Shown: positions 1 to 54,566 of the stretch, in pieces
Numbering within the stretch: position 1 is the stretch's first letter
Layout: every line of letters begins with the position of its first letter
Assembly: GCA_037443085.1 (NCBI GenBank)
Contig: JBBIPA010000008.1
Coordinates: forward strand, 1-54,566
Reading direction: 5' to 3'
From: Chloroflexota bacterium
Lineage (GTDB): Bacteria > Chloroflexota > Dehalococcoidia > GIF9 > UBA5629
Length of the DNA: 54,566 bases
Notes under the pieces: model-generated
What the model was told of the DNA's origin: nothing
The model's input: the letters and a program-made list of their open reading frames with translations, nothing else
Database searches by the model: none
Made by a program: the position numbers and the translations under genes

Positions 1-102
1 GTTTTCTTATCGCCGAGTTAAAAATCACATGATTTCTGTGATATTCACCCCTGTTCTACTTTGCTCTGCCCCCTTTTCTCTCTCATCTTCCCTTTATCTA
101 CC

Positions 103-237
103 TCAAATGGGCACAGGTATCCCTTCAAGGGCTTCGATAGGAACGAAGGGCTTACCATTTTGTTGAAATATGAGCTTCACCATTCTCTTTAAATTACAGG
201 TGATTGCTGCCATAAGATTCTGAATGCTTGCAAATCG
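103..237 (-). pseudogene. Possible C-terminal remnant of an IS5/IS1182-like DDE transposase
   Basis: The minus frame reads *RFASIQNLMAAITCNLKRMVKL...*, resembling the Q-x-L-x-x-A-x-x-x-NLKR end of IS5/IS1182 transposases. There is an upstream stop and no start context. Confidence 0.3.
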
Positions 238-333
238 TCAGGAATTACCTGGTCATATATGTGGTCGCCGTAAAAGGATAGTTGGCTCGATCTCGGCTTT
301 AGCATTCTGTACACTCCATCATAAACTTGTTGA

Positions 334-642
334 GTGTATAATACCTTATACTATACTTTTCATAAATGCCTTAAGGAGACCTTTTCAGCATTCTCCATAT
401 ATATAGGTAGTACTGTCGGGCTCGGACTAAGGAAGCGTACTGGTGGTCTTGTTAAAGCTAAAGGCAAACACGTAGCAAAAAAACGTGTACAGAGGATAAT
501 AGCTGTATTGGGCAAAGAACTTGAGTTCCGTGTTAAGGTTGAACCAAGTCCAGAAGCAGAAGAAGGTAAACTTCTTGAAGACTATGAAGGAAAGCATTTG
601 GAGCTTCCTCCCTGTAATCACAACCGTCCGAGAAAGCCATAA
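334..642 (+). CDS. Small GIY-YIG-like protein, probably 5'-disrupted
   Basis: Contains IYIGST..GLRKR and a C-terminal E..LL..Y...H.ELPPCN pattern typical of small GIY-YIG superfamily proteins. The N-terminus looks degenerate and the region is AT-rich. Confidence 0.35.
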   Translation: MYNTLYYTFHKCLKETFSAFSIYIGSTVGLGLRKRTGGLVKAKGKHVAKKRVQRIIAVLGKELEFRVKVEPSPEAEEGKLLEDYEGKHLELPPCNHNRPRKP

Positions 643-649
643 TTTCCCT

Positions 650-1915
650 TTACCCTTCCAGTAGCGGAATCACCAGTGGTCCCTCGGGGATGACGGCGAT
701 TTCGGCGTTGTTGCCCAGTATCTGGAAGGCTTTCTCCAGTCCGTCTTCAATGCTGCGTATGGGTGCTATCATCATCCTCCTGACCACACGGTCTTCCAGT
801 TCGGACACCAGGTAAACGTCGTTCTTAAGCTGGGTGCGGGCGAGAGTGTGGTTCATCCACTGGGCGTCGAGCGGCTCTTCGCGCATAATCTTCTGCAATA
901 CTTCTTTGGGGGAACCGACCGAGGCATGCAGTTTCTGGAATGATTCAGGTCCTACGCCGACGCTGCAGGAAGCGGCGCTGACCACAATTCCACCTTCGCG
1001 GGTTATCAGTGAGGCAGTGTCAATTCCTTTACAAGCCTGATACAGGTTCAGGTCGAGCGGTGCTCCGCTATTGGAGGTGATGGTGATATCCACCCTGTGC
1101 CCCACCTTTACCCCGTAGATGTCTCTGGCTATGGCACAGCCTTGCTCATGAGCCTGATACGGGTCACCGGCTACAACATGAGTAATTTCCCTTTTCTGGT
1201 TGAGCAGCACGTTGACGATGAAGTTGAGCTTGGCCATTCTGGCTATTTCCACCATGTCCTCGTGTACCGGATTACCCTTTAGTACTCCCGTCCTGGTGCA
1301 GGGATGCTCGATCATCTTGTAGCTGTGGTTTTTGTGCACTGACCTGGTACCGTAGACGCCGGGCGCAATATGTTTCCTGCCGCCGGAGAAGCCGGCGAAG
1401 GAATGGGGCTCGATGAAGCCGGTGCTGATACGGAAATCTGCTTCAACAACGTTGCGATTGATATCAACGGGCGTGCCCCGGGAGGTGGTGCCGAGGTTGA
1501 CTACCTGGTTAATATCATGATTGATTACCTGGTAGTCGTCCACGATGCTCTTGCCCAGCTTGGCGATAAGCATCGGTTTATCCAGAGGCGGATGCGTTCC
1601 CAGGGCTATGATGATGGTGATATTCTGGCGGGGTACTTTTTGCTCCAGCTCAGCCAGTAGCGGCGGCAGCAGCCTGTCCTCGGGGCAGGGCCTGGTATTG
1701 TCGGTCACTATGACCACCACACGGTCGTTTTTATCAACGCAATCGAGTAGTGGGGGGCATCCTGTCGGCGCTTGCAGGCTCCGGGTTATGGCAGCAGCTT
1801 CGTTCTCGATGCCTCTGGCATCATGGGTGGTCAGGATACAGGTGATATTCCTTGTTGGTACAGTTGCCTTGAGAACAGAGTTCCCATAAGGAAGCTCGAT
1901 TTCAGTGTATTCCAT
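650..1915 (-). CDS. larA: Nickel-pincer (NPN)-dependent lactate/2-hydroxyacid racemase, LarA family
   Basis: 421 aa with LarA motifs DNTRP, LGTH, IEPH-x-FAGFSGGRK, NH, GNPVH and YQACKG. Confidence 0.9.
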   Translation of the reverse strand: MEYTEIELPYGNSVLKATVPTRNITCILTTHDARGIENEAAAITRSLQAPTGCPPLLDCVDKNDRVVVIVTDNTRPCPEDRLLPPLLAELEQKVPRQNITIIIALGTHPPLDKPMLIAKLGKSIVDDYQVINHDINQVVNLGTTSRGTPVDINRNVVEADFRISTGFIEPHSFAGFSGGRKHIAPGVYGTRSVHKNHSYKMIEHPCTRTGVLKGNPVHEDMVEIARMAKLNFIVNVLLNQKREITHVVAGDPYQAHEQGCAIARDIYGVKVGHRVDITITSNSGAPLDLNLYQACKGIDTASLITREGGIVVSAASCSVGVGPESFQKLHASVGSPKEVLQKIMREEPLDAQWMNHTLARTQLKNDVYLVSELEDRVVRRMMIAPIRSIEDGLEKAFQILGNNAEIAVIPEGPLVIPLLEG

Positions 1916-2052
1916 AGTCAGTTAACTCCCGAGCCTTATATTATCACAGATGGCTCACCTCGGGGAGGTGAGTTACGCTAGAGTCAGAATGGCATTGCGC
2001 CTGCCCTGGAGAAAAACAGCCGCGCGTTGAGTTTAGCCAATTTCAGTAATAG

Positions 2053-3210
2053 TTATTTCAACATGCCGAGGAGAATGCCGGCGACCACTGCTGTTCCAAT
2101 GGCTCCTGACATATTGGGTCCCAATGCATGCATCAGCAGGAAGTTTTTAGGATTGGCTCGTTGTCCCTCTCTTTGGGCTACCCTGGCTGCCATCGGTATT
2201 GCCGAGACACCGGCAGCCCCGATGATAGGATTAATTTTTGTTTTTACAAACAGGTTTGTTATTTTAGCTGCCATAATTCCGCCAATGGTGGAGAAAACGA
2301 AGGCGAGGACGGCAAAGATAAAGATTAATAATGTCTTGGGCTGGAAGAAAACCTGGGCTGGCATCATGGAGCCCACGGTGATTCCCAGAAGGATGAGGAG
2401 TATATCATTCAATATGCCTCCAGCCTGAGCCAGCCGGTCGGTAACTCCGCAGACTTTGAGAAGATTACCGAACATCATCATGCCGATGAGCGGCGCGCAT
2501 CCAGGAACCAGTAATGTGGCTATAATGAAAACTATGATGGGGAAGAGTATGCATTCAAGTTTGGATACCTCTCGAATCATAGGTTTCATATAGATGCTGC
2601 GCTCTTTCTTAGTGCATAACAAACGGATGATAGGTGGTTGGATGATGGGCACCAGAGCCATATAGGAATATGCCACCATAGTAATTGGTCCTAGCAAATG
2701 CGGAGCCAGCGCAAGGGTAACAATAACGGTTGGTGGCCCATCAGAACCGCCGATGATACCGACGCATGCCGCTTCGTTTGGAGTGAAAATGCCGGTAAGG
2801 TAGGCGATAAGAAAGACCACAAAAACACCGAGCTGTGCTGCGGCACCGTAAATAAGGGATATAGGTCTGGCTATGGTAGGGCCAAAATCTATCATGGTAC
2901 CGAGCCCCAGAAATATAAACAGTGGAATAAGCTCGGTGCGAAAGCCATAATTGTAAACGAGGTTCAGAACGCCAATCTTACCCTCCGCGATTTCGGCAAT
3001 GCCCCCTTCAGCGGGCAAGCCATCTGGTGTGAAAACCATGAGATGGGCTAGGGGAAGGTTAACCACAAAGATACCAAAGCCGATTGGGACTAGAAGGATG
3101 GGCTCGACCTTCTTGGCAATACCGAGATAAATTAATGCACCACCGATGAGGAGCATAACCATGTTTTGCCAAGAGATCAATCCGTAAGCACTTTCATATA
3201 GACCGAACAT
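2053..3210 (-). CDS. oadB: Na+-translocating decarboxylase beta subunit (OadB/GcdB/MmdB)
   Basis: Hydrophobic 385 aa protein with EPILLVPIGFG, DFGP, GIIGGSDGP, AYSYMALVPIIQPP, GVSAIPMAARV and NFLLMHALGPN. Confidence 0.92.
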   Translation of the reverse strand: MFGLYESAYGLISWQNMVMLLIGGALIYLGIAKKVEPILLVPIGFGIFVVNLPLAHLMVFTPDGLPAEGGIAEIAEGKIGVLNLVYNYGFRTELIPLFIFLGLGTMIDFGPTIARPISLIYGAAAQLGVFVVFLIAYLTGIFTPNEAACVGIIGGSDGPPTVIVTLALAPHLLGPITMVAYSYMALVPIIQPPIIRLLCTKKERSIYMKPMIREVSKLECILFPIIVFIIATLLVPGCAPLIGMMMFGNLLKVCGVTDRLAQAGGILNDILLILLGITVGSMMPAQVFFQPKTLLIFIFAVLAFVFSTIGGIMAAKITNLFVKTKINPIIGAAGVSAIPMAARVAQREGQRANPKNFLLMHALGPNMSGAIGTAVVAGILLGMLK

Positions 3211-3243
3211 CGCAGTTACATCCTCTTAAGTTGTAGTCTGTAT

Positions 3244-3417
3244 TTATTCTCCGTGCCCGTTTTCCTCTGGTTTTTCTTCTGTTATGGCACGTGCGCTCTT
3301 CATAATTATCAACCCAGTTAGCCACACCGCCAGCGACACGATACCGACAACGATGAAAGTCAGCAGATAACCCATGCCAGCAATAGTCTTGACGATATCC
3401 CAATCAATTGTTCCCAT
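3244..3417 (-). CDS. OadG-like small membrane subunit (57 aa, absent from the ORF track)
   Basis: Reads MGTIDWDIVKTIAGMGYLLTFIVVGIVSLAVWLTGLIIMKSARAITEEKPEENGHGE: one TM helix and a charged tail. Has an AAGGAG RBS and lies directly upstream of oadB. Confidence 0.7.
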   Translation of the reverse strand: MGTIDWDIVKTIAGMGYLLTFIVVGIVSLAVWLTGLIIMKSARAITEEKPEENGHGE

Positions 3418-3973
3418 TCGATTTGCTCCTTTCTTTCACCGGGCAGTGTCCTGAATCAGCCCCAGATAGGAGAAGATGGTGATAAGACGCCAGTTGGTTA
3501 CCCGTAGCATTTCGCCCATTGATGAGCAGTTTTCTTTCTAGCTACTTTGGTTTTATCACCAGGAATTGGAGTGAACTCCTGAAACTGGACACTTCGGTTA
3601 TAGAAATATCGCTATAATCTAAGGCAATAAACTATAAGAAACTGTCTAAAAACTCAACCTTTTCTAACTTTAGCTACTACTAAGTCACTTGGCAGTCTCA
3701 GTTTTTCTCGTTCCGTATCTTGCCTCGGATCGGAAGAATACCGAGCTTCTTTGTGCGGAATTATAATCGGTTGGTAATTACCCTGTCAATTCAACAGGTT
3801 CTTTTGCCATGATTTTGCCATAGTTTTTTGATGTTGTGTGCCAGATTGACCGATGTCATCTTGCCGGACTTAATGAGACAGGCGCCGGGGAGATGATTCA
3901 CACTGAACATTCTCTTGCCCCAGATGCCAAGTCGTATTATACTTTAGCAGCTAGATTTTGGAGGTAACAGACG

Positions 3974-4447
3974 ATGTTCGATAAAATCCTGGTTCCGCTG
4001 GATGGTTCCAAATTGGCAGAGTGCATTCTTCCCTATGTGGAGGAGCTGATGAAAGGACAGAAGGTGAAGGAAGTTATCCTGTTTCGGGTTTGTGAGCCGC
4101 CGGAGATTACTGCCGACTATCCTGCCAGCATGCCGTCAAGCTGGGAAAAGCATGTGAAGGATATCATGGATAGCAGCCAGCAGCAGTGTAGCCTCTATCT
4201 GGGTGATGTGGAGAAAAAGCTGAAAAGTCTGGGCGTGAAGATAAAGGTAGAGTCGTGTTTGGGCACTGCCGCTGACGAGATCGTTAAATGCGCTGAGAAG
4301 AACCAGGTTGACCTTATCGTCATGGCCAGCCATGGCCGTTCCGGAGTGAGCAAATGGGCCTTCGGCAGCGTTGCTGAGAAAGTCTTCCGCCGCACTTGCG
4401 TACCCATCCTCATGATCAGGGCTACGGGCTGTGTGCCGGGGTTTTAA
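3974..4447 (+). CDS. Universal stress protein (UspA family)
   Basis: KILVPLDGS ... DLIVMASHGRSG ... GSVAEKV motifs; GGAGG RBS. Confidence 0.93.
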   Translation: MFDKILVPLDGSKLAECILPYVEELMKGQKVKEVILFRVCEPPEITADYPASMPSSWEKHVKDIMDSSQQQCSLYLGDVEKKLKSLGVKIKVESCLGTAADEIVKCAEKNQVDLIVMASHGRSGVSKWAFGSVAEKVFRRTCVPILMIRATGCVPGF

Positions 4448-4564
4448 CTCCAGATAACCCCTGCTGAGGTGGAATTGCTGCCCATGGTCTCCGAAGTGAA
4501 TTTGGCAATAGGGCGCAGAAGTCAGGCATGTCTCTGCATCTAAGCTGAAACCAGGTAATTTACT

Positions 4565-5815
4565 ATGATTGCGAATGTAGCTGGCTTTATTACCCGGGCC
4601 GAAGGAAAGAAGTTTCTCAAGCTCAGCGAAGAAATCGATGAGTCGATTATCACCGAGCAGAACCTGGTGAGGGGTGGGGAAATCTCTCTCTATATACACA
4701 TTCCCTTTTGTAAAACCCTCTGTCCTTTCTGCTGTTTCAACCGGTATTTGTATAAAGAAGACAGGGCGCGGGAGTATTTTAAGTATCTGAGGAGAGAGCT
4801 GGAGCTCTATATCCAGCGGGGCTTCAGTTTCTCTGATTTCTACTTCGGCGGCGGCACGCCTACCCTGCTGATGGATGAGCTGGTTGGTTTTATCGATTAT
4901 CTCAAAAAGAGCTGTGCGGTCAGGGAAATATCCCTGGAAACCACGCCTAACGAGATTACTAATGAAACCATAGCGGCGCTGAAGTCTGCGGGCATTAAGC
5001 GGCTGTCCATAGGGGTGCAGAGCTTCGAGGATGCCAGCTTGAAAGCAATGGGCAGGATGCTCTGCACTGGCGAGGAGGCGAAGGAAAAGCTGCTGCTGGC
5101 TCAGGGGCAGTTCGATACCCTCAATGTGGACTTAATCTTCAATTTCCCTTTCCAGTCCCTGGAGAAGTTCGAGGCTGATGTGGAGACGTTCAAGAGGCTG
5201 GGCATTGACCAGGTGACCTTCTACCCCTTGATGCCGTCACCGCATAAAAAGAGCGCCATGGAGCGAAGGTTCAGCCGCGTGGATAACTCTCAGGAAAAGA
5301 AATACTATGACGTTATCCTCAGGGAAGTCTATGACCAGGGCTACAAAGCCTCCACGGTGTGGTGCTTTTCCCGGGGGAACAGGATGATTGACGAGTATAT
5401 CGTCGACTATGCTGACTATATCGGCATCGGCTCCGGCTCGGTGAGCCTGGTCAAAGGCAGTTTCTACGTGAACGCCTTTTCGCTGGATAGATACGGTGAC
5501 ATGGTGACAAACAACCGCTTCCCCATTGTCCGCTGGCGGAAGCTGTCAGAAGGTGAATACCTGCGCTATTATTTACTCACCAAGCTCTTTGGTATGACAG
5601 TGGACCCCGTCACCTTCCGGCGGGATTTCAACGCCGATATTCACAAGAAGCTATGCCGCGAGCTGGTGGCACTGAAACTGGGTGGTGTGGTAATTGAGGC
5701 GGGGGGCAAGATAAAGGTAACCAGGCGTGGCATGTATACCGTGAGCGCCATGATGCGGGAATTCTTTGCTGCCCTGAATACCCTCAGGGAATATTGCATC
5801 GAGAACCAGATTTAA
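4565..5815 (+). CDS. menK: HemN-like class C radical SAM enzyme, probable menaquinone methyltransferase MenK/MqnK
   Basis: YIHIPFCxxLCPFC, YFGGGTP, QVTFYPLM (matches the QxTxYPLM MenK-type signature as I recall it) and C-terminal MMREFF. Adjacent to menG/menA-like genes. Confidence 0.72.
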   Translation: MIANVAGFITRAEGKKFLKLSEEIDESIITEQNLVRGGEISLYIHIPFCKTLCPFCCFNRYLYKEDRAREYFKYLRRELELYIQRGFSFSDFYFGGGTPTLLMDELVGFIDYLKKSCAVREISLETTPNEITNETIAALKSAGIKRLSIGVQSFEDASLKAMGRMLCTGEEAKEKLLLAQGQFDTLNVDLIFNFPFQSLEKFEADVETFKRLGIDQVTFYPLMPSPHKKSAMERRFSRVDNSQEKKYYDVILREVYDQGYKASTVWCFSRGNRMIDEYIVDYADYIGIGSGSVSLVKGSFYVNAFSLDRYGDMVTNNRFPIVRWRKLSEGEYLRYYLLTKLFGMTVDPVTFRRDFNADIHKKLCRELVALKLGGVVIEAGGKIKVTRRGMYTVSAMMREFFAALNTLREYCIENQI

Positions 5816-5862
5816 TAGCGTGACTTCCGTTTGTTGTCATTTAATCAATGGCACTGGTTGAT

Positions 5863-6591
5863 TTACTTTACTGCTACATGAATCCCCGCCGCCCCCAGGA
5901 AAAGAGGCTGGTAGGAAATCTGGCGAAAGCCCGTTTTCAGCAGCATGTCTTTTACTTCCTCGGGGGTGAAGAACCGTGCCGCTGATTCTGCCAGATAGTG
6001 ATACGCCTGCCTGTTGCCCGAAATCAGGTATCCGATTCTGAAGGCGAACCATCTCAGGTAAAGGTGGAATAACGCTCGGATCAGCCTGGACTCTGGCTGG
6101 CTGGATTCCACGATGACGAATCTGCCGCCGGCTTTAAGCACCCGGAACACCTCGCTCAGATGTCGCTGCATCATCGGATTCTTATAGGTCAGGTTGCGGA
6201 AGGCAAAGGAGATGCCGGCGCAGTCGAAGTATCCCTCGGGGAAGGGAAGCGCGGCAGCATCGCCAGTGATGAAGGAAATCTTTTTGCCTCTGGCGAGTAG
6301 CTCCGCTTTCTGGTTGGCGATATCGAGCATGGGCTGGCTATAGTCAACGCCGGTCAATTCCATATCATACTCGGCCAGCCGGGCTATGGTAATCATCAGA
6401 TCGCCGGTGCCGCAGCAAAGGTCAAGCAATTTCACAGGCTGTGATTTGAGGCATTCCCGGGCTGCCCGGGCACGCCACCTTTTATCCAGTCCCCAGGTGA
6501 TGATGGTGTTGACCAGGTCATAGTGACGTGGCACTGCGGTGAACATGCTGTGGAGGGGCTTGCTCGGAGAGCCGGCCTGGTCAGGGGTCAT
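5863..6591 (-). CDS. menG: UbiE/MenG-family (demethyl)menaquinone methyltransferase
   Basis: MF...YDLVN...GLDKRWR, LDLCCGTGD, DA..LPF, ISFAFRN, RVLKAGG and AYHYL.ES...F. Confidence 0.85.
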   Translation of the reverse strand: MTPDQAGSPSKPLHSMFTAVPRHYDLVNTIITWGLDKRWRARAARECLKSQPVKLLDLCCGTGDLMITIARLAEYDMELTGVDYSQPMLDIANQKAELLARGKKISFITGDAAALPFPEGYFDCAGISFAFRNLTYKNPMMQRHLSEVFRVLKAGGRFVIVESSQPESRLIRALFHLYLRWFAFRIGYLISGNRQAYHYLAESAARFFTPEEVKDMLLKTGFRQISYQPLFLGAAGIHVAVK

Positions 6592-6599
6592 CTTGAGTT

Positions 6600-7493
6600 T
6601 TATCCTATAACCTTGGCCAGGATGTACCCGATTCCCATTAACAGAGGGACTCCCAGTACGGTCAGGACGTTATTAGCCATAGCGGGCATCAACTTAGACA
6701 TATCGTTTGGCTTCAATGCTCCCTGGATGGCTTTTATCGCCAGCGGCAGGCTGAGCAGGGCAATGAGCGAGAACAGCGGCATGATGCCGGCGATAACCCA
6801 GCCGATAATCCACAGGTAGACTATAATGTTCGCTGCGGAGTAAACGATGCCGGCGTTTCTCTTGCCCATGGTGATAGGCAGGGTTTTCCTGTTGCCGGTC
6901 ACGTCAGCGTCGGCATCGGGGAATTCGTTGAGCAGGAGCAGGTTGTGCACCAGGAATCCTGTGGGCACCGAGGCGACCACGGCATGCCAGGTGTAGGTTC
7001 CCGTCTGAGCAAAATAGATGCCCATGACGGGTAAAAAACCCAGTCCCAGCCAGGCAGCCCATTCCGGCCAGTTTGTCTTGAGTATGAAAGGACTGTAGAG
7101 CAGGATGCACAGAGCGGCCACTATCAGCAAAGGCAGCAACAGCCAGCCTTTGACAATCACAAAGTAAATGCCTATGGGGATAGCGATAATAAAGCAGGTC
7201 ATGCCCAGCCAGAACACCTGTCCGGGGGTGAGCAAGCCTTCCCTGAGAATGCCGCTGCCACCGCTGAACGGCGTCCTGTTGGTGACCAGGTCAATGCCGC
7301 TTTTATAGTCGAAATAGTCGTTAAGCGTATTGCAGCTTATATGCGCTAAAACCAGACCGATGGCTGCCAGGATGGCGTGTCCCAGGTGAAAAGAGCCGTC
7401 ATACCAGGCGATGCAGGTGCCCAGGAATGCCAGCACCACGGAGAGCAGTAAGAACTGCGGCCTCGTTTCCAGGAAGAATATCTTGAGTTTCAT
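6600..7493 (-). CDS. menA: UbiA-family prenyltransferase, MenA-like (DHNA polyprenyltransferase)
   Basis: ETRPQFL, NDYFDYKSGID, TPFSGGSG and NEFPD...D...RKTL motifs; multiple TM helices; 8 bp upstream of menG. Confidence 0.78.
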   Translation of the reverse strand: MKLKIFFLETRPQFLLLSVVLAFLGTCIAWYDGSFHLGHAILAAIGLVLAHISCNTLNDYFDYKSGIDLVTNRTPFSGGSGILREGLLTPGQVFWLGMTCFIIAIPIGIYFVIVKGWLLLPLLIVAALCILLYSPFILKTNWPEWAAWLGLGFLPVMGIYFAQTGTYTWHAVVASVPTGFLVHNLLLLNEFPDADADVTGNRKTLPITMGKRNAGIVYSAANIIVYLWIIGWVIAGIMPLFSLIALLSLPLAIKAIQGALKPNDMSKLMPAMANNVLTVLGVPLLMGIGYILAKVIG

Positions 7494-7779
7494 CGCTGCC
7501 CCTTTTTGCTGAGACTATGGGCTATGATTATAGCAGAATTACGAAAAATGGTGAATGTATGTTGCGGTATTTTAGTGCTGCCTTCCCGGAACTGCGGGTT
7601 GAGGATATTGGGCAGTCCAGTTCTCAAAGGTGGTATAATGGCGGGCAGTGATCGAAGTTCGGCTTGTGTCTTCATCTTAGAAACTCCTTGTCATGAAAAA
7701 TGCTATGCCAGCGCGTGAATTATATGTGGGCAAAGGGTGGAAACTCCCTGAAAATAAAAACGCAGTGAAAGGAGAATAG

Positions 7780-8115
7780 ATGGCTCGGAATGGATTGCTC
7801 ATCGATTATCAGTATTGCACGGGCTGCCAGAGTTGTGTGGTAGCCTGCCAGCAGGAGCACAGCTATCCTGATGGGAAATGGGGGATAAAGGTTGATGAGA
7901 AGGTGTTCATGGACCCGGCGAAGCCGGACAGCATCCGCATCGACTATGTGCCCTTCCCTACGGAGTTTTGCGACCTCTGTGCTGCTCGGCGGAAGAGGAA
8001 GGAGCGACCGGCTTGCGTGAAGCACTGCCAGGCCTGGTGCATGTACTCCGGTTCTCTGACAGAGATGGTGAAGCTCATGGAAAAGATGCCCAGGTCGGTG
8101 CTTTATTCCCGTTAG
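7780..8115 (+). CDS. Small 4Fe-4S electron-transfer subunit (short DmsB-like)
   Basis: LLIDYQYCTGCQSCVVAC and CDLC...PACVKHC motifs; AAGGAG RBS; precedes the Mo enzyme. Confidence 0.88.
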   Translation: MARNGLLIDYQYCTGCQSCVVACQQEHSYPDGKWGIKVDEKVFMDPAKPDSIRIDYVPFPTEFCDLCAARRKRKERPACVKHCQAWCMYSGSLTEMVKLMEKMPRSVLYSR

Positions 8116-8158
8116 TATCAGGGCATGACAATCTTATTTAGTTGAAAGGAGTAAGGAA

Positions 8159-10402
8159 ATGGCAGAGACATCTCAAGATGTAAAGGTTTATAAAATGGGC
8201 GCCTGGTCGCCGGGACCGGGATGCCATGGTGGCTGTGGTGTCGAGGTGCATGTGCAGGATGGCAAGGTGGTCAAGGTTGAGGGCATGGATGATCATCCCT
8301 GGTATCAGGGGAGGGCTTGCCCTCGTGTTCTGGCGATGACTCAATATATTTATCACCCGAACCGGCTGAAATATCCGTTGAAGCGTGCTGGCGAGAGGGG
8401 AGAGGGGAAGTGGGAACGTATTTCCTGGGATGAAGCCTATGATATCTGTGAAAAGAGGTTGAGGGAAATCGCTGGGAAATGGGGTCCCGAGTCGGTGGTT
8501 TTCACCCAGGGGACGGGGCGCGATGTCGGTGGTATGATGACCCTCCTCGCCTATGCTTACGGCAGCCCTAACTGGACTATGCTGGGGCTATCGGGGCATT
8601 CCTGCTTCACTCCGCAGCTTGCCGCCGGCTATGTGATGCAGGGTGATTTCACCTTCCCTGATGCTGCGCAATTTTTGAAGAAGAGATATGATGACCCCGA
8701 GTTTGTGGTTCCCAAGGTGACCATTAGCTGGGGCTCGACGCTTAATCGAGCCTGCGTTGACCATTACTGGTCGGGGCACTGGTTTATCGACCTGATGAAA
8801 CGGGGTGCCAAGCTCATTGTCATCGACCCGCGATGCACCTGGGAGGCAACCCGTGCCGCACTGTGGCTGCAACCGAGGCCGGGAACCGATGGCGCCCTGG
8901 CTCTGGCTTTTCTCAACGTCGTGGTGAAGGAAAACCTGTACGATAAAAAATTCGTGGAGAAGTGGTGCCACGGCTTCGATAAGATGGCGGAAAGAGTCGA
9001 GAAGTTTACCCCGAAGTGGGCGTCTGAAATCTCCTGGGTTCCCGAAGAGAAGATAATCCAGGCTGCCCGCATGTTCGCTGAGAACAGGCCGTCCAGCATC
9101 GAAATCGGCCGCCCTGTGGAAGGCAATCCCGAAGGCAACCAGGTTATCATGAACATACACCGCCTCATCGCCATTACCGGAAACCTGGATGTGCCCGGCG
9201 GCAATACCATTTGCCGCTCTGCCTATGCGGTAACCACGTATCCTTATTCTACGGAGGAGGTCATTCAGCTCTATGGTGCTGACCTTCACTGGAAGCTGAG
9301 TCAGAAAAGGATTGGTGCCGATAAATATCCTCTGGTGAAGAACTTCAGAGCCTGGGCTCAGGAGGACGCCATCATTGAGCAGATGGAGACGGGGAAACCC
9401 TATTCCATTCATGGACTGTGGATACAGGCAAATAATTTCCTGGCGAACCAGGCGCAGGATACCAAACGGCATTACGAAGCCTGCAAGAAGCTTGATTTCA
9501 ATGTGGTTGTTGAAATCTTTATGACGCCTACTGCCCAGCTCCTGGCTGATATCGTGTTGCCTGCCGGCTCATTCCCTGAGAAAGACTCCTTATACTGCAT
9601 CGGTGGCCCGCTCAACGTTATTCGCAAGGTTATCGATGTTCCGGAGTGTAAGTCAGACTGGGAGATAAACTTCACCCTGGCGAAGCGCCTTAATCCCACG
9701 GCGGTGCCCTGGAAAGATGTCCGGGAGATGCTCACCGAGAGGATGACGCCATCAGGCTATACCTTTGAGCAGCTTTGCGATAAGGTCTGGGACCTGGCGC
9801 CCAAGGGGCATCCCTGCGGCAGCACCCCTTACCGACGCTATGAATCAGGATTACTGCGCCCTGATAAAAAGCCCGGCTTCCGCACCCCCACTACTAAAGT
9901 GGAACTGTATTGCACCAGCTATGAGAAATGGGGCTATGACCCGTTGCCCTACTATAGAGAGATAGAGCCGGAAAGCCCGGTGAAGACGCCGGAGATATAT
10001 CAGAAGTATCCACTTATCATGATGACTGGTCGGCGCTCACCGGTGTTGTTCCACAGCGAGCATCGCCAGATACCGTGGCTCAGGTCGCTCGACCCTCACC
10101 CCATAGTAGAGATTAATCCTGAGACAGCTGAGGAACAGGGTATAGAGAATGGCGACTGGGTCTGGATTGAAGGTACTATGGGTAAGTTTAAGCGAAAGGC
10201 GAAGGTTACCCCCATTATCCATCCCAGGACGATTATGGTACCCCATGCCTGGTGGTTACCGGAGACCGAGGGCAAGTCTCCATATAACTATGGTATCTGG
10301 GACCTGAACTGTAACCAGCTCATACCTATGGGTTACAACGATGCCTCTGGCTTCGGCGGTGGCCCCATATCGGGCATGCTGTGCAAAGTGTATAAAGCCT
10401 AG
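8159..10402 (+). CDS. Mo/W-bisPGD oxidoreductase catalytic subunit (DMSO reductase superfamily; acetylene hydratase / catechol dehydroxylase-like branch)
   Basis: WSPGPGCHGGCG...GRACPR, RLKYPLKR..RGEGKWERISWDEA, PRPGTDGAL, ADIVLP and FHSEHR motifs; C-terminal molybdopterin-dinucleotide domain; no Tat signal. Confidence 0.88.
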   Translation: MAETSQDVKVYKMGAWSPGPGCHGGCGVEVHVQDGKVVKVEGMDDHPWYQGRACPRVLAMTQYIYHPNRLKYPLKRAGERGEGKWERISWDEAYDICEKRLREIAGKWGPESVVFTQGTGRDVGGMMTLLAYAYGSPNWTMLGLSGHSCFTPQLAAGYVMQGDFTFPDAAQFLKKRYDDPEFVVPKVTISWGSTLNRACVDHYWSGHWFIDLMKRGAKLIVIDPRCTWEATRAALWLQPRPGTDGALALAFLNVVVKENLYDKKFVEKWCHGFDKMAERVEKFTPKWASEISWVPEEKIIQAARMFAENRPSSIEIGRPVEGNPEGNQVIMNIHRLIAITGNLDVPGGNTICRSAYAVTTYPYSTEEVIQLYGADLHWKLSQKRIGADKYPLVKNFRAWAQEDAIIEQMETGKPYSIHGLWIQANNFLANQAQDTKRHYEACKKLDFNVVVEIFMTPTAQLLADIVLPAGSFPEKDSLYCIGGPLNVIRKVIDVPECKSDWEINFTLAKRLNPTAVPWKDVREMLTERMTPSGYTFEQLCDKVWDLAPKGHPCGSTPYRRYESGLLRPDKKPGFRTPTTKVELYCTSYEKWGYDPLPYYREIEPESPVKTPEIYQKYPLIMMTGRRSPVLFHSEHRQIPWLRSLDPHPIVEINPETAEEQGIENGDWVWIEGTMGKFKRKAKVTPIIHPRTIMVPHAWWLPETEGKSPYNYGIWDLNCNQLIPMGYNDASGFGGGPISGMLCKVYKA

Positions 10403-10416
10403 TCTTTCGAAACTGT

Positions 10417-10450
10417 AACGCAGGGGCGATTTATGAATCGCCCCTGCGTT
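10417..10450. repeat. REP-like palindrome, family A copy 1; may double as a terminator
   Basis: aacgcaggggcgatt-tatg-aatcgcccctgcgtt followed by a T run, 14 bp after the stop codon. The core is nearly identical to 20302-20329. Confidence 0.8.
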
Positions 10451-10633
10451 TTTCTCGGCTATTTTAACAGTTCCTGTACCTCTGCCACTGTTCGTGGCAG
10501 AATCTCCGCAGTTCTACCTTGAATGAAGTAGTCGGAAATGCCTTCAGTGGTGGGGGGTGTCGGTTCAGCGTTGACCTCGATGATAACGGTGTTTTGTACT
10601 TCCCGATGTTGCCGGGGGATGTGGGGGTAAGCA

Positions 10634-10664
10634 CCCCTTCTCTCCTTGCCAAGGAGAGAAGGGG
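10634..10664. repeat. Purine/pyrimidine-skewed palindrome, family B copy 1
   Basis: ccccttctctcctt-gcc-aaggagagaagggg, a perfect 14 bp stem; related to 31753-31825 in the opposite orientation. Confidence 0.7.
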
Positions 10665-10686
10665 CAGGGGATAAGAGGATGAAAAA

Positions 10687-10986
10687 TTACAATAGCTCCA
10701 GCGCTTCTCTGCCGGACATGCCGATGGTTATCCCCAGCCTGGCTGCCTCGGCATTGGCCTCCTTGACAATGCCCTCCAGGAGGTCTTCAATGGTGGCGAT
10801 GGGCTTGCCGCTCTGCGATTTTACCTTTGCCGCAGGGTAATTGAAATTATTCAATGCTGCCACGTCAAAAGCACCGCACCCCACCATGCCCTTATCGGTA
10901 GCCACAAACACCAGGTTTGTTTTACCCAGCGGAATCACGTAGCCGTCAGCATGCTTGTTGGTTAGTTTTACCTTTTTCTGCACCAT
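10687..10986 (-). CDS. YunC / DUF1805 family protein
   Basis: 99 aa with KGMVGCGAFDV...PAAKV...TIEDLL...LGITIGMSGREALE. Confidence 0.8.
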   Translation of the reverse strand: MVQKKVKLTNKHADGYVIPLGKTNLVFVATDKGMVGCGAFDVAALNNFNYPAAKVKSQSGKPIATIEDLLEGIVKEANAEAARLGITIGMSGREALELL

Positions 10987-11127
10987 AGTTTTGCCTCTCC
11001 CGTACTATACCCTATTAACCGAACCCTGCTCAACTTATTCCTTTACATCGTTTGCTGTTTCTTACCTCTATATTTTGCCTCGTAGTTTGTATATAATGAA
11101 CGAAACGAAAGGTTTAACCAGGCGATT

Positions 11128-12330
11128 ATGGAAGCGGTTTTGCTGGCTGCCGGTGAAGGCATACGGATGCACCCTCTCACTTATACCCGCCCCAAGGTGA
11201 TGCTGCCTATTGCCAATAAGCCTATCCTGGAACATTTGCTGCTGGAGATAAAAGAGGCGGGCATAACTCAATTTCTGTTTGTGGTGGGTTACCATGCCGA
11301 AGTCGTCCGCAGCTATTTTGGCAACGGTGACAGGTGGGGGGTAAATATTGAGTATATAGCGCAGATGCAGCAAAAGGGCACTGCCTCTGCTGTCAAGAGA
11401 GCCGAGGGGAGAGTAGGTGACAGGTTTCTTGTGGTGAATGGGGATATTATCGCCCGGGCAAAGGATATTCGGAAGTTGGTAAAAGCCGAGGATGTGAGCC
11501 TGGTGCTGGCAGAGGTGACTGACCCGGCTAATGTAGGCGTGGTGGAGGTGAAAGGCGCCAGAATCAAGAAGATTCAAGAAAAGTCGCTGAAGCCGTCATC
11601 ACGCCTGGCCAATGCCGGCGTCTACCTGCTGACCACTGAGATTTTCCCTGCTATCGTAGCTTGCCCTTCGTCGCCACGAGGTGAATATGACCTCACCGAT
11701 GCTATTCAATGTGTGATAGATGGTGGACGTCGTGTAGGGTATCATACGACTGACTACTGGCTTAACGTAGATTATCCCTGGGAGCTTCTGGAAGCTAACG
11801 AGCGTTTTCTTGCTGACCTTGAAGCTGGGAACGCAGCGGAAATAGACAAAAATGTCGCCATCAAAGGCAAGGTGTCTCTGGGAAGAGGCAGCCATATAAA
11901 AGCCGGTTCCTATATTGAAGGGCCGGTGGTGATTGGAGAAGGATGCACTATCGGGCCTCTCTGCCACCTAAGTGCGGGCACAACTGTTGGAAATAATTGC
12001 CACGTCGGCGGCATGGTGGAAATTAAAAACTCTATAATAATGAGCAATGCTCGGATTTCTAGCCAGGCCTTTATTGCTGATAGCGTGATTGGGGAAGACT
12101 GCTTCATCGGTGCTGGTACCAAGATTGGCAATATCCGTCTTGATGGCAGGAACATCAAAGCAGCGGGCATAGATACCGGGAGGCGGGAGCTCGGGGCTAT
12201 CATCGGTGATAAGGTGAATACTGGAGTCAACACATCCATTGACTCAGGTACACTCATTGGCAATAATTGTATCATTGGCCCTGCTGCCTTAGTTGGTGGC
12301 GTGATATTGCCTAATTCTATACAGTTGTGA
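11128..12330 (+). CDS. Archaeal-type bifunctional sugar-1-phosphate nucleotidylyltransferase/acetyltransferase (GlmU-like), paralog 1
   Basis: LAAGEGIRMHPLT..RPKVMLPIANKP, EK, SPRGEY motifs and C-terminal hexapeptide repeats; operon with glmS. Confidence 0.88.
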   Translation: MEAVLLAAGEGIRMHPLTYTRPKVMLPIANKPILEHLLLEIKEAGITQFLFVVGYHAEVVRSYFGNGDRWGVNIEYIAQMQQKGTASAVKRAEGRVGDRFLVVNGDIIARAKDIRKLVKAEDVSLVLAEVTDPANVGVVEVKGARIKKIQEKSLKPSSRLANAGVYLLTTEIFPAIVACPSSPRGEYDLTDAIQCVIDGGRRVGYHTTDYWLNVDYPWELLEANERFLADLEAGNAAEIDKNVAIKGKVSLGRGSHIKAGSYIEGPVVIGEGCTIGPLCHLSAGTTVGNNCHVGGMVEIKNSIIMSNARISSQAFIADSVIGEDCFIGAGTKIGNIRLDGRNIKAAGIDTGRRELGAIIGDKVNTGVNTSIDSGTLIGNNCIIGPAALVGGVILPNSIQL

Positions 12331-12339
12331 GGTATTGAA

Positions 12340-13524
12340 GTGTCAAGAATAGAACAAGCTATTGTGTTAGCCGGCGGTGAAGGGCAGCGATTAAGGCCAT
12401 TTACCAGTTTGAGGCCCAAGGTGATGCTTCCCATTGCCAATAAGCCTATCCTGCGCTATGTCATCGAGGCTTTGGCTCAGTCGGGACTGCGCCGTATCGT
12501 GCTGGTAGTGGGCTATCGACGTGAAGAAATACAGGACTATTTCGGCTCGGGGAAAAAATTTGACGTAGACATTAGGTATATTGTCCAGAAGACGCAGGTG
12601 GGGACGGCTGATGCATTGAAGCAAGCCAAGGATGTGGCTGCCTCTCAATTTTTGGTTCTCCCCGGCGACAACATCATTGAGGCGGATACCATTCTTCCTC
12701 TGGTCAGCGCCTCAGGCAATGCTATCGCCGTGAAATATCGGGAAAACGTTTCCCAGTACGGTGCGGTTATAGTGAAGAAGGGGAAAGTCTCCCATATTAT
12801 CGAAAAGCCGGAGGTGGCGGTAAGCTACCTGGTGAATACCGGTATTTATGCGCTCGACCAGGATATCTTTCCCTTTATCGAGCAGGAAAATGACCTTCCC
12901 CAGGCGCTGCTGGCGATGGTGGAGCATGGCTATAGTTTCGATGCTGTGGAGACAAAAGCCACCTGGCTCGATGCAGTGTATCCCATTGATATCCTCCGTC
13001 TCAATGAGGCAATGGTAACCAGGCTCCCCGCCAGCACTGGAGGCATCATGGACGCTGGCGTTACTGTAAAGGGCAAAGTGGCTATCGGCAGCGGGACTAA
13101 AGTGAGGGCAAATAGCTATCTGGCTGGACCGGTGGTTATCGGTGATAACTGCGAGATCGGGCCAACCGTCTGTGTTTTCCCCGCCACCAGTATCGGCAGC
13201 AACGTCACTATCTCACCTTTCTGCCAGATTAAAAACAGTGTTATCGGCAATGATGTGGTTATTGGCAGCAACTGCAGTATCCAGGATTCGATTATCGCTC
13301 CAGGATGCGTCATAGGCAATGGACTTACTGTCAGGACTAGAGAGATTATGCTGGAGAAAGAAAAGCAAGGCCAGATCGCTAAACTGGGAGCTTTGCTGGG
13401 AGATTTCTGCGAGCTTGACGACAATATCGTTATTCATGCAGGCATCTCTCTCGGGGTCAGGGCTCGGGTAAGGTCGATGAAGGTCATTGATGAGGATGTC
13501 CCCGAAGGGAGCCTGGTATTTTAG
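12340..13524 (+). CDS. Archaeal-type GlmU-like nucleotidyltransferase, paralog 2
   Basis: LAGGEGQRLRPFT..RPKVMLPIANKP, IIEKP and hexapeptide repeats; GTG start. Confidence 0.87.
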   Translation: MSRIEQAIVLAGGEGQRLRPFTSLRPKVMLPIANKPILRYVIEALAQSGLRRIVLVVGYRREEIQDYFGSGKKFDVDIRYIVQKTQVGTADALKQAKDVAASQFLVLPGDNIIEADTILPLVSASGNAIAVKYRENVSQYGAVIVKKGKVSHIIEKPEVAVSYLVNTGIYALDQDIFPFIEQENDLPQALLAMVEHGYSFDAVETKATWLDAVYPIDILRLNEAMVTRLPASTGGIMDAGVTVKGKVAIGSGTKVRANSYLAGPVVIGDNCEIGPTVCVFPATSIGSNVTISPFCQIKNSVIGNDVVIGSNCSIQDSIIAPGCVIGNGLTVRTREIMLEKEKQGQIAKLGALLGDFCELDDNIVIHAGISLGVRARVRSMKVIDEDVPEGSLVF

Positions 13525-13554
13525 TTTTATCCGGGACCTGATTGTGAAAATAGT

Positions 13555-15354
13555 ATGTGCGGTATTGTAGGTTATATCGGGTACAAGCAAGCTCAACCTA
13601 TCCTGCTAAAGTCACTGAAAAGGCTGGAATATCGAGGCTATGATTCTTGCGGCATAGCTATCGCCAATGAAGGACGCCTGCAGCTTTTTAAGGATGTGGG
13701 CAGGATTGTGGAGCTTGAGGAGAAGCTACCGCAGATTAATGGCAGGGTTGGTATTGGCCATACCCGGTGGGCTACTCACGGCGGGCCCTCTACCATAAAT
13801 GCGCATCCCCATCTCGATTGCCGCCAGCGGATTGCCGTGGTTCATAACGGCATAATTGACAACTATGCTCCTCTGAAGCAGCGGCTCATCGGAGAAGGAC
13901 ATGCTTTTCTCTCCGAAACCGATACTGAAGTAGTAGCTCACCTCGTGGAGAAATACTATAACGGCAGCCTCCATGAGGCGGTAGCCAGAGCGATTGGTGA
14001 TATCGAAGGTACTTATGCTGTCGTCGTTCTCGATAGTACTGCCAGCGAGCTGGTTGTTGCCCGCAAAGAAAGCCCGGTGGTAGTAGGATTGGGTGAAAAG
14101 GAGAACTTTATCGGCTCTGATATTCCGGTACTTCTTGATTTTACCGACCGGGTAATCTATGTGGAGGACGATGACCTGGTGGTGGTCACAGCCGACGATG
14201 TGAAAATAACACATGAGAATGAGGCAATTGGCCGGAAGTGGCAGGTAATCCCCTGGAAACTGGAGGAGGCGGAGAAAGGCGGCTATGACCACTTTATGAT
14301 TAAGGAAATCCATGAACAGCCACAGGTGATTCGTCAGACTCTGGCTACCTATGTCTCTGATACCGGCATTATGGCTGAACTGGAAATTCCCGAGGATGAA
14401 GAGCCCACCATGCTCTACCTGGCATGCGGCAGTTCCTTCTACTCAGCACTGGTTCATGAACACATTCTCGACAGGCTGGGACACCGTGATGTAAAATGCC
14501 AGATCGCCTCCGAGTTCAGCCATTCCTCCAGGGTGAAAGAAGGCACCTGGGTGATTGGCATCAGTCAGTCCGGCGAGACCGCCGATACTCTGGAAGCAGT
14601 GAAAAAGGCCAGGAGTCAGGGAGCCAAGACCATCGCCATAACCAATGTCGTCGGCAGCACTATTACTCGAGTTGCCGACCATACGCTGTATATGCGGGCA
14701 GGCCCGGAGATCAGCGTGGCTGCCACCAAGAGCTTCATAGCTCAGGTGGTGATGGGCTACCTGCTGGCTCTCATCGTGGCTCCGGTTGACAGCTATGTCA
14801 ACCGGTATGTCAAAGAGAAACTGGTTAAAGAATTGCAGCTTGTCTCCAATAAGGTGAAACAAATTATCGATAATGAAGAAGCAGTGGCCCAACTGGCAAC
14901 CAGTTTCCTGGCCAAATGTGAAGACGTGTTCATAATTGCCCGTGGGGTCAATTATCCAGCGGCGCTGGAAGGGGCGCTGAAGCTCAAGGAAATAGCCTAC
15001 ATCCATGCTGAAGCCTTCCCCGCTGGCGAGCTGAAGCACGGTCCCTTTGCTTTGCTCCGCGACAACACACCGGTAATTGCTCTGGCTACTCCCGACGAAA
15101 CCTATCAGTCATTGCTGACGTCCATTAAGGAGGTAAGGGCACGAAGCTCGCCGGTGATTGCCATTGCTGAAGAGGGAGATAAAAACATAGAGCAGGTGGC
15201 TAACGAGGTTATTTATGTTCCCAGAGTGGAACCCCTGCTATCACCGATAACCAATACCACCGTTCTGCAACTGCTGGCATACTACGCTGCCAAAGAGCGC
15301 GGCTGCTCCATCGACCGCCCCGTCAACCTGGCAAAAAGTGTCACCGTGCATTAG
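13555..15354 (+). CDS. glmS: Glutamine--fructose-6-phosphate aminotransferase (isomerizing)
   Basis: MCGIVG, LEYRGYDS, GHTRWATHG, SQSGETAD, EGALKLKE, GELKHGP and NLAKSVTV. Confidence 0.97.
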   Translation: MCGIVGYIGYKQAQPILLKSLKRLEYRGYDSCGIAIANEGRLQLFKDVGRIVELEEKLPQINGRVGIGHTRWATHGGPSTINAHPHLDCRQRIAVVHNGIIDNYAPLKQRLIGEGHAFLSETDTEVVAHLVEKYYNGSLHEAVARAIGDIEGTYAVVVLDSTASELVVARKESPVVVGLGEKENFIGSDIPVLLDFTDRVIYVEDDDLVVVTADDVKITHENEAIGRKWQVIPWKLEEAEKGGYDHFMIKEIHEQPQVIRQTLATYVSDTGIMAELEIPEDEEPTMLYLACGSSFYSALVHEHILDRLGHRDVKCQIASEFSHSSRVKEGTWVIGISQSGETADTLEAVKKARSQGAKTIAITNVVGSTITRVADHTLYMRAGPEISVAATKSFIAQVVMGYLLALIVAPVDSYVNRYVKEKLVKELQLVSNKVKQIIDNEEAVAQLATSFLAKCEDVFIIARGVNYPAALEGALKLKEIAYIHAEAFPAGELKHGPFALLRDNTPVIALATPDETYQSLLTSIKEVRARSSPVIAIAEEGDKNIEQVANEVIYVPRVEPLLSPITNTTVLQLLAYYAAKERGCSIDRPVNLAKSVTVH

Positions 15355-15403
15355 CCGCTTATCGCCTGATTTTGTGTCTATCCGGAGACTTTCGCCTTTT
15401 CTA

Positions 15404-15721
15404 TTACACGTATAAGTTGAGTGCGAAGGCAATTGCATTAGCTACGGCTGCCATCTTCTCAGATGAGAGCGTAGTAATTCGGGCGGCGAGCCTTGCCTTG
15501 GGGATAGTAAGGATATCGTCGAGGTTTACCACGCATTTGCAAGGCATGCCGTCTTGTTGGCCTAGAGGTACTTCTACCGGGATATCACGAATAGTGCTGG
15601 TAATAACAGAGACAGTCACGGACGTTCTCACGCTATAAGCAGCATTCCGCGATAGTAACAGAACGGGATGTCTGCCGATTGGCGGCGGTAGTTCTGCCCA
15701 CCATACTTCTCCCCGCAGCAT
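15404..15721 (-). CDS. Type II TA toxin, PemK/MazF family endoribonuclease
   Basis: RGEVWWAELP...RHPVLLLSRN...ITSTIR...NLDDI. The ATG overlaps the antitoxin stop (TAATG); an alternative start is at 15727. Confidence 0.9.
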   Translation of the reverse strand: MLRGEVWWAELPPPIGRHPVLLLSRNAAYSVRTSVTVSVITSTIRDIPVEVPLGQQDGMPCKCVVNLDDILTIPKARLAARITTLSSEKMAAVANAIAFALNLYV

Positions 15722-15972
15722 TACCATGACTCCTGGCGCATTATCTCGCTGGCCATAGCTATTTGAACTTGCCCCACTGCTGCTTTCTCCGGGATTCTCT
15801 GGTAGCCCTTCTTGTAGAGGTCATTCAGCTCTTCCTCTTTGATTTGCCGTAAGTAAAGCTGGCAGGCTTCACGAATAAATTCAGCTCTGGCCTTGTGCAG
15901 CTTTTTGGAAGTATAGTTCAGCTCTTTGAGGAGACTTTCATCAATGGGCACCTGAATCACCTTCTTCGCCAT
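15721..15972 (-). CDS. Ribbon-helix-helix (CopG/NdoAI-like) antitoxin
   Basis: MAKKVIQVPIDESLL...RAEFIREAC...YKKGY; GGAGG RBS before the ATG at 15972; coupled to the toxin. Confidence 0.85.
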   Translation of the reverse strand: MAKKVIQVPIDESLLKELNYTSKKLHKARAEFIREACQLYLRQIKEEELNDLYKKGYQRIPEKAAVGQVQIAMASEIMRQESW

Positions 15973-15992
15973 GGCATATCCTCCACAATTAA

Positions 15993-16026
15993 ATTGTGTA
16001 GTATTATACACATATTACTACACAAT
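15993..16026. promoter_or_regulatory. Inverted repeat, probable TA autoregulatory operator
   Basis: attgtgtagta-N12-tactacacaat (perfect 11 bp arms) just upstream of the antitoxin RBS. Confidence 0.7.
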
Positions 16027-16120
16027 ATCAATGTCGCGAATTGATTTCTGTGTGTTTAATCTGAGGTTATTCGAAACTATCCTCTGTTGCCCGGATGCCA
16101 GTTCATGAGGGAGAGGCAGA

Positions 16121-16907
16121 CTACGCGGTGCGAGCCTTGTTGCTATAGCCCCAGGAAAACCTGATTACTTTGTTGGGGCAATTGTCAACGCAGGTGCCGC
16201 AAAGAATGCATTCGGTGTTCTCCATCGAGCCGCGCTGCACCATGGTATGCACCGGTAAGCTCATGGGGCAGTTCTTGTCACAGGTGGCGCACTGCTGGCA
16301 TTCTTTGCCGGTGACTCCCAGTCGCAGGGACGGTAATCTCAGCCAGCTCTTTACCTTGGTGCCGATAATCATGAAGGGTGCCATCCAGCAGCTATAGTGA
16401 CAGAATGCTCTTCTGCCCACAGCGAGTGATAAAATCACGAAGAGAAACACGACCGTGAAATAGTCAATCAGGTTATGCGCTTCAGATACCGAGATGCCTG
16501 GTATCCGTCATATGTAATGGATTCACACGGCTCAACCCGCCCACCAGCACTGCCATAGCAATAATAGCGCTCAGCCAGGGAACCCAGATGAAATACTTGA
16601 TCCAGTTTAACTTGCCTCCTGGCGCCGCCTTATTGTTAATGGAAAAGCACCACTCCTGTATGCCGGCGACGGGGCAGGCCCAGCCACACCAGGCTCTGCC
16701 GAAGCCCAACGAGAATATAAAGAGCAACGCGAACGTGATGAAGCTGCCAGCAATGATTCCCTGCGCTGCTCCGTTAATGATGATATAGGGAGAGAAATAG
16801 TTCAGGGTCACTGGAAAGAGCAGGAAGGAGACCAGGATAATAGCCCTTCTGATTCTTTGCCTCTGGTTCATGGGCAATGCTAACGGGGACTTAGTAGCTT
16901 CTGCCAC
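16121..16907 (-). pseudogene. Membrane 4Fe-4S binding protein (NapH/polyferredoxin-like), frameshifted
   Basis: 5' part has GRAWCGWACP; 3' part has RRAFCHYSCW and two CxxCxxCxxxCP motifs. One frameshift near 16499 joins them (...HMTDT / GISVSEAHNLIDYFTVVFLF...). Confidence 0.8.
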
Positions 16908-17059
16908 AGCTATAGCCTCCTGAAGTGATTTTGTTGTTGTCTATTAAATTGCTCATATTACTACAGAAAAACTGTTTGTGCCAGCACAACATATTGTTTT
17001 TTAATCTATACAGAAGTAAAATAAGGCTTAAATTTGAATTTAGAAAGGCGGTGTTGACT

Positions 17060-18913
17060 ATGAAGACCGGGAGCAAATTTGGTGGCTATAACAACCGCAT
17101 TCTGCGGGTTAACTTGACCAACCGCACCTTTAGAGAAGAGACGCTGAGTGAAGAATTGATACACGATTACGCTGGAGGACGTGGCTTCGGCGCTAAATTT
17201 CTCTATGATGATTTGAAACCAGGTATCGACCCCCTCGGTGAAAAAAATGAGATCATTTCCCTGACCGGTCCGATAACCGGGACTACCGCCCAGGCATTCT
17301 CTCGCTGGAAGGTCACCTTTAAGTCTCCCCTGACCGGGGCATATTTTACCTCTTCCGCTGGTGGGCATTTTGCCCCGGAGCAGAAGGCAGCCGGTTTTGA
17401 CGTTATCATCGTTGACGGGGTGGCTGATAAACCGGTCTATCTCTGGGTTCACGATGGAAAGTATGAATTGCGGGATGCTGGTTATCTCTGGGGACTCGAT
17501 ACCGATGACACGCAAGCCCTTATTCGTGATGAGCTCAATGACCCTCGAATCAGGATTGCCTGTATCGGTCCTGCCGGCGAGCGCCTGGTAAAGTATGCCG
17601 CTGTAATAACCGACCGTCGTGCTGCCGGTCGTGGTGGTGGTGGTGCTGTCATGGGCGCCAAGAATTTAAAAGCCATAGCAGTCAGGGGCAGTGGCGAGCC
17701 AGCTCTGGCTGACCCTGATGCCTTTCAGGCAGCAGTGAAAGAGCAAATCCAGACTTTCAAAACTAACAAACCGATACAGAGGCATTCCGTTGTTGGCACT
17801 CAGGAGCCCGAGTTCACTCTTGTTCTGGGCATGTTTCCCACCCGGAATTTCCAGGAAGGCGTCTTGCCTCATTGGGAAAGGATAGAATCTACTGAGTATG
17901 ACAAGCTGCGGGTGCGGAAGACCGCCTGCTATCGCTGCATGGTTCATTGCGGCAGCATTAGCCGGATGTACCATGGCGATTACCAGGGAGCCTGGTCTGA
18001 GGGACCGGAATATGAGACTGCCTGGGCTTTCACCGGACCAGCAGTAATCTCCGATATCGGCATGACCATTGCTGCTGACAAGCTATGTGATGACCTGGGA
18101 CTGGATACCATTTCCACAGGTAATACTATCGGCTTTGCCTATGAGCTTTATGAACGGGGAATTATTTCTAAAGAGGATACCGATGGTTTTGAGCTGAACT
18201 TTGGTAACAAGGAACCGATTCTGGAGCTGGTCAGAAAGATTGCTTACCGGCAGGGCTTCGGTGACCTGCTGGCTGAAGGCACCCGTGAAGCCGCCCGCCG
18301 CATTGGCAAAGGTGCTGAACAATATGCCATTCAGGTAAAAGGACTGGAGCTCCCTGCTTACCATCCGCGAGGTGCTAAAGCTCACGGGCTTAACCTGCTC
18401 ACCAGCAGCCTGGGTGCTGACCACAATGCTGGCTATGGCAACCAGGAAATCTTTAACGCTCCCGCCCCCAAACCGGTTGACCGCTTTGCCGTGGAGGGCA
18501 AGGGGCAGGTGACCAAATATAATCAGGACATCACCGCCATGATGAACACCGGCATTCTGTGCAACTTCATCGTGGTTATGCAGGGCGTAACGCCGGAGCT
18601 GTATGCCAAGCTGTTATCGGCGGCTACCGGGGTTGCTGACTTCGCTGACCCCGCCTATCAGTGGAAGATAGGGGAAAGGATTGTTAACTTGGAGCGTATG
18701 TTCAATATTCGTGAGGGGCTGGGGCGCAAGGATGATGTTTTTCCCAAGCGCATCACCGATGAACCCATGCCATCTGGTCCGTCGAAAGGTCAGGTATTCG
18801 AAGCCCACCTTCTCCTGCCCGACTACTATAAGGCGCGGGGTTGGGACATGGAGACTGGCATCCCCACTAAAGCCAAGCTCAAGGAGCTGGGTCTGGAGTT
18901 TACGCTGAAATAG
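17060..18913 (+). CDS. aor: Tungsten-dependent aldehyde:ferredoxin oxidoreductase family protein
   Basis: RILRVNLT, GGRG.G, KSPLTG, IGPAGE, AAGRGGGGAVMGAKNLKAI, CxxCxxxC, GPEYET, DDLGLDTIS and YYKARGWD. The likely start is the ATG at 17060, not 16925. Confidence 0.93.
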   Translation: MKTGSKFGGYNNRILRVNLTNRTFREETLSEELIHDYAGGRGFGAKFLYDDLKPGIDPLGEKNEIISLTGPITGTTAQAFSRWKVTFKSPLTGAYFTSSAGGHFAPEQKAAGFDVIIVDGVADKPVYLWVHDGKYELRDAGYLWGLDTDDTQALIRDELNDPRIRIACIGPAGERLVKYAAVITDRRAAGRGGGGAVMGAKNLKAIAVRGSGEPALADPDAFQAAVKEQIQTFKTNKPIQRHSVVGTQEPEFTLVLGMFPTRNFQEGVLPHWERIESTEYDKLRVRKTACYRCMVHCGSISRMYHGDYQGAWSEGPEYETAWAFTGPAVISDIGMTIAADKLCDDLGLDTISTGNTIGFAYELYERGIISKEDTDGFELNFGNKEPILELVRKIAYRQGFGDLLAEGTREAARRIGKGAEQYAIQVKGLELPAYHPRGAKAHGLNLLTSSLGADHNAGYGNQEIFNAPAPKPVDRFAVEGKGQVTKYNQDITAMMNTGILCNFIVVMQGVTPELYAKLLSAATGVADFADPAYQWKIGERIVNLERMFNIREGLGRKDDVFPKRITDEPMPSGPSKGQVFEAHLLLPDYYKARGWDMETGIPTKAKLKELGLEFTLK

Positions 18914-18917
18914 TGGC

Positions 18918-19184
18918 ATGAACGTTAACGTACTGTTTTTCGGCAGATTCCGCGAGCTGGCCGTTCGTGACCGGTTAGTTCCTCTAAAGGAAGGAGCTCG
19001 GTTAGCCGACTTGCTCGAGCAACTTAACCAGGAGTATGGCGATGAGTTCCGTAACGAGGTAAATAATAAGGAGCAGGTGCATATCCTGGTAAACGGCCAA
19101 TTTCATAATATCCTGGAGGATATCAATACCCAGTTGCAGGATGGCGATGTGGTGGTGCTCATGCCCCTTGCCACCGGAGGGTAA
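18918..19184 (+). CDS. MoaD/ThiS family sulfur carrier
   Basis: 88 aa with ILVNG and LQDGDVV, ending in C-terminal GG; 4 bp after aor. Confidence 0.92.
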   Translation: MNVNVLFFGRFRELAVRDRLVPLKEGARLADLLEQLNQEYGDEFRNEVNNKEQVHILVNGQFHNILEDINTQLQDGDVVVLMPLATGG

Positions 19185-19243
19185 GTGCACACAGCCTGAA
19201 GATACGCAACTTGGGAAAAAGCTTTTCGCAGGTAGACAAGGCC

Positions 19244-20272
19244 ATGCTGGACAGACAATTGAGAGACAGATATTCCCGACAGACAGTGCTTCCTGCCATT
19301 GGGGAGGAGGGGCAGGCGAAGCTGGTTAACAGCAGGGCAGTAATCATTGGCTGCGGGGCATTGGGGGGTAACATCGCCACCTTGCTGGTGCGCGCCGGCG
19401 TGGGCAAAGTCAGAATCGTCGACAGGGACTTCATCGAGTACCACAACTTGCAGCGGCAGGTTCTGTTTAATGAGGATGATATCAAAGCCCAGTTGCCCAA
19501 AGCCATCGCCGCCGAGCGCCATCTCCGGAAGGTAAATTCGCTGGTGGAAGTTGAAGGGATTGTCGGCGATGTGAACTATACCAATATCGAGAAATTCTGC
19601 GCTGACGCCGATGTGATTCTCGATGGACTGGATAATATTGAAACCCGCTATCTGATAAACGACGCTGCTCTCAAGCAGGGAATTCCCTGGGTTTATGGTG
19701 GTGCTATCGCCACCTACGGCATGACTATGACCATAATCCCGGGCAAGACCCCCTGTTTGCGGTGTATGCACTTTGCCCCACCTGACTCCGGGGTGGTGCT
19801 CACCTGCGAAACTGCCGGAGTACTGGGCACAGTTCCTGCTGTCGTTGGTTCTCTCCAGGCCACCGAGGCAATAAAGATACTGGTTGGCGTTAAGGAAATG
19901 AAAAAGGGACTGCTTGTGGTAGATTTCTGGGAGAGAACCTTTCACCAGTTGGAAATAAAGCCCCGTGAGGATTGTCCCGCCTGCCACGGCCACTATGAGT
20001 TCCTGGAAAAGAAATTCGACATAAAAACCACCTCACTTTGCGGGCAAAGCCGGGCAGTGCAGGTGTTAGATACCAGGGTTAAGAAAATTGCCCTGAGTAA
20101 GCTGGCGGCGCGGCTGAGGAAACTGGGCGACGTCGATTACAACGAGTTCATGCTCCGTTTCACAATCAATCGCCACGAGATGATCATCTTCCCCGACGGC
20201 CGTGCCATCATCAAGAACACCACCGACGAATCGCTGGCTAAAGAACTTTACGCCAAATACGTCGTAGCCTGA
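19244..20272 (+). CDS. MoeB/ThiF family adenylyltransferase
   Basis: RYSRQ, GCGALG, DRDFIEYHNLQRQ, two CxxC motifs and C-terminal F.DGRAII. Confidence 0.92.
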   Translation: MLDRQLRDRYSRQTVLPAIGEEGQAKLVNSRAVIIGCGALGGNIATLLVRAGVGKVRIVDRDFIEYHNLQRQVLFNEDDIKAQLPKAIAAERHLRKVNSLVEVEGIVGDVNYTNIEKFCADADVILDGLDNIETRYLINDAALKQGIPWVYGGAIATYGMTMTIIPGKTPCLRCMHFAPPDSGVVLTCETAGVLGTVPAVVGSLQATEAIKILVGVKEMKKGLLVVDFWERTFHQLEIKPREDCPACHGHYEFLEKKFDIKTTSLCGQSRAVQVLDTRVKKIALSKLAARLRKLGDVDYNEFMLRFTINRHEMIIFPDGRAIIKNTTDESLAKELYAKYVVA

Positions 20273-20301
20273 GGCCAAGCTCATTCTGTTGCGAACCATC
20301 T

Positions 20302-20329
20302 GCAGGGGCGATTCATGAATCGCCCCTGC
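20302..20329. repeat. REP-like palindrome, family A copy 2
   Basis: gcaggggcgattcatgaatcgcccctgc, a perfect 28 bp palindrome downstream of moeB, followed by a T run. Confidence 0.8.
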
Positions 20330-20425
20330 GCTTTTTCCTCCCAGGTCTGGTGACTGTTTTGAGCAAGAAGCACCATTAAGAGTATAATAAGGAGATTTTT
20401 TGTCTGGAGGCAATGGTAGAAACCA

Positions 20426-23230
20426 ATGGGGACAGTATTACTGACCGGTGCCACCGGCTTTCTGGGGGCGCATATCGCTTTCCGCCTGATAACGGAAACT
20501 GACCACGACGTTATCGCTCTGGTGCGAGCCGCGAATAAGGAAACGGCGGTACGCCGCCTCAGCCGTGCCTGGTGGGACTGGCCGGAGCTGGCTCAGTCTA
20601 TCGGTGGCAGGGTCAGGGTCATTATTGGGAATGTATCTGAACCATGCCTCGGCATGAGTGACGCCGAATATAATCACCTGGTAGGCACCACCACCCATAT
20701 CATCCACACCGCCGCCGACCTGCGCCTGGAAGTGCCCATCGAGGAGCTGCGCCGGGCCAACGTTACCGGCACTGCTAATGTGCTGCAGTTAGCCCATGAT
20801 GTGCACCGGGACCATGGCCTCAGCCGTCTTTCCCATGTCTCCACTGCTTATGTGGCTGGCGGCAGGACGGGCGCAATTTCCGAAGATTCCCTCAACGATG
20901 CCTGCGGCTTTTACAGTAAATACGAGCTATCCAAATACGAAGGCGAGTTGCTTGTCCAGCAAGCCAAACAGCAACTGCCTATCTCGGTCTTCCGCCCCGG
21001 ACAGGTGGTGGGAGATTCTAAAAACGGCGCCATCAAGACTTTCAACACGCTTTATTTTCCGCTGCGGTTGTATTTGACCAAACGTCCCACCATTATCCCC
21101 GTCACCCCCTCGATGATGGTCAACATGGTACCGGTGGACTATGTAGCCGATGCCATCACCCGCCTCACTTTTATTCCCGAGGCAGCAGGGCAGAACTTTC
21201 ACCTGGTAGTGCCCTGGGAAAAGCTGCCCACCGTCGGCGAGATTATCGACTTCCTGCGCGTCTGGGCGAAACAGCATCTGGATTTGAAGCTGCCACGCCC
21301 GGTATTTCTGCCGTTGCCCGTGCCAGCCACCCGTGCCCGCTACCGGGTGCAGGGAGTGGTGAGAGGTGGCGACAAGGGTTTTCTTGCTATAGTGCCTTAT
21401 TTCAAAGAACGCCGCCGCTTTTCCCGGGAGAATATCGACCGCCTTATGGGCGCATACCATTTTCAGTGGCAAACGGTTTTCACTGCCATGATGGACTTTG
21501 CTGTTTCCAAAAGCTTCATGCACCGCTCTGAGCGCACCGTCCATGAGCAAATCCTGTTTCGACTGAGGAGCCGCAGTCTGCCAGTGACCTACTACGATAT
21601 AGTTGATAGACAAATCATCAAGCGGGACACAGTACAGGTGAGGGAAGAAATATTTGCCGTAGCCGCGGCAATGCAGGGCGCCGGCATCAGCAAGGGCGAC
21701 CGCGTTGCCCTGCTGGGGCATAACAGCAGCCGCTGGCTGGTCATCGATGTTGCCATTGGCTTGCTCGGCGCTGTCAGCGTGCCCTTATACAACACCAGCC
21801 CGCCCGCTGAAATCGCCCAGATACTCCAGGCAAGTCAGGCGAAACTGCTGTTTGTGAGCGCCCCTGATATCCTGGGGCGGCTGGATGAGCTGGCAGCCGA
21901 TACACCCGTGGTATCTTTCTGCCGCCAGAATCTTGAAGCTATGCCAGCCCGGAAAGTTATTTCCTGGGAAGAGTTTTTGGCCAGGGGCAAAGGTATCAAA
22001 GTGGCCGTCGCTGCCCCGGTAACTTTCGGTGACCTGGCCACGGTACGCTATACTTCAGGAACTACCGGACAGGTCAAGGGCGTCTGTTTCGACCATGAGG
22101 GGCTGCGCTGGATGGCGGAGACCACCTGCTCGGTGATGAACTCGTGGCGGGCGCTCAACTCCGAGATTATACACCTTTCCTACCTGCCCATGAACCACGT
22201 AGTTGAAGGCATACTGGCAAACTATTCAGCGTACTATACGCCAGCACCGGTGCATATCTACTTTGTTGAGGATATTGCTGACCTGCCCTATGCACTGCGG
22301 CGGGTTCGACCCAATATATTCTTCTCGGTGCCGCGGTTATATGAAAAAATCTGGGAATCGCTCCAGAAGACCAGCCTGGCCCGGCGTTACCAGAGCCTGA
22401 ACGAAGGGCTACGGCGGCGACTGCTGCGCACTATCCTGCGCCGGGGCGTCTTGAGAAAGGCAGGACTGAACCGCTGCGCTCAGCTTATCGTCGGTTCAGC
22501 ACCGATGAGCCAGAGCCTGCTGCGCAATTTCCAGGAGCTGGGCATCGAGATTTACAATGCCTATGGTCTTACCGAGGCGCCGCTGGTGACCATGAATAAG
22601 CTGGGGGCAAACCGGATTGATACCGTGGGTGAGTTACTGCCTGCCACCACCATTACCATCGCCGCAGACGGTGAGGTGCTGGTGAAGGGGCCGCAGGTGG
22701 CCAAAGGTTATCTGGTCGGCGATAACTGCGTGCCATTCGACGAAGGCTGGCTCCGCACCGGTGACCTGGGCTATATCAGCGAACAGAACAGCCTGGTACT
22801 CCACGGGCGTAAAAAAGAAGTTATCGTTACTTCTTACGGCAAGAACATACACCCCATCAAGATTGAGGCGATGCTGAAGAGCATCCCTGATGTCACCGAG
22901 GCTATGGTACTCGGCGATGCCCGCCCCTTCTGCACCGCTATCCTCTGGGTAAGTCGCGATGGTCATGACCTGAGCTGGGTGAGCCGGGTTGAGCAGGCTA
23001 TCATCGAGGTCAACCGTCAGCTCTCGCATCCCGAGCAGGTGAAGCGCTGGGCAATTTTGAAGAACGAGCTATCCATCGAGCGCGGCGAGTTGACCGCCAG
23101 CCTGAAACTGAAGCGCGCTGAGGTAACGCGGCGGCTTGGCGAGACGGTGGAGGCGCTGTATTCCCGGCTGACTCCTGAGTTGAATGATGGCATCTACATC
23201 AGCGGGCTGGCGCTGGAGCACGAGTCCTAG
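20426..23230 (+). CDS. Fusion of an N-terminal extended-SDR thioester/acyl-CoA reductase and a C-terminal long-chain acyl-CoA synthetase-type adenylation domain
   Basis: N-terminal half: TGATGFLG, HTAA, HVSTAYV, YELSK, RPGQVVG. C-terminal half: YTSGTTGQVKG, YLPMNH, AYGLTE, TGDLG, GRKKE, SLKLKR. Confidence 0.88.
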   Translation: MGTVLLTGATGFLGAHIAFRLITETDHDVIALVRAANKETAVRRLSRAWWDWPELAQSIGGRVRVIIGNVSEPCLGMSDAEYNHLVGTTTHIIHTAADLRLEVPIEELRRANVTGTANVLQLAHDVHRDHGLSRLSHVSTAYVAGGRTGAISEDSLNDACGFYSKYELSKYEGELLVQQAKQQLPISVFRPGQVVGDSKNGAIKTFNTLYFPLRLYLTKRPTIIPVTPSMMVNMVPVDYVADAITRLTFIPEAAGQNFHLVVPWEKLPTVGEIIDFLRVWAKQHLDLKLPRPVFLPLPVPATRARYRVQGVVRGGDKGFLAIVPYFKERRRFSRENIDRLMGAYHFQWQTVFTAMMDFAVSKSFMHRSERTVHEQILFRLRSRSLPVTYYDIVDRQIIKRDTVQVREEIFAVAAAMQGAGISKGDRVALLGHNSSRWLVIDVAIGLLGAVSVPLYNTSPPAEIAQILQASQAKLLFVSAPDILGRLDELAADTPVVSFCRQNLEAMPARKVISWEEFLARGKGIKVAVAAPVTFGDLATVRYTSGTTGQVKGVCFDHEGLRWMAETTCSVMNSWRALNSEIIHLSYLPMNHVVEGILANYSAYYTPAPVHIYFVEDIADLPYALRRVRPNIFFSVPRLYEKIWESLQKTSLARRYQSLNEGLRRRLLRTILRRGVLRKAGLNRCAQLIVGSAPMSQSLLRNFQELGIEIYNAYGLTEAPLVTMNKLGANRIDTVGELLPATTITIAADGEVLVKGPQVAKGYLVGDNCVPFDEGWLRTGDLGYISEQNSLVLHGRKKEVIVTSYGKNIHPIKIEAMLKSIPDVTEAMVLGDARPFCTAILWVSRDGHDLSWVSRVEQAIIEVNRQLSHPEQVKRWAILKNELSIERGELTASLKLKRAEVTRRLGETVEALYSRLTPELNDGIYISGLALEHES

Positions 23231-23243
23231 CCCCGGCAGTATG

Positions 23244-23319
23244 GCTATAGCTCCTCTATCTCCAGTATCCGGTCTACCCGAAATACCCTTTCCGCCTTCC
23301 GTTCCCGGCAAAAGGCTTG
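23244..23319. repeat. 76 bp direct repeat, copy 1 (orphan duplicate of the helicase-WYL gene 3' end)
   Basis: gctatagctcctctatc...caaaaggcttg; one mismatch versus 26379-26454. Confidence 0.95.
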
Positions 23320-23461
23320 AACACCCAGATACATTGTGGCCAGAGAACAATAAGCCAATCGGAACGGCTTGCCAACATTGCATCCCCTTACACCCTTCTG
23401 GGTCAGTTGACAATCTATCTGTTTTCTTTTAGAGTGAACAAATCTTACAACGTATGGAGTT

Positions 23462-25477
23462 ATGAAGATGCGCTTTTTGGTAGTACCTTTATTGATTACG
23501 TTACTTATCCTTATGGGATGTGCGCCTCAAACACAATTAACTGTGAAGCTGGCATCACCAGCACATGGTAGCGAAGTAACTTCCCTGGCCCCCATGCTGA
23601 TTTGGGGAGGTGGTGACACTACTGCGACGTACAGGTTGCTGGTAGCAGCAGACAGTAATTTTCAGAACCTGGTTATTGATGCCAGCAATCTGGGTGAACC
23701 ACGCTATACTATTCCCTCAAGGAAACTGCTCAGTGATAAGACTTATTACTGGAAGGTTATCGCCAGCAAGGGTAATGTAACCTCGGATTGGTCGTCATCA
23801 TGGTCTTTCAAGACCCCCGCTGCACCGACTCCGTCTCATGGAGGTAAAATCCGAGTTAGTGCTACAGTTGATGGTGTGCCTTGGTCTGGAGCAGTAAACT
23901 ATTCTATTACCGGTCCGTTTTCGGACACTGATAACTCATTACCATGGAATTTTGATGGTGTCCCTGCAGGGACATACACAATCACCTACAATTACGGTGC
24001 TCCAGCGGGAAAAGCATTAGCAAATGTTAGCCCGTCACCGACTCAGAATTTGCCAGATGGCGGAGTTATCAGTTTTGTACTGAACTTTTACACGCAGTCC
24101 ACTTCACAAATTGCCATTAATGCAACTCTCAATGGTACTCCCTGGTCTGGACCGATTAATTATTCCATTTCTGGACCATTCAATGATACCGAGACTCTAG
24201 TGCCCCAAACGCTCAATAGTCTGCCTACAGGTAATTACACACTAGTATATAATTATGGTGGTCCTGCTGGGGCCGCTTTGAGCAACATTACACCTGCTAC
24301 TGTTCAAACATTGACCTCCGGTGGTAGCCTTGTATATACCTTGAATTTTTCCACCAGCCCGGTGTCGAACCTCTCAGTAACTGCTTCGTTGAATGGTGCC
24401 CCATGGTCTGGGCCAATACGTTATTCTTTGTCCGGGCGGGTAAGCATTTCCCGAACTGACGTCCCCTTCCAGCTCAATAATGCTCCTGCCGGTACCTACC
24501 AAATTGTTTATGAAGGAGGTGGCCCACAGGGGGCTACTCTGGGAGGTATTACTCCAGCACAAACAATTACCCTGACCAGCGGGATATCAGGAGGATTTGT
24601 CCTCAATTTCTACACACAGCCTGTTTCTGGCAACATAGTGGTTAGTGCCACGTTGAACGGGTCGCCATGGTCCGGCGGCGTCAATTATTTTATCAGTGGT
24701 CCATTACAGAACTCTGATAACACTGTGCCACGTACATATACGAGTATACCTGCTGGGACCTATACACTCACCTATTCAGGCGGAGGTCCTGCTGGCGCTA
24801 TGCTCGCCAGCATTACGCCATCGCCGTCACAAAGGCTCGATGGAGGTCGTACTATAGCGTTTACCATGAACTTTATAACACAGCCAGGTAGCGGTACTAT
24901 CAATGTAAATGCTTTGCTTGACGGGCAACCGTGGAGAGTGGCTATAGGCTCAGGGTCTATCAACTATACCCTGATAGGGCCTAAACACGATTCCAGCACC
25001 ACAGTCCCTCAGACCTTTAGCAACATGCCTGCTGGACCATACACGTTAAATTACAATGGCGGCGGGCCGATTGGTGCCACGCTCACCAGTATTACGCCGT
25101 CACCATCACAGAACCTGTCATCGGGCGGCGCTATTACATTCACCTTAAATTTCACTGGGCAACCCAAGGGCACAGTAATCGTCAATGCCACACTCAATGG
25201 TCAGCCATGGTCAGGCCAGGTCGGCTATATAGTACAGGGCCCTTATGTCGAATCGGGGAGCTCCACGCCGCGAAACTTCACTGGCGCGCCTGCAGGGAGC
25301 TATAGCGTGCAATATAGAAGCGGTGGCCCTCCCCAGTCCATTTTTGAAGGGGTAACCCCATCCACCCAGATATTGCCTGCAGGAGGAACGATAACATTTA
25401 CCATAATGTTCAAATTCCAGGGGCTGCCTCCACAACCTCCTGCTCCGGGTCCGCTACCGGGACCGCTGGTAAAATAG
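23462..25477 (+). CDS. Surface lipoprotein: Fn3/Ig-like N-domain, six ~88 aa tandem repeats and a Pro-rich tail
   Basis: Lipobox LMGC; YYWKV.A...SDWS..WSF.T domain; six repeats of I.V.ATLNG.PWSG.VNY...GP...PAGTY...Y..GGP.GA.L..ITP...Q.L..GG.I.F.LNF. Confidence 0.8.
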   Translation: MKMRFLVVPLLITLLILMGCAPQTQLTVKLASPAHGSEVTSLAPMLIWGGGDTTATYRLLVAADSNFQNLVIDASNLGEPRYTIPSRKLLSDKTYYWKVIASKGNVTSDWSSSWSFKTPAAPTPSHGGKIRVSATVDGVPWSGAVNYSITGPFSDTDNSLPWNFDGVPAGTYTITYNYGAPAGKALANVSPSPTQNLPDGGVISFVLNFYTQSTSQIAINATLNGTPWSGPINYSISGPFNDTETLVPQTLNSLPTGNYTLVYNYGGPAGAALSNITPATVQTLTSGGSLVYTLNFSTSPVSNLSVTASLNGAPWSGPIRYSLSGRVSISRTDVPFQLNNAPAGTYQIVYEGGGPQGATLGGITPAQTITLTSGISGGFVLNFYTQPVSGNIVVSATLNGSPWSGGVNYFISGPLQNSDNTVPRTYTSIPAGTYTLTYSGGGPAGAMLASITPSPSQRLDGGRTIAFTMNFITQPGSGTINVNALLDGQPWRVAIGSGSINYTLIGPKHDSSTTVPQTFSNMPAGPYTLNYNGGGPIGATLTSITPSPSQNLSSGGAITFTLNFTGQPKGTVIVNATLNGQPWSGQVGYIVQGPYVESGSSTPRNFTGAPAGSYSVQYRSGGPPQSIFEGVTPSTQILPAGGTITFTIMFKFQGLPPQPPAPGPLPGPLVK

Positions 25478-25502
25478 CCGGATATAAAGGAGACAAAATT
25501 CA

Positions 25503-26309
25503 ATGAAAATATTGTTAGTTATAATACTTGTGGTAGCAACTACACTGACGGCATGTATGCCTTCAATCACACCGCCGGTAGCGCCAACCAAACTCCGAAT
25601 CATTACTGAGACATATCCACCATTCAACTTTGTTGATAGTAACAAAAATGTCGTTGGCAAAAGTACCGAAATTGTCGAAGCGATTTTGCAAGAGCTAGGC
25701 GCTCCCGGCATTCCTATCGAAGTAATGCCGTTGGCAGACGGCTTGAGTCTGGCGCAGAAAGGTCCTAATGTAGCGATATTCTCGATCAACAGGACTCCTC
25801 AACGCGAAACATTGTATAAATGGGTAGGCCCCATTGGGAATTACGAACAGGCATTTTATGCCAGGAAAGGCTCCAGCATAACATTGAGCAGGCTCGAGGA
25901 CGCTAAAATTGTGGGTAAGATCGGTGTCTATAAGGGCGACGCTGGGAATCAGTTTCTTACTGCACAGGGGTTTACTAATCTTGACGAGAGCTTGAACGAT
26001 GTTGAAGCGCTGAGAAAACTTATTGATAACAAGGTGCAGCTCTGGCTGGGTAACACAGAGGGATTGGAGATTACCGCCCGAGAGGCGGGGGTAAATGCTG
26101 AGGACATCATGGCTCTGCCTGTGGTAGCCATACGGGCAGGCCTCTACGTAGCTTTTAGCAAAGATGTTTCTGGCAGCACCGTGGCAGCGTGGCAAAACGC
26201 TCTCAACTCCCTGAAGCAAAAAACTGATATCGATGGCAAGACGGTCTACGATAAAATAAATGCCAGATATGATGATCCTGATTACATAAGGAGCTTGTTA
26301 CAGAAATAA
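25503..26309 (+). CDS. Family 3 (amino acid-type) extracellular solute-binding lipoprotein
   Basis: Lipobox LTAC; TETYPPFNF, RTPQRETLYKWVGP and YVAFSK; AAGGAG RBS. Confidence 0.88.
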   Translation: MKILLVIILVVATTLTACMPSITPPVAPTKLRIITETYPPFNFVDSNKNVVGKSTEIVEAILQELGAPGIPIEVMPLADGLSLAQKGPNVAIFSINRTPQRETLYKWVGPIGNYEQAFYARKGSSITLSRLEDAKIVGKIGVYKGDAGNQFLTAQGFTNLDESLNDVEALRKLIDNKVQLWLGNTEGLEITAREAGVNAEDIMALPVVAIRAGLYVAFSKDVSGSTVAAWQNALNSLKQKTDIDGKTVYDKINARYDDPDYIRSLLQK

Positions 26310-26378
26310 TCGTCTTATCGGTCAACCGTCAACCCTGACATCCTGAGCAGGCAAGCTTTGGGCAATTTTGAAGAGCGA

Positions 26379-26454
26379 GCTATAGCTCCTCTATCTCCAG
26401 TATCCGGTCTACCCGAAATACCCTTTCTGCCTTCCGTTCCCGGCAAAAGGCTTG
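26379..26454. repeat. 76 bp direct repeat, copy 2 (functional 3' end of the helicase-WYL gene)
   Basis: Matches 23244-23319 at 75/76 positions. Confidence 0.95.
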
Positions 26455-27933
26455 CAGGCCGAGATAAATGACCCCATTAAACTCCATCTCGCCGACATAG
26501 CGCGGCTCGATCACCCGTTTCGACTTCTCATCGCTGGGTTTGAGGTAGACAATGCGCAGGGCGGTGCCATGTGCTATTGCCCTTTCAATTATGGCGACCT
26601 TATCATCAACCGGGCAGGACTCTTCAGCTTTGTCATACTGGTACTTCGTCAAAAACTTCATTATCTTGTAATCTGTCCAGATATGCTTCTTGGCCAGTGG
26701 TTTCTTCAGCACAATGCCGTCCAGCCTGGTGCATCGGCTCAGGGCTACATACATCTGACCGTGGGCGAAGGTACCCCGGCCGATATCAATTATCACTTTA
26801 TCGAAGGTTTTCCCCTGGCTCTTGTGAATGGTCACCGCCCAGGCGAGCATCAGCGGATACTGGGTGAAGGTGCCCACCACCTCTGACTGTAGCTGCCCGT
26901 CCTCGATGAAAAACTTGAAAATTTCCCATACCCAGGGAGTGACCTCCACCGCTTCACCGTTGGCCAGCTCCACGAATAGCACCGGCGTGCTGTCCCGCTC
27001 GATGGCTACGGCGGCGATTTTGCCTATGGTGCCGTTTACCCAGCGCCGGCTGCCGTCGTTGGTGAGCATCATAATCTGCGCTCCAGCCTTTACCTTCAGC
27101 TCTACTGCCGTGGGCAGATACTCCTTGCCGAACTCCCCGTCGATTCTGCCGTTGAAGGTATACAGCGTGCCGTCGAGCTTATCCAGTTGCTGGTTGTTAA
27201 TGCGTTCCGCCATCTCATTGGTGGTGGTCAAATACACGTAAAAATCATCCAGGGGCGGCTCATAGTCATGCAGGTATCGCTGGTTAAGCAGCGCCAGCCC
27301 TTCTTCGGTGATGGTATTATTGCGGATGGCATTGAGCAGGCTGATGAACTGGTCGTCATGCTGCCGGTAAATCTTCTCCAGCTCGATAAATTCCATGTCC
27401 AGGCGGTCGAAGGCACTGGAGCTGAAAAAGTAAGGCGTTTCATAAATAGCAGAAAATGCCTGCCGCTCTTCGCCGCTCAGCACCGGCGGCAACTGGTAAA
27501 GATCGCCGACGAACAACATCTGAATGCCGCCGAAAGGTTTTCTCTTATCGGGACCGTGCAGCCGCAAGAAGGTATCCACGCAGTCGAGCAAATCAGCCCG
27601 CACCATGGAGATTTCGTCAATGAGAATGGCGTCCAGTTGCTTGTAGATGGAGCGCTCGCTATCACTCCGCCGCAGCTTCCTCACCTTCTCCACGGTCACA
27701 TCGGGCTTAAATTTGAAGAAGGAGTGGATGGTCTGTCCTTTCACGTTCAGCGCTGCCACGCCGGTGGGAGCCAGCACCACCACCTTCTTATTGGTGTTGT
27801 TGCGGAAGTAATCGAGCAGCGTTGACTTGCCCGTCCCTGCCCTACCGGTGACAAAGACGTGCTTGACGGTATGCTCCATCATCTCCAGCGCCTGATGGAA
27901 CTGCTCGTTGATTTCTATGGGGGTATTAGGCAC
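26380..27933 (-). CDS. PIF1/RecD-like SF1B helicase with a C-terminal WYL domain
   Basis: GRAGTGKS, APTGVAA, DEISMV, GDLYQLPP and AWAVTIHKSQGKT; the C-terminus reads I.Y......R.IEP....AFC..RKAERVFRVDRI (WYL). The likely GTG start at 27933 is coupled to the upstream small ORF. Confidence 0.88.
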   Translation of the reverse strand: MPNTPIEINEQFHQALEMMEHTVKHVFVTGRAGTGKSTLLDYFRNNTNKKVVVLAPTGVAALNVKGQTIHSFFKFKPDVTVEKVRKLRRSDSERSIYKQLDAILIDEISMVRADLLDCVDTFLRLHGPDKRKPFGGIQMLFVGDLYQLPPVLSGEERQAFSAIYETPYFFSSSAFDRLDMEFIELEKIYRQHDDQFISLLNAIRNNTITEEGLALLNQRYLHDYEPPLDDFYVYLTTTNEMAERINNQQLDKLDGTLYTFNGRIDGEFGKEYLPTAVELKVKAGAQIMMLTNDGSRRWVNGTIGKIAAVAIERDSTPVLFVELANGEAVEVTPWVWEIFKFFIEDGQLQSEVVGTFTQYPLMLAWAVTIHKSQGKTFDKVIIDIGRGTFAHGQMYVALSRCTRLDGIVLKKPLAKKHIWTDYKIMKFLTKYQYDKAEESCPVDDKVAIIERAIAHGTALRIVYLKPSDEKSKRVIEPRYVGEMEFNGVIYLGLQAFCRERKAERVFRVDRILEIEEL

Positions 27934-27934
27934 T

Positions 27935-28114
27935 CTATCCCCATCTGCCGGCGAGTATCTTCGCCAGGCGCTTATAGCCAGCGGAGGACACCCACTTTTT
28001 GGCCCACTCTTCAATGGCCTGAACACCATCGGGATACTGCTCTCTTATTTTTTCAATTTCAAGTGATGCCTCATTAGCGGCATCATCCATTTTCTTGGCG
28101 TCGAATTCTGGCAT
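27935..28114 (-). CDS. Small hypothetical protein (59 aa, absent from the ORF track)
   Basis: MPEFDAKKMDDAANEASLEIEKIREQYPDGVQAIEEWAKKWVSSAGYKRLAKILAGRWG; strong AGGAGG RBS; the stop lies 1 nt before the helicase GTG. Confidence 0.75.
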   Translation of the reverse strand: MPEFDAKKMDDAANEASLEIEKIREQYPDGVQAIEEWAKKWVSSAGYKRLAKILAGRWG

Positions 28115-28167
28115 CTCTTTCCTCCTACTCTATATATTAGCAGTTTGTTAGCAAGGGCGATGAGTCG

Positions 28168-29039
28168 AATGGTGAGCGGCGCTGTACAATACGCAGAACC
28201 AAAACATTCGAATCTAGCTTCGAATTAGCGAAATAAAGTTAGCAAATACTAATAGACCAGACTGGCTAGTATTTTGAATTCCGTCTGTGATTCGGTTACA
28301 GCTTTATATTTAGGTGGAAAGGTATTTTCATATTTTTGAAAACCATCCTCATCCACTTTAAAAACTTCGCTTTCAATAAACCTGCCAGATATTTTACGGA
28401 GAGTTCCCGGTGCTAGTTCAATGGCCATAAGTGCCACAGCGAATTTACCTTCGGAATTGGTTATATCATATCTTTCGGCACATCTGAATCCGAATCTGTT
28501 ATAATATCTTGGGTTCCCATAAATAAGGACGGCTGTAAAGCCGAGGTACTTTGCTTTATCCAACGAGTATTTGATTAGAGCGCTGCCGATGCCCTGTCTT
28601 TGATAAGTGGGCAATACGCTTACTGGTCCGAAGCTGATGACCTTGTATGTTTCCCCTGTGGCATTGATTAGTTTACCGTGAGTGTACACAATATTTCCCA
28701 CCAGTTTCCCATTAAGTTCAGCAACAAAATCCAACTCGGAAATAAAATCACTACTGCTACGCATATTATGCAAACAATAATGTTCACTGCACCCAGGAAC
28801 ATATAGATTCCAAAATGCTTCGCGAGTCAATTCTTCAACCGCTCTGTATTCATTTGTTTGTTCATTTCGAATTATCAAATTCATTTTTTTCACCAAGACA
28901 CGCTGGGGGAAACACTCCTAAGCTTGAAATTATATCACGTGGAATGACAGAGAAAGAAATAGTTATTCAATAAATGATTCAGATGATAATCTCGAAGAGG
29001 TTTTGTCTATTGTACAGTACTGTTATATCGAGCCTGAAA
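28168..29039. mobile_element. Putative non-autonomous single-gene islet integrated at the tRNA-Val(TAC) 3' end
   Basis: Degenerate tRNA 3'-end copy at 28168-28184 (12/17 identity) and a 16/19 inverted repeat pair (28182-28200 / 28999-29017) around an AT-rich GNAT gene. Confidence 0.55.
28249..28884 (-). CDS. GNAT family N-acetyltransferase (YhbS-like)
   Basis: IIRNE...VEELTREAFWN...GCSEH, GPVSVLPTYQRQGIGSALI and YYNRFGF; visibly AT-richer than its flanks. Confidence 0.9.
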   Translation of the reverse strand: MNLIIRNEQTNEYRAVEELTREAFWNLYVPGCSEHYCLHNMRSSSDFISELDFVAELNGKLVGNIVYTHGKLINATGETYKVISFGPVSVLPTYQRQGIGSALIKYSLDKAKYLGFTAVLIYGNPRYYNRFGFRCAERYDITNSEGKFAVALMAIELAPGTLRKISGRFIESEVFKVDEDGFQKYENTFPPKYKAVTESQTEFKILASLVY

Positions 29040-29115
29040 TGGTGGGCAATACTGGATTTGAACCAGTGACCTCCTGTGTGTAAGACAGGCGCTCTAACCG
29101 CTGAGCTAATCGCCC
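29040..29115 (-). tRNA. tRNA-Val(TAC)
   Basis: GGGCGATTAGCTCAGCGG...anticodon arm CCTGT-CTTACAC-ACAGG...GGTTCAAATCC...GCCCACCA. Confidence 0.95.
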
Positions 29116-29120
29116 CTAAA

Positions 29121-29197
29121 TGGCACGCCTGGTGGGATTTGAACCCACGGCCTCAGCCTCCGCAGGGCTGCGCTCTAATCCCCTGAGCTACAGGCGC
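29121..29197 (-). tRNA. tRNA-Arg(GCG)
   Basis: GCGCCTGTAGCTCAGGGGATTAGAGC, anticodon arm CAGCC-CTGCGGA-GGCTG, GGTTCAAATCC and an encoded CCA. Confidence 0.93.
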
Positions 29198-29199
29198 AT

Positions 29200-29286
29200 T
29201 GGTGCCGAAGGTGAGATTTGAACTCACACATCCTGTACGGATACTACGCCCTGAACGTAGCGCGTCTGCCATTCCGCCACTTCGGC
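29200..29286 (-). tRNA. tRNA-Leu(CAG)
   Basis: GCCGAAGTGGCGGAATGG, anticodon arm CTACG-TTCAGGG-CGTAG, long variable arm and an encoded CCA. Confidence 0.95.
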
Positions 29287-29287
29287 G

Positions 29288-29360
29288 TGGGCAGTACTGG
29301 ATTTGAACCAGTGGCCTCTTGCGTGTGAAGCAAGCGCTCTAACCGCTGAGCTAACCGCCC
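29288..29360 (-). tRNA. tRNA-Val(CAC)
   Basis: GGGCGGTTAGCTCAGCGG, anticodon arm CTTGC-TTCACAC-GCAAG and GGTTCAAATCC. CCA is not encoded; it lies 1 nt from tRNA-Leu. Confidence 0.94.
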
Positions 29361-29372
29361 CAAAGCATATCT

Positions 29373-29401
29373 ATTTTAGTCGGAAACATCGGCTTTGTAA
29401 A
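29373..29401 (-). promoter_or_regulatory. Sigma70-type promoter of the tRNA operon
   Basis: Minus-strand TTTACA-N17-TAAAAT, ending 12 nt upstream of tRNA-Val(CAC). Confidence 0.65.
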
Positions 29402-29424
29402 ACGGAGAAGCGATATTTGGGCAA

Positions 29425-29534
29425 CAGGCTGTCTGAAAATCACAATCGTAAGGTACTCGCGGGTTCCCATTGAGCCCGCGGGATCGTCACGCGCTTCGCG
29501 CTCACGATGACAATTTCTATTTTTAGATAGCCTG
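29425..29534. mobile_element. 110 bp MITE-like element (family C)
   Basis: Terminal inverted repeats caggctgtctgaaaat / atttttagatagcctg (14/16). The internal gatcgtcacgcgcttcgcgctcacgatgac is related to 42249-42290. Confidence 0.5.
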
Positions 29535-29675
29535 GTGGCAATCTTTGTTTATTCGTTCATACGTTACTTGTCCGCGCATCACCGACAGGTTATACTGAAC
29601 CTGCTGCTGGCACCTTATAGGGTCATTCTTTTTACCGAAGTTTATAAGGCAGCATAGCAGCAGCGAGCGTTACTG

Positions 29676-30146
29676 ATGAAGTGGGCATATGGACTGGTAA
29701 CGATAGTGTCTATCCTGGCAGTAATCCTGACGTTACGGTTAGCCGGTGTTTTTGAGGAGAGGGCAGCCGCTACGCCTTCCCCCAGCCTTCCTCAGGTAAC
29801 TGCGCTGCCATCGCCGCCGGTTCCGACTCCAGCTCCAGCCCCAAAGCCACCGGCTGGGTCTGCTGGTCCTCAACTGCTATCGCCCTGCAATAATTGCACC
29901 GCCGCCTGCATTACCCGGAACTGGCAATTCCAATGGCTTTCCTACAATGGGGCTACTGTGTATCGCTTCGAGCTTTCTGAGAATCCTGACCTGAGTGCAC
30001 CTCTGGTGGCGACGACGGTGGAGAGCACTTCCTATAGCTATCAGAGCGCTCTAAAGTGCGATACCCGCTATTTCTGGCGGGTGAGAGCAGTATCGCTGAC
30101 AGGCAGCGACTGGAGCCAGGTATGGAGCTTCTTAGCGACCAGGTAA
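29676..30146 (+). CDS. Membrane-anchored/secreted protein with a Pro-rich linker and an Fn3/Ig-like domain
   Basis: N-terminal TM helix and PT/PA-rich linker. The PQLLSP...F.W...Y...YFWRVRA...SDWSQVWSF domain resembles the N-domain of 23462..25477. Confidence 0.7.
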   Translation: MKWAYGLVTIVSILAVILTLRLAGVFEERAAATPSPSLPQVTALPSPPVPTPAPAPKPPAGSAGPQLLSPCNNCTAACITRNWQFQWLSYNGATVYRFELSENPDLSAPLVATTVESTSYSYQSALKCDTRYFWRVRAVSLTGSDWSQVWSFLATR

Positions 30147-30270
30147 CTGCCTCCACCCAAAATAAGCACGTTTTCTTATTTTCCCCATAGAGATTTTGCC
30201 AGTGGGCACTTAAAAAGAAGAGTTGGATTGAAAAAAATTGGCGGGCACTATAGAATAATCATTCAGTGCT

Positions 30271-31197
30271 ATGAATCCGTACAAGTATCCGCCGGTGAGC
30301 CCCCGCTTTAATTTGCAATTGAAGGAAAAGAATGGCAGTTGGCTGCATTACAGGGTCAACTTTCCTATCGCCAGCCCCACCAGCCACAAGGAGCATAATA
30401 CCGCTCTGGGCGACTATTTCCAGCCGGCCGAAGGTAATCAATGGCCACTGGCGATTTTAATTCATGGCTGGGGCGACCGTAGTCTCACGCCCTGCCGTTT
30501 GCTGGCTAAAGACCTGGCCAAGAGGGGGATGGCCAGCTTTGTATTGCACACTGTATTTCATTCCACCCGTATGCCGCCAGAGATTAAGCGCCGGTCGCCC
30601 AACCTCACCGCTGACGAATGGTTCAAGGGGTACCAGACGTCGGTTATTGACGTTCGCCAGACCATTGACTGGGCGCAGAGCAACAGGGCAATTCATCAAG
30701 ATAAGATAGCCGTTATCGGCGTTAGCCTTGGCGGTATTATCTCGGCAATCTCCATGGCGGTGGATAGACGGATACGAGCCGGAGTTATTATGATAGCCGG
30801 TGGCAACTATGAAAATCCTGAGTGGCTTAAGAAAACGGGGAATAAGAAGACGGAGGCAGAGTATGCTGAGGGTCAGCGGATGTATCAGCAGTACCTTGCC
30901 GAAGTTGCTGAAAAAGGCTTTGAAAAGGTTGAACCGCCCAAGAGAAGCTACTTAACCGACCCGATGACTTTTGCCGGCGCTCTCCGCAATCGCCCGGTGC
31001 TGATGATAAATGCCTCGCTGGATGAGAGAATCCCCAGGAAGTCAACAATTGACTTGTGGGAAGCGTCAGGAAAACCTGCCATCAAGTGGCTGCCTGGCAC
31101 TCATTCCTCGGTGTGGCTGCTCTACCCCCGCATCCGCAACGAAGTCCTCCATTTTCTCGACTCAACGTTCACTATGAAGCAGTACAGGTCTCAATAA
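30271..31197 (+). CDS. Alpha/beta hydrolase
   Basis: ILIHGWG, nucleophile elbow GVSLG, PVLMINA..D and GTH (Ser-Asp-His triad). Confidence 0.88.
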   Translation: MNPYKYPPVSPRFNLQLKEKNGSWLHYRVNFPIASPTSHKEHNTALGDYFQPAEGNQWPLAILIHGWGDRSLTPCRLLAKDLAKRGMASFVLHTVFHSTRMPPEIKRRSPNLTADEWFKGYQTSVIDVRQTIDWAQSNRAIHQDKIAVIGVSLGGIISAISMAVDRRIRAGVIMIAGGNYENPEWLKKTGNKKTEAEYAEGQRMYQQYLAEVAEKGFEKVEPPKRSYLTDPMTFAGALRNRPVLMINASLDERIPRKSTIDLWEASGKPAIKWLPGTHSSVWLLYPRIRNEVLHFLDSTFTMKQYRSQ

Positions 31198-31254
31198 GCT
31201 GTAAGTATATTACTGCGTGGTTCTGAGAACGTTGAAAGAAGCCGGCCTGACGTT

Positions 31255-31698
31255 TTAAGGTGTCTGTCTGCGGGCGGGCAGCATGGTCTGGTATCGTAAG
31301 AAGGGAGTCTTTAACAGCCCGGCAGGTTGTGTGGCATGATGACGGGTCGGGTTTACACCGTTTCTCACTGGTAAGGTGGTTCGGTACTTTTCCCACTCTT
31401 TGCGGGTTTCATAGAGCCTGGAAATGGTAGAACGTGCTAAGGGTAACTGCCCCTGGTGGGCAGGGGATACGTGATAGGCAATTGATGCGCCCTGTATTAT
31501 TCCCACCCGGTAATGATAGAAATCGCTGAATGTAGTGCGTGGGCGTGCCCGGTTCCTCAGAGCCTGCTGCTGTTCCACGCGTTTTTTGCGGGCATAGGCC
31601 AGCAAGCCCACGCCTATAAACGTGGTCACCGGCTCAGGTGCAAAAATAAGAGCTAGAGCCAATGACTCCAGCCCTGCCCAAATCGGAGTATTACTCAT
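31255..31698 (-). CDS. Hypothetical protein with an N-terminal hydrophobic hairpin
   Basis: 147 aa ATG ORF filling an intergenic gap; LIFAPEPVTTFIGVGLL followed by basic residues. Confidence 0.55.
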   Translation of the reverse strand: MSNTPIWAGLESLALALIFAPEPVTTFIGVGLLAYARKKRVEQQQALRNRARPRTTFSDFYHYRVGIIQGASIAYHVSPAHQGQLPLARSTISRLYETRKEWEKYRTTLPVRNGVNPTRHHATQPAGLLKTPFLRYQTMLPARRQTP

Positions 31699-31752
31699 TG
31701 GTATAAATTATTAAGATAATACATCACGGGATTTTTCATGTCAACAAATCAA

Positions 31753-31825
31753 CCTCTCACCCTTAATCCCTCTCCCCTTCTCAAGGAGAGAGGGAGGAAT
31801 ATTATCCAGAGGGGCCTGCCCCTCT
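31753..31825. repeat. Family B double-hairpin repeat, copy 2
   Basis: cctctcacccttaa-tccctctccccttctcaaggagagaggga ... agaggggc-ct-gcccctct, downstream of the kamA operon. Confidence 0.65.
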
Positions 31826-31859
31826 AAACTTCCCGTGCCAGGATATGGATTTTTCTGAG

Positions 31860-32342
31860 CTAGCTTAGTCGTTTCTGGAAGATGATTTTATCGTCATTGG
31901 GGGCGTAGAAGTCAGCAATGCGGCAGATAATCTCGTAACCCCGTGCTTTATGAAACCGCCGCGTTTTTTCGTAACCGGGTTGCGAAGAAGTTTCGATAAG
32001 GATGAGCCTTCCTTTTCTGGTGGTGATATCCTCCTCAGCGGCTGAGACCAGAGCCTTGCCTATGCCCCGGGTCTGCTGGGCGGGGTCTACGGCTAACCAG
32101 TACATGTCCCAGCTTCCCCTGGTCATGGGGATGGTACCATAGCAGACGTATCCTACCACTGAAGCATCATTTTCTGCTACCAGAATATAATAGCCTGAAT
32201 TGACCGGGTCGTTGAGGTAGTCATCGATGACCTCTTCAGCGACCACCAACTCCTCCGGCTCAAATTCAGGCGTATTCTGCAACATACGCATGATGTCTGG
32301 CTTGTCGGTGCCGGTCATCGCTCGTATGGTCGGCTTGAACAC
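31860..32342 (-). CDS. GNAT family N-acetyltransferase (kamA operon)
   Basis: VGYVCYG, WDMYWLAVDP...RGIGKAL and IETSSQPGY...F; the exact start is uncertain (32342 GTG or 32318 ATG). Confidence 0.88.
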   Translation of the reverse strand: MFKPTIRAMTGTDKPDIMRMLQNTPEFEPEELVVAEEVIDDYLNDPVNSGYYILVAENDASVVGYVCYGTIPMTRGSWDMYWLAVDPAQQTRGIGKALVSAAEEDITTRKGRLILIETSSQPGYEKTRRFHKARGYEIICRIADFYAPNDDKIIFQKRLS

Positions 32343-33339
32343 CTCTTACTCCTAATGCAAGCTGCACAATGTTGCCAATGAATTGGGTATAGGTCATTCC
32401 CGCAGCTCTCGCCTGCCGCGCTGCACCGGTACCCCGGTCTATATCTGGATTGGGATTGACATCGAAAACGTTAGGCTGCCCCCTGCTGTCCACCCGCATA
32501 TCGAGCCTGAGATACCCTGAGCAGTGGAGCAACCTGAACACTGACATGGCAACATGCTCAATGCTACTACGAAGCTCGGGGCTGATTTTTGCAGGACAAA
32601 CCGGTTTGGTGCTTTTGAAATAGATGCTTCCCCTCTCCCACTTGGCGGCAAAAGTCAGGATATTGGGCAGACCGGGTGGCAGGGAATAAACAATTTCAGT
32701 AATGGGCAGCACCGATGGCTCGCCATTGCCCCATACCGTAATGTTGAACTCGCGCCCGTCGACATATTCCTCTACCAGCGCTTTGCCTCCAAACTGCTGG
32801 CTTATCCTGGAAACCTGCTTCTCCAGTTGAGCTATGTCTCGCACCACGTTTTCTGAGTTCATGCCGTGGCTGGCATCCTGTCCGCAGGGCTTTACAATGC
32901 AGGGAAAAGTCAGATGAAAAGGTGATACTGTCTCTGGCTGTAACACTTGGTATCTGGGGGTAGTAATACCTGCTGCCTCCAGCATTGCCTTGGTTCTGGC
33001 TTTGTCCAGGGCAACAGCCAGAACGCTGGAGGGGCAGCCGGTATGGGTGATTCCCAGTTCAGCCAAGTAGGAGGCTATGGTAGCTTCACTCTCCGGCTGC
33101 TCGTCAAAGCCTTCGAAAAGGTTGAACACAAGACCTGTTTTTATTTTGCTCAATTTTTCTCTGGCTTGCTCCACCGGAGGGGTCAACGGGACTCGCGCCA
33201 CTGCGTATCCCACATTGTGGAGGGCACGATGCACTGCTTTCACCACGCCAATGATGCTCAGCTCAGCCGATTCCTCTCCTGCGGCCACGCTATAGCCGTA
33301 GTTCGGTTGGTTGTAGATGATGGCTATCTTCTGACGCAT
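32266..33339 (-). CDS. D-Ala-D-Ala ligase-like ATP-grasp enzyme 2
   Basis: VFNLFEG, TG...LDK, IVKP...DASHG, VEEYVDGREF, RLDMR and DVNPNPD. Confidence 0.88.
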   Translation of the reverse strand: MRQKIAIIYNQPNYGYSVAAGEESAELSIIGVVKAVHRALHNVGYAVARVPLTPPVEQAREKLSKIKTGLVFNLFEGFDEQPESEATIASYLAELGITHTGCPSSVLAVALDKARTKAMLEAAGITTPRYQVLQPETVSPFHLTFPCIVKPCGQDASHGMNSENVVRDIAQLEKQVSRISQQFGGKALVEEYVDGREFNITVWGNGEPSVLPITEIVYSLPPGLPNILTFAAKWERGSIYFKSTKPVCPAKISPELRSSIEHVAMSVFRLLHCSGYLRLDMRVDSRGQPNVFDVNPNPDIDRGTGAARQARAAGMTYTQFIGNIVQLALGVRGVQADHTSDDRHRQARHHAYVAEYA

Positions 33340-34331
33340 TGCGGGTATCTTTCCAGCGCACTATTTACTATCGTGGCAATAAGCTCCTGATAGGCCCAGC
33401 CCATTTTGCTGGCCATAATAGGGAGGTCACCGCTCCGGGGATTAAGGCCGGGCAGCGGGTTTATCTCCAGAAAATATGGCTCGCCTCTGGAGCTTATCTT
33501 GAAATCAATCCTGGCAAAGTCCCGACAACCTAGCACCTCAAATATCTTCAGGCTGGCATTCTCGATTTTCTGCAAAATGTGCGGTTCCAGCCGAGCCGGG
33601 CATTCATAGTCGACTAGGCGCTCCCAGTCCCGTTTCACTTCCAGGCAATAGATGAAATCCGGCGCATTTTGCCGGGACAGCACGCGCATTATTCCCAGAA
33701 TCCTGGGGGGTGTATTGCCCACCATGCCTACGGTGATTTCCTCGCCAGCGATAAATTGCTCCACCAGCACCGGCTGATGGTAATGCTCCAGCAGCTCAGT
33801 GGTTGCTGCCACGAGCTGGTCAACGCTCCTGGCTATTGAGCCGAAGGTGATGCCTTTGCTGGAGCCTTCGTAAGCCGGCTTGATGAAAGCAGGCAGGGGA
33901 AACGCATCCCAGTCTGTTTCTGCCAGTTGCTCACTCTGGTTAATTACATGCCACGGTGGCGTGGTAACGCCTGATGCTGCCAGGATTTTCTTGGTGAGCG
34001 GTTTATCCAGGCAGATAGCCAGGCACTGGGGGTCTGAGCCAGAGTAGGGTATATCCCGCATTTCCAGCACGGCAGGTACCTGTGCCTCACGGCTACGGTA
34101 ATTGCCCCGTCCTTCGGCAATATTGAACACCAGGTCAACACTGTGCCGGGCTATGTTAGTGAGAAATTCTTCGCCGCCGCCCAGCCTGACCACCGAATGC
34201 CCCTGGGCTTCAATGGCAACGGCAAGCGCATTTACCGTTTCCGGAGAATCGTACTCCTCAAGGGCATCATCAGGATGCCCCTGAGACAGACAGACTGAAT
34301 CCTTAAGGTCGTACGATAGCCCTATTTTCAT
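33324..34331 (-). CDS. D-Ala-D-Ala ligase-like ATP-grasp enzyme 1
   Basis: VFNIAEG..SREAQVP, YSGSD...LDK, KPAYEGSSKGI, VEQFIAGEE, ARIDF and EINPLPGL; likely ATG start at 34331. Confidence 0.9.
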   Translation of the reverse strand: MKIGLSYDLKDSVCLSQGHPDDALEEYDSPETVNALAVAIEAQGHSVVRLGGGEEFLTNIARHSVDLVFNIAEGRGNYRSREAQVPAVLEMRDIPYSGSDPQCLAICLDKPLTKKILAASGVTTPPWHVINQSEQLAETDWDAFPLPAFIKPAYEGSSKGITFGSIARSVDQLVAATTELLEHYHQPVLVEQFIAGEEITVGMVGNTPPRILGIMRVLSRQNAPDFIYCLEVKRDWERLVDYECPARLEPHILQKIENASLKIFEVLGCRDFARIDFKISSRGEPYFLEINPLPGLNPRSGDLPIMASKMGWAYQELIATIVNSALERYPQCVRR

Positions 34332-35664
34332 CCACGGCTCCACCGGCTAAGGGCTGTTTGCCATTCTGCCTTGCCGATACACGCGCGGGCTCACTGGCTC
34401 GTTTCCCGTTGCCGTTTTTATGGCCATTGCCTGCAGGGACAGTGCTGCGAGGATTGCGATAGCAGAAGATGCGGTCTTTATAGTTTCTTACTATCAGTTC
34501 CTCTTTTGTTTGAATCAGTACATAGTTCGGCTGAATCGGAATCTTGCCACCACCCTGTGGCAGGTCGATGACAAAGTTCGGTATTGCCAGCCCCGAGGTA
34601 TGTCCTCGCATGCCTTCGACGATGTTAATGCCTGTTTCCACCGGAGTGCGCAGATGCTCGGTACCCTGCACCTCATCGCACTGGAACAAATAGTAAGGAC
34701 GCACCTTTATCTTAAGGAGGCTGTGATTTAATATCATCTGTGTTTCCACGGAATCATTAATGCCCCGCAGCAACACCGATTGGTTATTCACCGGCACTCC
34801 GCTTCTCAGCAAGCGGTCACAGGCTGCTGCTGCCTCAGGTGTTATCTCGTTGGGGTGATTGAAATGGGTATTCAGCCATATCGGCCCGTACTGTGACAGC
34901 ATGTCGCACAGCTCTGCATCTATGCGCTGTGGCAGCACCACTGGACATCTGGTGCCGATGCGGATAATTTCTACATGGTCGATTTTTCTCAAGCCTGATA
35001 AAACCGCTGCCAGGCGCTGCGTTGACAGTGTCAGCGGGTCGCCACCGGAGATAATGACATCCCTGACGGTCTTGTTATTGCGGATATAATCGAGCATTGC
35101 CCCTATCTCAGCCGGCGTCCGCACCCAGGTGCCATGCTGCCATTCCCGTTTCCGGGTACAATGGCGGCAGAGCATGGGACACAAATCAGTGAGCACCATC
35201 AATACCCTGTCAGGATAGCGATGCACTAATCCCGGGACAACAGAGTCTCTCTTCTCTTCAAGCGGGTCTTCAAATCCCATGCTGCCCTGGGCTGCTTCCT
35301 GGAAAGAAGGAATCGCCTGTTTTCTTACCGGGTCATCAGCGTCTAGTGGGTTGATAAGGGATAAATAGTACGGCGTGACGGAAAGCGGATACTTGGTGGC
35401 TACCAGCTTAATTTGTGTTTGCTCGTTTGCTGAAAGCGGGAGATATTTTAGCAGTTCTTCAATAGAGGTAATACGGTTTCGGAAATGCCATTTCCAGTCG
35501 TTCCAATCTTCATCCTGGATCTGGCCGAAGACCCTTTCTCTATGGGTAAACCGGGTACTTGGAGGTTCTTCTTCTACCTCCGTGAGGTTGGTGGCAAAGC
35601 CTGGGGGCTCCTCTTCGGCTTCACCGGAAAGTCGATTTTTCAGTGCTGTGGTTGCTTTTGCCAA
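34303..35664 (-). CDS. kamA: KamA-family radical SAM lysine 2,3-aminomutase-like protein
   Basis: WNDWKW, DPLEE, VPGLVHRYPDRVL, CPMLCRHCTR, SGGDPL, NQSVLLRGIND, YYLFQCD and RGHTSGLA.P.FVIDLPQGGGK. Confidence 0.9.
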   Translation of the reverse strand: MAKATTALKNRLSGEAEEEPPGFATNLTEVEEEPPSTRFTHRERVFGQIQDEDWNDWKWHFRNRITSIEELLKYLPLSANEQTQIKLVATKYPLSVTPYYLSLINPLDADDPVRKQAIPSFQEAAQGSMGFEDPLEEKRDSVVPGLVHRYPDRVLMVLTDLCPMLCRHCTRKREWQHGTWVRTPAEIGAMLDYIRNNKTVRDVIISGGDPLTLSTQRLAAVLSGLRKIDHVEIIRIGTRCPVVLPQRIDAELCDMLSQYGPIWLNTHFNHPNEITPEAAAACDRLLRSGVPVNNQSVLLRGINDSVETQMILNHSLLKIKVRPYYLFQCDEVQGTEHLRTPVETGINIVEGMRGHTSGLAIPNFVIDLPQGGGKIPIQPNYVLIQTKEELIVRNYKDRIFCYRNPRSTVPAGNGHKNGNGKRASEPARVSARQNGKQPLAGGAVDENRAIVRP

Positions 35665-35795
35665 CTACGGTTTCACTCCTTTTCGTCCAAAATATTTTTC
35701 TAAAAAAGACCCACGATTTTTTCATGAGTCCTCATTAATATTTCTTATAACATGTACCAATGCATATGTCAAGTATTTTGAGGAAAAATTTTAAT

Positions 35796-35854
35796 AAAAT
35801 GAAAAATTTTCTTGATGGTGAGGCTGTTTTACGTTCAAGAAAAAAATTCATTTT
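35796..35854. promoter_or_regulatory. Long imperfect inverted repeat in the divergent kamA/ppa promoter region
   Basis: aaaatgaaaaattttcttga-N19-tcaagaaaaaaattcatttt (17/20); the region is AT-rich, so this is partly low complexity. Confidence 0.45.
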
Positions 35855-35931
35855 TAGCAAATCAGCAACCGTGCGCGGCAAGTTGAAAAATACCTTAAAA
35901 ATCGGATAAGATTATTAGTGAAAGAGGTGAC

Positions 35932-36432
35932 ATGATGGTAAAGAAAAAGACTGGAGAACACAATTTTGATGTCATTGAAGTGGTGGTGGAAATTCCCAGG
36001 GGAAGCCGCAATAAGTATGAGTTCGACGTCGCCACCGGTTCAATTCGACTCGACCGCGTGCTGTTTTCTTCAGTCCACTATCCTACCGACTACGGATTTA
36101 TTCCAGGAACAAAAGGTGCTGACGGGGATATGCTCGACATACTCATCATTGTCGAGGAGCCAACTTTCCCGGGCTGCAGGGTTAGAGTGAGACCTATCGG
36201 GTTTCTGCGCATGGTGGATGAGAAAGGTACCGATGAAAAAATACTGGGAGTACCTGTTGCCGACCCCAGGTTCGATGGCATCAAGGATATCGCTGACCTG
36301 CAGAGTCACTGGCTGGCGGAGATTGAAAACTTCTTTGCTACTTACAAGATGCTGGAGGGAAAAGAGAGCTCGGTGCAGGGGTGGTGTGGTGTCACCGAGG
36401 CGAAGAAAGTTCTAAAAAAGTACTGGGTATAA
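35932..36432 (+). CDS. ppa: Family I inorganic pyrophosphatase
   Basis: VEIPRGSRNKYE, LDRVL...YPTDYGFIP, DGDMLD, DEKI and FFATYK.LE. Confidence 0.95.
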   Translation: MMVKKKTGEHNFDVIEVVVEIPRGSRNKYEFDVATGSIRLDRVLFSSVHYPTDYGFIPGTKGADGDMLDILIIVEEPTFPGCRVRVRPIGFLRMVDEKGTDEKILGVPVADPRFDGIKDIADLQSHWLAEIENFFATYKMLEGKESSVQGWCGVTEAKKVLKKYWV

Positions 36433-36444
36433 ACCGCAGGCGTT

Positions 36445-36759
36445 TTATTTCTTCGCCTTGTTTTGGATCCAGGCCAGTCTTGCCTTCACTATTTCGGCGG
36501 CTTCGATATGGTTCTGAGCGCGGCTGATATCTCTGGCGAGCTTGTCATCGCCGAGCACGTCACGAATCCACTTGCTGAAGTCATTCTTTTCTGAACTCAC
36601 GTGGTAACCATAGGAATAATCATTTATATGGGCTAAGCACTCTGCCAGTTGCTGCAAGTTGCCCAGAATGCAGCCATCATTGCAGAAGAAACGCTGGTCG
36701 CCTTCGATGTCAGAGAGGACTTTCTCGGCATCATGTTTTGTTCTCACGGCCATAGTCAC
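36445..36759 (-). CDS. Small DUF5752-like protein
   Basis: F...DG..L.NL..L...L..I....YHV..EKNDFSKWIRDVLGD..LA pattern; GGAGG RBS. Confidence 0.65.
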   Translation of the reverse strand: MTMAVRTKHDAEKVLSDIEGDQRFFCNDGCILGNLQQLAECLAHINDYSYGYHVSSEKNDFSKWIRDVLGDDKLARDISRAQNHIEAAEIVKARLAWIQNKAKK

Positions 36760-36998
36760 ACCTCCTCAACCCATTTATTTGCGGGGGATTGCAAAATAAT
36801 TCTAACCAATTACTCTGTCCTTGTCTATAATATGTAATAGACTGGTCAAGGAATGGTTTACATTATAGTCTAGAGCAGGGGTATTTTTTGCTGCGGACGC
36901 TCTTAGTTGTCAATGCTACTACGACTTGGATACAATGAAGAGCCAATAAAGAAACAACCAATCAATGTGCTTAGTGCGAAAGGAGTGAACAAAGGTAT

Positions 36999-37538
36999 AT
37001 GTCATTAGAAGATAATGACGAGAAAAGAACCAGAACAGAAGCAGAAATCAGGCAGATGGAGATAGATGATATCAGCTCCGTTTATCATCTTGGAGAGCGG
37101 CTGTTTACCAGCGAGGAGTTTCCCATTCTCTACCGGACCTGGGACCCTTTTGAAGTGACCGACTATTTCACCTCTGACCCGAACTACTGCCTGGTGGCTG
37201 AAGCTGATGGAGTCATCGTCGGCTTCATTATCGGCACCACTATTGAAAAAGAGGGTACTGCCTGGAAGAAGTACGGGTATCTGAGCTGGATTGGGGTTGA
37301 CGATGATTACCAGCGTACCAGCCTGGGGCAGCGTCTTTACAGAAAGCTCGAGGAGAGGATGAAGAAAGACGGCGTCAGAATGATTATTGCTGATACCGAT
37401 GCTGAAAATGAGCCGGCAATCGCCTTTTTTCTGGCGATGAAATTTTCCCTTACCAGCAAGCATCAGTGGTTAGCCAAGACGCTGCGACGGCGCGGCAAAA
37501 AAGATAAGCCAAACAACCATGCGCACAATAACAGGTAA
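36999..37538 (+). CDS. GNAT family N-acetyltransferase
   Basis: IRQMEIDD, CLVAE...VGF, YGYLSWIGV...QRTSLG and N..AIAFF. Confidence 0.9.
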   Translation: MSLEDNDEKRTRTEAEIRQMEIDDISSVYHLGERLFTSEEFPILYRTWDPFEVTDYFTSDPNYCLVAEADGVIVGFIIGTTIEKEGTAWKKYGYLSWIGVDDDYQRTSLGQRLYRKLEERMKKDGVRMIIADTDAENEPAIAFFLAMKFSLTSKHQWLAKTLRRRGKKDKPNNHAHNNR

Positions 37539-37579
37539 AGGATGTTAAGCTAAATGCGGAATCAGCCTCGGGAGCATGA

Positions 37580-38677
37580 ATGGAGATAAAACCTGAACGA
37601 TTAAAAGAGCTATTCAAGGGACTTGTTGATATCTACAGCCCTCCTGGCAAGGAAGAGGAGATCATGGCTTATGCTGAAACCTATCTCAGGGACCAGGGTC
37701 TCTCCGTGACCAGGCAGGAGGTTGATGATGGCCGGTGTAACCTCATTGTGTTGCCCGAAGACACCGACGAAATCGACCTCTGCTTTGTGGGGCATATGGA
37801 TACGGTAACTGCCCACGACCTTGACGATTACGGCTTTTATGAGGAAGAAGGCCTTGTTTATGGATTGGGCACTGCTGATATGAAAGCTGGCTGCGCTGCC
37901 ATGATAGAAGCATTCACAGCGCTGGCGGCGAAGAAAGGGAAATTTCCGCCGGTGGGGCTGGCTCTGGTGGTGGGGGAAGAGGAAGATGGCTTCGGCGCCA
38001 AGACGTTGATGCGAGAGCACCGCTTCCCCTGGGCTATAGTCGGTGAGCCTACCAACATGGTGCCCTGCCTGGGGCATTATGCCTACCTGGAGGTGCTGCT
38101 GCGCACCAGAGGCAAAAGAGCTCATTCTTCCATGCCGGAACTGGGACAGAATGCTATCGAAAGCATGTTGAAACTACTGCTGAAGGTCACGGAATATACC
38201 CAGTCCACTACCAGCGGCCTGGTGTACAATATCAGGGAGCTATCCGGTTTCCCCGGCGGCTTCGTGGTGCCCGATACCTGCGAGGCATGGCTCGACATTC
38301 ATCTGCCGCCTAACTCCAGAATTGATGTACTCAAAACAGAACTGGAGCAACTGGTAGAGGCGGCGGGCAAAACCATATCAGAGCTTGATGCCTATCTCAG
38401 GTTTGTTGATACCTATGCCGGCTATCACATTTCTGCGGATAGACCGCTGGTTAAAAAGCTAAAAGCGGTATATGAGAGGGCGTCTCTGCCCTGGGAGCCG
38501 CAGGATTTCCGCAGCCATTCCGACGGTAATGTGCTCTGGGCTGCTGGAGTTGACCCCATCATCCTGGGTCCGGGACGGCTGGAAGAAGCGCATAATCCAG
38601 AGGAATCGGTACCCTTTCCTCAAGTGGTGCAGGCAGCACAGCTTTACCTGGATTTTGCTTTATCGCTGGTTCGATAG
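37580..38677 (+). CDS. M20 family metallopeptidase/deacetylase (ArgE/DapE/LysK-like)
   Basis: GHMDTV, GLGTADMKAG, VGEE, VGEPT, GKRAHSS.P..G.NAI and AHNPEE. Confidence 0.9.
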   Translation: MEIKPERLKELFKGLVDIYSPPGKEEEIMAYAETYLRDQGLSVTRQEVDDGRCNLIVLPEDTDEIDLCFVGHMDTVTAHDLDDYGFYEEEGLVYGLGTADMKAGCAAMIEAFTALAAKKGKFPPVGLALVVGEEEDGFGAKTLMREHRFPWAIVGEPTNMVPCLGHYAYLEVLLRTRGKRAHSSMPELGQNAIESMLKLLLKVTEYTQSTTSGLVYNIRELSGFPGGFVVPDTCEAWLDIHLPPNSRIDVLKTELEQLVEAAGKTISELDAYLRFVDTYAGYHISADRPLVKKLKAVYERASLPWEPQDFRSHSDGNVLWAAGVDPIILGPGRLEEAHNPEESVPFPQVVQAAQLYLDFALSLVR

Positions 38678-38782
38678 ACCTCGAAGTTTTTCTGATGGGG
38701 CTTTAGCCCCTTCGACCCCGATATTATCGGATTACCTTCTTGACACCTCACTCTTGTTGCTGTACCTTATGCTTACAGGGAG

Positions 38783-40438
38783 GTGGCAGAGATGCGTGGG
38801 AAAAAGGCACCGCGACGAGCTACTCAGGGTGAAGAGCGAGGACTATCGCTTCAGGACATTGTGAATGGGGTGGAGGATGAGCTTATCGTCGTTGATAGTG
38901 AGTACAGCGTCAGGCTGGCTAACTCCGCTGCCAGAGCCAAACTTCAGGCAGAAGCTCCGCTGGTGGGCAGGCATTGCTACAAAGTATTTTATGGTAATGA
39001 CAAGCCCTGCAGCACTTCTCTCTGGGACTGCCCCTTGAGACAGGTCCTGGCCAGTGGCAAAGCCACGGCGGTTATCCACCCGCTCCACATCAACAAAACC
39101 ACCAGATATATTAAGGTCATTGCCTGCCCTATCCGTGATATCGAGGGCAACACCTCGGCGATGGTGGAACTGAGGAGGGAGGTCACCAGCGAGAGAGAGC
39201 TGGAGCGGCAAATCCTGAGACGTCATCACCAGCTTAGAGCGTTGAGCCGCATCTCCAGCGCTGTCACCAGTCTGCAAGAACTGCCTGCCATTCTGAAAAA
39301 TGCCCTGGACAACGTGCTGGAGGTGGTTAATGGCGCTATCGGGGGTATTTTGCTTCTCGATGAACAGTCGGGAACGTTGCGCTATCACATGCAGCGTGGT
39401 CTCTCTGCCAGGTACACCGAGGAGATGAGGATATCTCTGGGCGAGGGGATAGCGGGGAGGGTGGCTCAAACTGGCGAGCCCATAGCGGTCGAGGACATAT
39501 CCCAGGACCCCCGCACGGCGCGTCCCGACCTGGTCAGCGCCGAGGGACTTAAAGGGTTCGTCAGCATACCGTTGAAATCACGGGACAAAGTTATCGGCGT
39601 GATGAACATCGCCAGCCATGAGGAAGGGCGCTTTGGCGCTGATGACCTGTCCCTGCTGAGTTCTATCGGCGATTACCTGGGAACTGCCATCGAGCAGGCC
39701 AGACTATACGATAGGTTGAAAAGGGCTGGAGAGAGATATAAGTCGCTGCTGCGCCATGCCCTCACTGCCCAGGAAGAGGAGAGAAAGAGAGTTGCCCGGG
39801 AATTGCATGATGAAACCAGCCAGGCGATTACCAGCCTTACCTTGAGATTGCAGGCTCTCATACAGATAGCTGAAATCCAGGGGATTAACAATGTCGAATT
39901 TGTGGAGAATCTTAAGGCAGCTCATACAAGTGCAGTTTACGCTGGCAACGAGATAGTAAAGCTCATGAAAGAGCTGCGGCCCACCTTACTCGATGCATTG
40001 GGGCTGCCTGTTGCCATAAAGAGATATGCCAAGGATACCCTGGAGGCCAATGGTATCGAGCTGGCAGCAGATTTCAAAGGCGTGGACAGGCGTCTGCCGC
40101 CGGAAATCGAGGTGACGCTGTTCCGCATTGCCCAGGGTACCATTGGCAATATCCTGGAGCATTCCGAGGCTAAGAAGGTTTCTGTTGAGCTTCAGTGCGA
40201 TGAGGCAGAGTGCCATTTGCGTATTGCCGATGATGGCAAAGGTTTTGATGTTAGCAAGCTCACCCATGTTAGCTCCAGCGGCCGCGGCGCTGGCTTATTC
40301 ACCATGAAAGAGAGGGTGAAGCTGGCGGGTGGTGCTTGCCATATAGAGTCCCAGCCCGGTCAGGGTACCAGCGTGATAGTGAAAATTCCTCTGACCAAGG
40401 ATGAAGTAGATGAGACGGATAAAAGTACTCATAGTTGA
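38783..40438 (+). CDS. Cytoplasmic PAS-GAF sensor histidine kinase (HisKA_3)
   Basis: PAS with HCY...PC...CP, GAF (GEGIAGRVA), EEERKRVARELHDE, DDGKGF and GAGL. Confidence 0.92.
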   Translation: MAEMRGKKAPRRATQGEERGLSLQDIVNGVEDELIVVDSEYSVRLANSAARAKLQAEAPLVGRHCYKVFYGNDKPCSTSLWDCPLRQVLASGKATAVIHPLHINKTTRYIKVIACPIRDIEGNTSAMVELRREVTSERELERQILRRHHQLRALSRISSAVTSLQELPAILKNALDNVLEVVNGAIGGILLLDEQSGTLRYHMQRGLSARYTEEMRISLGEGIAGRVAQTGEPIAVEDISQDPRTARPDLVSAEGLKGFVSIPLKSRDKVIGVMNIASHEEGRFGADDLSLLSSIGDYLGTAIEQARLYDRLKRAGERYKSLLRHALTAQEEERKRVARELHDETSQAITSLTLRLQALIQIAEIQGINNVEFVENLKAAHTSAVYAGNEIVKLMKELRPTLLDALGLPVAIKRYAKDTLEANGIELAADFKGVDRRLPPEIEVTLFRIAQGTIGNILEHSEAKKVSVELQCDEAECHLRIADDGKGFDVSKLTHVSSSGRGAGLFTMKERVKLAGGACHIESQPGQGTSVIVKIPLTKDEVDETDKSTHS

Positions 40439-41060
40439 TGACCACACGCTGGTGCGTGATGGCATCAAAGCTCTGCTGATGCTGGCTTTGGATATCGAAG
40501 TGGTGGGTGAGGCAGCTAACGGCAGGGAAGCTCTGGAAAAGGTAAAGGAGCTCTCTCCTGATGTGGTGCTCATGGACCTGGCCATGCCTGTCCTGGGTGG
40601 ATTGGACGCCACACGTCGAATCCGCAAGGAGTTCCCAGGGACGAAGGTGCTGGTGCTGACACAGTACGATGACAGCGAATTTGTTGTTCCTGCTATCGAG
40701 GCAGGTGCCCGCGGCTTCATCACCAAAATGGCGGCGTTTTCCGAGCTGGCTACTGCTATCCAGGCAGTCTACAAAGGCGCTTCCTATCTCTCGCCCTCGG
40801 CAGCGGCAGCGCTGGTGGAAGAGTGCCAGCAAAAACCCGGGGCAGGGGGGAAAGACCCCTTCGACCAGCTCAGCGACCGTGAGCGTGAAGTGCTCAAGCT
40901 GGTGGTGGAAGGGCACACTGCCAAGGAGATAGCCGATATGCTCATGGTCAGCCCCAAGACCGTGGAATGGTACAAATCCAGCTTGATGGACAAGCTGAAC
41001 GTCCACAACAAAACCGACCTCATCAAATACGCCATACGCAAGCAGATTATTACGCTGTAG
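40410..41060 (+). CDS. NarL/LuxR family response regulator
   Basis: VDDH, MDLAMP and LSDREREVL..HTH; overlaps the kinase 3' end. Confidence 0.95.
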   Translation: MRRIKVLIVDDHTLVRDGIKALLMLALDIEVVGEAANGREALEKVKELSPDVVLMDLAMPVLGGLDATRRIRKEFPGTKVLVLTQYDDSEFVVPAIEAGARGFITKMAAFSELATAIQAVYKGASYLSPSAAAALVEECQQKPGAGGKDPFDQLSDREREVLKLVVEGHTAKEIADMLMVSPKTVEWYKSSLMDKLNVHNKTDLIKYAIRKQIITL

Positions 41061-41165
41061 GTGCGGTAGTGCTTTAATAGAATTATACTAAAAGAAGCGC
41101 GGGAAGGTCGGATTGGACTCGATGAAAAAACAAAAGAATCTTGTGAAGAGGGGAGATACGATACC

Positions 41166-41414
41166 ATGACAGGTAAGAAAATTGGGAGAAAAAGATGTAA
41201 GAATTGTGGGGAAATCCTAGATGCTATTTGGTTTACAGCATTAATGACAGAGGAGTGGTCTTGGAATGGTGATGGCTATAACGAATGCACTGCAAAACAT
41301 AGTCTTGTTAATGATTATGACCAAAACGTTATCTGTCCGAATTGTGAACATGTGGTTGGCACAGGCATTGACTTTGGCTTTGGGAGAGGATTTAAGTGGA
41401 AAATTATCTATTGA
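41166..41414 (+). CDS. Small Zn-ribbon-like hypothetical protein
   Basis: CKNC ... CPNC pairs; GGGGAG RBS; AT-rich. Confidence 0.6.
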   Translation: MTGKKIGRKRCKNCGEILDAIWFTALMTEEWSWNGDGYNECTAKHSLVNDYDQNVICPNCEHVVGTGIDFGFGRGFKWKIIY

Positions 41415-41464
41415 TTTAATTAAGGTACTCAATGTAATTCTTTGGTACTTTCATATGGGAGTGG

Positions 41465-41959
41465 TTGGAAATGATACACGAGCTACCGCAAACGATCCGA
41501 AGTGAGAGCCAAGTTAATTATAGCTATATGACAATTAATATGACATCAAGCCGTATCGATAAAGGGCTAATTGCTATCCCTGTATCTTTAGCTGAGTGGT
41601 TTCCGAAGCATAATGGTATTATTAACGTTTACTTAGATGATTCGCTTAATTTACAACCCAAGACTTTTTCTTCGTATAAGAGCAGTACTCGAGAATGTAG
41701 AATTGGAGGCGTTGCTGATTGGTTTGAAACAAATGAAATTAAGAGCGGGGATGAAATAGTCATTCAGGTCATGGACAAGGAAAACTTTATCTACAGGCTA
41801 ATCACAGAGAAAAGATTCATTGCGAGAACTAAAGAGTTACAGTATGGATTCGATCGTTCTGCAAGTGAACAAGAAGCTTCTGAGAAAATTACAGCAATTG
41901 CTCAGTGGACTAACATGGGGAAGAAAAAAGTTGTGCTGAGTGAGTTCAAACTCCACTAG
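41465..41959 (+). CDS. Hypothetical protein, possibly a truncated N-terminal part of a restriction/HNH-type nuclease
   Basis: AT-rich 164 aa ORF. SRIDKGLIAIP...ECRIGG...IKSGDEIVI is reminiscent of pseudobarrel DNA-binding domains, and the ORF ends abruptly. Confidence 0.45.
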   Translation: MEMIHELPQTIRSESQVNYSYMTINMTSSRIDKGLIAIPVSLAEWFPKHNGIINVYLDDSLNLQPKTFSSYKSSTRECRIGGVADWFETNEIKSGDEIVIQVMDKENFIYRLITEKRFIARTKELQYGFDRSASEQEASEKITAIAQWTNMGKKKVVLSEFKLH

Positions 41960-41961
41960 CC

Positions 41962-41990
41962 CCCTCTGGGTTACGACCTAGAGGGTTTTT
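41962..41990 (+). terminator. Rho-independent terminator
   Basis: ccctctgggt-tacg-acctagaggg followed by a T run, directly after the stop. Confidence 0.7.
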
Positions 41991-42248
41991 CACATACAGC
42001 TCATGAGCAAAGTGATATCCAGGCAAGACCATTATATTTGTTTTTCCCTTTGGACGAAGAAATAAAGAACTCGCTCAAATTGCGTCGAACTCGTTTAATA
42101 TGCATGTGCAAAGTTACAAGCGTCATCAATTCCCTAAACCTGTTGTGTTATCGGATGGCACACAAATCTTTAAACCTGCTGGCTGGTAATAATCAGCCCG
42201 TTACACGTGCCCTCGCGATGGCAGTTCATAGCTCGTGACTGGTGGTTC

Positions 42249-42290
42249 GAGATTGCTTCGCTACACTCGCAATGGACATTTTAGATGAGG
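42249..42290. repeat. Family C repeat fragment
   Basis: gagattgcttcgctacactcgcaatggacattttagat parallels the right half of 29425-29534. Confidence 0.5.
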
Positions 42291-42293
42291 TAT

Positions 42294-42434
42294 TCAAACC
42301 ATTTTTAAGAATTCTTCTAGTGTAAGCTGTGCTGATTTGATGATTTTAGCCAGGGTGGGCCGTTTAATAGGAGAATGCGCGGGGACTACCAGTTTGATTA
42401 CTTTTCAGCATGAGAGGCTGGGAACTTTGCGCAT
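42294..42434 (-). pseudogene. hicA: HicA toxin remnant
   Basis: MRKVPSLSC*KVIKLVVPAHSPIKRPTLAKIIKSAQLTLEEFLKMV*: both HicA ends are present, with an in-frame stop and the central GSH segment deleted. Confidence 0.75.
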
Positions 42435-42634
42435 AGAGCGATTTCCTTAACCAGGTGGGTATCGGTGACAAAGAGTTCGTCGTCAATTGGCTCAAGGTAG
42501 AGCTCAATGGCCTCTTTGATATTGGTTAAGGCTTCTTCCTCGGTCTCTCCTTCGCTTACACATCCGGGGAGGGAAGGAACATAAACTGTATATCCCCCTT
42601 CTTTGCAGGGTTCTAAAATGACTTTTAGTTTCAA
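42398..42634 (-). CDS. hicB: HicB family antitoxin
   Basis: EGGYTVYVPSLPGCVSEGETEEEALTNIKEAIELYL; TTG start. Confidence 0.9.
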   Translation of the reverse strand: MKLKVILEPCKEGGYTVYVPSLPGCVSEGETEEEALTNIKEAIELYLEPIDDELFVTDTHLVKEIALCAKFPASHAEK

Positions 42635-42850
42635 GGTTATCCTTCCTGAATGTCATTATAGGATTAGCAGTGTAATAAGGCAAATGACAATATGAATTAG
42701 TATTTCCCCTAATCCCAAAACCAGTAATTACCCCGGTAAAAATCCCAAAGTCAAAGCTGTTATCATCAGGGTATTTCCTATTGTCCCTTGTTTAGCTACT
42801 GGGTAGGATACGGGTAGATGCTGAACTATTGTTGAGGGGAGAGGAAATAG

Positions 42851-44974
42851 ATGAGTTTACCCGTAGTTGATAAGGCTCACGGCTACCCGGCTAACCCGGA
42901 CAGGAAAACACCTGTCGACCACAGCATTATGCCTCCCTGCCAGGCTGCCTGCCCGTTACATATGGACATCAGGGAATACGTTGATTTAGTTGCCCAGGGC
43001 AAAATAATGGAGGCTTTGCATGTCATCAGGGATGGCAATCCTTTCCCCTCCATCTGTGCCTATGTGTGCACCCATCCCTGTGAGGAATCCTGCCGGCGGA
43101 ATCAGGTGGATAATCCCATCGCCATCCGCTCTTTGAAGAGGTTCGCCGTGGAGTTCGGCGGCGACAGCATGGTGCAGACTGAAGCCAGGACGGCACATCA
43201 GGAGAAGGTTGCCATAGTAGGCTCCGGTCCAGCGGGATTGTCCTGTGCCTATTACCTGCGGAAGCTCGGCTATCCAGCGACAGTGTTTGAGGCCCACTCC
43301 GAACTGGGCGGTATGCTGCGCGTCGGCATTCCCCAGTACCGCCTGCCCCGGGAGGTGGTTGACGTCGAGGTGAAACGGCTGACTCAAATGGGAGCCGAAA
43401 TCAGGACGAACACGCAGGTGGTATCCCTGGATTTGCTCTTCGATATGGGCTACAAGGCTATCTTCGTTACTATCGGCGCTCATAAGAGCCTCAAGATGGG
43501 GGTGGAAGGAGAGGAGCTATCCGGCGTAATAGACGGGGTGACGTTTCTCCGTGAGGTGAACCTGGGGCTGAAGCCGTCCCTGGGGGAGATGGTGGTGGTG
43601 GTTGGCGGCGGCAATGTGGCCATTGATGCTGCCCGCACCGCCCTGCGGCTGGGCGCTCCCAAGGTTGCCATCCTCTACCGGCGCAGCCGGGAGGAGATGC
43701 CCGCCGACCCCGTGGAAGTAGAGCAGGCCCTGGAAGAAGGGATAGAGATTTCATTCCTGGTAGCGCCGACGCGAATTAAACGGGAGAACGGGCTACTGAG
43801 CGTAACCTGTATTCGCATGGAGCTGGGCGAGCCTGATGCCAGTGGCAGGCGACGCCCGGTGCCGGTAGCAGGCAGCGAGTTTGCTGAAAAATACGATACC
43901 CTTATCTCCGCCATTGGCCAGGTGCCCCAGACGCCCGGTGATTTTCATGTGCAGGTGGGCAGGGGCAGCACTATCCAGGTTGACCCGCTAACCCTGATTA
44001 CCAACCGAACCGGCGTCTTTGCCGGTGGTGACGTGGTCACCGGGCCTTCGACGGTCACCGAAGCGCTGGCGGCGGGCAGAATGGCGGCTTACCGGATTGA
44101 TGAATATCTTCAGCACCAGTATCCAGCAGCCGGCAGAGAAGCAGCAACAAGTCTGGAAGGCAAGCTCACGCCTCATACCATAGAGATGATTCGGAAAATC
44201 GGCAGGCTGGACCCGCCAGTGCTGGCTCCGGAAGCCAGAATGAAGGACTTCCAGCCCATAGAGCACGTCTATGACTGGGAAGCTGCCATCAATGAAGCCA
44301 GGCGATGTCTCCGTTGCGGCATGGGAGCCAAGATATTGTTTCAGGATAAATGCGCTACCTGCCTCACCTGCTTGAGGGTCTGCCCTTATCATGTGCCTTA
44401 TCTGGATGGCAAAGGCGTGATTCAGATACCGGCCGACCAGTGCCTGGCCTGTGGCATCTGTGTTGCCGAATGTCCAGCCAAGGCTATTGTCCTGCGTAAA
44501 CCATGCGATCGAAGGCAGGTGGGAGAAGAACTGGAGCATGTGCTCGAGTCTATAACGCAATCAAAGTCTAAGTCACTAATTATCGGCTTTTGCTGCCAGT
44601 ACGGGCTGTTCGGCACGGGCACACTGGCCAGCCTGTGGCGGGGGGCTAAAGCTGGCATCGGGATAGTGCCTGTGCCCTGTGCGGCCAAAGTGGAAGAGAC
44701 TCATATGTTGCGTGCTTATGAGATGGGGGCGGAAGGTGTTTTCATCGCCAGTTGCGGGAAACAGTGTGCCCGGGAAAACACCGCTTTCTGGGTGCAGCAG
44801 CGCGTGGAGAAGGTGAGGCAGGCACTGAAGCAGATGGGACTGGAACCCGAGCGTCTGCAAGCCTTTGTCTCGGATGCTGCCATCGAAAACCCCGCCGGGG
44901 CGCTGGATAAATTCACCGAGCGGATCGGCAATCTTTATTTAGCCTCAATACTGGTGCAGGAGGTGAAACGTTGA
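42851..44974 (+). CDS. GltD/NfnB-like FAD/NAD(P)H oxidoreductase fused to 2x[4Fe-4S] and MvhD/FlpD domains
   Basis: PCQAACP, C..VC..PCE..C, GSGPAG, GGGNVAID, YRRS, GDVVTGP, EARRCLRC, two CxxCxxCxxxCP and a C-terminal GFCC..VPC..ASCxxxC..GLEPERL. Confidence 0.88.
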   Translation: MSLPVVDKAHGYPANPDRKTPVDHSIMPPCQAACPLHMDIREYVDLVAQGKIMEALHVIRDGNPFPSICAYVCTHPCEESCRRNQVDNPIAIRSLKRFAVEFGGDSMVQTEARTAHQEKVAIVGSGPAGLSCAYYLRKLGYPATVFEAHSELGGMLRVGIPQYRLPREVVDVEVKRLTQMGAEIRTNTQVVSLDLLFDMGYKAIFVTIGAHKSLKMGVEGEELSGVIDGVTFLREVNLGLKPSLGEMVVVVGGGNVAIDAARTALRLGAPKVAILYRRSREEMPADPVEVEQALEEGIEISFLVAPTRIKRENGLLSVTCIRMELGEPDASGRRRPVPVAGSEFAEKYDTLISAIGQVPQTPGDFHVQVGRGSTIQVDPLTLITNRTGVFAGGDVVTGPSTVTEALAAGRMAAYRIDEYLQHQYPAAGREAATSLEGKLTPHTIEMIRKIGRLDPPVLAPEARMKDFQPIEHVYDWEAAINEARRCLRCGMGAKILFQDKCATCLTCLRVCPYHVPYLDGKGVIQIPADQCLACGICVAECPAKAIVLRKPCDRRQVGEELEHVLESITQSKSKSLIIGFCCQYGLFGTGTLASLWRGAKAGIGIVPVPCAAKVEETHMLRAYEMGAEGVFIASCGKQCARENTAFWVQQRVEKVRQALKQMGLEPERLQAFVSDAAIENPAGALDKFTERIGNLYLASILVQEVKR

Positions 44975-45654
44975 TAGTTGCCACTCAAAAATCTCTGGAA
45001 GAAATCAGGCGCATGCTAAGTCCTTATCAGCGGGTGCTGATTCTCGGCTGCGGCACCTGTATGACGGTCTGTGACGCCGGCGGCGAACGGGAGGTTGCTT
45101 TCCTCCACAGCGCCCTGCGCCTGGCGCAGACCAAAGCCGCTGATGGAACTCATGCCTTTGCCGAATATACCGTAAAACGGCAGTGCGACCCTGAGTTTGT
45201 GGAGTTGCTCACCGATAGAGTCAAAGAGGTGGATGTGGTGCTGTCGCTGGGTTGTGGCATCGGGGTGCAGACCATAGCCGAAAGCTTCCCCGACATACCG
45301 GTGCTGCCTGGCGTCAACACCTCTTTTATGGGCGTAGCCAAAGAGTGGGGGGTCTGGGATGAGCGGTGCGCTGCCTGTGGTGAATGCCGATTGGAAGAGA
45401 CCGGCGGCATTTGCCCCATCAGCAGGTGTACCAAGGGGATACTCAACGGCCCCTGCGCCGGTACCAAGAACGGCAAATGCGAGGCGAATAAGGACATGGA
45501 TTGCGCCTGGGTGCTTATCTATAAGCGACTGGAAAAACTGCAACAACTGGAAAAGATGCGCCGCTACTATCCGCCGCGGAACTTCCGGGCTATTCCCCGT
45601 CCGAAGCGAATCATGGCTAAAGCGACTATTGCTGGAGGCGAGACTAATGGCTAA
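44971..45654 (+). CDS. metV: MetV-type small subunit of methylene-THF reductase
   Basis: GCGTC...C, RQCDPE, CGIGVQ and CAACGEC....GGICPISRCTKG.LNGPC.G...GKCE...DCAW; the TTG start overlaps the upstream stop. Confidence 0.9.
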   Translation: MIVATQKSLEEIRRMLSPYQRVLILGCGTCMTVCDAGGEREVAFLHSALRLAQTKAADGTHAFAEYTVKRQCDPEFVELLTDRVKEVDVVLSLGCGIGVQTIAESFPDIPVLPGVNTSFMGVAKEWGVWDERCAACGECRLEETGGICPISRCTKGILNGPCAGTKNGKCEANKDMDCAWVLIYKRLEKLQQLEKMRRYYPPRNFRAIPRPKRIMAKATIAGGETNG

Positions 45655-46549
45655 ATCATTATTTGAGGAAAAGCTGTACTCTGGTAAGTTCCTGGTGACC
45701 ACAGAGATAGGACCTCCCAAGGGGGCTGATGTCTCGGAGGTAACTCATCATATCGAGCTGCTCAAGGATAAGGTTGATGCCATCAATGTCACTGACCATC
45801 AGAGCTCGGTGATGCGCTATCCCTCTCTGGGTGGCTGCCTCCTGGTAAAGGAGCACGGCGGCGAGCCGATACTGCAGATGACCTGCCGCGACCGCAACCG
45901 CCTGGCGCTGCAGGCGGACCTGCTGTTCGCCTACTCCCGGGGCGTATGCAATGTCCTCTGTCTCACGGGGGATGCTGTTGACGTCGGCGACCATAAGGAG
46001 GCGAAGCCTGTCTTCGACCTGGATTCGGTGCAGTTGCTGGAGATGATCAGGACTCTGGAATCGGGAACAGACATGGCAGGCAATGAGCTTAAAGGGGTTC
46101 CCAAGTTCTGCGTCGGCTCCTCGGTACATCCTGAGGCGGATTTCGTTGTGGCGCAACTGGTGAAACTTAATAAGAAGGTGGCTGCCGGAGCGCAATTTTT
46201 CCAGACCCAGGGCATCTTTGAGCTGGCAAGCTTCCGGCGGTTTATGCAATACGCTTCACAGTTTAATGTCAAAATACTGGCTGGCATCATCGTCATGGCT
46301 TCAGCACGGATGGCGAAGTATATGAATGATAACGTTCCGGGCATCATCGTTCCTAAGACGGTTATCGATGAGCTGGCCACTGCGGAAAAGGGCAAAGGCC
46401 TGCAGAAAGGAATCGAGATTGCGGTGCGGCTGATAAAGACCATTAAGGAGGAGAAACTATGCCACGGAGTTCATATTATGGCAGTAGGCAATGAAAAAAT
46501 CGTGCCGGAGATTATTGAAGCTGCTGACCTGGTCGCTGTGCCTCATTGA
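45647..46549 (+). CDS. metF: Methylenetetrahydrofolate reductase large subunit
   Basis: EIGPPKG, INVTD, QMTCRDRNRLALQ, LTGD, GAQFFQTQ and GVHIMA; real start at ATG 45647, overlapping metV. Confidence 0.93.
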   Translation: MAKSLFEEKLYSGKFLVTTEIGPPKGADVSEVTHHIELLKDKVDAINVTDHQSSVMRYPSLGGCLLVKEHGGEPILQMTCRDRNRLALQADLLFAYSRGVCNVLCLTGDAVDVGDHKEAKPVFDLDSVQLLEMIRTLESGTDMAGNELKGVPKFCVGSSVHPEADFVVAQLVKLNKKVAAGAQFFQTQGIFELASFRRFMQYASQFNVKILAGIIVMASARMAKYMNDNVPGIIVPKTVIDELATAEKGKGLQKGIEIAVRLIKTIKEEKLCHGVHIMAVGNEKIVPEIIEAADLVAVPH

Positions 46550-46605
46550 AGAGCATGCCTCCCGGTTCAGCAGATTAGCCTGATTGAGCAAAGGAGGTAA
46601 ACAAG

Positions 46606-47394
46606 ATGGGAGAAAATGAAAAAATCCTGATAGTAGACGATGAACCTGAATTTGTGGAAGCTTTCCGCAAAACTTTTGAAGCCAGGTCTTATTGCGTGGT
46701 CACAGCTTGCAGCAGGGCAGAAGCCCAGGAGGTGATAGCAGCCGGACCCAATATCATCGTTCTGGGTACCCTGGCACCGGCCGGACAGGCATTTGCCATG
46801 CATAAGTGGCTGAAACAGCATCCCGAATATAAAGACATACCACTATTGGTGATAGATGCCCGATATGAGGAACGGCCTGTTAAGGGCTGGCGAAGATTTG
46901 AGGGCATACAGCTTGAGTCTGAGGGATACGTGAGCAAGCCAGTTGAGCCAGCAGCGTTAGTGCCTCAAATCCAGAGGTTGCTGGAGGAAGCAACCGGGCC
47001 GCGGCGGATAAAAGTCTTGATAGTGGACGATCACACTATGGTTAGGCAGGGAATACGAGCTCTTCTATCGGTGCAGCGGGACATGGAGGTAATAGGCGAG
47101 GCGGTTAATGGGCAGGACGCGCTGGAGCAGGTGCAGCGGCTGGCACCAAATATTACCTTGATGGATATAGTCATGCCCGTGATGAGCGGACTGGAAGCAA
47201 CAAAGCGCATAAGCAGCGAATACCCCTTCACCAAGGTTTTGATCTTGACTCAGTATGATGAGGAGGAGAATATGCTTGTCGCCAAGCAGGCTGGTGCGCA
47301 TGGCTTTATCCCCAAGCGAGCAGCAAGCTCAGACCTCGTAGGCAGTATCCGGGCGGTACACACCGGAAAATGCTTTGCCTGGGCCTTACCATGA
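46606..47394 (+). CDS. Tandem two-receiver-domain protein with no output domain
   Basis: REC1 has ILIVDDE...KP, with the phospho-Asp position apparently Gly (IIVLG). REC2 has VLIVDDH...LMDIVMP...K and ends without an HTH. Confidence 0.82.
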   Translation: MGENEKILIVDDEPEFVEAFRKTFEARSYCVVTACSRAEAQEVIAAGPNIIVLGTLAPAGQAFAMHKWLKQHPEYKDIPLLVIDARYEERPVKGWRRFEGIQLESEGYVSKPVEPAALVPQIQRLLEEATGPRRIKVLIVDDHTMVRQGIRALLSVQRDMEVIGEAVNGQDALEQVQRLAPNITLMDIVMPVMSGLEATKRISSEYPFTKVLILTQYDEEENMLVAKQAGAHGFIPKRAASSDLVGSIRAVHTGKCFAWALP

Positions 47395-47455
47395 TAGAGA
47401 GAACAGGCATCTTATTTAATTCTGCCAGTGCCGAGAGAGGCGAAACGGAGGGAAT

Positions 47456-47695
47456 ATGATGAAACATATATGTGCAACTTGTAAATTCGCTGAAGGGTTT
47501 GACCGGGGACCTGGCATCTCCGGTTCCGATGAAGGGGTTAAATGTACCAACTTGGAATTTGCCAAATATCTCGATAGGTTACAGAAAAGTGATTCCTACC
47601 AAAGAGAGTTCAACGTTCACGGGTTTATTAACGTATTCAGAGTAGAAGCGGTTGCCTCTCATGAAAGCGAGGTATGCCAGTTCTGGGAAGCTTAG
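47456..47695 (+). CDS. Small Cys-containing hypothetical protein
   Basis: 79 aa, GGAGG RBS, CATC...C...C. Confidence 0.55.
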   Translation: MMKHICATCKFAEGFDRGPGISGSDEGVKCTNLEFAKYLDRLQKSDSYQREFNVHGFINVFRVEAVASHESEVCQFWEA

Positions 47696-47913
47696 CAGAA
47701 AAAGGTAGCATAGCCAGGCAAAATAACCACAAACCAGAACCACTAAACTAATACTTTATTACTTCAGCAAGTTTGCCATCATGCATCGCGTGCTGCTTTA
47801 AGCACCATGTCGCTCGTGCCACCAGCCCTTGGTGACGAATGTTCGTTGCCCTCACTGGACATTTTCCTCCCCCAGTATTTATACTGTTAGCGTTTTTAAA
47901 GGGCAACTATGCA

Positions 47914-48831
47914 ATGAAGATAAGCATTATCGGCGCAGCCGGCACAGTAGGCTCCTGCGCTGCTTTTGAAATTGCCACTCAGGGCCTGACTGATGAGCTG
48001 GTGATGCTCGATGTCAATCACAACCTGCTGGAGCAGCAGGCTAATGACATCGGCGCCGCTGTGAGCGGCCTTTATGATATCACAGTCCGGGTCGGCAGCG
48101 ATGCCGACCTTTCCGGCTCGGATATCGTCATCATGTCAGCAGGAGCCACCATAAGGCCAAACACTGACCGCATGATATACCTGCGGGAAAATCTGCTGCT
48201 TATCAAAGATTTTGCCGGGAAACTGGCACGATTCTGCCCCGATGCCGTGGCGATTACGGCGACTAACCCTGTCGACCCCATGAACTATGCAATGCACAAG
48301 TATTTGGGACTTGACCGCCGCAAGCTGCTGGGCTACTCCCTCAATGACTCCATACGATTCCGCATGCTGATAGCAAAAGCTCTGGGCGTAAAGTCCACTC
48401 AGGTGGACGGCATGGTCATCGGGGAGCACGGTAATAGCCAGGTCATGCTCTTCAGTTCTGTCCGAGTAGATGGCAAGCCAGTGGCGTTGAGCGAGGAGAT
48501 GAAGCAGGATATTCGTAAAGAAATTCCCACTTTTCTCAGGTGGTGGTCTGCCTTGAAAGTAACTCGCACCGCCGGCTGGACGTCGGCAATAGGGCTGGCA
48601 GCCATGGTGGCTGCTCTGGCAAATGATGCTGGACATGTCATACCCTGCTCCGTGATGCTGGATGGGGAGTACGGCTGTCGGGGGTTAAGCATGGGTGTGC
48701 CTGCAGTATTGGGTAGAGGAGGCGTCAGGGAAGTTCTTAATTTGGAGCTGGCCCCTGATGAAAAACTGGAACTGGAACGCTGCATCGCAGTCCTAAAGAA
48801 TGCAGTGCGTTTGGTTGACGAGGCTCTATAA
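47914..48831 (+). CDS. LDH/MDH-superfamily 2-hydroxyacid dehydrogenase, paralog 1
   Basis: MKISIIGAAGTVG, TNPVD, DSIRF, GEHG and LDGEYG; likely ATG start at 47914. Confidence 0.88.
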   Translation: MKISIIGAAGTVGSCAAFEIATQGLTDELVMLDVNHNLLEQQANDIGAAVSGLYDITVRVGSDADLSGSDIVIMSAGATIRPNTDRMIYLRENLLLIKDFAGKLARFCPDAVAITATNPVDPMNYAMHKYLGLDRRKLLGYSLNDSIRFRMLIAKALGVKSTQVDGMVIGEHGNSQVMLFSSVRVDGKPVALSEEMKQDIRKEIPTFLRWWSALKVTRTAGWTSAIGLAAMVAALANDAGHVIPCSVMLDGEYGCRGLSMGVPAVLGRGGVREVLNLELAPDEKLELERCIAVLKNAVRLVDEAL

Positions 48832-48959
48832 TTATAGGCTCTAATCTCAACCCTTAGTTTGCCACAGTTTGCCGAAAGCGAGCGCAATCGCTATCAAAAG
48901 TTTTGCTGGAAAAACAGAGGCAAAAAGGTCAGTCCGGTAAAAAAAGAGGGGGTTCAGTA

Positions 48960-49898
48960 ATGAAGATTTCTATCATTGGCGCTGCTGGATGTATCGGTTC
49001 CTGTACTGCCTTTAACCTGGCTACACATGGATTGGCCGATGAACTGGTGATGATTGGTGGCAGCCGTCAGGATGCATTGAAACAACATGCTCTGGATATA
49101 GCTACTGGGATGTCAACGCAGGATATAGTTGTTAGAGCTGGCAGCTATGAGGACATGGCTGGCTCAGATATTGTCATCTCGGCAGCGGGAGCGCCGCAGG
49201 GCATAGTTAAGTCTCGCCTGGAATGGCTGCCCGCCAATATGGCGCTGGTTCAGGATATTGGCAAGAAGATAATGCAATTTTGTCCTGATGCAGTGGTGAT
49301 TAACGCCACCAACCCCGCAGACCCGTTTAATTATGCTATGTACCTGATGAGTTCCAAACGAGACCGCAGGAAATTCATAGGTTATTCTGCCAACGATACC
49401 TTCCGCTTTCGGATGATGGCCGCTGAAGCTCTCGGAGTGAGGCCACACCGGGTGGATGGTGTCGTCATCGGTGAGCATGGCGAAACCCAGGTCTTGATCT
49501 TCAGTTCTCTCAAGCTTGATGGAACACCGGTGGCTGTAACCGAGGCATTGAAACAGAATGTGTTAGGCCAGGTGCCCGGCATTCTTCATACCCTGGAGAC
49601 GTTCAAGGCAAAAACAGGGCGCACCGCCGGCTGGACATGCGCCGTAGGTTTGGCCATGATTTGTCGCGCTATCAAGCAGGATACCAGGGAAGTAATACCC
49701 TGTTCGGCAGTGCTGGACGGTGAATATGGTTACCGTGATGCCAGCATCACCGTTCCTGCCGTCATCGGCAAGGACGGTGTTCACCAGATTAAGGTGTTGG
49801 AGCTGACAGAGGAAGAGAAAGAAGGGCTGAAAAAGTCCGTTAACTTCCTGAGTTCTCATATGCGGTATGTGGAAGAGAAGCTGGGTATAAAAAAGTAG
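48960..49898 (+). CDS. LDH/MDH-superfamily 2-hydroxyacid dehydrogenase, paralog 2
   Basis: MKISIIGAAGCIG, TNPAD, DTFRF, GEHG and LDGEYG; likely ATG start at 48960. Confidence 0.88.
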   Translation: MKISIIGAAGCIGSCTAFNLATHGLADELVMIGGSRQDALKQHALDIATGMSTQDIVVRAGSYEDMAGSDIVISAAGAPQGIVKSRLEWLPANMALVQDIGKKIMQFCPDAVVINATNPADPFNYAMYLMSSKRDRRKFIGYSANDTFRFRMMAAEALGVRPHRVDGVVIGEHGETQVLIFSSLKLDGTPVAVTEALKQNVLGQVPGILHTLETFKAKTGRTAGWTCAVGLAMICRAIKQDTREVIPCSAVLDGEYGYRDASITVPAVIGKDGVHQIKVLELTEEEKEGLKKSVNFLSSHMRYVEEKLGIKK

Positions 49899-50034
49899 CC
49901 ACCAGCGGCAGTCAGTCCCTGGGATTTCGTTTAAGAGAGGTGTTGTATTTCCTCTAATGATTTATTTTCATGTTATAATGGCGGCGGCGTAAGCAACCGT
50001 CAACAGCTTTAATCTTAATGCAGGAGGTATTTTA

Positions 50035-52113
50035 GTGGACCCCAAAAAACGATTTGCTAAATTACTCGAGCCAGGCCAGATTGGCAAGATAAAGACCAGG
50101 AATCACCTGATAAAGACCGCCAACGGGTCATCTTTCATAGAGCCTTCCGGCTTCGTTGGTGATAGAGCACTCGGTTACTATGAGGGACTGGCCAAGGGTG
50201 GTGCTGGTCTGGTAATTGTCGAGTCCTGCGGTGTGGAATTTCCACTGGGTTGCCAGCATGTGGAGGCTCAGTTCCGTCTTAGCGATGACAAATATATTCC
50301 CAGCTATGCTGAATTAGCCAAGGTTGTTCACAAGCATGGCTGCCCGATAATGGTGCAGTTCCAGCATGCCGGTCCCTGGAACCCAACGGGGCTGCTACCG
50401 AAACGTGATACCAGAGCCGCCTCGGCATTGACCCAGGAGGAATTGCCCGGTCCAGATTTTGCTGTGCCCCGAGCGATGACCAAAGACGAGATTAAAGAGT
50501 ATGTAGATATCTGGGCAAAGGCAGCGGAACGCGCTGCTAAAGCCGGTTTTGATGGTTGTGAGATTAACGGTGGCACCTGTCACCAGATTAACACCTTCCT
50601 CTCCCGTATCTGGAATAAGCGCGAAGATGAATACGGCCCTCAGACTCTGGAAAACCGTGCTCGATTTATGTGTGAAGTCGTGCGCGAAGCTAAAAAGCGC
50701 TGTGGGCCGGACTTTACTATTACCTGCCTCATCAATATCAGGGAATATAACCACCCCAGGGGTACTACTATTGCCGAAGGTGTCCAGTTCGCTAAAATGC
50801 TGCAGGAGGCTGGTGCTGCTGCTATTCAATGCCGTGCTCATATTTATGGTCATCGCGAGGGACTGCTGCAACCTGATAGACTGCTTTATCCCGAGAAGCC
50901 GCAGTGGTTGTACACCGACCTCAAAGACCTGGATTGGAGCCGTAAAGGAGCCGGCGCCATAGTGCCACTGGCTGTAGCTGTCAAAAAGGAGGTCACCATA
51001 CCGGTTTGGTGTTCCTGTCGCCTTGACCCTGTGCTCGGAGAGAAATTTTTGAGAGAAGGTAAATTAGACTTTGTGCCTATGGTCAGGCGACTCCTGGCAG
51101 ACCATGAGTTGCCCAACAAGGTTGCCGCCGGCAAACTGGAAGATATCATACCATGCTCAGGCTGTCTGCACTGTATGGATGTGCGCAACAGGAATAAGCC
51201 TATTGAGTGCCGGGTTAATCCTGATTTAGGTAAAGAGCGGGAATACATAATTAAGCCGGCATTAAAGAAGAAGAAGGTAATGGTAGTCGGCGGAGGGCTT
51301 TCCGGTATGCAGGCAGCGATGGTGGCAGCCCAGAGAGGGCATGAGGTGACACTTTATGAGAGAAGCTCCCAGCTAGGAGGGTTGGTACCCATAGCTGCTC
51401 TGGTGAAGGACCTGGAGGCCGATGTTCTTTTAGACCTCATTCGCTATCTTAAACGCCAGTTGCATAAACATGGTGTAACCATCAAGATGAGGACTGAGGT
51501 AACTCCGGCACTGGTGGATAAGGCTAAGCCGGATGTCGTTGTTCTGGGTCTGGGGGGAACGGTTCAAATCCCGGAGATACCGGGTATGGACCGGCGTAAT
51601 GTAATGATCCTCACTCGCCTGGACAAACTGCTGATGGTTCTTGGTCCGAAACTTTCTGGCTGGGGCAGCAAAATATGGATGCCGGTCGGGAAGAGGGTTA
51701 TCGTCATGGGCGGCGAGCATCATGGCTGCGAGATAGCCGAATTCCTGATCAAGCGAGGCAGGAAGGTGACTATCCTGCATACCGGTGAAGAGTTTGCCGA
51801 AGGGATGACGGTTGATGATAAGCTGCGGTTATTCCCGTGGTTTGACGCCAAAGGCGTGGTCAGGTATGCCGGTGTCAAATACGAGGAGGTTACCGATAAA
51901 GGGCTGGTGTTTACCACCAAAGAAGGCAAGAAGATGACCCTTGAGTCTGATACTATCATGCCCTCTTTATTCTTGAAGCAGAACCTCGAAATGGCTGATG
52001 CCCTGAAAGGAAAGATCCCCGAAGTTTACACAGTTGGCAGTTGTGTCAAACCAGAGCCTGACCTGATGGTGGATGCCATAGCTGCGGGGGCGCGTATCGG
52101 TCATCAAATATAG
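50035..52113 (+). CDS. NADH:flavin oxidoreductase (OYE TIM barrel + 4Fe-4S + FAD; 2,4-dienoyl-CoA/enoate reductase/BaiCD-like)
   Basis: AKGGAGL, QFQHAG, AGFDGCEI, FLS...N.R.DEYG, CSGCLHC...CRVNP and VVGGGLSG; AGGAGG RBS with GTG start. Confidence 0.92.
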   Translation: MDPKKRFAKLLEPGQIGKIKTRNHLIKTANGSSFIEPSGFVGDRALGYYEGLAKGGAGLVIVESCGVEFPLGCQHVEAQFRLSDDKYIPSYAELAKVVHKHGCPIMVQFQHAGPWNPTGLLPKRDTRAASALTQEELPGPDFAVPRAMTKDEIKEYVDIWAKAAERAAKAGFDGCEINGGTCHQINTFLSRIWNKREDEYGPQTLENRARFMCEVVREAKKRCGPDFTITCLINIREYNHPRGTTIAEGVQFAKMLQEAGAAAIQCRAHIYGHREGLLQPDRLLYPEKPQWLYTDLKDLDWSRKGAGAIVPLAVAVKKEVTIPVWCSCRLDPVLGEKFLREGKLDFVPMVRRLLADHELPNKVAAGKLEDIIPCSGCLHCMDVRNRNKPIECRVNPDLGKEREYIIKPALKKKKVMVVGGGLSGMQAAMVAAQRGHEVTLYERSSQLGGLVPIAALVKDLEADVLLDLIRYLKRQLHKHGVTIKMRTEVTPALVDKAKPDVVVLGLGGTVQIPEIPGMDRRNVMILTRLDKLLMVLGPKLSGWGSKIWMPVGKRVIVMGGEHHGCEIAEFLIKRGRKVTILHTGEEFAEGMTVDDKLRLFPWFDAKGVVRYAGVKYEEVTDKGLVFTTKEGKKMTLESDTIMPSLFLKQNLEMADALKGKIPEVYTVGSCVKPEPDLMVDAIAAGARIGHQI

Positions 52114-52145
52114 GTTATGATTTTAGCGTACATAGCGGCATCTGA

Positions 52146-52168
52146 TGGGGAAGCCACTTTCTTCCCCA
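52146..52168. terminator. Hairpin between convergent genes, probable terminator
   Basis: tggggaag-ccacttt-cttcccca. Confidence 0.55.
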
Positions 52169-52201
52169 GTTTCCTTAGATACTAATCACTCTGCTACCCG
52201 C

Positions 52202-53524
52202 CTAAACGCCGTATTCTCTGGCGGCCTCTGTCATGGCATGCAGATTATCTGCCTTCCCCTTGTCAAGATTAGCTCCGCCGGTTAGTATAAAACCACCGCC
52301 TTTACCACAAACCTCGATAAGCTTACGGCAATATTCTTTGACAGCCTGGGGAGTGCCGGTAACCAGTAATGACGTGGGCACATTACCGGCGATGCAGGCG
52401 GTGTTGCCCAGGACTTGTTTGGCCCTGGCCATATCAGTCTGGTCAAATTGCCAGATTACCGCGCCCCTGGGTAGTTCTTTAATAATTTCCAGGCGTTTAT
52501 TATATTTTCCCTCGGCAAATAATAGGGGGACAATACCCTCCTCTATCAGCCCCAGGACTACTTTTTTCAGACTGGGCCAGTAGAAGGTCTCAAATTGCTT
52601 GTCAGACATAAAGACATCATCACCTTTATGCAGTGGTATAAATACTGAACAACCTCCCAAGGCATTGACCGCCGACACTGCTGACTCGATAGTTAGGGCT
52701 GTTATTCTTTCCAGAGCTTCGAGAAGTTTTTGCGGTTGCCGATACATATCCATGATTATCCCCTGCGTCCCCCTCAGGGTATCGCCGATAGTATCAAAGG
52801 GCGCCTTAACAATGCTACCCCTGAGAGACGGGAAACCAGATTTTACTGCCTCTCCTGAACAATCTCTGACCACCACCAACCATTTTGCTGTTTCTTTACC
52901 AGCCTCAACCAGTGCTTGGAAAGCTGCTTGAACATCGGGCGATGCGAGCGGTATAAAAAAGGCAAATGGTAATTCGACTATAGTAGTGAAGGGCGAGAGC
53001 TTCTTAAAAGGCTCTAATGCTCCGAATATTCGGGGTACATGAACTCTCATCCAGAAATCAGAAGGGTCGTTAATCAGTGCATCGTATTCATCTGCCTTCA
53101 TGTACTCGCCTTCAACAAACTGATATGATGGAACAGTGGATGAAAGGCCATGGCCTGGCCACTTGTATAGCTTATAATCAAGGCTTTCAAAGACCTTCCC
53201 GGGCAGCACTCCACCGGCCCCGCTGAAGGTATCCGCATCGAAGTCACGCAAAAACTTTAGCCAGGCTTGGCGGAGTTCGTCGTAATTATAGATGACATCC
53301 TGCAGAGTCTTCCCGCCATAATGAGCCGGGAAAAAACCAGCAGGCAGAATCACCGGCACCCGGTCAGGCTGTTTCAGCCTGATGGCGTTGATTAGCCTGG
53401 TTACCTTTTCCTTGTATGCTTTCTCAGCTTCCGGGCTGTTGAACTCGACATCAGGTGAAAGCCACTGTTTGAACCTTTCATCCCGCCTTTCATCAGAGGT
53501 CAAATCTGCCCATTTCCTCTCCAT
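52202..53524 (-). CDS. Uroporphyrinogen decarboxylase / MtaA-CmuA (MT2) family protein
   Basis: PDRVPV, APFD..GD.LRG, MS..QFETFYWP, CIAGNVP...GTP..V..YC and GGGFIL. Confidence 0.85.
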   Translation of the reverse strand: MERKWADLTSDERRDERFKQWLSPDVEFNSPEAEKAYKEKVTRLINAIRLKQPDRVPVILPAGFFPAHYGGKTLQDVIYNYDELRQAWLKFLRDFDADTFSGAGGVLPGKVFESLDYKLYKWPGHGLSSTVPSYQFVEGEYMKADEYDALINDPSDFWMRVHVPRIFGALEPFKKLSPFTTIVELPFAFFIPLASPDVQAAFQALVEAGKETAKWLVVVRDCSGEAVKSGFPSLRGSIVKAPFDTIGDTLRGTQGIIMDMYRQPQKLLEALERITALTIESAVSAVNALGGCSVFIPLHKGDDVFMSDKQFETFYWPSLKKVVLGLIEEGIVPLLFAEGKYNKRLEIIKELPRGAVIWQFDQTDMARAKQVLGNTACIAGNVPTSLLVTGTPQAVKEYCRKLIEVCGKGGGFILTGGANLDKGKADNLHAMTEAAREYGV

Positions 53525-53744
53525 TTTTAGTTTCTCCTTACTTATTTCTTCATCAGAAACGCTGTGCCGTGTGATGATGTGCTATGTACGATAAATTATT
53601 CCTGACGAGATGTCAATAACAAGGCTTGGATGGCATTTCTTATCGGTGATATTTTTGAAACAGTGTTGGTGGGCTGCATACCAATGAGCTAATTCGGAAG
53701 ATGGAAAATTATAACTGATATAAGTTATACTGTGTTTCTAATAT

Positions 53745-54566
53745 ATGTATTCAACCAAAGAGGCAGCTGAGAAACTCGGGTTATCCCAGGACCATATCAG
53801 GTTATTAGCTCGAAAAGGCAAGATAAAAGCCAGACGTTTAGGCCATGACTGGGTAATTTTAGACCTGGATTACACAAGGAGACGAAAACCAAAACACACG
53901 TTCAGACCACAATTCAGCCAGGCTAATCCCTCCAGTACTGTTACCGCAGTAGCAGAGATTGGTACTTTAAAGAAAAAAGCGAAAAATCAAGAGCACGATT
54001 ACCCATCATACGCCATGAAACTGCTCCGGCAGTTTCGGATATTCGACGAGGTTAGTGAAGCCGAACTGGCCCCATTAGCGGACAAAGTGGTGGTGCATCA
54101 TTTTCATAAAGGTCAGGTTCTGGCACGAGAGGGAGATAAAGCAACCTCGTTTTATCTAATTGGGAAAGGCATGATAAGGGTAGCCAAAATTACTCCAGGT
54201 GGCAAGCAGGTCACTATTGCCATGCGTTATGGAGGTGAATTTTTTGGACTGATGCCTGCTATCAAAGGGATACCCCATTTTGCTACCACGATTGCTATTG
54301 GTGATACTGACGTGTTAGCTATACGACGGAAGGATTTCTTGGATTTCGGAGCAAGGAATCCCTCTATCTGGTTTAAAATGCTTGAGATGGAAGTAAAAAG
54401 ACTGAACGACATATATAACAGGTTTGTCAATATCATCTCAGAAAGTGCCTCTCAGCGTGTTTCCCAGGTACTTATCGCTTTGTGTTCCAGGTATGGGAAT
54501 ACCCTGCACTTTACCCACCAGGAGATTGCCGATATGACCGGCGTTACGTTAGAAACTACAACACGG
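53745..54566 (+). CDS. Excisionase-like HTH_17 domain fused to a Crp/Fnr regulator (partial, runs off the window; absent from the ORF track)
   Basis: One open frame: MYSTKEAAEKLGLSQDHIRLLARKGKIKARRLGHDW...IFDEVSEAEL...REGD...FYLI.KG...GEFFG...FTHQEIADMTGVTLETTTR. Confidence 0.85.
   Translation, partial: MYSTKEAAEKLGLSQDHIRLLARKGKIKARRLGHDWVILDLDYTRRRKPKHTFRPQFSQANPSSTVTAVAEIGTLKKKAKNQEHDYPSYAMKLLRQFRIFDEVSEAELAPLADKVVVHHFHKGQVLAREGDKATSFYLIGKGMIRVAKITPGGKQVTIAMRYGGEFFGLMPAIKGIPHFATTIAIGDTDVLAIRRKDFLDFGARNPSIWFKMLEMEVKRLNDIYNRFVNIISESASQRVSQVLIALCSRYGNTLHFTHQEIADMTGVTLETTTR

Follow-up and report, generated by a model that had tools for sequence, protein, structure and literature searches.

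A single-gene unit at tRNA-Val(TAC) in a Dehalococcoidia genome, probably a recombinase-less mini-island of a large serine recombinase family

How did a lone acetyltransferase gene of low GC content come to lie between two imperfect copies of a tRNA end? The question is raised by a contig of a Chloroflexota bacterium of the class Dehalococcoidia (NCBI GenBank assembly GCA_037443085.1, contig JBBIPA010000008.1), whose 54,566 nucleotides were analyzed as a whole and are called the window here. A preliminary description had proposed a non-autonomous cassette or deletion relic, bounded by split attachment sites at the tRNA-Val 3' end and mobilized in an integron-like way. We conclude that positions 28170-29039 are probably an ~870-bp mini-island without a recombinase at the tRNA-Val(TAC) 3' end, derived from Dehalococcoidia integrative elements that use a large serine recombinase (LSR). 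Three lines of evidence carry this conclusion, namely edges that are LSR attachment-site halves, their homology to LSR tails, and a survey of the arm motif across genomes.

Layout of the unit at tRNA-Val(TAC)

The tRNA-Val(TAC) gene (29040..29115, minus strand; ARAGORN, Rfam tRNA 74 bits) closes a Val(CAC)-Leu-Arg-Val(TAC) cluster, which was present in 25 of the 25 relatives searched. The flanks of the cluster differ from those in same-genus genomes. The attachment site has its B half in the tRNA 3' end (29040-29065), which together with the P' arm makes up attL. An 18-nt spacer (29022..29039), which defines a "long-spacer" attL type, separates the P' arm from the CCA end of the tRNA. The P' arm itself, the right arm of an inverted repeat, spans 23 nt (28999..29021) and encodes VLSIVQY on the plus strand. 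The GNAT upstream region (28885..28998, minus strand) and the GNAT cargo gene (28249..28884, minus strand, 211 aa; ORF list and Pfam) come next, followed by a segment between the GNAT stop and the left arm (28201..28248) whose plus strand reads as the end of an LSR tail frame, KTFESSFELAK and a stop. The left or P arm (28178..28200, 23 nt) then runs into the core (28168..28177), a pseudo tRNA-Val acceptor end that reads GCTCACCATT on the minus strand versus GCCCACCA in the family; core and P arm together form attR, and the crossover region probably lies within this core. Host sequence beyond the island begins with the B' flank (28115..28167). Downstream of this flank come a 59-aa ORF on the minus strand (27935-28114) and the gene for a PIF1-WYL helicase (26380-28029; ORF and Pfam). 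The left island border is spanned by a contig from another study, ~92% identical, which covers 27701-28491.

The repeats that had marked out this locus were confirmed. Positions 28168-28184 match 29038-29054 at 12 of 17 positions with a spacing of 870, all five mismatches being transitions, and 28182-28200 is complementary to 28999-29017 at 16 of 19 positions; in full, each arm of this inverted repeat measures 23 nt (28178-28200 and 28999-29021). Could these repeats have arisen by chance beside a GNAT gene that is native and was inherited vertically? Genes of this type abound, and the direct repeat is near chance level, with 22 of 300 dinucleotide shuffles of 28100-29030 giving at least 12/17 against the tRNA end. 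For the inverted repeat, a 16/19 match between arms separated by 500 nt or more came up in only 3 of 300 shuffles. What decides the matter is comparison (the arm motif survey and an intact LSR), not statistics.

The cargo gene itself speaks against the chance reading. It is the sole substantial ORF between the repeats, AT-rich as first described. Its ORF covers 28249-28896, the probable true start being the ATG at 28884; a start at the TTG at 28896 would add four residues. Pfam matches to Acetyltransf_7, _9, and _1 (E values of 3.5e-10 to 1.1e-9) all scored above curated cut-offs: PF13508 at 40.6 bits (27), PF13527 at 39.6 (25), and PF00583 at 39.1 (20.7). There were 2438 homologues at E ≤ 1e-3, mostly of 211 aa and up to 91% identical, and close ones are named "predicted N-acetyltransferase YhbS" in some source databases. 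Across 40 relatives, the best match was only 37% identical and an orthologue was absent, contrary to vertical inheritance. A search of the genome contigs with the single protein confirmed no related loci; with an alignment as query, 80 loci were recovered, with a top identity of 64%, and none of 60 GNAT loci scanned had a tRNA-Val nearby (any tRNA, 4 of 60). Over 28050-29100, GC content is 0.37-0.43, whereas the DNA to either side has 0.49-0.56 and the genome as a whole 0.498. Collectively, this GC dip, the patchy distribution of the cargo, and the unshared flanks of the tRNA cluster point to a foreign origin of the unit.

Non-coding DNA on both sides of the gene has features of its own. In the upstream region, an alignment of copies shows a conserved TGTGATATAAT-like stretch, possibly an extended -10 element; a sigma-70 consensus scan of 28100-29120 found no sites, so any GNAT promoter is putative. 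Downstream, 28201..28248 holds a tandem duplication of ~12 nt that yields a TTCGAA hairpin. Covariation in a hairpin beside the P arm was only apparent, being this 12-nt duplication in the window, and was discarded.

The edges of the unit and the recombinases of tRNA-Val

On the plus strand, the right edge reads DDNLEEVLSIVQYCYIEPEMVG from 28982 and the left edge reads NGERRCTIRRTKTFESSFELAK and a stop from 28168, both as the preliminary description gave them. It had likened the joined peptides to a recombinase tail of the form VLSIV..GG..CT..RTF, and such a tail does exist, at the end of an intact LSR in genome G094, in the tails of database LSRs, and in a complete junction on contig L123. 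The G094 LSR (525 aa, locus L168) lies beside tRNA-Val(CAC) on the opposite strand and ends in GVLPIVQYGGQ. Its C-terminus reads EERIGVLPIVQYGGQ up to the stop; the arm sequence makes up the final codons and directly adjoins the antisense 3' end of the tRNA, and the partner arm with GCCCACCA lies ~36 kb downstream. This recombinase has 360 homologues with PF00239, PF07508, and PF13408, and among the named ones the best is a serine recombinase of Dehalococcoides mccartyi (90% identical). Homologue tails read VLPIVQYGG(R/Q) before the stop, or GGRYRTIDRTFKLAF in a few, and homologous database proteins end in VLSIVHDGGRYRTIDRTFKLAFSLAI and similar; the GGRY.TIDRTF tail of database LSRs matches the left edge of the unit in the window. 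The complete L123 junction reads VLSIVQYRYYEAINGGRYLTIDRTKTFELAFTI to its stop, with a frame open across P', core, and P. In this comparison, the window tail frame has NGERRCTIRRTKTF versus GGRYLTIDRTKTF in L123, and the window P' arm encodes VLSIVQY versus VLPIVQY in the family LSRs. In other genomes, the segments beside P arms give RTRTFELTFR when their DNA is read by eye in this frame.

Both edges of the unit are homologous to the attachment-site halves of these LSRs, and the recombinase is absent. Given the homology of the arm to the LSR tail, the right edge is the P' half and a remnant of the last LSR codons; the stretch 28982-29020 retains ~13 terminal codons, and the homologue of the arm ends the intact LSR of L168. 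The left edge reads as the P half, the tail that the LSR would carry in its excised form, and the arms are putative LSR binding sites. When the repeat copies are superposed, the two edge peptides stand one base out of frame; the window spacer is 1 nt shorter than that of L123, whose junction frame is open. Identity of the long spacer is 74-89% among the window, L129, and L123, and the same attL type follows tRNA-Val(GAC) in L141. In G094 (L168) and G413 (L159), the arm stands directly at the tRNA CCA end with no long spacer. No LSR with an 18-19-nt long-spacer tail was found; in the tails examined among 120 LSR C-termini, GG comes right after VQY, and long-spacer tail DNA had no match when viral contigs were scanned. 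Readings of the junction as an Xer/dif-like or attC-like hairpin, or as a tRNA-like structured RNA, were dropped, since the arm is LSR coding sequence. An Rfam search of seven motif-bearing loci returned only tRNAs and sub-threshold noise.

From these alignments we propose the following organization of such elements. Autonomous members carry the LSR gene at the end nearest the tRNA, the two genes converging, with the last LSR codons (VLPIVQY-GG) forming the P' half of attP, and the P half consists of a 23-nt inverted copy of the arm plus the pseudo tRNA-Val acceptor end GCCCACCA. After excision to a circle, the P half would supply an alternative C-terminal tail to the LSR. Integration at the GCCCACCA end of the tRNA would split attP into attL (tRNA and P') and attR (P, core, and host flank). 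As the LSR frame crosses the site, integrated and excised forms would encode different C-termini. In the window, an internal deletion would have removed the LSR save for its terminal codons and left the GNAT gene, with its own upstream region, between the half-sites.

The unit is non-autonomous: the GNAT ORF is all that stands between the sites, and the element lacks a cognate LSR. An intact tRNA-Val-type LSR was likewise not found in the 94.6%-complete assembly, which agrees with the proposal of a non-autonomous cassette or deletion relic. The genome does carry the truncated C-terminal part of an LSR, which overlies tRNA-Val(GAC) at C12:29439-30011, and, on contig C75, an LSR over tRNA-Glu; the sole PF00589 match of the genome lies at C13:15085-15612. 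In a separate observation, an LSR abuts a tmRNA gene in L171. Among other arm-bearing genomes searched for an LSR, G284 and G357 had none at E ≤ 1e-10, G413 and G389 each had one distant full-length open frame (27-28% identical) plus an LSR fragment, and G048 had a 183-aa N-terminal LSR piece. Scanning the same genome with the family form of the arm returned the two window arms and one match with six mismatches, and further arm copies were limited to chance-level matches at four or more mismatches. The window arms have themselves diverged from the commonest family form, by three mismatches in the P' arm and five in the P arm, whose GCGTATTG subtype also occurs in G094 and G058. The P arm is followed by GCTCACCA as attR core, which deviates from the family form as well. 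The deviations of P arm and core count against the mini-island reading, as do the housekeeping-looking genes, such as an RsgA GTPase in L162, between some consecutive P sites in other genomes, so not every arm bounds obviously mobile DNA. A cognate LSR with a directionality factor could excise the unit in trans; with no intact tRNA-Val LSR and with extra substitutions in the attR core, the unit is most likely now fixed in its genome. In contigs from four public runs over 27500-29600, neither a circle junction nor a joint bypassing 28170-29039 appeared, though such contigs drop rare variants and are therefore silent on excision.

The arm motif and the unit in other genomes

Allowing up to three mismatches, the arm motif had 39 matches in 27 of 401 class-level genomes, against 0 for a reversed-pattern control, and 23 of 34 distinct arm sites run into a GCCCA-like sequence. 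This survey, the intact LSR, and the unit borders shared with two other contigs (below) already contradict the reading of chance repeats around a native gene, to which we assign a negligible probability.

A unit of one gene edged by a 16/19 inverted repeat would also suit an IS-derived passenger (a MITE or mobile insertion cassette), which has inverted repeats at its ends and is moved by a transposase. One motif locus, L145, does adjoin an IS110-family transposase; that is, however, the only transposase among 37 ORFs around 18 motif loci in other genomes, a set with 0 serine or tyrosine recombinases. In the window, a target-site duplication is absent at the outer ends of the inverted repeat, the arms have no other copy in the genome, and they are subterminal, at positions that match the ends of LSR coding sequence. 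We regard this origin as scarcely credible.

Tyrosine integrases deserve slightly more weight. A remnant of a tyrosine-integrase island would make the direct repeat a decayed att core and the inverted repeat incidental. In L130, tRNA-Ala is followed by a tyrosine integrase (PF00589, 1.6e-27) and then a 76%-identical GNAT gene, and in L126 and L135 the GNAT genes stand between long repeats of the tRNA-Met 3' half, which are typical of tyrosine integrases. One such repeat lies upstream of GNAT in L132, a 21-nt piece of the same T-arm lies downstream of GNAT in L133, and same-genus G001 has ~50-nt tRNA-Val(TAC) repeats without LSR arms. The window repeat, however, is just 12/17 with no long identity block, both edges fit LSR half-sites and LSR tail coding, and the arm is absent upstream in L130. 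A tyrosine-integrase origin is thus very improbable for the window unit, which we continue to interpret as an LSR mini-island.

The GNAT unit occurs in three flanking contexts. Besides the window, two metagenome contigs, L129 and L123, carry it with sharp borders and unrelated flanks. Homology to the window begins within the tRNA 3' end and runs over 29064-28187 in L129 (87%) and 29056-28173 in L123 (79%); among copies it stops within or just after the core 28168..28177, and from these end points we infer a crossover between GCC and CA. Outside the unit, identity among copies is 14-32%, and that of the B' flank is 23-30% versus L129 and L123. Inside it, the P' arm is 91% identical in the three copies, compared with 83-89% for the coding sequence and 52-81% for the untranslated regions, and the P arm is 78-87% identical versus 54-72% for the adjoining 3' untranslated region. 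The flanks of L129, L123, and L124, searched for an empty site in the own genome and the compared loci, gave paralogue-level matches only.

That an ~870-bp unit recurs in three contexts and is bounded by the att core, with arms better conserved than adjoining non-coding DNA, would be expected from an integron-like system. In such a system, the tRNA-Val 3' end would be the primary capture site, where an LSR encoded elsewhere inserts, stacks, and exchanges single-gene cassettes that each have one palindromic P-P' site in circular form, and the GNAT unit would be active and not a relic. Full P-P' junctions separate units in L123 and L157, and several short LSR-less units exist. Two of these have both halves, namely unit 2 of L157 (617 nt, a glyoxalase gene) and the L159 unit, where tRNA-Val(CAC), P', and an LSR remnant are followed by a P site 2.1 kb on. 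No recombinase was found within six inter-site intervals at Pfam E ≤ 1e-5, nor among 19 ORFs inside five islands. In L126 and L135, too, the GNAT gene lies between tRNA-Met repeats, of 46-47 nt, within arrays of 0.6-1.5-kb units, and L132 has one such repeat between its tRNA-Met gene and GNAT.

Several observations weigh against such a system. An inverted arm follows within 75 nt at only 2 of 23 P-type sites, and most arrays read P...P...P without P' arms, as decayed tandem islands would give. The genome that carries the unit holds no further arm and lacks an intact cognate LSR. LSR fragments of graded length beside tRNAs (C12, L159, and G413:C10) point to erosion in situ. The different upstream contexts of the unit could come from accretion, in which newer islands arrive at the tRNA, or from hitch-hiking within other islands. 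An active cassette system is therefore an unlikely account of the window, though mobilization of the GNAT unit in trans is plausible. We retain the recombinase-less LSR mini-island as the best explanation.

Comparison with known mobile units

Like integron cassettes, which are single-gene units with or without a promoter, the window unit holds one gene, has an imperfect palindromic site, is of a kind that is stacked at a primary site, and would depend on a recombinase encoded outside it. Unlike in integrons, there is no adjacent IntI-type integrase; the region of the window unit holds no recombinase. Full junctions are rare, and the site doubles as recombinase coding sequence in an LSR family. 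The attC consensus has R'' and R' boxes of the form RYYYAAC ... GTTRRRY. By eye, the junction GGTTCTG...CAGAACC starts with GGTTC and ends with GAACC, a polarity opposite to that consensus. The integron-like behavior first proposed is weakly supported: full P-P' junctions are scarce, and the site does not match attC. A broader version, in which tRNA-Val 3' ends and tRNA-like unit ends across Dehalococcoidia are capture sites where small split-attP units, often of one gene, are inserted, stacked, and exchanged by recombinases encoded elsewhere, is doubtful in our view. If true, it would be a serine-recombinase analogue of the integron, with a site that doubles as a switchable C-terminal coding end of the recombinase.

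Classical (streptococcal) cis-mobilizable elements (CIMEs) of integrative conjugative elements depend on tyrosine integrases and span several kb, whereas the window unit has LSR half-sites and a single gene. A CIME is presumably a deletion product that travels with a related autonomous element or by means of it. As in CIMEs, attL and attR of an integrative element flank the unit, and recombination and transfer functions are not encoded; here both att sites belong to a known element family. The CIME concept is cited in PMC3146451.

The locus gives the base-level anatomy of a serine-recombinase att system of Dehalococcoidia that targets tRNA-Val and in which a pseudo tRNA acceptor end is framed by a pair of 23-nt inverted arms, and indicates that such islands can shrink to one cargo gene while keeping both half-sites. 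It also aids annotation of "orphan" arms that lack a recombinase, as the motif occurs in 27 of the 401 genomes sampled, and suggests natural attP/attB pairs for serine-integrase tools.

The closest relatives are islands of Dehalococcoides. As described in the sections of McMurdie 2011 (PMC3146451) drawn on here, the ssrA islands are tandem serine-recombinase islands in which the repeat is embedded in the integrase gene; they have the serine recombinase DsiB and a six-gene integration module that includes DsiA, ParB, and Mom, and some lack this module and were proposed to be cis-mobilizable elements. On that account, the two systems share an LSR gene adjoining attL on the reverse strand, a target 3'-end repeat inside the recombinase gene, and tandem islands edged by short target 3'-end repeats, some without a module. 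They differ in the target, tRNA-Val here and ssrA there, in size, with ~0.87 kb and one gene in the window against multi-kb ssrA islands, and in that the window unit keeps both att halves as 23-nt inverted arms. Islands at tRNA-Val are mentioned for Dehalococcoides strain 195 (McMurdie 2009, PMC2764846). According to that mention, they share the target gene class and bacterial group with our unit but are whole islands with integrases. Within what these sources describe, recombinase-less islands of a comparable kind are already on record at Dehalococcoides ssrA; the window unit is a small example, and our finding is a modest extension of the described ssrA and tRNA islands.

The GNAT gene and its tRNA neighborhood

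Four minus-strand tRNA genes, tRNA-Val(CAC) (29287-29360), tRNA-Leu (29200-29286), tRNA-Arg (29121-29197), and tRNA-Val(TAC) (29040-29115), are followed directly downstream of the last by a single minus-strand GNAT ORF (28249-28896; Pfam Acetyltransf_7, _9, and _1, E 3.5e-10 to 1.1e-9, every match exceeding its own cut-off). ATG 28884 is pointed to as the start, because the resulting 211 aa is the length of most homologues. Beyond the GNAT gene lie a 59-aa ORF (27935-28114) and then a PIF1-WYL helicase gene (26380-28029). GC content is 0.37-0.43 over 28050-29100, versus 0.49-0.56 on either side and 0.498 across the genome. A 90-nt copy of the helicase 3′ end was also observed at 23248-23337, ~3 kb away from the gene, with 90% identity to helicase residues 520-549. 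In G001, a genome of the same genus, the helicase gene is on a different contig and adjoins a homologue of window 20426-23230; for this reason 23338-26379, where a 671-aa repeat protein and an SBP_bac_3 gene are encoded, appears to be an insertion with the helicase 3′-end duplication at its borders.

The GNAT gene is acquired. Its closest match among 40 relatives has 37% identity, and any match at all was found in 13 of 41 genomes (the window's own counted). The wider family (2438 matches) ranges over Chloroflexota, Firmicutes, archaea, and others, and none of the best 60 GTDB loci scanned had tRNA-Val beside the homologue. The tRNA-Val end is itself a hotspot: the four-tRNA cluster was present in 25/25 genomes searched, with flanks that differ between genomes, same-genus ones included. 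In G001, tRNA-Val(TAC) bears two tandem recombinase-less islands of ~9.8 and 4.7 kb (L034/L035, G001:C5:216417-231312), bordered by ~50-nt repeats of the tRNA 3′ half that begin in the anticodon stem and carrying molybdopterin oxidoreductases and a TRAP transporter. As neither island has the recombinase arms described below, they were probably made by a different integrase type.

Recombinase tails and putative attachment halves

The preliminary description had proposed a recombinase-less, integron-like single-gene cassette at tRNA-Val, and the repeats on which it drew are all present. The direct repeat (28168-28184 and 29038-29054) matches at 12/17 with all five mismatches being transitions, the inverted repeat (28182-28200 and 28999-29017) matches at 16/19, and both edge peptides read exactly as given. 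In dinucleotide shuffles, the inverted repeat score was uncommon (reached in 3 of 300) and the direct repeat score was not (22 of 300); the edge peptides are one base out of frame when the two repeat copies are overlaid.

In complete genome G094 (L168), tRNA-Val(CAC) lies on one strand and an intact 525-aa large serine recombinase (LSR) on the other. The LSR C-terminus reads ...EERIGVLPIVQYGGQ and stops; its final codons constitute an arm, the antisense tRNA 3′ end follows immediately, and a partner arm plus GCCCACCA lies ~36 kb further on. Related LSRs likewise overlap tRNA-Asn (L169), tRNA-Ala (L170), and a tmRNA gene (L171). Among the 360 homologues of the L168 protein, which share Resolvase, Recombinase, and zinc-ribbon domains, the C-termini listed mostly end ...VLPIVQYGG, then a few antisense-tRNA residues; a few have the alternative tail ...GGRYRTIDRTFKLAFSLAI, which, as translated, is what the putative P half encodes. 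The left edge of the window translates as NGERRCTIRRTKTFESSFELAK and stops, and the full junction of L123, a metagenome locus with a copy of the unit, reads through without a stop (VLSIVQYRYYEAINGGRYLTIDRTKTFELAFTI, ending in a stop codon). Given these LSR tails, the L123 junction, and the left-edge reading, the recombinase-tail motif given in the preliminary description is real, and by sequence the window edges are the predicted P′ (28999-29021) and P (28178-28200) halves of a tRNA-Val LSR attP. Both edges thus proved homologous to candidate LSR half-sites. Only the GNAT gene lies between the halves, and the LSR itself is absent, cut to ~13 terminal codons (DDNLEEVLSIVQY versus LEERIGVLPIVQY), so that the unit is, as first proposed, non-autonomous.

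Given the usual organization of LSR att sites and the points at which the homology ends, we infer that the arms would be binding half-sites of the recombinase, that crossover may occur inside GCC|CA, the shared part of the tRNA acceptor end, and that integration would yield attL (tRNA plus P′) and attR (P plus core plus host flank). Sites of the window type carry 18-19 additional nt separating the CCA end from the P′ arm. This long spacer is common to the window, L123, a second metagenome copy (L129), L141 (tRNA-Val(GAC) of G284), and L157; no LSR with a matching 6-codon insertion was found among the listed C-termini or in a viral-contig scan. Adjoining the P arm, a ~12-nt tandem duplication at 28205-28232 (GCTAATTCGAA / GCTAGATTCGAA on the minus strand) forms a 6-bp TTCGAA hairpin that is not present in the upstream junction of L123.

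Two further LSR loci were observed in the window's own genome. On contig C75 (G000:C75:3-1704), an apparently intact LSR, with a 560-codon open frame beginning at the contig edge and a tail of ...VRVLPFIQDGSAYRIRTGDLVLERDAS before the stop, runs its 3′ end antisense into tRNA-Glu(CTC); it shares 47% identity with the tRNA-Val LSR of G094. On contig C12 (G000:C12:29420-30011), a truncated LSR (C12:29439-30011) overlaps tRNA-Val(GAC) from the opposite strand; only its C-terminal ~190 aa remain, ending ...ESIGVPHIVHYGGQYWTRTSDLCDVNATL and a stop. We count this remnant as the genome's second decayed LSR element; contig C12 showed no distal arm.

We scanned 401 genomes sampled evenly from the class with the 23-nt arm pattern (≤3 mismatches), which gave 39 matches in 27 genomes, against 0 for the reversed-pattern control. 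The usual form, at 23 of 34 distinct sites, is the arm plus GCCCACCA followed by unrelated sequence. No Rfam family matched the arm sites, and no recombinase was found within 1.5 kb of 18 arm plus GCCCACCA loci or inside five arm-delimited islands. Cargo between arms is diverse, including a glyoxalase, methyltransferases, a TetR-ABC transporter, a MazF-like toxin, and a primase domain assigned by Pfam to the TOTE conflict system. At L164 (G202:C19:164843-168607), an arm plus GTCCACCA lies 150 nt past tRNA-Asn with a second arm 3.7 kb on, and the interval holds an AEP primase domain placed by Pfam in the TOTE conflict system, a ResIII fragment, and a MazF/PemK-like toxin gene. L162 (G357:C98:4596-9039) has three P-type arms on the same strand, spaced at 3.2 and 1.2 kb, and no P′ arms; an RsgA GTPase gene in one of the intervals resembles a housekeeping gene and would not be expected as island cargo.

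Copies of the unit and past mobility

Close GNAT homologues were found in 13 metagenome loci. L129 (87% identity to window 29064-28187) and L123 (79% to 29056-28173) match from within the tRNA 3′ end, across both arms, to the left site, where the match breaks off. In the three-way alignment of these loci with the window, identity was 91% for the P′ arm in every pair, 83-89% for the CDS, 78-87% for the P arm, 52-81% for the UTRs, and 14-32% for everything outside the unit. Neither locus contains an intact tRNA: in L123 another arm plus GCCCACCA precedes the unit, creating a complete palindromic junction, and in L129 a 25-nt fragment resembling the tRNA-Val 3′ end precedes it.

That an LSR mobilized the unit in trans in the past is a real possibility, of somewhat less than even probability. 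Mobility after loss of the LSR gene would account for a single deletion derivative in three contexts (window, L129, and L123), for arms better conserved than adjacent non-coding DNA, and for further two-halved LSR-less units at L159 (2.1 kb, with an LSR remnant) and L157 (unit 2, 617 nt). However, the only LSRs of the window genome are the truncated tRNA-Val(GAC) copy and the tRNA-Glu one, and LSR fragments, graded in length, are frequent, pointing to erosion in situ. The upstream contexts could also have been changed by newer islands accreting at the tRNA or by the unit travelling within other islands, as the tRNA-Met arrays exemplify. Full P-P′ junctions occur at only 2 of 23 P-type sites, which also counts against a dedicated integron-like system, the bold part of the preliminary description; we regard this as an improbable, minority reading. 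A flank search found no empty site, and assembled contigs of four public runs showed no joint that skips the unit. A ~92%-identical contig from a different study crosses the left border (27701-28491), and the insertion is therefore common to a relative and not very recent.

The tRNA-Met(CAT) loci were observed separately. At L126 and L135, in arrays of 0.6-1.5 kb units downstream of an intact tRNA-Met, the GNAT gene lies between 46-47-nt tRNA-Met 3′-half repeats; in L132 a single such repeat lies between tRNA-Met and GNAT, and in L133 GNAT is followed downstream by 21 nt of the same T-arm. The repeats begin in the anticodon loop, the GNAT unit retains degenerate LSR arms and a Val-like tRNA end, and no recombinase was found in the 3-kb flanks of these four loci. 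At L130 (58-1877), tRNA-Ala(TGC) is followed by a 349-aa tyrosine integrase and a 76%-identical GNAT, and therefore the same cargo gene also rides a tyrosine-integrase element.

Relation to known islands

We found no description of single-gene units flanked by LSR att sites in open-access full texts; a precedent may exist in print elsewhere. Integron-likeness aside, the interpretation in the preliminary description is essentially correct. At Dehalococcoides ssrA, a 20-bp repeat is described as bounding tandem islands and as lying inside the recombinase gene; the 540-aa serine recombinase DsiB adjoins attL on the reverse strand, and islands that lack integration modules are presented as elements that may be cis-mobilizable (McMurdie et al. 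2011, PMC3146451). Islands integrated at tRNA-Val are mentioned for strain 195 (McMurdie et al. 2009, PMC2764846). The unit is a small, recombinase-less member of this known class of serine-recombinase islands.
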